Part shown: positions 1 through 27,906 of the stretch, one piece after another
How the letters are laid out: each line of letters starts with the position of its first letter
How positions within the stretch are numbered: the first letter of the stretch is position 1
Assembly (NCBI GenBank): GCA_964586615.1
Contig: CAZPIZ010000004.1
Location: 1-27,906, forward strand
Source: an uncultured Acidimicrobiaceae bacterium
GTDB lineage: Bacteria > Actinomycetota > Acidimicrobiia > Spongiisociales > ZC4RG35
Length of the DNA: 27,906 nt
Reading direction: 5' to 3'
Made by a program: the position numbers and the translations under genes
Notes under the pieces: model-generated
Databases searched by the model: none
What the model was told of the DNA's origin: nothing
What the model saw: only the letters and a program-made list of their open reading frames with translations

Positions 1-37
1 GAGACGGAGGGCGGAAGGCGCCGGTAGCCTTCGGCCC

Positions 38-196
38 ATGAAGCGGCTCCTTAGGTCGATTGCTGTGATCGGTGGCCTCGCCGGCGTGGTCTGGGCGATG
101 AGAGAGCGTCTGATTTCGATCCCGGCAGCGAGGGAACCGGAACCACCCGAGTTCCGCGTGCCCGACGGCGACGGCAAGTCGCTCGACGGCGCCTGA
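38..196 (+). CDS. Small 52-aa putative membrane-anchored protein (MKRLLRSIAVIGGLAGVVWAMRERLISIPAAREPEPPEFRVPDGDGKSLDGA)
   Basis: Translated by hand (below the ORF-track cutoff). ATG at 38 is 7 nt after TAGCCT (25-30). Basic N-terminus, hydrophobic stretch, Pro/acidic tail. Confidence 0.7.
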   Translation: MKRLLRSIAVIGGLAGVVWAMRERLISIPAAREPEPPEFRVPDGDGKSLDGA

Positions 197-221
197 CCCT
201 CCTCCGTCTACCGTCTGGTCC

Positions 222-1241
222 ATGAAGGTCGACTATTACCTGTCGCCGGGGACCCCGTTGTCATACGTTGAGGCAGAGGCGGCGAGGGCGGCGGGGCTTG
301 GCCACGATGGTTTCTTTGCCGCCGAGACCGCCCACGACCCATTCATGCCGCTGGTCCTCGCCTCGAAGACGGTTCCCGACCTCATCGTGGGAACCGCCAT
401 TGCCCTGGCCTTTCCCCGTTCTCCAATGATCACTGCCAACCTTGCCTGGGATCTCGCAGCTTTTACGGACGGAAAGTTCATTCTCGGTCTCGGCACTCAG
501 GTCAAGGCACATATCACCAGGCGCTTCTCTGGAGAGTGGTTGCCTCCCGGGCCTCGTATGCGCGACTACCTGCTCGCTTTGCGAGCGATATTCCACGCCT
601 GGCAGTCGGGTGAGCCTCTCAACTACGAAGGAGAGTTCTACCGGTTCTCCCTCATGACCCCGTTTTTCAACCCGGGGCCGATCAGGCATCCGGATGTGCC
701 CCTCGCCATCGCCGGTGTCGGGCCCTACATGTGCAAACTGGCCGGCGAGCTGTGCCAGGCCTTTCACGTGCACCCGTTTCACACCATCAAGTATCTCGAT
801 GAGGTCGTGCTGCCACAGATGTTGACCGGGGCCGAGGCCACCGGGCGCAGTCTGACCGACATCGAACGCATCACTTCCGTCTTCGTCGTAACCGGCCACG
901 ACCAGTCCGAGATCGAGCAGGCGATGGATCCGGTCCGCCAACAGATCGCGTTCTACGCCTCGACCCCCGATTACGCGGCGGTGCTCGAACTCCACGGTTG
1001 GGACATAGCCGAGAAGCTACGTGCCATGAGTCGTAGGGGAGAGTGGGGAGAGATGGCAGCAGTCATCCCCGACGAGATGGTTGCCGAAGTGGCGGTGGTG
1101 GCGCCCCTCGACGAGCTTGGACCTGCGATCAGGGCCAGGTACGGCGATCGAGTGCAGCGGATCGGCTATTACTCGCTCGACGGCGGTGCCTCGTGGTCTC
1201 CAGAGGAGTGGTCGCACGTCATAGCCAGCACCCGGGCCTGA
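222..1241 (+). CDS. LLM-class F420-dependent oxidoreductase (TIGR03617-like)
   Basis: AETAHDPF, GTAIALAFPRSP, FILGLGTQVKAHITRRF and IAFYASTPDY segments are typical of this luciferase-like subfamily. TACCGT lies 7 nt upstream of the ATG. Confidence 0.9.
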   Translation: MKVDYYLSPGTPLSYVEAEAARAAGLGHDGFFAAETAHDPFMPLVLASKTVPDLIVGTAIALAFPRSPMITANLAWDLAAFTDGKFILGLGTQVKAHITRRFSGEWLPPGPRMRDYLLALRAIFHAWQSGEPLNYEGEFYRFSLMTPFFNPGPIRHPDVPLAIAGVGPYMCKLAGELCQAFHVHPFHTIKYLDEVVLPQMLTGAEATGRSLTDIERITSVFVVTGHDQSEIEQAMDPVRQQIAFYASTPDYAAVLELHGWDIAEKLRAMSRRGEWGEMAAVIPDEMVAEVAVVAPLDELGPAIRARYGDRVQRIGYYSLDGGASWSPEEWSHVIASTRA

Positions 1242-1244
1242 TAT

Positions 1245-1904
1245 CTACCTCACCGGGTCGAAAGGGAGACGCAGATCGGGCGTCGCACCGGCGAGGTGAC
1301 CGATGTCGTTGAATCCGGCTAGTCGGACCTCGTGGTCGGAATCCCCATTCACCTCGATCGTGGTGATCGATGTGTTGCCCAGCGCCCCCAGCTTTCCCGT
1401 AAAGATGTTTCCGCCGGCCGGGAAGCCGCCAGCCCATAGCGCCAGGTTGAGTGCGGGGCCGCCGTGTGTGCATAGAACGATCACGCCGCCCGAAGCGGCA
1501 TGCTCACGGACCGCCATGACCGCCCGCTCGCGCACTGCACTCCATTGCTCTCCACCCGGGCGGAGTACGTCCTCACCAGACCGGTAGGCCTCCCACAGCT
1601 CGGGCCACCTCGCCGAGATCTCAGTTGGAAGTAGCCCACTCCATTCACCGTTGCTGATCTCGCGAAGTCGAGGGTCGTGTTTGATCGGGACACCGATTGC
1701 CTCGGCCAGGGGGGTCATTGTGTCGATTGCGCGTCGCAGGTCCGAGGAAACAATCCGATCGATCGGACCGGCTCGAAGGCGTTCGGCCAGTGCCCGGGCC
1801 TGGAGATGACCCATCTCGTCGAGGGGCACATCGGTCTGGCCGATGAAACGATGCTCGGCGTTTCCTTCGGCGTGGCCGTGTCTGACGATGAGGAACGTGG
1901 TCAT
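1245..1904 (-). CDS. Histidine phosphatase family protein (phosphoglycerate mutase-like)
   Basis: N-terminal RHG motif, SSDLRRA, LREISNGEWSG, GGE and CTHGG. The start overlaps the upstream GGT stop (TGATG). Confidence 0.92.
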   Translation of the reverse strand: MTTFLIVRHGHAEGNAEHRFIGQTDVPLDEMGHLQARALAERLRAGPIDRIVSSDLRRAIDTMTPLAEAIGVPIKHDPRLREISNGEWSGLLPTEISARWPELWEAYRSGEDVLRPGGEQWSAVRERAVMAVREHAASGGVIVLCTHGGPALNLALWAGGFPAGGNIFTGKLGALGNTSITTIEVNGDSDHEVRLAGFNDIGHLAGATPDLRLPFDPVR

Positions 1905-3484
1905 CAGGTCACGGCGGCCGTCGCCGTCGCCACTCTGGGGTCTGCCGCCGCGGTTCGCTTTCCCTCATTGTCGATCATGATTACCGACACCGGTCCCCAG
2001 CCGTGCTGGATACCGCTCCGGACCGAGACTCGATGGCCAAGCTGGTCGAGATGGTCGATTGTTTCTCGTGGGGTGTGAGCCTCGACCGCCACGACCGGGC
2101 TGGCATCATCGATCGGCTCTACCATCCAGCGCGGTCTTGCCTGGGCATCTGACAGTTCGATGCCAGCACTCAGGCAACGAAGGGCGACCTGCAACAAAAG
2201 TTGTGGCTGGTAGTCGCCACCCCGGGCGCCAAGGAGGCACGCGATCCGATCGTCCCTGGTCCAAAGCGACGGCGCCAGGGTGTGAAGCGGGCGTTTGCCA
2301 GGGGCAAGCTCGTTGGGGTGGCCAGGGCGCAGATCGAATCCGGCCCCCCGGTTGTGCAGGAAGAAGCCGGCATCTCCCGCTCCCAGGCCCGACCCGATGC
2401 CCATGAAGTTGGACTGGATGAAGGACACCGCCAAACCCTCCGCGTCGATGGCGGCCAGGTAGGCGGTGCCACCGGGCGCCGGCGAGGGCGGGACAAAGTC
2501 GCCGGCACGAGCGGGGTCGATCCTCCCAGCGCGCTCGGAGATACGGACATCCGACACCAGTGCCTCGGGCGGTTCCGGAGCAAACGCAGGATCCGCCACG
2601 AGGTCGTTGCGATCAGCCGCCATCGATCGGTAAGCCTCGATCGCAAGGTGCCAGGACTGGGGATCCTCCGGATCGTCCGGCGGGCCCAACTGTTCGAAGA
2701 CCGCGCCGGCGGCAAGGGTCAGGTATCCCTGGGAGTTGGGTGGCACCACCCATCCTGTCAGCCCAAACACCTTGGTGCCCAGCGGCTCGGTCCAATCAGC
2801 CTGGACTCGTTCGAGGTCGGCGAGGGTGATGACGCCGTCGGTTGCTTGGACGATTCCCTCGCCGACCCTGCCGAGGTAGAACCCTTCCCGTCCTCGGGCT
2901 GCGATCGTTTTCAGGGTGGACGCCAGATCCGGGCGACGCAACCGGGCGCCGACCGCAGGGGGAGCGCCATCCCGATAGAGCACCCGGGCAGCAGTCTGTC
3001 GTGCCAGCTCGTTACGGCGGGTGAGCGCTCCGACCAACTCGATCGACGCCGGAAACCCGTCCATGGCGAGTCTGATCGCCGGGGCCAGGATGGCCGGCAG
3101 GTCGCGACTGCCGTATCGGGCAAGCAGCGCCTCCCAGCCATCTATACAGCCAGGAACGGTCACTGTCTGATGGTCGAAAGGGGGCATGGTCCGGTGGCCC
3201 TGGCCCCGCAGCTTCTCGGGGTCGGCTCCTGCCCCTGCTCGTCCGGAGGCATTGAGCACGTCGGGGCGTTTCATCCCGGGCCGGTGGATGAGCGCAAAAA
3301 GATCCCCACCGATACCGCAGGTCTCGGGTGCAACCACTCCGAGCACCGCGTCGGCCGCGATGGCGGCGTCGATGGCATTTCCTCCCGAAGCGATGATTGC
3401 CATCGCGGCTTGTGTCGCCAAAACGTGCGGCGTTACAACCGCTGCCCCGTACCCGTGTAGGGCATGACTACGAATCTGGCTCAC
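1904..3484 (-). CDS. Gamma-glutamyltransferase family protein
   Basis: GGNAIDAAIA, CGIGGDLF, TVTVPG, PPNSQG, nucleophile Thr in GGTAYLAAID, HNRGAGF, PGKRPLHTL and AAADPR. Confidence 0.92.
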   Translation of the reverse strand: MSQIRSHALHGYGAAVVTPHVLATQAAMAIIASGGNAIDAAIAADAVLGVVAPETCGIGGDLFALIHRPGMKRPDVLNASGRAGAGADPEKLRGQGHRTMPPFDHQTVTVPGCIDGWEALLARYGSRDLPAILAPAIRLAMDGFPASIELVGALTRRNELARQTAARVLYRDGAPPAVGARLRRPDLASTLKTIAARGREGFYLGRVGEGIVQATDGVITLADLERVQADWTEPLGTKVFGLTGWVVPPNSQGYLTLAAGAVFEQLGPPDDPEDPQSWHLAIEAYRSMAADRNDLVADPAFAPEPPEALVSDVRISERAGRIDPARAGDFVPPSPAPGGTAYLAAIDAEGLAVSFIQSNFMGIGSGLGAGDAGFFLHNRGAGFDLRPGHPNELAPGKRPLHTLAPSLWTRDDRIACLLGARGGDYQPQLLLQVALRCLSAGIELSDAQARPRWMVEPIDDASPVVAVEAHTPRETIDHLDQLGHRVSVRSGIQHGWGPVSVIMIDNEGKRTAAADPRVATATAAVT

Positions 3485-3485
3485 C

Positions 3486-4103
3486 TCAGCGGCGAAGCTC
3501 TGGGATGTGACGATTGAGGGCGTCGAGAACCGCTCGGACCACGGCCCGGCTGCTTTCTCCGTTCACGAGGGAAGACCCGACCATGAGCCGCTCTTTCCCT
3601 TCGGTGACCATGACAACTTGGGCTATCGCCACGGGTCTCGAACCGAGGACCGGGATGTCGACGGCGGCGACCCCGATGGCCGTTGTTTCCTGGAGGGCCT
3701 GGCGCAGGGCCTCGATCGTGGCTTCGGCGACCAAGCGGTTGCGGGTCGTGTGAGCTGCTGCTCCCGCCACCTCTCCAATAAGAGTGTCGCCTTGCCAACC
3801 GAGCGTGACCACCACATTGGTGCGGTTGCCATCCACCTGTTCGGACACATCGATGATGACCGGCCGGTCGCCCTGTGCAAGATCGGGATCTGGCAATTGC
3901 ACGACCGAGACCACCCGGCGATCAATGGAGAGGCCGAACGCGGCCTGAGCCAGGCTTTGCACGTCTCGAACGGTCTGTTTGGCCGCCTTGTTGAGGCCTG
4001 TCAGGATATGAACTTCGGTGATAGTCCCGGCCTCTGTGACCACGCGGGCGGCTTCAACTCCGGGCAGCCGGCGTACCTTCTCCTCAAAGTCGCGGAGGTT
4101 CAC
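3486..4103 (-). CDS. Conserved-looking hypothetical protein (205 aa), first gene of an operon with GGT and the phosphatase
   Basis: Clean ORF. GTG start is 6 nt after TACGCT (4115-4110), and there is a 1-nt gap to the GGT start. The C-terminus AVVRAVLDALNR loosely recalls LeuA allosteric-domain helices (inference). Confidence 0.8.
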   Translation of the reverse strand: MNLRDFEEKVRRLPGVEAARVVTEAGTITEVHILTGLNKAAKQTVRDVQSLAQAAFGLSIDRRVVSVVQLPDPDLAQGDRPVIIDVSEQVDGNRTNVVVTLGWQGDTLIGEVAGAAAHTTRNRLVAEATIEALRQALQETTAIGVAAVDIPVLGSRPVAIAQVVMVTEGKERLMVGSSLVNGESSRAVVRAVLDALNRHIPELRR

Positions 4104-4131
4104 GGTCGGAGCGTAGCCGCCGCGGACGGTG

Positions 4132-4143
4132 GTGACATGTCAC
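4132..4143. promoter_or_regulatory. Perfect 12-bp palindrome GTGACATGTCAC, candidate operator between divergent promoters
   Basis: Seen directly. It overlaps the expected -35 positions for the minus-strand -10 TACGCT (4110-4115) and the plus-strand -10 TACGAT (4162-4167). Confidence 0.5.
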
Positions 4144-4251
4144 TTAAAGTGTTACGGTCTATACGATGGCGGGGCAACGAGGCCGGTATCAGGTCTTGTT
4201 GGCCCTACCCGCGGCCGGTAATCTTTACCGTTCTGTCGGGCTGAGTCATTG

Positions 4252-4349
4252 GGTTGTCGTCCGGTCGCAGGGCCGGATGGCGAGAGGGGCCTTACCTTGA
4301 CAACCAGAGTTCCCGGATCAAACCGGGAACGCGCGGGGAAAACCCGGCG
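4252..4349 (+). ncRNA. Candidate structured leader RNA upstream of the small peptide ORF (family unassigned)
   Basis: Stems: GGTTGTC(4252-4258)/GACAACC(4299-4305); GTCCGGTC-GCAG-GGCCGGAT (4259-4278); GTTCCCGG-ATCAAA-CCGGGAAC (4309-4330); CGGG-GAAAA-CCCG (4334-4346). Confidence 0.35.
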
Positions 4350-4451
4350 ACATGCCCTGAGGCCAATTGTTTAATCACCCCAGCGGAGCGGATCGGGTCC
4401 ACCTGGTTGTTAGCGGCCACGGTGAACCTAAAAACGAAACTTGGTGATCGC

Positions 4452-4541
4452 ATGAAGGGCAAGCTCGTTCGGATCGTTGCTGCTCTGGGAAGCCTGACGG
4501 CATTGATCGTTGCTGGTTCTGCCTCCCTCAAGATTGGCTGA
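4452..4541 (+). CDS. 29-aa signal-peptide-like small protein MKGKLVRIVAALGSLTALIVAGSASLKIG
   Basis: ATG at 4452 inside the track ORF 4254..4541, preceded by SD-like GGTGAT (4443-4448). Basic n-region, hydrophobic h-region, short polar tail. Lies 58 nt before the HD-GYP gene. Confidence 0.7.
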   Translation: MKGKLVRIVAALGSLTALIVAGSASLKIG

Positions 4542-4599
4542 ATGGAATGTCGCCGGTTCCCCGCCCCAAGGCGCTAGAAACTCCCAGGACTCAAATTAG

Positions 4600-5946
4600 A
4601 TGACAGGTAACGCCCGACGACGCTTCTTGCTCGCGACCGGCTATGTGCTGGCCGGCCTCAGCGTGCTCATGGCTGCTGCCGTATTCGACGGCAGATTCCC
4701 GTCGTTCTGGCGTTGGCTTTTGTTTGCCATTGCCTTTGCCGTGCTTGAGTACAACTCGGTCGAGGTCAACGATCGTCTCTTCCAGAGCTCCTCGGTGATG
4801 GTGGCCCTGACCGCTGGGATCGTGTTTGCCCTCGAAGGCAGCTCCGCGACATTGGGCCTGGCCGCGTTGGCTGCCCTCGGTCCTCTGCTTCCAGCCGATC
4901 TGCGTGAGCGTCGCTGGTTCCAGCCGATGGCCAACATGGGTCAGCTGATCGTTTCCGCCGGTGCTGCCGGGCTTGTGCTCGACCTCATGCTGAAAGACGT
5001 TGGCATCGTCACACGGGCCGATGTCGCCCGGATAGTTGCGGCTGGAATTGTTGCCTCCATCGCCTACACGGTTGTCAACTGGCAGCTCGTTCGGATCGCG
5101 GTTCGAGTGGTCTATCGGACACGCGATGTCGTTCCGTGGTCTCGGATGACGGTCGTTCTCTCCTCCCTCTTCACCATGGGAATAGTCGGTGGCTTGCTTG
5201 GAACGACAATCGTTCTGGTCGCGCCAGCTGTGACACCGCTAATACTTGTTGTGTATCTCATCGGCCATCTTTCACTTTCGTCCTACGCTCAGCTTCGCGA
5301 GGCCCACGAGGCCACGTTGCGTGGTTTTGTGAAGGCGCTCGAGGCCAAGGACCTTTATACGAGGGGCCACACGGAACGGGTGGCATATTTCGCCCAACTG
5401 GCCGGTCAGGAGCTTTCCTTTTCGGGCACCCAGTTGGAGCGCCTTCGTTGGGCGGCGCTCATACACGACGTCGGGAAGCTGGCAGTCCCCGGCGAGCTCA
5501 TCCGAAAGAAGGGGCGACTCTCGCCCGACGAGTACCTCGATATGAAGTCCCACGCCCACCTCGTGGAGGAGATACTGGCCGAGGTCGAGTTCCTCCAGCC
5601 GATGGTTGAGATCGCCTCCAGCCATCACTCGCACTACGACGGTTCCGGCTATGGGGGGCGCGGCCATCGCTCGGGTTCCCAGCCGAGCCTCGAGAGCTGC
5701 ATTCTGGCGGTGGCCGATGCCTTTGACGCCATGACCTCGACCCGCAGCTACCGCATGGCCCTCACCCAGGAGTTTGCGATCGAGGAGCTCCGCCAGCACG
5801 CCGGCACCCAGTTCCACCCCGATGTAATCGATGCCCTCGAGCGGGGCTTGCAGAAGGTGGGGGAGACGTATGGATCACATGACGTAGATGACGAGGAACT
5901 TGCCCGGCGCCTGGCCGAACAACAGGTGGTCGATGAGACCGTCTGA
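4600..5946 (+). CDS. Membrane-anchored HD-GYP domain cyclic-dinucleotide phosphodiesterase (motifs largely intact)
   Basis: About 230-aa multi-TM N-terminus, then EAKD, H257, H289-D290-x2-K293, H318, HH342-343, DGSGYG (GYP variant), D373 and TSTRSYR. Confidence 0.88.
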   Translation: MTGNARRRFLLATGYVLAGLSVLMAAAVFDGRFPSFWRWLLFAIAFAVLEYNSVEVNDRLFQSSSVMVALTAGIVFALEGSSATLGLAALAALGPLLPADLRERRWFQPMANMGQLIVSAGAAGLVLDLMLKDVGIVTRADVARIVAAGIVASIAYTVVNWQLVRIAVRVVYRTRDVVPWSRMTVVLSSLFTMGIVGGLLGTTIVLVAPAVTPLILVVYLIGHLSLSSYAQLREAHEATLRGFVKALEAKDLYTRGHTERVAYFAQLAGQELSFSGTQLERLRWAALIHDVGKLAVPGELIRKKGRLSPDEYLDMKSHAHLVEEILAEVEFLQPMVEIASSHHSHYDGSGYGGRGHRSGSQPSLESCILAVADAFDAMTSTRSYRMALTQEFAIEELRQHAGTQFHPDVIDALERGLQKVGETYGSHDVDDEELARRLAEQQVVDETV

Positions 5947-7183
5947 AGCCACTCCGGAGTCGGTCTGGCAGCGACTGGCGCCACCGATCCTTGGGGCCAC
6001 CATGGCGGCGCTGGCACTCTCCTATACCTCCTCGCCGCTGGTTTACATCGTCCTCGGGATCCTCAGTCTGGCGGCCGGAGCGCAGCTTGGAGTGCCTTCC
6101 ACCAATGGTCGCCGGTTCGGGTTGCCAGTGGCGATTGGTGTTGCTGCTCCGATCTTCCTGGTCGAGGGCAATCAAGTCGACCTGCCCTCGGTGTTGGTGG
6201 TCTATGGCGCCGGTATGGCAATCGGAGGTTTGATCTTCTCGATTCGGCCCACCTCGAAGGCCGACTCGTCGGTGCTTCGATCGCTGATCGGGATGACTAC
6301 CTACGCACTTGTCTTCAATCTGCTGCTCCGATCGGAGGCGGTGGAATCCATTGAGCAGGGTTGGCGGGTTCTTGTCCCCTTGGTGATCGCAGCCACGATC
6401 TGGCTCCTGGTCGACACGTTGATCTGGGTGTTCATCGAGGCTGGTGGCGACTTCCGAGTGCACACTCTCGTCTCGGGCCTTTCCGGCGATCTCAACGTCT
6501 TCGTCAGCCTGGTGGCTTCGGGTGCCCTTTTCGGCTTGAGCTACAAGACGCTCGGCCTGCTGGCGTTGGGGGTGGCCGGGCTGCCATTCATCTTTGCTCA
6601 TTCGGCCTTTGCCCGTTTTCAGCAGATCAAGCGCACCTACCGCCAAACGATCAGGGCCCTGGCCCGGATCCCGGAGGTTGCGGGTTTAGGGGTGGAGGGC
6701 CACGCCGATCGCACCGCCAATCTTGCTTTGGCGGTCGGCCGGGAGATGGGGTTGACCCGCTCCGACATCGATGAACTCGAGTACGCCGCCCTGATGCACG
6801 ACATCGGACGGATCACATTGACCGAACCCGGCATCATCAGGGTCGGATACACCGACGACGACATCGCTCGCTGGGGCGCCGAGATCATCTCTCAGGCTCC
6901 TTACCTGGAACGCATCGCCGATCACGTTCGCCGTCTACACGAGCCGTACCGCAAACCGGGCGAGCAAACCGACCCGACCATCTCGACGATTTCGAAAATC
7001 GTTCGGGCTACCAGTGCGTACGACCATCTGGTGGTGGAGCGTGAGCTTTCAGCCCTACAGGCAATCGAGGTCCTCCATCAGGGTGCTGCCTACGACTTTG
7101 ATCCCTACGTCGTGGCGTCAATGCGAAGGGTGCTTGATCGGCGGATGGCGTTTCATCCAACATCGGCCAAGACCCGTTCCTGA
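5933..7183 (+). CDS. Membrane-anchored degenerate HD-GYP/HD domain protein
   Basis: Likely ATG at 5933 (after AGGTGG, overlapping the upstream stop) rather than 5888. Multi-TM N-terminus. Keeps GH..R, HDIG and FDP but lacks HHE..DGxGYP, and the last metal Asp is replaced (TSAYD). Confidence 0.82.
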   Translation: MRPSEATPESVWQRLAPPILGATMAALALSYTSSPLVYIVLGILSLAAGAQLGVPSTNGRRFGLPVAIGVAAPIFLVEGNQVDLPSVLVVYGAGMAIGGLIFSIRPTSKADSSVLRSLIGMTTYALVFNLLLRSEAVESIEQGWRVLVPLVIAATIWLLVDTLIWVFIEAGGDFRVHTLVSGLSGDLNVFVSLVASGALFGLSYKTLGLLALGVAGLPFIFAHSAFARFQQIKRTYRQTIRALARIPEVAGLGVEGHADRTANLALAVGREMGLTRSDIDELEYAALMHDIGRITLTEPGIIRVGYTDDDIARWGAEIISQAPYLERIADHVRRLHEPYRKPGEQTDPTISTISKIVRATSAYDHLVVERELSALQAIEVLHQGAAYDFDPYVVASMRRVLDRRMAFHPTSAKTRS

Positions 7184-7186
7184 GGT

Positions 7187-7771
7187 CTAGTGGCGCGAGG
7201 CCGACCCGGCCTGGGCCCTGGCCCCTCGCTTGAACCAGCGAATGGGGCGGCGGAGTTCGAACTCCACGAAACGCCCCAGACCCACCGCCAGGAACACATC
7301 TCCAAGTGACAGGACCTGGCCGTAGTTGGCGATCCGGATCGGGATCACGTCCGCCAGGAAGACCAACCTCGACGCCTCGTCCAGCACCACATGCTTGAAG
7401 CCCTCGGCGATCACCGGGGCACCCGGGGCAAATCCGGAGGCGACCTCGGCGGCTTCGGTCAGAACGGGCATACCTCCGTTGAGGGCGATGACCGTGAAAT
7501 TCATCAGGACGCCGAGGCCGGCGAGCCAGAGGCCCGGTCGGTCACGGTTGATGACGACCAGTACCACCAACAGTAAGTAGCTCAAGAGGATCAGCGCCAC
7601 TCCCCAGTTGGCGGCAGAGCTCGGGATGAACTGGGCGCCGATCTGCAGGATGAAACCGAGGGGCAACAGCCACCAATGGTTCAGGTGGATATCCCCCAGG
7701 TTGACCATCCGTCCCCCGCGCAGAATCGCGATGGCCATAGATAAGAACAAAACCATCGCAAGCCATAGCAT
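7187..7771 (-). CDS. DUF5317-like multi-TM membrane protein
   Basis: LRGGR N-terminus, GVLMN..IALNGGMPV, FLADVIP and SLGDVFL motifs recognised as DUF5317-like. TACCGT lies 6 nt upstream of the ATG. Convergent with the HD-GYP pair, stops 3 nt apart. Confidence 0.8.
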   Translation of the reverse strand: MLWLAMVLFLSMAIAILRGGRMVNLGDIHLNHWWLLPLGFILQIGAQFIPSSAANWGVALILLSYLLLVVLVVINRDRPGLWLAGLGVLMNFTVIALNGGMPVLTEAAEVASGFAPGAPVIAEGFKHVVLDEASRLVFLADVIPIRIANYGQVLSLGDVFLAVGLGRFVEFELRRPIRWFKRGARAQAGSASRH

Positions 7772-7806
7772 GGGGCGACGGTATCACATGGAGGAAACTG
7801 AGCCCG

Positions 7807-8574
7807 ATGGTGCGATATGAAACCGCTGGAGTTCGTGCGACGATCACGATCGACGAGCCCGAGCGTCGCAATCCGTTGTCGACAGCGACGATGGCCGAAC
7901 TCCTCGAGCATACGCGGGCTGCCCAGGCCGATCCATCGGTGAGGGTGATCGTGTATACGGGCGCCGGAGATCGGGCCTTCTCGGCCGGGGGCGATCTTTC
8001 GTCGGGGTTCGTGGACGATCCCATTGGTCTCCACCGGGACCGGGGTGTCCTGGCAGACCTGTTCCGGGCCATGTGGCGGGGAGGCAAACCAACGATCGCC
8101 CGGGTGAACGGGCACGCCCTGGCCGGGGGTTTTGGTCTGGCGGTGGCGTGCGACATCACTATCTGCGTCGACGACGCCAACCTTGGCACACCCGAGATCG
8201 ACGTCGGCTTGTGGCCGATGATGATCACCGTGCCCCTTTTACGAGCTATGCCGGCCAAGGCGGTTCTGGAGTTGATGATGTCGGGCAGGATCATCAGTCC
8301 GAACGAAGCTCTCCAGCTCGGTGCGGTTTCCCGCGTGGTTGCGAGGTCCGAACTCGACCCGGTGGTGGACACAATCGTCAGCGAGCTTGCCGCCAAGAGC
8401 CCGGCCGTGATGATGCTCGGACGTGATGCCTTCCACGCAGTGGTGGGCCTGGACATCGACGCCGCTTTCGAGTACCTCCAGGCCGGTCTGACCGCGGTTG
8501 CTCTTACCGAGGATGCCCGGGAGGGAGTGGCGGCCTTTGTCGAGAAGCGGCCGCCCCGCTGGATCGGTCGTTGA
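7807..8574 (+). CDS. Enoyl-CoA hydratase/isomerase family protein
   Basis: AFSAGGDL, KPTIARVNGHALAGGFGL, GTPEIDVGL and EDAREGVAAFVEKRPP. Confidence 0.93.
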   Translation: MVRYETAGVRATITIDEPERRNPLSTATMAELLEHTRAAQADPSVRVIVYTGAGDRAFSAGGDLSSGFVDDPIGLHRDRGVLADLFRAMWRGGKPTIARVNGHALAGGFGLAVACDITICVDDANLGTPEIDVGLWPMMITVPLLRAMPAKAVLELMMSGRIISPNEALQLGAVSRVVARSELDPVVDTIVSELAAKSPAVMMLGRDAFHAVVGLDIDAAFEYLQAGLTAVALTEDAREGVAAFVEKRPPRWIGR

Positions 8575-8612
8575 CCGCTGGCGTCCAATACTGGCCGGGT
8601 TAGCCTGAGGCG

Positions 8613-9299
8613 GTGACGGCGGGCAAGCAACCGAGATACCTTGCGATTGCGGGATGGGCCCTGATCGGGTCGGGTTTGTTGATTGCTCTCTTCCTTTTCT
8701 ATCAGTTGTTCGTCACGGATCTCATCAACTCCCGATCGCAGGAAGCTGCCTCTAAAGATCTTGTGGTCGTGCTCGCAGATAGACGTGACGATCTGGTTGC
8801 GTCTTCCAGCACAACGACCACTTCCCAGGTCGTTGCGGCCCCCGAGCTGCTGGTCGAGCCGGAAGTGGATTCTGGTGAGCCCTTTGCCCGGCTGGTCATC
8901 GAGCGGATCGAGCTGGATGCAGTCGTATTCGAGGGCGTCGATCGTGCCACGCTCAAGTCGGGGCCCGGTCATATGCCGAGCACCCCTCTCCCGGGTCAAC
9001 CGGGCAATGCCGTGATCAGCGGGCACCGGACAACGTATGGGCGCCCGTTCTACGACCTCGATCTACTCGTCCCCGGTGACGAGATCGAGGTTGAGACCGC
9101 CCTCGGAATCAGCACCTACGCGGTTCGTGACGTCCTGATCGTGGCACCGACAGACGTCTGGGTCGCCAACAACATTGATGGCGCCTGGCTCACCCTCACC
9201 ACCTGTAATCCCCGATTTTCCGCGGCGGAACGGCTCGTGATCCAGGCCGAATTGGTTGACGGCCCCAACCTCGAGTACGTGGAGGCCGAGGCCGCATGA
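8613..9299 (+). CDS. Sortase (class E-like)
   Basis: N-terminal TM, GPGH, catalytic His in ISGHRTTYGRPF, LTLTTC and downstream Arg (AERL). TAGCCT lies 6 nt upstream of the GTG. Confidence 0.9.
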   Translation: MTAGKQPRYLAIAGWALIGSGLLIALFLFYQLFVTDLINSRSQEAASKDLVVVLADRRDDLVASSSTTTTSQVVAAPELLVEPEVDSGEPFARLVIERIELDAVVFEGVDRATLKSGPGHMPSTPLPGQPGNAVISGHRTTYGRPFYDLDLLVPGDEIEVETALGISTYAVRDVLIVAPTDVWVANNIDGAWLTLTTCNPRFSAAERLVIQAELVDGPNLEYVEAEAA

Positions 9300-9418
9300 A
9301 GCGATGGCAGAAAGTGCTGTTGATAGTGCTCGGATCGCTGGTCGGTCTCGTAGCACTCTTCTTCTTGTTCGAGTGGGCCGGGGACCTCCTCGACTCCGGT
9401 GGGACGATAGGCGGGTAG
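9296..9418 (+). CDS. Small 40-aa single-TM protein MKRWQKVLLIVLGSLVGLVALFFLFEWAGDLLDSGGTIGG
   Basis: Translated by hand. ATGA overlap with the sortase stop suggests translational coupling. Basic N-terminus and a clear TM helix. Confidence 0.65.
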   Translation: MKRWQKVLLIVLGSLVGLVALFFLFEWAGDLLDSGGTIGG

Positions 9419-9438
9419 GGGGATTAGCCTCCCCTGCC

Positions 9439-10050
9439 ATGTCTTTCCTGAGCCGCAAACGGGCCGAACTGACCGAGGGAGGTCTCGATTCCTCCAGGGT
9501 TCCGCCAGGTCAGTATGTGACCAAGCGTTTTCCTGTTCTACACGCGGGGGTTACGCCGCGGGTCGAGCTTTCGAAGTGGGATTTCCGGGTCGAAGGCCTG
9601 GTCGAGGAGCCCGCCACCTGGACCTATCGGGACATCCTCGACATGCCCCAATCCGAGCCGACGTTCGATATTCATTGCGTCACCAAATGGTCCAAGCTCG
9701 ACACAACCTGGCGAGGGGTGGCGGTCACCGAGTTGATGTCGCGCCTCAAGCCATCGGCCGGCGCCAGCCACGTGCTCGTTTTCGCCGAGCAGGGTTTCAC
9801 CGCCAACATCCCGCTGGCCGACTTCACCCGGCCCGAGAACCTCTTCGCTCATACCTTCGGCGGTGAGCCGCTGGAGCCCGACCACGGGTGGCCGCTGCGG
9901 CTGGTCGTACCTCACCTCTACTTCTGGAAGTCGGTGAAATGGGTGCGGGGTCTGCGCTTCCTTGACCAGGACACCCCCGGCTTCTGGGAGCGCAACGGAT
10001 ACCACATGTACGGCGATCCCTGGCGGGAACAGCGCTACTGGGGCGACTGA
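9439..10050 (+). CDS. Sulfite oxidase-like molybdopterin-dependent oxidoreductase
   Basis: RVPPGQ, FPVLH, Mo-ligand Cys in DIHCVTKWS, HGWPLRL, YFWKSVKW and GFWERNGYH. Start moved to ATG 9439 (TAGCCT 8 nt upstream). Confidence 0.9.
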   Translation: MSFLSRKRAELTEGGLDSSRVPPGQYVTKRFPVLHAGVTPRVELSKWDFRVEGLVEEPATWTYRDILDMPQSEPTFDIHCVTKWSKLDTTWRGVAVTELMSRLKPSAGASHVLVFAEQGFTANIPLADFTRPENLFAHTFGGEPLEPDHGWPLRLVVPHLYFWKSVKWVRGLRFLDQDTPGFWERNGYHMYGDPWREQRYWGD

Positions 10051-10058
10051 AACCCCCC

Positions 10059-10106
10059 TTCTTGTGACGGTTCACCACCTTGGCGGTAGGTCAACCGTCA
10101 CAAGAA
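10059..10106. repeat. 48-bp REP-like palindrome, copy L
   Basis: TTCTTGTGACGGTT-N20-AACCGTCACAAGAA, a perfect 14-bp inverted arm. 39/48 identical to 11080-11127. Confidence 0.9.
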
Positions 10107-10149
10107 CAGACCTCTTCTCATCGGTTGCCCCTTCGTTCAATGTTGCACG

Positions 10150-11088
10150 GTGGACCGGATCGTCAGCGATATGGGCGACGCCCAACATGGAGTACTCGGC
10201 CGGGCTCAAGCACACTCGTCTGGTCTGACGAATCGCCAGATCGATGTTCGTAAGAGCCAGGGTCGATGGGACCAGAACCTGCGGGGAACTTATCGCATCG
10301 GAGGGGCCGCACCCAACTGGCGTCAAGAACTCATGGCGGCAGTTTTGGCCGGGGGTCCGGGCACGGCCGTCTCCCATCGGGCGGCCCTCGAACTGCACGG
10401 CATCATGCCCTTCGCTCAGGTTGTGGAAGTCGTGACGCCCCGACCGCGCCGTTTTCGAACTCAGGGAGAGGTGACCATCCACACGTCGATGGTCCTCCCG
10501 GAAGAAGACTCCACGGTCGTCGATGGGATCGTCGTGGCAACCGTAGAGCGGGCCTTGCTCGACGGTGGAGCGGTGGTGAGTGATCGCAAACTCCAGTACT
10601 GCGTGGACGCTGCCGTTCGCCTGGGTCTTACAGATCACGAGCAACTCGCCAGTCTTCTCATGGCCCGGCGTAAGAAAGGCCGGCGTGGGGTGGGTCGTCT
10701 TGAACGGGTTCTCGAGCAATCACCTGACGGTTCGGTGCCTGAAAGCCGATATGAACGAGCGGCACTGACAATCGTTCGTGACTTCGGCCTCGAAGAGCCG
10801 GTTCTCCAGTATGTGGTCGTGCTGCCGTCAGGACGCAGGGTGAGGATCGACCTTGCTTGGCCACCGTCGTGGCTTGGAGTCGAGATCGACGGCCACGGCT
10901 ACCACTCGACGCGAAGCGAGCGCGCTTATGACGCCGAGCGAGACAATGAGCTTTCGCTGATCGGATGGAACATGCTCCACTTCACAACCGACCAGGTCTT
11001 CAAGCAGCCGGGCCTCGTCGGCAACACAATCTGGCGGGCCCTGCAGACGGCCAAGGCCGGTGCCGACATCCCCAACTCATTCTTGTGA
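10150..11088 (+). CDS. AbiEi-antitoxin-like N-terminal domain plus DUF559 (Vsr-like/PD-(D/E)xK) endonuclease domain protein
   Basis: QHGVLGRAQ N-terminus, AVSHRAALELHG, TVERALLD, ESRYE, and C-terminal RIDLAWP..LGVEIDGHGYH..DAERDNEL...GWNMLHFT. Confidence 0.85.
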   Translation: MDRIVSDMGDAQHGVLGRAQAHSSGLTNRQIDVRKSQGRWDQNLRGTYRIGGAAPNWRQELMAAVLAGGPGTAVSHRAALELHGIMPFAQVVEVVTPRPRRFRTQGEVTIHTSMVLPEEDSTVVDGIVVATVERALLDGGAVVSDRKLQYCVDAAVRLGLTDHEQLASLLMARRKKGRRGVGRLERVLEQSPDGSVPESRYERAALTIVRDFGLEEPVLQYVVVLPSGRRVRIDLAWPPSWLGVEIDGHGYHSTRSERAYDAERDNELSLIGWNMLHFTTDQVFKQPGLVGNTIWRALQTAKAGADIPNSFL

Positions 11089-11127
11089 CGCTTTGCCCCT
11101 CCTGTGGTAGGTCAACCGTCACAAGAA
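11080..11127. repeat. 48-bp REP-like palindrome, copy R (contains the stop codon of the DUF559 gene)
   Basis: TTCTTGTGACG-N26-CGTCACAAGAA with 11-bp perfect arms. The last 22 nt are identical to copy L. Confidence 0.9.
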
Positions 11128-11135
11128 GAGGGGAT

Positions 11136-13763
<2,628 letters not shown>

Positions 13764-13861
13764 TGCCACGGAGTGTACTTTGAACCCCGGACGGTTCTGC
13801 AGAGGGCATCCACGAAACCCCGACATCCTTCTGCCAATCGAAAGACGATGGATCTTTGCGG

Positions 13862-13889
13862 AGTACCAAGTACCAAGTACTCGGTACTG
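13862..13889. repeat. Four tandem heptamers with a GTAC core (AGTACCA AGTACCA AGTACTC GGTACTG)
   Basis: Seen directly in the spacer between the regulator gene and acnA. Confidence 0.7.
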
Positions 13890-13895
13890 GCGGCA

Positions 13896-14627
13896 CTAGC
13901 GCCTGATCGTCACCGGGATCTGGGTGACACAGTCCTCGTCGAGCATGGTGTGAGGGATGACCACCGGAACGCAGTCCTGGCGCAGCACCCCCATGATCCC
14001 GGCGACCATGCCCCGGTCGAGTGAACAGACGACCTCGGGGTGACCGGTGGCTGCTTCACCGAAGGGGCAGTGACTGGTTACCAATCGTTGCCCTTCGAGA
14101 TCGGCGCTGACCTCGAAGCCGACCCCACCCATCACCTTGGCCAGGGCCTGGACCGCTCCTACGTATCCCGGGTCGTCCGGGGTGCCGAGCGATTCGGCCA
14201 ATTCGCGGCCGTACTCGCGCCCCACCTTTTCGGCCACGTCGGCAATCCCTGCGGGCTTCACATCGTCGAGCACTCGTACCAGGAGTTCGACCAGAAGGTC
14301 GTAACGCCGACCGGGATGGATCGAAATCGACTTGGAGGTCGCCTCGTAACACTTGGCGGGCCGTCCGGCGCCAGGACCCGTGCGGCCATTCTTCCGCTGG
14401 TGGGTGATACGGACGTATCCCTCCTCGGCCAATTTGTCGAGGTGATGGCGGGCAACATTGGGATGTATCGAGAACAATTCGGCGATGCGCCCGCTTGTCA
14501 CGGGTTCGGCCGACTGCCTCACTGCGAGGTAGATCCCGCGACGAGTCGGATCGCCCAGCGCAGCCGCGAGGTCACCGATGCTGCGGTCGAGGCTGCTCGA
14601 ATCGAGGGAAGAAAGGCTCATCTCCAC
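13896..14627 (-). CDS. ArsR-type HTH transcriptional regulator, SufR-like with C-terminal Cys cluster
   Basis: ALGDPTRRGIY, IAELFSIHPNVARHHLDKL, GAGRPAKCY, then HCPF-x-C with a C-x13-C-x17-C-x13-C arrangement. Confidence 0.85.
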   Translation of the reverse strand: MEMSLSSLDSSSLDRSIGDLAAALGDPTRRGIYLAVRQSAEPVTSGRIAELFSIHPNVARHHLDKLAEEGYVRITHQRKNGRTGPGAGRPAKCYEATSKSISIHPGRRYDLLVELLVRVLDDVKPAGIADVAEKVGREYGRELAESLGTPDDPGYVGAVQALAKVMGGVGFEVSADLEGQRLVTSHCPFGEAATGHPEVVCSLDRGMVAGIMGVLRQDCVPVVIPHTMLDEDCVTQIPVTIRR

Positions 14628-14632
14628 CTGAA

Positions 14633-14640
14633 ACTATAGT
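14633..14640. promoter_or_regulatory. Palindromic ACTATAGT giving a TATAGT -10 box on both strands (candidate bidirectional promoter)
   Basis: The minus-strand TATAGT ends 5 nt before GTG 14627. The plus-strand TATAGT ends 38 nt before the mrp start, which has an AGGGG SD-like site. Confidence 0.55.
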
Positions 14641-14678
14641 GACCGGGCCCTTCTAGCCACTATCTGCGTAGGGGAAAC

Positions 14679-15758
14679 GTGCCTGTTTCGGAAGACCAAA
14701 GACTTGCTATCGAGGCTGTCATCGATCCCCTTCTGGCCCGGAGTATCGGGGAGTTGACGATGGTCGCCTCCCTGGAAAAAGGGCTCTTGGGTGGCCTCAA
14801 GGCCTCGATTTCGCTGCCGGTGCCCAACTATCTGTACGGCGACGAGTTGCGCAAACGGATTGCGGCAGCCGCGGGGGAGCGTGTGACCGTCGAGACCGCC
14901 GTCATGGACGATGACGCTCGCACCGCGATGATGACCCGTCTTCGCGACTCGGCCGGGCCCAGGGTCGGCCAGGGCGGATCCCCGACCCGCGTGATTGCGG
15001 TGTCCTCGGGCAAGGGGGGCGTCGGCAAGTCGTCTGTGACCACCAACCTGGCGGTCGCCCTGGGCCGTTTGGGCAAACGGGTCGGTGTTATCGACGCCGA
15101 CATCTGGGGCTTCTCGATCCCGAAAATGCTCGGAATCACAGACGGCCCCGTCGTCATCGACCAGTCGATCATCCCCCCCATCGCCTACGGGATCAAAGCC
15201 ATGTCGATGGACTATTTCGTGCCCGAAGACAAGGCCGTGGTCTGGCGCGGTCCGATGCTTCATAAAGCGATCGAACAATTCCTGACCGATGTCTTCTGGG
15301 ACTCACCTGACTACCTCATCGTCGACATGCCGCCTGGAACCGGCGACATCGCTATCTCGATGAGCCAGTTCTTGCCCCGCGCTCAGGTCTTGTTGGTCAC
15401 CACCCCGCAGCCGACGGCCCAAAGGGTCGCCCGACGGGCTGCTCTGATGGCCGAAACGGTCAATCAGGAGGTGATCGGCGTGGTCGAGAACATGAGCTGG
15501 TTCATTGCCGACGACGGTCGCCGATACGAGATTTTCGGCCGGGGTGGAGGTCAGGCGCTAGCCGACGAGGTGGGGGTTCCGCTGTTCGGCCAGGTGCCTC
15601 TTCTTCCGGCGATGCGTGAGGGTGCCGATGTCGGTCTACCGGTGGCCCTGGCCGCTCCCGGGAGTGAAGCAGCGGCCGCATTCGATGCGATCGCGGCCGA
15701 AATCGACAAGAGAAAACCGCGGGTTCGAAGCCACCCGCAGTTGGTGATCAACTCCTAG
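14679..15758 (+). CDS. mrp: Mrp/NBP35 (ApbC-like) P-loop ATPase, cysteine-free variant
   Basis: SGKGGVGKS, DADIWGFSIP, VWRGPMLHKA, DMPPGTGD, VTTPQ and VENMS. The usual CxxC after ENMS is replaced by WFIADDGRR. Confidence 0.92.
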   Translation: MPVSEDQRLAIEAVIDPLLARSIGELTMVASLEKGLLGGLKASISLPVPNYLYGDELRKRIAAAAGERVTVETAVMDDDARTAMMTRLRDSAGPRVGQGGSPTRVIAVSSGKGGVGKSSVTTNLAVALGRLGKRVGVIDADIWGFSIPKMLGITDGPVVIDQSIIPPIAYGIKAMSMDYFVPEDKAVVWRGPMLHKAIEQFLTDVFWDSPDYLIVDMPPGTGDIAISMSQFLPRAQVLLVTTPQPTAQRVARRAALMAETVNQEVIGVVENMSWFIADDGRRYEIFGRGGGQALADEVGVPLFGQVPLLPAMREGADVGLPVALAAPGSEAAAAFDAIAAEIDKRKPRVRSHPQLVINS

Positions 15759-16083
15759 TTGCCTCGGTGACGAAGATGCCAAATCCGAGCAGAAGCGCCA
15801 CTATCGAGAACAGCAGGAACAAGACTGCAAGGGCAAGGAAACAGGTTCCGACGATTCCGCACACCTTCGCGGCCTGGGCCAGGCTCTGACCGTCGGGCGG
15901 CCTCCTTCCCTCGTTAATCGCCCGTAGCTCGTCGCTTGCGAGCTTCCAGGCGACCGGTCCCAACAGTTGACAAATGACGATCGACAAGATTCCCAGCACA
16001 AGTGCCGTGGCCGCCTGGCCCTGCTCGGGGTATGGCCCACCCTGCGGGGCGGGTGGGACTGGATTCTGAGGGACGTCGGTCAT
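15748..16083 (-). CDS. DUF4190-like small membrane protein (paralog 2)
   Basis: Pro-rich N-terminus, ATAALVLGILS and two TM helices. Start set at ATG 16083. Confidence 0.78.
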   Translation of the reverse strand: MTDVPQNPVPPAPQGGPYPEQGQAATALVLGILSIVICQLLGPVAWKLASDELRAINEGRRPPDGQSLAQAAKVCGIVGTCFLALAVLFLLFSIVALLLGFGIFVTEATRS

Positions 16084-16093
16084 TGAGTGCCTC

Positions 16094-16507
16094 CTAGACC
16101 GGTGGCAGGGTGCCGTTGATGAACCTCGCCAGCCAAACCACGATGAGCAACACAGCCACAACCATCAACCCTCCATTTATCAATGCCGCGCGCGGAGGTT
16201 TCCATCCCCAGAACCTTCGGCCAAGTGTCCAGATCACCGCGATCAGCCCCATGGTCAGGACGAGTGGGGCAAGGGGGTGATAACCCATCGACCTGTCTAT
16301 GTCTCCCCGCAGCAGGAAGGCCATCGCTCGGCTCATCCCGCAACCGGGACACGCCATCCCGGTGAAAAGTGCCACCGGGCAGAGGGTCGGGCCGTCGTCG
16401 CTGGGAGTGGCCATGGTCATGAGGGCGAATACGGCGGCCGGAGCCACCGCCAACCAATGCACATAACGCCGACCGGCGGGAAGATGGTCGTGGGTGGTGG
16501 AAGCCAC
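16094..16507 (-). CDS. DUF2752-like membrane protein
   Basis: CP...TGMACPGCGMSRA...L.GD......HPL motif plus TM helices. Confidence 0.85.
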   Translation of the reverse strand: MASTTHDHLPAGRRYVHWLAVAPAAVFALMTMATPSDDGPTLCPVALFTGMACPGCGMSRAMAFLLRGDIDRSMGYHPLAPLVLTMGLIAVIWTLGRRFWGWKPPRAALINGGLMVVAVLLIVVWLARFINGTLPPV

Positions 16508-16795
16508 TTATTGAAGGCTGTCTAGGAATGGAATCGCCAGAATTCCCGAGAACGCGAGAAACAGACCGAGCGCCGACAGGACAACGCCCACAATTCCGCA
16601 GATGCGGCCGGCATTGGCGGTCCCTCGGTTCTCGGGGGCGCGCCGCCCCTCATCGATTGCCTTCAACTCGTTGTTCCCCATCACCCAGGCAGCAATCCCC
16701 AGGAAGCCACAGCAAACGATGCTGAGGATTCCCAGGACAAGGATCGTCGTAGCCTGGCTCTGCTCTGGATACGGGCTCTGCACCGGGACGGTCAT
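16508..16795 (-). CDS. DUF4190-like small membrane protein (paralog 1)
   Basis: PYPEQSQATTILVLGILSIVCC...ANAGRICGIVG aligns without gaps to paralog 2. SD-like GAGGGAG upstream. Confidence 0.8.
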   Translation of the reverse strand: MTVPVQSPYPEQSQATTILVLGILSIVCCGFLGIAAWVMGNNELKAIDEGRRAPENRGTANAGRICGIVGVVLSALGLFLAFSGILAIPFLDSLQ

Positions 16796-16839
16796 GTCGG
16801 TTCGCTCTCCCTCTCTATTCTGATCCCGAGCCTAGATCG

Positions 16840-18072
16840 TCAAATCGTTTCGAGGCCGGTCCGGAGGCCATGCACCATCTCCTCGACATGCCCGGGGCTG
16901 AAGATGAGAGGCGGGGAGATCTGGAGGCCGTTACCCGCTATCGCTCGAGTTATGACGCCTGCCTTGCGAGCGGCCATCGCCACCCGCGGCGCCAGGGTGG
17001 CATCGGCGGGATCGAGCTGTAGAGCGGCCATGGCCCCGGTGCCTCCGCGAACTGCCACCGCCGGCCCCACCCCGATGAGAGTGTTCAGCGCTTCCACGAG
17101 CTCGGTCTCGAGCTGGAGCGCTCGGGCAAAGACGCCTTCCTCTTCATAGATCTGGGTAACGGCCAGGCCCGCCGCGCAAGCCGAGGCATGGCCGGAATAG
17201 GTGTAGCCGTGTCTCCAGATGACCCCGGGTTGGTCATAGAACGGAGCCGCCACTTTGGGGGAGGCGATCACGCCGCCGAGCGGCTGGTACCCGGCGGTGA
17301 CACCCTTGGCGAAAAGGATCAAGTCGGGTTCGAGGCCGAAGCGGTTGGCGGCGAACCAATCACCAATCCTCCCAAATCCTGTGATCACTTCGTCTGAGAT
17401 GAAGAGGCCCCCGGCCGAGCGCACCATGTCGCGCACTGCGAGGAGGTACTCGATTGGCACCGGCCTGACCCCACCGGCCCCTATCACCGGCTCACAGAAG
17501 ATGGCGGCGATGCGGTCGGCCCCGGCATGGTCTATCGCCTTCTCGACCGCTTCGGCGTCGTCATGGGGCACGAACACGATGTCGCCCACCAGATCGCCGT
17601 AGCCGGATCGGTTCGGTTCTATTCCGCCCAGCGAGGTCCCGTACGTATGCATTCCGTGATAGGCCCAGTCGCGGGCGATGATCACACTCCGCTCGGGATT
17701 TCCGGTGACGGTGTGATACCGCCGAACAAGCTTGGCAGCGGTGTCGACGGCATCGGAACCGCCGCTGGTGAAGAACACCTTCGAGTTGGGGTCGGGGCTG
17801 TTGGCTGCGATTCGCGCGGCCAGCTCCAGGGTTGGACGCGTGGCGAAATCGGTGAAGGTGTGATAGGCGAAGAGCTCCTCGAGTTGGTGGCGCACTGCAT
17901 CGGCCACGTCCAGCCTGCCGTATCCCAGGTTGGCGAACCAAAGGCCGGCGGTGGCGTCCAGGTAGCGGTTCCCGTCCTCGTCGTAAACCCGGCAGCCCTC
18001 GCCGCGAACGATGACAAATGGGTTGTGCTGAACGGTGTGCATATCCGCAAACGGATGCCAGAGAGAAGTCAT
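16840..18072 (-). CDS. Class III PLP aminotransferase (omega-amino acid/polyamine type)
   Basis: LWHPF, YLDATAGLW, FFTSGGSDA, AYHG, EPVIGAGG, DEVITGFGR, PLP Lys in FAKGVT, and HGYTYSGH. Confidence 0.92.
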   Translation of the reverse strand: MTSLWHPFADMHTVQHNPFVIVRGEGCRVYDEDGNRYLDATAGLWFANLGYGRLDVADAVRHQLEELFAYHTFTDFATRPTLELAARIAANSPDPNSKVFFTSGGSDAVDTAAKLVRRYHTVTGNPERSVIIARDWAYHGMHTYGTSLGGIEPNRSGYGDLVGDIVFVPHDDAEAVEKAIDHAGADRIAAIFCEPVIGAGGVRPVPIEYLLAVRDMVRSAGGLFISDEVITGFGRIGDWFAANRFGLEPDLILFAKGVTAGYQPLGGVIASPKVAAPFYDQPGVIWRHGYTYSGHASACAAGLAVTQIYEEEGVFARALQLETELVEALNTLIGVGPAVAVRGGTGAMAALQLDPADATLAPRVAMAARKAGVITRAIAGNGLQISPPLIFSPGHVEEMVHGLRTGLETI

Positions 18073-18142
18073 ACCCAGGAGGGTAAACGGGTGTACCGGC
18101 CCCTGAATCCCTGCTCTCCGCTAACGCGGATTGCGTCTCGAC

Positions 18143-19531
18143 TCAGCCCGCCCTTACCTCGGCGATCAGCCTCGTCAGGCTCGCTTTGGCGTCGCCGAAC
18201 AGCATCGAGGTGTTGGGCGCATAGAACAGGTCGTTCTCGATGCCGGCGAAGCCGGTGCTCATTCCTCGTTTGAGCACGATCACCCGTCGTGCCTTGTCGG
18301 CGTTGAGGATGGGCATCCCGAAGATCGGACTGCTTTCATCGGTCCGGGCCGCCGGGTTCACCACGTCGTTGGCTCCGATGATCAGGGCGATATCGGCTTC
18401 TTCGAATCGCTGATTGATCTCATCCATCTCGTACAGACGGTCGTATGGCACGTTGGCTTCGGCAAGAAGGACGTTCATGTGACCGGGCATCCTTCCGGCC
18501 ACCGGGTGGATTGCGTAACGAACCTCTCCACCGTTCTTCTCGATCAGCTCGGCCAACTCCCGAACCTGATGCTGGGCTTGGGCGACCGCCATGCCATAAC
18601 CGGGCACGACGATCACCGAATGGGCGTAGGCGAGTTGGAGAGCAGCGTCTTCGGGGGAGATCTGACTCACCTCGAGACCCACCGCACTTCGAACAGTCCC
18701 TTCGGTGGCACTTCCGAAGGCGCCGAACAGGATGTTGGCGAACGACCGGTTCATCGCCTTTGACATGACGATCGAGAGGATGAAACCGCTGGCGCCGTCC
18801 AGAGCCCCGGCGATGATCAGGACCTCGTTGCCGATGGCGAAGCCGGTCGCAGCGGCCGCCAACCCGGCATAGGAGTTCATCAGCGAGATCACCACCGGCA
18901 TATCCGCCCCGCCGATGGGAAGCACCAACGACATGCCGATGATCGTCGCCAGAGCCAACATCCCGTAAAACGCGAACTCGGCCCCCGGGGTGAGAACGAC
19001 GTAAACAAACAAGCCCACGGCGGCGCAGCCCATAGTCAGATTGACCAGGTTCTGGCCCTTGTAGGTGAGAGGACGACCGGGGATGAACTCGGCCAGCTTT
19101 CCGAAGGCGACGAAGCTTCCGGTGACTGTCAAAGCCCCAAACAGGACCTCGAATCCGAGGGCCGACATCTTGGCCACGGATATGGCGCGACCCTCACTGA
19201 GGTCGGTGTAGTACTCGGCTACTCCGACCAGCGTCGCCGCCAACGCACCAAACATGTGAGAGAAGGCGATCCGCTGAGGCATCGCCGTCATCGGGACCCA
19301 CATTCCCAGGGGGTAGCCAATGATCGAACCGAGGATGAGCCCCACTGCGATCCACCCGTAGCTGACGACCTCGGCCTTGACCAGGGTGCCGACAATGGCA
19401 ATGAGCATTCCCAGCGCCGCCAGGTTCATCCCTCGCCTGGCCTGGGCGGGTTTGGTGAGACTCCTGAGGCCGAGGATGAACAGGACCGAGGCGGCCAGAT
19501 AGGCGAGTTGGGTTACGAGCTCTCTGCTCAC
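18143..19531 (-). CDS. pntB: NAD(P)+ transhydrogenase subunit beta
   Basis: MPQ..A..H, GADMPVVISLMNSY, KAMNRS, VPGYGMAVAQAQ, IHPVAGRMPGHMNVLLAEA, GANDVVNPAA, GMPIL and KRGM. Confidence 0.97.
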   Translation of the reverse strand: MSRELVTQLAYLAASVLFILGLRSLTKPAQARRGMNLAALGMLIAIVGTLVKAEVVSYGWIAVGLILGSIIGYPLGMWVPMTAMPQRIAFSHMFGALAATLVGVAEYYTDLSEGRAISVAKMSALGFEVLFGALTVTGSFVAFGKLAEFIPGRPLTYKGQNLVNLTMGCAAVGLFVYVVLTPGAEFAFYGMLALATIIGMSLVLPIGGADMPVVISLMNSYAGLAAAATGFAIGNEVLIIAGALDGASGFILSIVMSKAMNRSFANILFGAFGSATEGTVRSAVGLEVSQISPEDAALQLAYAHSVIVVPGYGMAVAQAQHQVRELAELIEKNGGEVRYAIHPVAGRMPGHMNVLLAEANVPYDRLYEMDEINQRFEEADIALIIGANDVVNPAARTDESSPIFGMPILNADKARRVIVLKRGMSTGFAGIENDLFYAPNTSMLFGDAKASLTRLIAEVRAG

Positions 19532-19577
19532 GATTCAGCTCTGATCTGATGGGAGGTTGTTCGTGTCTCGATCGAGA

Positions 19578-19892
19578 TCAGCTCTTGATAGGTGGCACGG
19601 GGGAGGCAGATCCGTCGAGCTTCGATGGCCGGAACATTCGAAGCATGCGATCGGTGATCAAGAATCCGCCGACGACATTTGCCATGGCACAGGTCACGGC
19701 GATGACGCCGAGAACAGTGGCCAGCGTGTTGCGATCGGAGCCCGCCGCCACCAATGAGCCAACCAAGGATATGCCGGAGATGGCGTTGGTCGCCGCCATC
19801 AATGGAGTGTGGAGCAGTGCCGGTACCCGGGTGATGATCTGATAGCCGACGAACCCCGCAAGCACGAAAACATATAGGTCGGCGATGGACAT
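19578..19892 (-). CDS. pntA: NAD(P)+ transhydrogenase subunit alpha, part 2 (membrane domain IIa only)
   Basis: VPALLHTPLMAATNAISG and NVVGGFLITDRML. Only 104 aa, with no domain I. Confidence 0.93.
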   Translation of the reverse strand: MSIADLYVFVLAGFVGYQIITRVPALLHTPLMAATNAISGISLVGSLVAAGSDRNTLATVLGVIAVTCAMANVVGGFLITDRMLRMFRPSKLDGSASPVPPIKS

Positions 19893-20015
19893 CGCAGGTG
19901 AGGTTAGGGCCTGTTCCCGGCGCTATGCATCATCCTTATGCCACGGTCGCGACCCAAGCGGTCGGCCTCCTGAGCCGACGGTTATGAGCACCGGGCTGTC
20001 CTACAGTTCTCCTAT

Positions 20016-21194
20016 ATGTCGTTCATGTCGCGTGAACAGATGCTGGCGGCCGCCCTGGAGGTCGTCGGTGAGATTGGGCCCGATGAGCTTTCCGATCGGA
20101 TGTCAGCCGGGCCAGTGGTATTGATCGACTGCCGGGAGACCAACGAGTTTCCCACCGGCGTGATCCCCGGCGCCCATCTCCTTCCCCGGGCCATTCTCGA
20201 CGACGTGACAGCAGCCGGGATCTCTCCTGACGCCGACATAGTCGTGTATTGCGCCAGCGGCGTCCGCTCGCTGGTCGCCGCCCGCAACCTGCACGATGCC
20301 GGTTTCACCAAGGCCACCTCCTTGGCTGGAGGCATCCATCTGTGGGCCATGGAGGGCCGGGGGGTGGTGGCTCCCTCCGGCAAGCTCACCTCCGAGCAGC
20401 GTCAGCGTTACGCCCGACATCTAGTTCTCCCCGAGGTGGGGGAAAAGGGTCAGCAGAGGCTGCTCGATTCGAAAGTGGCGATCATCGGCGCCGGAGGTCT
20501 CGGTTCCCCGGTAGCCCTCTATCTGGCGGCGGCAGGCGTCGGCCATATCGGGATCGTTGACCACGACGTTGTCGATCTTTCCAACCTTCAGCGGCAGATA
20601 CTTCACGGTGTCGACCGGATCGGACGCCCCAAGGTCGATTCGGCCCGCCAGACCATTGCTGCCATCAATCCCGATGTCGAGGTCGTCGCCCATCGCACCC
20701 AACTCCAGGCGTCGAACGCTCTCGAATTGCTTCGCGATTACGACCTGATCGTTGACGGTTCGGATAACTTCCCAACCCGCTACCTGATCAATGACGCCTC
20801 CTTGCACCTACGGATTCCCGTAGTGCATGGATCTATTTTCCGGTTCGAGGGCCAGGCCTCGGTGTTCGTTCCGTACACCGGACCTTGCTACCGCTGCTTG
20901 TTTGCCCAACCACCACCTCCCGAACTCTCGCCGAACTGCGCAGAAGCCGGTGTGTTTGGTGTTCTGCCTGGGATCATCGGCTCGATCCAGGCGATGGAGG
21001 CCATCAAATTGCTGCTCGGATTGGGCGACCTGCTGGCCGGGCGGTTGCTCATCTACGACGCACTCGAGCAGGACTTTTCCACCGTCAGGGTCAAGCGAAA
21101 CCCTGATTGCCCGGCCTGCGCAGATCCGGCCCACCCACCACCGCTGGTCGACTACGACGCGTCGTGCCGCCCCGAAGCTGTCACCGGCGGATAG
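20016..21194 (+). CDS. moeB: Rhodanese-MoeB/ThiF fusion (molybdopterin-synthase adenylyltransferase MoeB/MoeZ-like)
   Basis: Rhodanese loop YCASGVRS, RYARHL, GAGGLG, SNLQRQ, DGSDNFPTRY, CYRC, CAEAGV and CPAC. Confidence 0.93.
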   Translation: MSFMSREQMLAAALEVVGEIGPDELSDRMSAGPVVLIDCRETNEFPTGVIPGAHLLPRAILDDVTAAGISPDADIVVYCASGVRSLVAARNLHDAGFTKATSLAGGIHLWAMEGRGVVAPSGKLTSEQRQRYARHLVLPEVGEKGQQRLLDSKVAIIGAGGLGSPVALYLAAAGVGHIGIVDHDVVDLSNLQRQILHGVDRIGRPKVDSARQTIAAINPDVEVVAHRTQLQASNALELLRDYDLIVDGSDNFPTRYLINDASLHLRIPVVHGSIFRFEGQASVFVPYTGPCYRCLFAQPPPPELSPNCAEAGVFGVLPGIIGSIQAMEAIKLLLGLGDLLAGRLLIYDALEQDFSTVRVKRNPDCPACADPAHPPPLVDYDASCRPEAVTGG

Positions 21195-21584
21195 TCATCT
21201 GACGTTGATCTCGACCGGCTCAGCTATTCGATTCCTTATCTCCCAGCCTGAGATCTCGCCGCCGACGACGATGAGGTGAACCCACTCAGGCTCGTTTGCC
21301 AGGGCCAGGTCGGTTCTCGAGGGATGGCTCGGGCCGCTGGGATGGGAATGGAACGCCCCGATGAGATCCCAGTCGTTCGACAGGGCATGACGCCAGGATC
21401 GGAAATGCTCGGTGGGAGCGATGGTGAAAGTAGTGGGGGAGTGGTCGGCGTTGGTGAGCGGATAGACAAACCGCACGACATCTGGCTCACCGGCCAGAAG
21501 CCCACAGCATTCCTCCGGCGTCGAGAAGGTCTCGTGAGCGCGTATGGCTTCGGCAGCCGCGGCCGGAAGCAGGAGGTGCCTCAC
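21195..21584 (-). CDS. M67/JAMM (Mov34/MPN) metallopeptidase, Mec-like
   Basis: PEECCG and FHSHPSGPSHPSRTD (HxH-x7-S-x2-D). Start GTG 21584 overlaps the SDR stop (GTGA); the track's 21923 start is an extension inside the SDR gene. Confidence 0.88.
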   Translation of the reverse strand: MRHLLLPAAAAEAIRAHETFSTPEECCGLLAGEPDVVRFVYPLTNADHSPTTFTIAPTEHFRSWRHALSNDWDLIGAFHSHPSGPSHPSRTDLALANEPEWVHLIVVGGEISGWEIRNRIAEPVEINVR

Positions 21585-22423
21585 AGATAGGGCTCGACCC
21601 ATCGTTGGCTGGATTCCCACAGCAGACTGCGCCCGGTCGCATCCGTCACCGCCTGGCCCGGTGTCCGCAGGCCCTCCGGGGCGAGGTAACCGCCGGATGG
21701 AAGGGATGGATCCGTGGCTGCTCTCACTAATTGCAGAGCCCCCACCTCGGCCGGGGCCATCCGGCGTGTCACGAGAGCCCGAGCGGGTTGTGGGATGCGA
21801 CGCCAGAGGTCGGTCGCCGCCAGCCCTGGATGAACTGCCAACGACTTCACTCCCTGGTTGCGCTCGGCCAACTCCACCGCCAGCGCGGCCATCGCCGCTT
21901 TGGAATGTGAGTACTCCCTCCATCCCGTGAGGCTTCGGGTCTTGCCCCTGGCCAGGGCCGGGTCGAGCTTCGGGATCAAGTAGTGGGCGTTGGATGACAC
22001 GTTGATCACGGTCGTGATCGCGAGGTGCGTCTGGAGGACGAGTGTCAGGAGAAAATGGGAGACATAGTTGACGCCGAAGGCGAGTTCGAAACCATCACGG
22101 GTGACCCCCCGCTTTCCCGCCGTCGCCGCATTGTTGATCAGGATCAAGGACTCACGATGACCATCATCAATGACGTCGTCGGTTATCGAGCGGGCGGCGG
22201 CTGCCACCGAGGAGAGATAGCTCAGGTCCGCCTCGACCAATCGATGAGAAGCGCCCTGCGAGTCGAGTTCGGTCTGGACGACCCGATGTCTTTCCGGCGA
22301 CCTTCCGACGAGGACCAGCCGGGCACCTAGAGAAGCCAGGTGCCTCGCCGCAAAGCGCCCGATTCCGGCCGAAGCGCCGGTGATGATCACTGTCGAGCCC
22401 GCCAACGAATGGCCGGCGGTCAA
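21581..22423 (-). CDS. Short-chain dehydrogenase/reductase (retinol dehydrogenase/WWOX-like subgroup)
   Basis: TGASAGIG, LINNA, FGVNYVSHFLL, NVSS, YSHSK (YxxxK) and VHPG. TTGA overlap with the upstream stop. Confidence 0.9.
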   Translation of the reverse strand: MTAGHSLAGSTVIITGASAGIGRFAARHLASLGARLVLVGRSPERHRVVQTELDSQGASHRLVEADLSYLSSVAAAARSITDDVIDDGHRESLILINNAATAGKRGVTRDGFELAFGVNYVSHFLLTLVLQTHLAITTVINVSSNAHYLIPKLDPALARGKTRSLTGWREYSHSKAAMAALAVELAERNQGVKSLAVHPGLAATDLWRRIPQPARALVTRRMAPAEVGALQLVRAATDPSLPSGGYLAPEGLRTPGQAVTDATGRSLLWESSQRWVEPYL

Positions 22424-23574
22424 AGCTCTGCCTTGAGGGCAGCGATCAGAGCTTGATACTGGTCAAGGTCGTTGTACGGTGCGGCGGAGATCCTGACGTT
22501 GCGTTGCGGCCAGAGGGGGAAGGGAAATACCGGCACCTGGATCCGGTATTTCTCGAATAAACGGGGGCCGAGGGGATCAAGAGGCCCCGTCATCGTTTCC
22601 TTGCTATCGGGCAACGGAACCGCCGCCAGCGACCCGATCATCGAGTCGGGGGCCGGTGGCTCGACTCCCAGAGAATCGCAGAGCAGGTCCCTGGCGGCCA
22701 GGGCAAGGCTCCGGTTGTGGTCCATGGTCCCTTCCAACCCGTTCGGATAGAGCGAGCTCAGGAAGTCGATGGCGGCGGGGACCGAGAGATGAGGCGAGGG
22801 ATCGTCGGCACCCATGTAGTCGAACAGGACATGGAATCGGGGGCGGTCGGTGCGAGGGTCATTCCAACCGTGACTGATGACCGGCGGTACCAGGTTCTCG
22901 CCTAGCCCGGCTCGGGCCCACAAGAACCCCGAGCCTTTGGGTGAGCTCAACCACTTATGGCAATTGCCCGTGTAGTAGGAGGCACCGAGCCGGTTCAGAT
23001 CAAGGGGAACCATCCCCGGCCCGTGGGCACCGTCCACCATGACCGTCACCCCTCTGGCCTCGAGGGGGGTGATTATGGCTTCGATTGGGAGGACAAGACC
23101 GGTGGGTGAGGTGACGTGATCGATCAGGACGAAGCGGGTCCGATCGGTGACCGCCGACAGGACCGCGTCCACGACTCGCTCGGAGGAATCAAGGGGAAAG
23201 GGAGCTTCGGCGATCACCACCCTGGCATCTGACTTCGCGGCCGCGTAGTCGAGGGCATTGCGACAGGCGTTGTAGACGTGATTGATGGTCAGCAACTCGT
23301 CGCCCGGCTCGAACGACAGCGAACGTACGACTGTATTGACACCCATCGTGGCATTGGTCACGAAAACCAGATCGGCCGGGTTGGCTCCGACCAGGGCTGA
23401 CAGCTGGGCCCGGGCATCGTCGAGAGCCGGCTCGAAGGCCTCCAACACAAAGCCGGTCGGGTTGGCTTCGATGAGGCGACGCCACCGATCCTGCTCTTCG
23501 AGGACCGGTTGGGGAGTCGCACCGAAGGAACCGTGGTTCAGTTGGATGATCGTGGGGTCGAGAAGCCAGCTCAT
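22420..23574 (-). CDS. Class V PLP aminotransferase (isopenicillin N epimerase / cysteine desulfhydrase / EgtE-like)
   Basis: LNHGSFGA, FVTNATMG, IDHVTSPT, VDGAHGPG, NCHKW and RISA..YN. Start set at ATG 23574. Confidence 0.9.
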   Translation of the reverse strand: MSWLLDPTIIQLNHGSFGATPQPVLEEQDRWRRLIEANPTGFVLEAFEPALDDARAQLSALVGANPADLVFVTNATMGVNTVVRSLSFEPGDELLTINHVYNACRNALDYAAAKSDARVVIAEAPFPLDSSERVVDAVLSAVTDRTRFVLIDHVTSPTGLVLPIEAIITPLEARGVTVMVDGAHGPGMVPLDLNRLGASYYTGNCHKWLSSPKGSGFLWARAGLGENLVPPVISHGWNDPRTDRPRFHVLFDYMGADDPSPHLSVPAAIDFLSSLYPNGLEGTMDHNRSLALAARDLLCDSLGVEPPAPDSMIGSLAAVPLPDSKETMTGPLDPLGPRLFEKYRIQVPVFPFPLWPQRNVRISAAPYNDLDQYQALIAALKAEL

Positions 23575-23582
23575 CAAACCCC

Positions 23583-23630
23583 TTTTGGCGCGGACATTCG
23601 ACACCAGGAAAGCAGACCAACGCGCCAAAA
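23583..23630. repeat. Solo 48-bp inverted repeat TTTTGGCGCG-N28-CGCGCCAAAA
   Basis: Perfect 10-bp arms, flanked by AAACCCC on the left and CGGGGGG on the right, like the 10.06/11.08 kb repeats. Confidence 0.8.
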
Positions 23631-23647
23631 CGGGGGGTCCCCGGTCT

Positions 23648-24517
23648 CTATCGCCGCTTTCGGGGATGGCGGGGTGGAACCGATGTCTCCAGCCGGGCCA
23701 GCACCTGGGAGAACTCCGTTCCCCAGCAGGGGACGAACTCCCGTCCGACCGCCTTGACGAGGCGCGAGATCTTGCCGTCCCGCTGGTACCAGAACACTTC
23801 CGGGCTGATCGATCCGGGCCCGTCTACGAACCACTGGCTGCCGATCTCGATCATGCCGGCGACAGAGGCCGTGATGCGATCGTCGTTCACCTCGGTGTAG
23901 AGGAGCGCGTCACGGCACGGCGCCATCGCCACGGCTCCGAATAGGTTCTTCGGCGACAGCAAATGGTCGAGAGAGAGAAGGACGCTCGAAGCGAAGAAGT
24001 TGGCCCGGACCCACACCAGCCTGCTGTCTCCTCTTGCCAGGATTCTTCGTTCCCGGGGCTCGTCCCAGATTGTCTGTTGGCGGGCATCCTTGAAGGCGCG
24101 GTCTACGGAGACTCCCCATGAATCGATCTGTGGAGGGGAGACGGTGATGCAGCCGACATCGTTGCGCATCATCAGGATCTCATCGAGCCCATCGCAGATC
24201 CGGCGGTAGGCCGCCCAGCCGGGATCGGAGCCGTCGGCGCTCAACCGGACCCGGAGGTTGGGACCGGCCTGCTCGTAGTCCGGGGGGAATTCCGGGCTGA
24301 TTGCGCCCAGCATTGTCAGCCTCTCTCCAACCCGCACGGGCCACTCGTCCTCAGGGATGTCTGATAACTCTTGGGCCAGGTTGACGAGGCCGTAGACGCC
24401 ACCCCTGCGATCCCGTACCGCCCACCCTCCCTCCAGCACCTCCACTTCGTCCCTGCCCAGGTGATCGAGGACGATTGACAACAACTGTTCGTGTTGGGTG
24501 GTATTGATCGACGACAT
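23648..24517 (-). CDS. Hypothetical soluble protein (289 aa), possibly distantly DUF1444/YtpQ-like
   Basis: Plausible ATG at 24517; the track's 24712 start overlaps the divergent gene. YGLVNLAQ, FFASSVLL, AVAMAPCRD and GPGSISPEVFW look like conserved blocks. The family guess is weak. Confidence 0.7.
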   Translation of the reverse strand: MSSINTTQHEQLLSIVLDHLGRDEVEVLEGGWAVRDRRGGVYGLVNLAQELSDIPEDEWPVRVGERLTMLGAISPEFPPDYEQAGPNLRVRLSADGSDPGWAAYRRICDGLDEILMMRNDVGCITVSPPQIDSWGVSVDRAFKDARQQTIWDEPRERRILARGDSRLVWVRANFFASSVLLSLDHLLSPKNLFGAVAMAPCRDALLYTEVNDDRITASVAGMIEIGSQWFVDGPGSISPEVFWYQRDGKISRLVKAVGREFVPCWGTEFSQVLARLETSVPPRHPRKRR

Positions 24518-24592
24518 GGCTCTGGTGTACCGTCCGGCGAGGGTGAATTCAAGAGGGGCGGTCGACACCCCCGACCGATTAGGTTCTTTGGA

Positions 24593-25279
24593 ATGGACCA
24601 AGCCCAAATCGATGGGACCCTGACTACGGCGGAGGCAGCGCTGGCTTCGGGTGGAAAGGTCGACCTCGGTGTGCTCGGCTTCTGGAAGGCAGTTACCGCC
24701 GTTAAGAAACAACCCGACATGGTCGAGGTGTTTGCGGATCGCATCGGACGCATTGATCGGGAGGCATTCGAGCGCTGGGCATTGTTGAAGTTGCCTTCGG
24801 GGGTGGGCACCGCCCTGTCAACTGCCGCTACCGCCGGAGGCCTGGCGCTGATCGGATGGGCCTATCGATTGACCGGGACCGCTCAAGGCCTGGCTCTCCT
24901 GGTCGGGACGGGCATCGTTCTCACGGCCACCCATGGCCTGGCGCACTGGGTGGTGGCTCGGGGCCAGGGCATGAGGGTCACGTATTGGTTTGTGGGCACC
25001 ATGCGCCAGCCCCAGCCCGGAATCAAGGTCGACTACGCCACCTATCTTCGGACCCCGGCCCGGCAGAGGGCATGGATGCACGCCTCAGGAGCGATCGTCA
25101 CCAAGGTCGTCCCCTTCATCTCGCTCGCCCTGGGATTGCTGATGGGGGCTCCCACCTGGACTTTGGTCATTCTGGGACTGCTCGGGGTCGTGCAGATCAC
25201 CACCGACGTGCTCTGGTCCACCAAGGCCTCGGACTGGAAAAAGTTCAAACGAGAGATGGCGGTGGCGAGGGTCGGCTAA
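24593..25279 (+). CDS. Hypothetical membrane protein (228 aa) with HGxxH motif
   Basis: ATG 24593 is 7 nt after TAGGTT. About 4 hydrophobic segments; THGLAH, PQPGIKVDY, RAWMHASG and SDW. Confidence 0.75.
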   Translation: MDQAQIDGTLTTAEAALASGGKVDLGVLGFWKAVTAVKKQPDMVEVFADRIGRIDREAFERWALLKLPSGVGTALSTAATAGGLALIGWAYRLTGTAQGLALLVGTGIVLTATHGLAHWVVARGQGMRVTYWFVGTMRQPQPGIKVDYATYLRTPARQRAWMHASGAIVTKVVPFISLALGLLMGAPTWTLVILGLLGVVQITTDVLWSTKASDWKKFKREMAVARVG

Positions 25280-25288
25280 AACCAATCC

Positions 25289-26344
25289 ATGCCCCTTCCG
25301 GTGGTCTTTCCCGACAAGCACAGCCTTCACGTCCCCGATGGGGAGATCTGGGTTGGTGTCCGGATCGCCGGCACCGAGCTCCCCGCCCGCGGCGAGGCCA
25401 TCGCGGAGGCGTTGAGGGCGGCAGGGCATTCCTTGGTGCCCACCCTGCCGATATCGGATGACGACCTGACGGCCGTACACACGCCCGATCTGATCGACTT
25501 TCTCCGGACGGCCTGGGACCGCTGGCAGACCTCGGGTTACCCGGTCGATCCCGGCCAGGATCGGGTCGTGCCCTATGCCTTCCCTCTGGCCGGCCTCACC
25601 TCGGGCAGGCCACCCCGTCGGCCGGTTTCGATCGGCGCCCTCACCGGGATGTTCGCAATGGACACCATGACCCTCATCGGCGAGGGGACCTGGGAGGCCG
25701 TGGAGGATGCTGCCGCCGCTGCCATCACGGCCGCCACCATGGTCGGAAAATCCGAGCGTGCCGTCTACGCGGCCGTTCGCCCCCCCGGCCATCATGCCGG
25801 GACCTCGTTCTACGGAGGCTCCTGTTACCTCAACAATGCCGCACTGGCGGCGCAGCGGCTACTTGATCGGAGCCTTGGCCCGGTGGCCGTCATCGACATC
25901 GATGCCCACCATGGAAACGGGACCCAGCAGATTTTCTACGAGACCGATCGGGTCCGGTACGGCTCCGTTCACATCGATCCCGGTGCCGGCTATTTCCCGC
26001 ACTGGCTCGGTTTCGCCGACGAGCAAGGCACGGGCGACGGTGAGGGTGCCAACCTCAATCTGCCCCTCGACCCCGGCACCGGTGACGGTGGCTGGCTCGG
26101 GGCGGTCCAAAGGTTGGCGGAGTTCGCCGCCGGATCCCGGTCTCTGGTGGTGTCTCTCGGGGTCGATGCCTGGATGCACGACCCCGAAAGCCCTCTCCAG
26201 GTGACGGTCGACGGATACACACGGGCGGGGGCGTTGCTGGGTGCTCTCGATCTGCCGACCGTGATCGTGCAGGAAGGGGGCTACGACCTCTCCCATCTCG
26301 GTGCTCTCGTCGTCGGGTTTCTCGACGGGTTCGAGGGCGGGTGA
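25289..26344 (+). CDS. Histone deacetylase family protein (acetylpolyamine amidohydrolase-like)
   Basis: RPPGHHA, GSCYLNNAA, DIDAHHGNGTQ, SLGVDA and QEGGY. Confidence 0.93.
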   Translation: MPLPVVFPDKHSLHVPDGEIWVGVRIAGTELPARGEAIAEALRAAGHSLVPTLPISDDDLTAVHTPDLIDFLRTAWDRWQTSGYPVDPGQDRVVPYAFPLAGLTSGRPPRRPVSIGALTGMFAMDTMTLIGEGTWEAVEDAAAAAITAATMVGKSERAVYAAVRPPGHHAGTSFYGGSCYLNNAALAAQRLLDRSLGPVAVIDIDAHHGNGTQQIFYETDRVRYGSVHIDPGAGYFPHWLGFADEQGTGDGEGANLNLPLDPGTGDGGWLGAVQRLAEFAAGSRSLVVSLGVDAWMHDPESPLQVTVDGYTRAGALLGALDLPTVIVQEGGYDLSHLGALVVGFLDGFEGG

Positions 26345-26354
26345 TAATGGCCCG

Positions 26355-27140
26355 GTGGCTCAACCCGCGACGGAGGAATCGAAAACGGCGTCGACCGGTG
26401 GCCTTGTCGCGGTGGGAGTGGCGACCGGAATACTGGCTGGTCTCCTTGGAGTAGGGGGAGGGATCATCATGGTCCCTGCTCTCGTCGCCGTTGGGTTCAG
26501 CCGGCATCGGGCCACGGCTTCGTCGCTGGCGGCGATCCTTCTCATCGCCATCGCCGGCGCCATCGCCTTCGGTGCCGCCGGGGACGTCGATGTTTCCACC
26601 GGCATCGCCTTGGGCCTCGGTGGCCTCGTGGGTTCGACGGTAGGCGCCCATTGGATGAACCGCCTTTCGGGCGTCACCCTCGCCAGGATCTTTGGGGTGG
26701 TGCTGCTTGTGGCAGGCATCCGCATGGCGATCGGCGGCGGAGTTCGCGAGGGTGGATTCGATCTCGATCCGGTCGTTTCAATCGGACTCGAGTTGCTGGT
26801 CGGGACCCTCACCGGGATTCTCTCAGGGCTGGCCGGAATCGGTGGAGGCATCGTGTTGATCCCCGCCATGGTCCTTTTGTTGGGGATTGATCAGCACACG
26901 GCCGAAGGCACTTCCCTGATGGCGATCCTCTTCACCGCCGCAGCCGGCACCCGGGTCAACATGCAGAATCGCCACGTCGATTGGCGGGTGGTATGGATCC
27001 TGGGGATCGCCGGCGCGGTCATCGCCCCGGTGTCGGCGGTGCTGGCTCAACGAATACCGGCCGACATCCTGGGCCGGGTTTTTGGAGCCTTCGTGATCAT
27101 CAACGCGGTTCGGACTCTCTGGAAGAGTCGCAAAGGTTGA
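26355..27140 (+). CDS. Sulfite exporter TauE/SafE family membrane protein
   Basis: Two internal repeats (GLLGVGGGIIMVP and GLAGIGGGIVLIP) with ATASSL and AEGTSL. Start placed at GTG 26355. Confidence 0.9.
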   Translation: MAQPATEESKTASTGGLVAVGVATGILAGLLGVGGGIIMVPALVAVGFSRHRATASSLAAILLIAIAGAIAFGAAGDVDVSTGIALGLGGLVGSTVGAHWMNRLSGVTLARIFGVVLLVAGIRMAIGGGVREGGFDLDPVVSIGLELLVGTLTGILSGLAGIGGGIVLIPAMVLLLGIDQHTAEGTSLMAILFTAAAGTRVNMQNRHVDWRVVWILGIAGAVIAPVSAVLAQRIPADILGRVFGAFVIINAVRTLWKSRKG

Positions 27141-27141
27141 G

Positions 27142-27528
27142 CTAGGCCTTCTTCAGCTCCAGCGCCGCCGAGTTCATGCAATAGCGCTGGCCCTCGGGTC
27201 CCGGCCCGTCTGGGAAGACATGGCCCAGGTGCCCACCACACCGGGCACAACGGACCTCGGTTCTGACCGTGCCGAAGCTGGAGTCGGTTTCGGTTTCAAC
27301 GCCTTCTTCCGATAGAGGACGCGTGAAGCTTGGCCACCCGGTTCCAGAGTCGTACTTGTCCTTCGCGTCGAACAGCTCGGCACCGCAGCCCGCACAGAGG
27401 TACTGCCCCGGCTCCTTCGAGTTCCAGTGCTCACCGGTGAATGCCCGCTCGGTACCGGCCTCTCGCAACACGTGGTACTGCTCGGGTGTCAATCGCTCCC
27501 GCCATTCCCGATCCGTGAGGTTTTCCAA
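27142..27528 (-). CDS. msrB: Peptide-methionine (R)-S-oxide reductase
   Basis: LTPEQYHVLR, GTERAF, CAGC, SGTGWPSF, RTEVRCARCGGHLGHVFPDGP and RYCMNS. TTG start is 6 nt after AAGGAG. Confidence 0.96.
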   Translation of the reverse strand: MENLTDREWRERLTPEQYHVLREAGTERAFTGEHWNSKEPGQYLCAGCGAELFDAKDKYDSGTGWPSFTRPLSEEGVETETDSSFGTVRTEVRCARCGGHLGHVFPDGPGPEGQRYCMNSAALELKKA

Positions 27529-27556
27529 ATGTGGCTCCTTTGCTCTGGTAATCAGA

Positions 27557-27906
27557 TCAACCCGCCTGAGCTGCATTCCGTTCCAGTGTCTCCAGGGCCA
27601 CCACCGGGATCCGTCGGGGGGTTCGCCGCTGGTACTCGGCGTAGCTTTGGTGGACGTCGTCTATGAACCTCTGATAGAGACGGCTCCGCTCGGGTTCGTC
27701 CAGTTCCCGGGCCACCACCGCCACGGTCTCCCCACCGATCACCACCTTGGCTCTGGGGTCGGCCGAGAGATTGAGCCACCAGGTCGGGTGCCGGTCGTCT
27801 CCGGCGTTGGTGGCCACGACGATCAATCGACCTCCATCTTCCAGGCGACCTCCATCTTCGAGGTAGGTGAGGGCCACCGGCCGAGGCTCACCCGATTTCC
27901 GTCCGA
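27557..27906 (-). CDS. Nitroreductase-family deazaflavin (F420)-dependent oxidoreductase, Ddn-like, 5' truncated by the window edge
   Basis: Open to the window end. GRKSGEPR, VVATNAG...HPTWWLNL..DP, and Y..YQ.RT.R.IPVV.L. Confidence 0.9.
   Translation of the reverse strand, partial: GRKSGEPRPVALTYLEDGGRLEDGGRLIVVATNAGDDRHPTWWLNLSADPRAKVVIGGETVAVVARELDEPERSRLYQRFIDDVHQSYAEYQRRTPRRIPVVALETLERNAAQAG
27828..27863. repeat. In-frame 18-bp tandem duplication (LEDGGR x2)
   Basis: CGACCTCCATCTTCCAGG / CGACCTCCATCTTCGAGG, 17/18 identical. Confidence 0.85.

Follow-up and report, generated by a model that had tools for sequence, protein, structure and literature searches.

A conserved 29-codon micro-ORF within a structured leader precedes the genes for membrane HD-GYP-type proteins in Acidimicrobiales

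Introduction

What is the function of a 29-codon open reading frame that directly precedes the genes for multi-TM HD-domain proteins? In the stretch of DNA analyzed here (the window, 27,906 nucleotides of a contig from an uncultured Acidimicrobiaceae bacterium), a gap of ~500 nt between a minus strand gene coding for a 205-aa protein and the plus strand gene HD1 is occupied by a micro-ORF, MKGKLVRIVAALGSLTALIVAGSASLKIG with the stop codon TGA, at positions 4452-4541 of the plus strand (ATG at 4452, TGA at 4539-4541). This locus raises the question of whether the micro-ORF is a gene at all and, if so, whether it is the peptide, the act of translating it, or both that matter.

Several known systems provide points of comparison. 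KdpF (kdpFABC), CydX (cydABX) and MgrB, which acts on PhoQ, are small single-pass membrane proteins that are encoded beside their membrane partner. The mRNAs of hok/sok-type type I toxins exhibit 5'-3' fold-back pairing by which hok and tisB are silenced. Among peptide signals, AgrD-type precursors have an amphipathic leader, and the active part of Phr and SHP peptides is the C-terminal end. To our knowledge there is no microprotein partner of a multi-TM HD-GYP/DUF5317 module. Finally, the ppe2 leader of M. tuberculosis contains a riboswitch-linked uORF that must be translated for downstream expression, which occurs via termination-reinitiation (PMC11260477).

Results

The micro-ORF was searched for with a six-frame HMM, with a degenerate DNA pattern and with a 30-column profile that includes one upstream codon. 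A preliminary description of this locus had made its reading depend on conservation, and the ORF is indeed conserved: the six-frame profile search recovered an ORF of the same length from 123 of the 301 genomes of the order, representing 52 of 99 genera and 10 of 12 families, usually as one copy per genome. Note that the unpublished genome G038 contributes to the genome tallies only, and to no sequence or specific claim. The carriers are Acidimicrobiia MAGs wherever they are named, and in 400 genomes sampled from the phylum there was a single match outside the order, which was at chance level. Among about 185,000 species genomes the degenerate DNA pattern matched 23 loci, 22 of them labeled Acidimicrobiia and one Actinomycetota. 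A DNA search of 40 relatives matched the entire intergenic region within the genus and the micro-ORF stretch only in other genera of the family, with all matches exhibiting an ORF of identical length that ends with K[IV]G-stop and that has GGTGAT or a close variant ahead of it. Pfam and NCBIfam have no family for the peptide, and public databases already hold members as a 29-aa 'hypothetical protein' (e.g. GIU91780.1).

The substitutions among these ORFs follow a coding pattern. The set comprises 59 distinct ORF sequences that code for 52 distinct peptides; entropy by codon position is 0.92, 0.54 and 1.51 bits, respectively, and substitutions show a period of 3 and include many synonymous changes, with frame, start and stop kept in all 59. 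Omega, estimated from 1102 well-diverged pairs, is ~0.20 in the micro-ORF, the same as in the HD-GYP domain (0.20) and lower than in the HD1 TM domain (0.34); these values are approximate as dS is near saturation. At the peptide level, A21 and A24 are invariant (52/52) and G22 is present in 49/52, K or R is retained at positions 2, 4 and 7, exchanges in the core are conservative (I/L/V/M/A/T), and the C-terminal tail [SNT]-x-[KR]-[IV]-G is conserved with position 26 alone varying. Furthermore, every member of this TM form is without indels from R7 to the stop. On this pattern the micro-ORF is almost certainly a real coding gene and, as judged from the alignments, it is an undescribed micro-gene family of Acidimicrobiales that is selected at the protein level.

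Metatranscriptome contigs of close relatives from three independent studies cover positions 4320-4566, which is consistent with transcription, but DNA carry-over is also possible. These metatranscriptomes are from sediment and freshwater sediment, and their short contigs span the 3' half of the leader together with the micro-ORF. One contig continues into a relative's spacer towards HD1.

Regarding translation, the micro-ORF is preceded by a Shine-Dalgarno sequence, GGTGAT (4443-4448, plus strand), that sits 4 nt before the ATG and is complementary to the 3' tail of 16S rRNA. Variants of this sequence are kept in about 60 loci, with relatives showing GGTGAT, GGTGAG, GGTGGT or GGAGG 5-13 nt before the start. 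The peptide has an n-region with three basic residues within positions 1-7 (K2, K4 and R7), a 13-residue h-region and then the small-residue run A-G-S-A-S, with a mean Kyte-Doolittle hydropathy of 1.98 over a 19-residue window. Translation and hydropathy thus agree with the n/h/c layout and the GGTGAT element that had been described previously. The TM span, the positive-inside N-terminus, the purifying selection and the fixed synteny are, at the sequence level, those of a small membrane protein. The n/h/c layout with small residues at -3/-1 also conforms to a Sec/signal-peptidase-I pattern, and A-G-S-A-S, which is the most conserved part of the peptide, would fit a signal-peptidase-I site equally well. 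No passenger domain was found after this site, where five residues remain.

The earlier suggestion that V-A-G-S is a Cys-to-Ser mimic of a lipobox did not survive the comparison. A lipobox reads [LVI][ASTVI][GAS]C and is cut before the Cys by signal peptidase II, and both Lgt and signal peptidase II require the Cys thiol. Cys is absent from all 52 distinct peptides, with position 23 being S in 39, A in 10 and G, T or V in one each, and thus the peptide is not a lipobox substrate. There is also no mature lipoprotein, as only six residues follow S23 and the motif always ends its protein. Specifically, there were 30 matches with E values up to 0.001 among 1.84 billion representative proteins, and in each the match was C-terminal, indicating that the motif is never the signal peptide of a larger protein. 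The proposed resemblance to AgrD-type precursors likewise fails: a search of the window's genome (86% complete) for AgrB (PF04647) found none, the ORF stops six residues past S23 with ring residue and acidic tail absent, and the C-terminal residues are conserved. For a pherotype-like signal the tail had been expected to vary next to a conserved junction, and it is instead conserved.

Two ways of extending the reading frame were rejected. A longer in-frame reading from a TTG at 4254 is not conserved, with relatives having stops 2-8 codons before the micro-ORF ATG. Fusion of the micro-ORF to HD1 by readthrough or frameshifting is countered by a TAG immediately before the HD1 ATG and by spacers that are not multiples of three.

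The gene downstream of the micro-ORF, HD1 (4600-5946, plus strand), codes for a membrane-bound HD-GYP phosphodiesterase of the cyclic-di-GMP type, with a multi-TM N-domain and a HD-GYP-type domain (HD_5/HD) identified with Pfam. It is followed by HD2 (5888-7183, plus strand), which codes for the second multi-TM HD-domain protein of the cluster, by a convergent gene for a DUF5317 membrane protein (7187-7771, minus strand; Pfam) and, beyond that, by genes for enoyl-CoA hydratase and sortase. Upstream, the gene for the 205-aa protein (3486-4103, minus strand), which has no Pfam family, always points away from the leader, with gamma-glutamyltranspeptidase (GGT) encoded beyond it. The order GGT(-), 205-aa gene(-), leader, micro-ORF(+), spacer, HD1(+) and HD2(+) recurs in about 60 loci, with a leader of ~300-350 nt, a micro-ORF-HD1 spacer of 4-90 nt and HD1 always next downstream of the micro-ORF. 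A scan of 4050-4700 for promoter and terminator consensus sequences found none, and no intrinsic terminator separates the micro-ORF from HD1. HD1 has no Shine-Dalgarno sequence of its own in the window's genus, and when spacers were folded as single sequences, no hairpin that would sequester the RBS was consistently seen over the HD1 start. Pfam and NCBIfam also have no family for the N-domains of HD1 and HD2 or for the 205-aa neighbor, and a literature search gave nothing relevant on a small protein partner of HD-GYP proteins or on DUF5317. A predicted complex of the HD1 TM domain (residues 1-240) with the micro-ORF peptide, run without controls, scored 0.29, below the mark of 0.32, and speaks neither for nor against an association.

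Several additional features of the neighboring genes were observed. The HD-GYP motif of HD1 reads GYG, not GYP. HD2 scores far lower than HD1 on HD models (HD_5 E values of 1e-6 versus 6e-30) and may be a degenerate partner. The model of the 205-aa protein (pLDDT 88) has repeated beta-beta-beta-alpha units, with its best structural matches being the regulatory domains of M. tuberculosis LeuA (leucine-binding) and of citramalate synthase, and with weaker matches to dsRBD/S5-like folds. To go by this model, the 205-aa protein may be a small-molecule- or RNA-binding regulator of the adjoining leader. A conserved -10-like TACGCT (TANNNT) is located on the minus strand at about 4110-4118 of the window, a few bases before the GTG of the 205-aa gene, and this position suggests that its mRNA is leaderless. 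Leaderless mRNAs are common in Actinomycetota.

The region ahead of the micro-ORF is an apparently structured leader (4287-4451, plus strand) that is conserved in blocks throughout the order, as seen in a conservation profile of 58 loci and in alignments. It contains a hairpin with a TTGACAA loop at 4297-4303, a hairpin GTTCCCGG/CCGGGAAC at 4309-4330 with arms that covary and loops of variable size, an invariant and apparently single-stranded segment AGCGGAGCGGATC at 4382-4394, and a CACC..GGTG hairpin that precedes the micro-ORF Shine-Dalgarno sequence. Rfam has no family for the leader or the micro-ORF when the window and the loci of 10 relatives are searched. The leader, which continues on to 4566, is a candidate for a new cis-regulatory RNA ahead of a HD-GYP operon.

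A long-range helix connects the leader with the region just past the micro-ORF. Its 5' strand, GCGGGGAAAACCCGGCGAC (4333-4351, plus strand), is complementary to 4549-4564 and is located ~100-130 nt upstream of the micro-ORF ATG; its 3' strand, GTCGCCGGTTCCCCGC (4549-4564, plus strand), begins 8 nt past the stop. Support for this helix is provided by duplex energies, compensatory changes and an MFE fold. Specifically, the best cognate duplex of leader and post-stop sequence averages -37.3 kcal/mol in RNAduplex over 57 distinct loci, versus -28.3 for non-cognate pairs, -26.2 for shuffled partners and -26.1 kcal/mol for pieces of the HD1 gene. The helix is also present in the MFE fold of 4283-4612 (z = -2.25), where pairing starts 2 nt past the micro-ORF stop, and in about 57 loci pairing usually begins 1-5 nt after the stop. 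Both strands co-vary, as for example in GGAGGUGGUGGAACCCGGG with CCCCGGGUCCACACCUCC at locus L090 and GAGGAGGAGUACUCGGGACGG with CCGCCCGUCCCGAGUUCCUC at locus L098. In the helix columns of a plain MAFFT alignment, 65% of the cells pair versus 38-48% with slid partners, and there are 86 double-change cells versus 27-41 with slid partners. RNAalifold recovered only three pairs of the long helix from this plain MAFFT alignment, which is not structure-aware, and for this reason we rely on the comparison of cognate with non-cognate duplex energies and on the column counts. In about 57 loci the helix thus lies next to the micro-ORF stop, and it shows compensatory changes; this is the structural arrangement expected of a regulatory uORF.

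The helix appears to extend inward. A leader box, GGCCAATT (4361-4368, plus strand), pairs with codons 28-29 and the stop, within the conserved end of the micro-ORF that comprises codons 27-29 and the stop, AGATTGGC TGA (4531-4541, plus strand), and that is kept where the core of the ORF is lost. Compensatory cases are GCCAAU:AUUGGC at locus L001, UCAACC:GGUUGA at L012 and CUGCCC:GGGUAG at L035. This inner helix is less certain than the outer one, and together the two form a predicted composite long-range stem that encloses the micro-ORF including its stop codon. A different candidate for pairing with the micro-ORF end, the invariant AGCGGAGCGGAUC, was rejected, as it matches at merely 6/7 positions with a constant G-G mismatch and cannot covary.

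The HD1 TM domain is present in 215 of the 301 genomes, whereas the TM-type micro-ORF is present in 123. Where HD1 occurs without a match to the micro-ORF profile, the leader, helix, Shine-Dalgarno sequence and start remain and it is the ORF that differs. The ORFs of five such lineages, g35, g13, g20, G042 and f9, are hydrophilic, frameshifted or split, with [KR][IV]G-stop kept. In genus g35 the ORF has 25-28 codons with a hydrophilic, fast-changing and sometimes frameshifted core that ends with ..A[YT]TA[NS][ST][RK]IG-stop, in g13 it carries a frameshift, and in g20 it reads MSRNHPSLPVCRVCRPRWTEVSLKIG-stop. In family f9 there is an ORF of 10-18 codons that is joined by an ATGA or GTGA stop/start overlap to a second ORF of six codons, M[ST]WR[IV]G-stop, which ends at the usual place at the foot of the long-range helix. 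A [KR][IV]G-stop translation end at the helix foot thus appears to be universal, with the TM sequence seemingly unneeded there. In f9 the paired tiny ORFs were observed about 200-330 nt upstream of HD1 orthologues (loci L109-L114). The ORF at the G042 locus (L071) is frameshifted and has 15 nt duplicated in tandem (GTAACACGAAGATCG twice), which leads to ..AGNTKIGNTKIG-stop in another frame; this decayed copy belongs to a nearly complete genome with an intact HD1.

These lineages bear on the function of the peptide in two ways. First, since they keep the cis parts without the TM sequence, the purifying selection observed elsewhere argues for a function at the peptide level. Second, since no fewer than four or five lineages have lost the TM form and retain an intact HD1, HD1 as such does not require the peptide. 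The peptide is thus dispensable in g35, g13, g20, G042 and f9, yet the other lineages maintain it with an omega of about 0.2. All genomes in which the TM form was found have HD1 and, except for two fragmentary MAGs, DUF5317, which overall occurs in 213 of the 301 genomes. Family f9 has HD1 in 38 of 41 genomes and both the TM peptide and DUF5317 in 0 of 41, and g13 and g35 retain DUF5317. The joint absence of TM peptide and DUF5317 in f9 is a single evolutionary event, and as such is only a lead. The preliminary description had offered, as an alternative, that the intact peptide is a TM regulatory subunit of a HD-GYP complex. The TM span, selection and synteny fit such a regulatory role, most likely that of a modulator and not of an obligate subunit, given that HD1 persists without the peptide.

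Discussion

We tentatively favor a dual role for the micro-ORF, namely that it is a helix-opening uORF coupled to HD1 and that in most lineages it also codes for a single-pass membrane peptide. The comparisons demonstrate conservation, coding-type selection, fixed synteny and a covarying helix; from the RNA anatomy we infer the cis role, from the selection the trans role of the peptide and, beyond these, its membrane insertion, its partner and the direction of its regulatory effect. In cis, the last two codons of the micro-ORF, its stop and the next 20-30 nt would be the 3' side of the long-range helix, so that a ribosome finishing the micro-ORF would have to open the stem by which the leader domain is closed just ahead of HD1. 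Expression of HD1 would then be coupled to translation of the micro-ORF, either via unmasking or via termination-reinitiation. In trans, the peptide would be a 29-residue, N-in/C-out single-pass membrane peptide. Its N-terminus is basic, its hydrophobic span of 19 residues has faces of small residues (G13-A17-A21-S25), and its short, conserved tail would be on the outside. The peptide would stay uncut in the membrane and most likely act on the polytopic proteins HD1/HD2, and possibly on DUF5317, as a modulator that they can do without and not as an obligate subunit.

A more elaborate form of this proposal, which we regard as unlikely, is that the locus constitutes a riboregulatory module of Acidimicrobiales with a possibly ligand-sensing leader, a helix that includes the stop codon, and peptide feedback on HD-GYP/DUF5317. 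Termination at [KR][IV]G-stop would gate translation of the 7TM HD-GYP phosphodiesterase, and the released 29-residue peptide would feed back in the membrane, such that a 90-nt gene would be both switch and subunit.

A purely cis-acting uORF, where translating to a fixed stop matters and the released peptide is functionless, is a possible explanation that we nevertheless believe is probably not the correct one. It would account for a long-range helix that abuts and includes the micro-ORF stop, for the absence of indels from R7 to the stop in TM-form members, for the retention of start, stop and last codons in lineages with degenerate or split ORFs and for HD1 being without a Shine-Dalgarno sequence in the window's genus. 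There is also a precedent in the Mtb ppe2 uORF (PMC11260477), and perhaps a nascent ..[KR][IV]G slows termination. However, a functionless peptide is difficult to reconcile with an omega of about 0.2 over codons 2-24 and with TM-type substitutions and a basic N-terminus kept over 52 genera, all the more so as the cis role, judging from the degenerate lineages, is independent of the TM sequence and as ordinary coupling uORFs are without peptide conservation.

It is improbable that the peptide is an exported signal, with signal peptidase I cutting after A24 (or S23) and freeing a 5-6-residue S-x-K-I-G that a receptor such as the 7TM domain of HD1 would detect outside the cell, in a Phr- or SHP-like rather than an AgrD-like manner. 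The canonical n-h-c layout, the nearly invariant small residues at -3/-1, the conserved C-terminal tail and the adjoining multi-TM protein of sensor type would all be expected of such a signal. However, the 'mature' part would have five residues and the motif is never N-terminal in a longer protein, the tail is constant across the whole order, unlike that of pheromone families, and there is neither an AgrB in the genome nor an adjoining RRNPP-type receptor or dedicated exporter. In addition, the last codons persist in lineages that have lost the hydrophobic part and are paired with the leader, which gives their conservation an explanation at the RNA level.

Even less credible is a membrane-active peptide unrelated to HD1, either type-I-toxin-like or pore-forming, with an mRNA silenced by 5'-3' pairing. 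A 29-residue hydrophobic peptide with a basic end, and a long structured 5' UTR with a long-range helix around the ORF, do resemble such systems, but the micro-ORF is inherited vertically as a single copy in strict synteny with HD1 throughout the order, versus the patchy, often multi-copy occurrence of type I loci with their antisense RNA antitoxins, and its Shine-Dalgarno sequence is located in an A-rich stretch outside of the helix. Finally, a chance ORF within a structured non-coding leader can be dismissed for practical purposes, for although the ORF lies in conserved RNA with long-range pairing, and the gene-free stretch of the window is without a strong GC3 signal over 90 nt, period-3 variation, abundant synonymous changes and preservation of frame, start and stop in 59 distinct sequences speak against it.

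Compared with known systems, the micro-ORF with its putative dual role has both familiar and unfamiliar traits. Like KdpF, CydX and MgrB, its product is small (about 26-50 residues in this group) with one hydrophobic span and a positive-inside N-terminus, and its gene is the first or an adjacent gene of the partner's operon, with a role that would be accessory and not catalytic. Unlike these proteins, to which it has no sequence relation, it has no Pfam or NCBIfam family, its putative partner is a multi-TM HD-GYP/DUF5317 module, and its gene is located within a long-range RNA helix. With hok/sok it shares a small ORF for a hydrophobic peptide that is enclosed by long-range mRNA pairing; it differs in being single-copy and syntenic, in being followed by an enzyme gene with which it is apparently co-transcribed, and in having the Shine-Dalgarno sequence outside of the helix, and nothing in the data hints at toxicity or at an antisense RNA. 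A tiny ORF, a basic N-terminus and a hydrophobic body are also features of AgrD, Phr, SHP and ComS precursors, but here there is no Cys/thiolactone site, acidic AgrB-recognition tail, AgrB or neighboring RRNPP receptor, and, in contrast to pherotype-variable pheromones, the tail is conserved over the whole order. The ppe2 uORF is also an actinobacterial short ORF within a structured leader (PMC11260477), whereas the leader described here has no Rfam family, the micro-ORF appears to be enclosed by a covarying helix including its stop, and its peptide is under purifying selection in most lineages. Thus, what would set the micro-ORF apart from KdpF, CydX and MgrB as well as from ppe2 is the combination of both roles, with the stop codon located inside a long-range helix.

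Most micro-genes of this size go unnoticed or stay 'hypothetical', and yet here is one with selection as strong, order-wide, as that on the catalytic domain of the downstream enzyme. If the dual role is correct, the micro-ORF would be a concrete case of a bifunctional small ORF, where translation is tied to a long-range helix and the product is a conserved membrane peptide. Lineages that have kept the RNA and lost the peptide constitute natural 'knock-outs' for comparison. The host order comprises abundant Actinomycetota of soil, sediment and freshwater that are almost without genetics, and for these organisms the locus may provide a first handle on the control of membrane-bound HD-GYP (cyclic dinucleotide) phosphodiesterases and DUF5317 proteins.

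What the first reader, a model, noticed from the sequence alone, without database searches (positions are those of the whole stretch)
10050..11136. AbiEi/DUF559 nuclease gene bracketed by two 48-bp palindromes: REP-associated selfish element?
Seen: copies at 10059-10106 and 11080-11127 have the same length and orientation and are 39/48 identical; the arms are conserved and the differences fall almost entirely in the loop. The outer flanks are also roughly inverted (AAACCCCCC vs GAGGGGATTT), so the whole unit has about 24-bp imperfect terminal inverted repeats. The gene's stop lies inside the right copy, and the unit fills the gap between two convergent stop codons. Established: RAYT transposases are flanked by REP palindromes that they spread, and DUF559 is a Vsr-like nuclease fold. 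Inference: an analogous element driven by a non-transposase nuclease with a wHTH DNA-binding domain, which may also supply a bidirectional terminator.
Basis: partly seen in the sequence, partly recalled or inferred. Interest (0 to 1): 0.72.

Follow-up and report, generated by a model that had tools for sequence, protein, structure and literature searches.

The report
Nuclease gene framed by its palindromes
A gene for a DNA-binding nuclease in a soil/permafrost Acidimicrobiia bacterium sits between two copies of a 48-base palindrome that is also scattered through related genomes. Each sister gene has its own such repeat, an apparently undescribed repeat-plus-enzyme partnership that resembles REP/RAYT systems but uses an unrelated enzyme.

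Summary
Two 48-bp palindromes (10059-10106 and 11080-11127, 39/48 identical, same orientation) frame a 312-aa gene between the stop codons of a molybdopterin oxidoreductase and aconitase.

- **Protein:** it is a complete AbiEi-type DNA-binding module fused to a Vsr/DUF559-type nuclease. The catalytic residues are invariant and dN/dS is 0.06-0.07.
- **Repeat geometry:** the palindrome (11-bp arms, 26-bp spacer) matches the published AbiEi operator (11-N27-11).
- **Paralogs:** all five paralogs in this genome, and 28 of 30 homologues in 40 relatives, are framed by their own ~50-bp repeat. Repeat classes follow protein clades.
- **The gene stays put:** it is syntenic in five genomes of at least two genera and bridged at both junctions in four metagenomes. 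One congener has a clean empty site.
- **Solo palindromes come and go:** counts run from 0 to 33 per genome, with gains in a sister species.
- **Gene and repeat abundance:** two gene losses in the genus each coincide with depletion of only the cognate repeat family.

The best reading is a REPIN/RAYT-like partnership built on an unrelated enzyme. Binding, cutting and mobilisation remain inferred.

This scan noted the same family before on other DNA (131 notes, at least 123 genomes). I found no paper describing it.

The parts
10050..10058 (.). Left outer flank (A of the oxidoreductase TGA stop plus a C-run). It extends the palindrome and is the left tip of the 27-nt terminal inverted repeat.
   Evidence: Inverted repeat I1. 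The same CCCC(s)T / A(s)GGGG flank consensus surrounds the 27 copies in G001.
10059..10106 (+). Left 48-bp palindrome: 11-nt arms TTCTTGTGACG/CGTCACAAGAA, a 26-nt interior and an asymmetric centre (GCGGTAGG). It ends 43 nt before the start codon, so it is a candidate AbiEi-type operator.
   Evidence: The geometry matches the experimentally defined AbiEi operator, 11-N27-11 (PMC3985639).
10107..10149 (+). 43-nt spacer between the left palindrome and the GTG start; presumed promoter or 5' region.
   Evidence: The sequence aligns closely between G000, G001 and G002 although dS is about 0.9-1.0. No sigma-70 consensus was found by a simple scan.
10150..11088 (+). Gene for a 312-aa protein: AbiEi-type module (wHTH plus AbiEi C-domain, about residues 1-195) fused to a Vsr/DUF559/MTES_1575-type PD-(D/E)XK nuclease (about residues 200-305).
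   Evidence: Pfam; PADLOC AbiEi E 4.5e-29; AF2 model pLDDT 89; Foldseek 6y8q, 3r3p, 1zel, 3hrl and 1cw0; PDB profile hits 3hrl 4.7e-10 and 3r3p 3e-5; invariant residues; dN/dS 0.06-0.07.
11080..11127 (+). Right 48-bp palindrome, in the same orientation as the left copy. Its left arm supplies the last three codons and the TGA stop of the gene.
   Evidence: The same overlap with the stop codon is seen in G001, G002, G009 and L113.
11128..11136 (.). Right outer flank (G-run plus the first base of the aconitase stop codon on the minus strand); the right tip of the terminal inverted repeat.
   Evidence: I1. Positions 11134-11142 vary between metagenomic strains.

Best explanation
The stretch is one complete member of a widespread actinobacterial unit, here in an uncultured Acidimicrobiia bacterium from permafrost/soil. 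The unit is a single gene for an AbiEi-type DNA-binding module fused to a Vsr/DUF559-type nuclease, framed by two copies of its own palindrome. It works like a REPIN/RAYT partnership.

Shown: the gene is a vertically inherited, single-copy, strongly constrained resident of one intergenic site. Its palindrome is a dispersed repeat family whose solo copies sit at the 3' ends of genes, are gained and lost between species, and are abundant only where the cognate gene is present.

Inferred mechanism: two wHTH modules bind the two 11-bp outer arms of the palindrome on duplex DNA, as AbiEi does on its 11-N27-11 operator. The upstream copy then serves as an autoregulatory operator. The same recognition brings the fused nuclease to every copy in the genome. 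Nicking or cutting there, followed by host repair, maintains, homogenises and occasionally duplicates the repeat.

Status of the steps: architecture, synteny, constraint, dispersal, gain and loss, and gene-repeat co-variation are shown. Binding, cleavage and the causal link to dispersal are inferred.
For: **Architecture.** The N-terminal ~200 aa match AbiEi: 6y8q E 1.4e-5 and PADLOC E 4.5e-29. The C-terminal ~100 aa match I-Bth0305I (TM 0.82), NGO0050/DUF559 and Vsr. D234, E245, H252 and D261 are invariant, and D247 is conserved in at least 90% of 30 homologues.

**Constraint.** dN/dS is 0.06-0.07, equal to aconitase (0.06-0.08) and lower than the oxidoreductase (0.15-0.21).

**Operator geometry.** The published AbiEi operator is 11-N27-11, 49 bp in all (PMC3985639). 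Here it is 11-N26-11, 48 bp, ending 43 nt before the start codon. Across the palindromic classes the median span is 49 bp.

**Cognate pairs.** All 5 paralogs in this genome have their own flanking repeat. Of 30 homologues, 28 score at least 39, against a control 95th percentile of 27.7. Repeat classes follow the protein tree: 9 changes against 21.1 in shuffles (0 of 200 as low), and class A forms a clade with 98/97 support.

**Outer arms conserved, interior replaced.** The arms are kept down to 39% protein identity. The interior is replaced by other self-complementary sequence shared by flanking and solo copies of a lineage.

**The gene is stationary.** The order oxidoreductase|unit|acnA is found in G000, G001, G002, L113 (65% identity) and G009 (39% identity, another genus). 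Contigs from four metagenomes of four studies bridge both junctions, and none skips the unit.

**The repeats are dynamic.** Counts run from 0 to 33 per genome with reversed-pattern controls near 0. At least four sites are filled in G001 but empty in G000. At two sites the outgroups also lack the copy, which indicates a gain in G001.

**Reciprocal natural experiment within the genus.** G004 lost the class-A gene (clean 7-bp site) and has 2 class-A palindromes but 8 C6-type repeats. G001 and G002 lack the whole C6-type unit and have 2 and 1 borderline C6-type matches, but 27 and 12 class-A palindromes.
Against: - No experiment or read-level evidence shows binding or cutting.
- A hydrolytic PD-(D/E)XK nuclease cannot by itself carry out strand transfer, so how a repeat reaches a new site is unexplained. 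No target-site duplication could be defined.
- Copy number does not simply track the gene. G000 has the intact gene but only 4 copies. G005 has 16 and G003 has 6 without a detected cognate gene, although in both the locus is unassembled or broken at the repeat.
- An earlier check elsewhere in this scan reported a failed 'repeat goes with gene' test on other DNA.
- Each gene loss is a single evolutionary event, so n is effectively 2.
- The repeat classes used in the tree test were defined by me after seeing the sequences.
- Flanking copies are direct in class A but inverted in class E, so no single orientation rule holds.
Confidence: 0.55

Rival explanations
1. It is an ordinary autoregulated host gene. 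The upstream palindrome is only its operator and the downstream one only its terminator. The solo copies are host-useful hairpins (terminators, mRNA-stabilising or nucleoid sites) that spread or persist independently of the nuclease, and the nuclease has a repair or recombination job unrelated to the repeats.
For: The AbiEi operator geometry and position fit. Purifying selection is as strong as on aconitase. Solo copies lie within 4-16 nt of stop codons: 9/25 between convergent frames and only 1/25 between divergent ones. The hairpins are strong. Palindromes persist in genomes where the gene was not found.
Against: This reading does not explain why the same operator-type palindrome also ends the gene in nearly every family member. 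It does not explain why each paralog has a private dispersed family that co-diversifies with the protein. It does not explain the reciprocal depletion of only the cognate family after gene loss. Operators of a regulon would be expected in promoters, not at 3' ends. No U-tract terminators were found.
Confidence: 0.2
2. The whole 1.09-kb unit is an autonomous mobile element (IS-like or homing-like). The palindromes are its ends, the nuclease is its mobility enzyme, and the solo palindromes are footprints or MITE-like derivatives.
For: A 27-nt terminal inverted repeat spans stop codon to stop codon. Presence or absence applies to the whole unit with nothing left behind: class A in G004 and C6-type in G001/G002. 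Units of three different classes abut the 3' end of acnA in different genomes: class A in G000, G001, G002, G009 and G029; class D in G039; class E in G003. The nuclease fold is shared with the homing endonuclease I-Bth0305I.
Against: The site is the same across at least two genera. There is one gene per repeat class per genome, and the paralogs are only 25-31% identical. No contig skips the unit in four metagenomes. dN/dS is 0.06, like a housekeeping gene. There is no target-site duplication. Solo palindromes are not converted into gene-bearing copies despite 27 potential targets in G001.
Confidence: 0.15
3. It is a defence or toxin-antitoxin-like module: a single-chain AbiEi-nuclease in which the AbiEi part represses and restrains a toxic nuclease that is released upon phage infection. 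The palindromes are regulatory or decoy sites.
For: The strongest sequence matches are to PADLOC AbiEi models. The nuclease domain resembles that of the anti-phage proteins Hhe and ProA. AbiEi proteins autoregulate via palindromic operators.
Against: There is no AbiEii partner and the unit is not in a defence island; the neighbours are an oxidoreductase and aconitase. Long-term synteny and low dN/dS are atypical for defence genes. This reading does not explain dozens of dispersed cognate palindromes at gene 3' ends.
Confidence: 0.1

Closest known systems
REPIN/REP-RAYT systems of Proteobacteria (REP-associated tyrosine transposases; PMC3116915, bioRxiv 10.1101/2021.07.10.451892)
   Same: Both have a single-copy enzyme gene flanked by its own palindromic repeat. 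The gene stays in the same extragenic space and is vertically inherited. The repeat forms a dispersed extragenic population that turns over. Several gene/repeat pairs coexist in one genome, each pair specific. The repeat family is depleted where the gene is gone.
   Different: The enzyme is unrelated: an AbiEi wHTH module plus a Vsr-like PD-(D/E)XK hydrolase, not an HUH/Y1 transposase. The repeat is one long ~48-bp palindrome with duplex-operator geometry rather than a REP doublet acted on as single-stranded DNA. Copy numbers are lower (a few to about 30). The phylum is different. Mobilisation by the enzyme is not demonstrated.
AbiEi antitoxin/repressor of type IV AbiE toxin-antitoxin systems (S. 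agalactiae AbiEi, PDB 6y8q; M. tuberculosis Rv2827c, PDB 1zel; PMC3985639)
   Same: The N-terminal ~195 residues share its sequence family and fold. There is a palindromic site with 11-bp arms and a ~26-27-bp spacer just upstream of its own gene.
   Different: There is no AbiEii nucleotidyltransferase partner. A nuclease domain is fused instead. The operator-like palindrome is repeated behind the gene and across the genome.
Vsr-like nucleases: DUF559 (NGO0050, PDB 3hrl), Vsr (1cw0) and the EDxHD homing endonuclease I-Bth0305I (3r3p)
   Same: They share the C-terminal fold and the conserved acidic/histidine core. I-Bth0305I shows that this fold can serve a mobile-DNA lifestyle.
   Different: The gene is not in an intron or intein and is not next to a cytosine methyltransferase. 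It sits in an intergenic site and stays there. Targeting is presumably delegated to the AbiEi module.

Membership tests
REPIN/REP-RAYT system | The enzyme is an HUH/Y1 tyrosine transposase related to IS200/IS605 TnpA. | tested here: not met
   Pfam, PADLOC, NCBIfam and Foldseek give only AbiEi plus Vsr/DUF559/MTES_1575.
REPIN/REP-RAYT system | A single-copy gene is flanked by its own repeat. | tested here: met
   There is one class-A gene per genome, flanked on both sides. All 5 paralogs here have private repeats.
REPIN/REP-RAYT system | The repeat forms a dispersed extragenic population. | tested here: met
   There are 4 copies in G000 and 12-33 in G001, G002, G009, G026 and G027, with controls near 0. 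Copies sit at gene 3' ends.
REPIN/REP-RAYT system | The gene is vertically inherited in the same extragenic space. | tested here: met
   Synteny in G000, G001, G002, L113 and G009; the same junctions in four metagenomes.
REPIN/REP-RAYT system | The repeat population depends on the gene and decays after its loss. | tested here: inconclusive
   There is a reciprocal pattern between G004 and G001/G002. However, these are only two loss events, G000 has few copies despite an intact gene, and the gene status of G003 and G005 is unresolved.
REPIN/REP-RAYT system | The mobile unit is a doublet of two inverted REPs (a REPIN). | tested here: not met
   Here the unit is one long palindrome. Tandem doublets with a 60-bp period occur only in G026.
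AbiE type IV toxin-antitoxin (AbiEi) | AbiEi fold: N-terminal wHTH plus AbiEi C-terminal domain. | tested here: met
   PADLOC AbiEi E 4.5e-29 over residues 8-175; 6y8q E 1.4e-5 with TM 0.63 by target, and 1zel; AbiEi_4 in 22/30 homologues.
AbiE type IV toxin-antitoxin (AbiEi) | Bicistronic with an AbiEii (DUF1814) nucleotidyltransferase toxin. | tested here: not met
   The unit holds one gene. The neighbours are Oxidored_molyb and aconitase.
AbiE type IV toxin-antitoxin (AbiEi) | Binds a palindromic operator (11-bp arms, ~27-bp spacer) upstream of its own gene. | not testable with these tools
   The geometry and position fit: 11-N26-11, ending 43 nt before the start codon. Binding needs EMSA or footprinting.
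Vsr/DUF559 PD-(D/E)XK nucleases | Vsr-like fold with a conserved catalytic core. | tested here: met
   3r3p TM 0.82, 3hrl and 1cw0; profile hit to 3hrl E 4.7e-10; D234, E245, H252 and D261 invariant and D247 at least 90% conserved. The catalytic role of these residues is assigned by family knowledge, not by assay.
Insertion sequences / homing endonuclease genes | Near-identical gene copies at several sites, target-site duplication or an interrupted target, and insertion polymorphism among close strains. | tested here: not met
   The paralogs are 25-31% identical. No duplication was found. No contig skips the unit. Whole-unit presence or absence is seen only between species.

The most novel reading that the evidence does not exclude
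A hydrolytic Vsr-type nuclease, guided by an AbiEi operator-binding module, drives a second and evolutionarily independent class of vertically inherited intragenomic replicators in Actinomycetota. Over long periods it copies its own operator to new intergenic sites and keeps the copies alike. Many co-diversifying enzyme/repeat lineages coexist per genome, so 'REPIN-like' biology would not be tied to HUH transposases.
Probability: 0.35. Interest if true: 0.85.

Novelty: new variant of a known kind. Interest (0 to 1): 0.72.

Why it matters
REP/REPIN-RAYT systems are the only well-described case of a resident enzyme gene living with its own dispersed repeat population, and they rest on one enzyme family in Proteobacteria. 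This unit shows the same population-level signature with a completely different protein in a different phylum, and it is common (34 of 41 related genomes, up to 8 matches each).

If the nuclease really maintains or spreads its operator, several things follow:
- It would show convergent evolution of this lifestyle.
- It would give a function to a very large orphan family annotated only as 'AbiEi antitoxin domain / DUF559'.
- It would explain a class of actinobacterial intergenic palindromes that break metagenome assemblies.
- It would offer a naturally diversified set of protein/48-bp-site pairs for studying DNA recognition.

If the nuclease does not do this, the finding still documents an unusual rule of gene architecture: the operator sequence is reused as the end of the gene.

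Tried and rejected
- **Homodimer prediction** (two copies, alignment A1): no answer, score 0.00. This is not evidence either way.
- **RNA evidence:** no listed holder is on record as RNA. Three runs labelled 'METAGENOMIC RNA-Seq' are only guessed to be RNA, and contigs of one (X16) cover parts of the gene, but this cannot show transcription.
- **Rfam:** no match at E <= 1.
- **Promoter and terminator scans:** no sigma-70-type promoter and no U-tract terminator by simple scan.
- **Copy-specific palindromic extensions** (a P-nucleotide-like signature of hairpin opening): rejected. Flank complementarity (mean run 2.2) is explained by the shared flank consensus; the shuffled control gives 2.0.
- **Target-site duplications:** none could be defined, because intergenic DNA is too diverged at ~80% identity.
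- **Insertion of the gene into a pre-existing palindrome** (empty site with one copy): not supported by the one clean empty site, which has none. G003 is ambiguous because its contig ends 7 nt after a palindrome.
- **The search for related loci with the alignment** failed for lack of a conserved stretch. With the single protein it found only three loci.
- **Literature searches** for DUF559/AbiEi/MTES_1575 with palindrome, mobile, Mycobacterium or REPIN terms found no description of the unit. The only mentions are a table row listing DUF559 proteins as enriched among predicted inversion targets (PMC9881135) and domain notes.
Full report
**1. Observation**

- The pattern TTCTTGTGACG-N26-CGTCACAAGAA matches only at 10059-10106 and 11080-11127, both on the + strand. 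None of 100 shuffles gave a match.
- The copies are 39/48 identical. All nine differences lie in the interior.
- Their arms pair over 14-18 nt. As single strands they fold far better than shuffles (z -6.1 and -4.2).
- The symmetry extends outward into a 27-nt terminal inverted repeat. It runs from the last base of the oxidoreductase stop codon to the first base of the aconitase stop codon.
- The enclosed ORF (10150-11088, 312 aa) ends at a TGA inside the right copy.
- The neighbours are a molybdopterin oxidoreductase (9256-10050, +) and aconitase (11136-13826, -).

**2. The protein**

- Pfam finds MTES_1575 and DUF559 at residues 231-298.
- PADLOC AbiEi models cover residues 8-175 at E 4.5e-29.
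- An AlphaFold model built on 30 homologues has mean pLDDT 89.
- Its N-terminal ~200 residues match the AbiEi antitoxin structure 6y8q (E 1.4e-5) and Rv2827c.
- Its C-terminal ~100 residues match the Vsr-like homing endonuclease I-Bth0305I (TM 0.82 by target), the DUF559 protein NGO0050 and Vsr. A family profile also hits 3hrl at 4.7e-10.
- Eleven columns are invariant across homologues that share as little as 26% identity. They include an S75-H76 pair in the AbiEi part, and D234, E245, H252 and D261 in the nuclease core.
- Between congeners dN/dS is 0.06-0.07. Aconitase next door gives 0.06-0.08 and the oxidoreductase 0.15-0.21.
- The gene is therefore intact and strongly constrained, not a decaying passenger. 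No AbiEii partner is present.

**3. A family rule, not a local accident**

The window is contig C4 of a 2.45-Mb, 455-contig MAG of an uncultured Acidimicrobiia bacterium from permafrost/soil.
- tblastn finds four paralogs at 25-31% identity. Each is framed by its own ~50-bp repeat pair of different sequence.
- Each of those repeat families has further solo copies in the genome, giving 3 to 22 loci per family.
- In 40 related genomes, 34 of 41 (counting this one) carry homologues.
- For the 30 best loci, 28 have flank-to-flank alignment scores of at least 39. Mismatched flank pairs give a mean of 22.6 and a 95th percentile of 27.7.
- The anatomy is constant. The unit is 1.04-1.23 kb, the left repeat mostly ends ~40-60 nt before the start codon, and the right repeat usually overlaps or abuts the stop codon.
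- On a maximum-likelihood tree, the six repeat classes I defined follow protein clades: 9 changes against 21.1 in shuffles, 0 of 200 as low. The class with TTCTYGTGACG arms forms one clade with 98/97 support.
- Two caveats apply to the tree test: I drew the classes after seeing the sequences, and kin share labels.

**4. Why the palindrome looks like an operator**

- The experimentally defined operator of S. agalactiae AbiEi is 11-N27-11. It extends to 23-N3-23 (49 bp) and lies in the promoter within ~60 bp of the start codon (PMC3985639).
- The palindrome here is 11-N26-11 (48 bp) and ends 43 nt before the start codon.
- In the palindromic classes the median span is 49 bp.
- The outer arms are conserved among orthologues down to 39% protein identity (G009, G026, G027, G029, L113).
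- The interior is replaced lineage by lineage with other self-complementary sequence. That interior is shared by gene-flanking and solo copies of the same genome.
- In the genus of the window, all 27 copies of G001 have a 46-nt core with a conserved asymmetric centre (GCGGTAGG). This gives each copy an orientation, and both flanking copies point the same way as the gene.
- Binding of the arms by the AbiEi module is thus a well-founded inference, but it has not been shown.

**5. The gene stays, the repeats move**

- The order oxidoreductase|unit|aconitase is found in G000, G001 (89% aa identity), G002 (87%), another Acidimicrobiia MAG (L113, 65%) and G009, which belongs to another genus (39%). 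In G029 the unit again abuts aconitase.
- In four metagenomes from four studies, contigs bridge both junctions and none joins across the unit.
- One congener, G004, has the two stop codons 7 bp apart, with neither gene nor palindrome. Given the wider synteny, this is most simply a clean loss.
- Likewise the C6-type unit is syntenic in G003, G004 and G005 but is wholly missing, both repeats included, from G001 and G002. The C7-type unit is syntenic in all five congeners.
- Solo palindromes behave differently. Counts with at most 1 mismatch are 3 (G000), 27, 12, 6, 2 and 16 within the genus. They are 33, 15, 28 and 5 in the four more distant genomes that carry a class-A gene, and 0 in 28 other genomes. 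Reversed-pattern controls give 0-1.
- The two solo copies of G000 (C49, C60) are orthologous to G001 copies. At least four G001 copies have no counterpart at the orthologous G000 site.
- At two of those sites, G000 and G004 also lack the copy at both, and G002 at the one where it could be checked. This indicates a gain in G001. At one of the two, G005 carries a palindrome of a different class in the same place.
- Solo copies hug gene ends. Stop triplets lie within 4-13 nt on both sides about three times more often than my rough composition-based estimate. By a crude frame analysis, nine of 25 lie between convergent frames and one between divergent frames.

**6. Does the repeat go with the gene?**

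- Across the 40 relatives, all six genomes with a class-A gene (at least 39% identity) have the palindrome, 5-33 copies each.
- Six genomes have it without a detected gene. Three are congeners, and the other three have only 2-4 copies.
- Within the genus there is a reciprocal contrast that controls for assembly quality:

| Genome | Class-A gene | Class-A palindromes | C6-type gene | C6-type repeats |
|---|---|---|---|---|
| G004 | lost | 2 | present | 8 |
| G001 | present | 27 | unit absent | 2 (borderline) |
| G002 | present | 12 | unit absent | 1 (borderline) |

- The other genomes that carry the C6-type gene have 9-21 C6-type repeats.
- This pattern is what a REPIN/RAYT-like dependence predicts (bioRxiv 10.1101/2021.07.10.451892).
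- It rests on only two loss events, however. G000, with an intact gene and four copies, shows that the relation is not simple.
- G003 and G005 cannot be scored. In G003 the oxidoreductase contig ends 7 nt after a palindrome, and the aconitase contig carries a different paralog (27% identity, class E). In G005 the locus is not assembled.
- A 1-kb gene between dispersed repeats is easily lost from short-read bins.

**7. Mechanism and rivals**

- The best reading (confidence about 0.55) is a REPIN/RAYT-like partnership. The gene is resident and autoregulated, and its product recognises its own operator wherever that occurs. By nicking or cutting there, it maintains and occasionally multiplies the repeat.
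- The weak point is chemistry. A hydrolytic nuclease cannot insert DNA, so host repair would have to do that, and I could define no target duplication.
- An ordinary operator-plus-terminator gene whose repeats spread independently (0.2) fits the geometry and the constraint. It does not fit the private, co-diversifying repeat family of every paralog or the reciprocal depletion.
- A self-mobile unit (0.15) is suggested by whole-unit presence or absence, and by three different classes of unit abutting the aconitase 3' end in different genomes. Long synteny, single copy number and housekeeping-like constraint argue against frequent movement.
- A defence or toxin-antitoxin role (0.1) rests only on domain kinship.

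**8. Known or new**

- I found no paper describing the unit. DUF559 proteins appear once, in a table of products enriched among predicted programmed-inversion targets (PMC9881135). Genes lying between inverted repeats could produce that enrichment.
- This scan has noted the same family 131 times in at least 123 genomes, with REP/RAYT named as closest known. I repeated the key tests independently here.
  - the match to the AbiEi operator geometry;
  - the dN/dS values;
  - the population-level stability in metagenomes;
  - polarised gains of solo copies;
  - the reciprocal gene/repeat contrast within one genus.
- I rate it a new variant of a known kind: the logic is that of REPIN/RAYT and the enzyme is unrelated.

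Noticed in passing
window 23577-23624: This is a solo 48-bp palindrome with arms TTTTGGCGCG / CGCGCCAAAA, framed by a C-run and a G-run. It belongs to the repeat class that frames the paralog on contig C165 (class D), not to the class studied here.
   Followed up: partly
L040 (G003:C494) 1-1040 and L036 (G003:C388): In congener G003, the space after aconitase holds a different family member (27% identity, class-E repeat at the contig start, opposite orientation). A class-A palindrome still follows the oxidoreductase stop, and both contigs break at repeats. In G039 (L031) a class-D unit also abuts aconitase, so three classes use the same gene end.
   Followed up: partly
L067 (G002:C11) about 320-450: At the empty site of the C6-type unit, G002 carries five tandem ~15-bp copies derived from the end of the upstream gene (…CTGTTCTAA). 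At the same site G001 carries a solo class-D-like palindrome.
   Followed up: no
L009 (G026) 1326-1448 and 2409-2533; G026:C2, C3 and C12: In G026 the class-A palindrome occurs as tandem doublets with a 60-bp period, both around the gene (123-nt repeats) and at solo sites. This is the closest thing here to REPIN-like doublets.
   Followed up: no
G027 and G026 palindromes listed: The interior of many class-A palindromes in these genomes reads TTATCCAC / GTGGATAA, which resembles a DnaA box in both half-sites. The copies in the window's genus lack it.
   Followed up: no
window 10052-10053 and 11134-11142: Metagenomic strains differ just outside the two palindromes. Three runs have A>T plus a 1-nt deletion at 10052-10053. 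One run has ATT>GGG plus two 1-nt deletions at the aconitase stop. The element tips and the aconitase C-terminus are therefore variable within the population.
   Followed up: no
G000 contigs C60, C112, C206, C29, C113, C181, C307, C237 (first ~80 nt): Several contigs of this MAG begin inside one of the five repeat families. The repeats therefore break the assembly, and copy numbers in fragmented MAGs are underestimates.
   Followed up: partly
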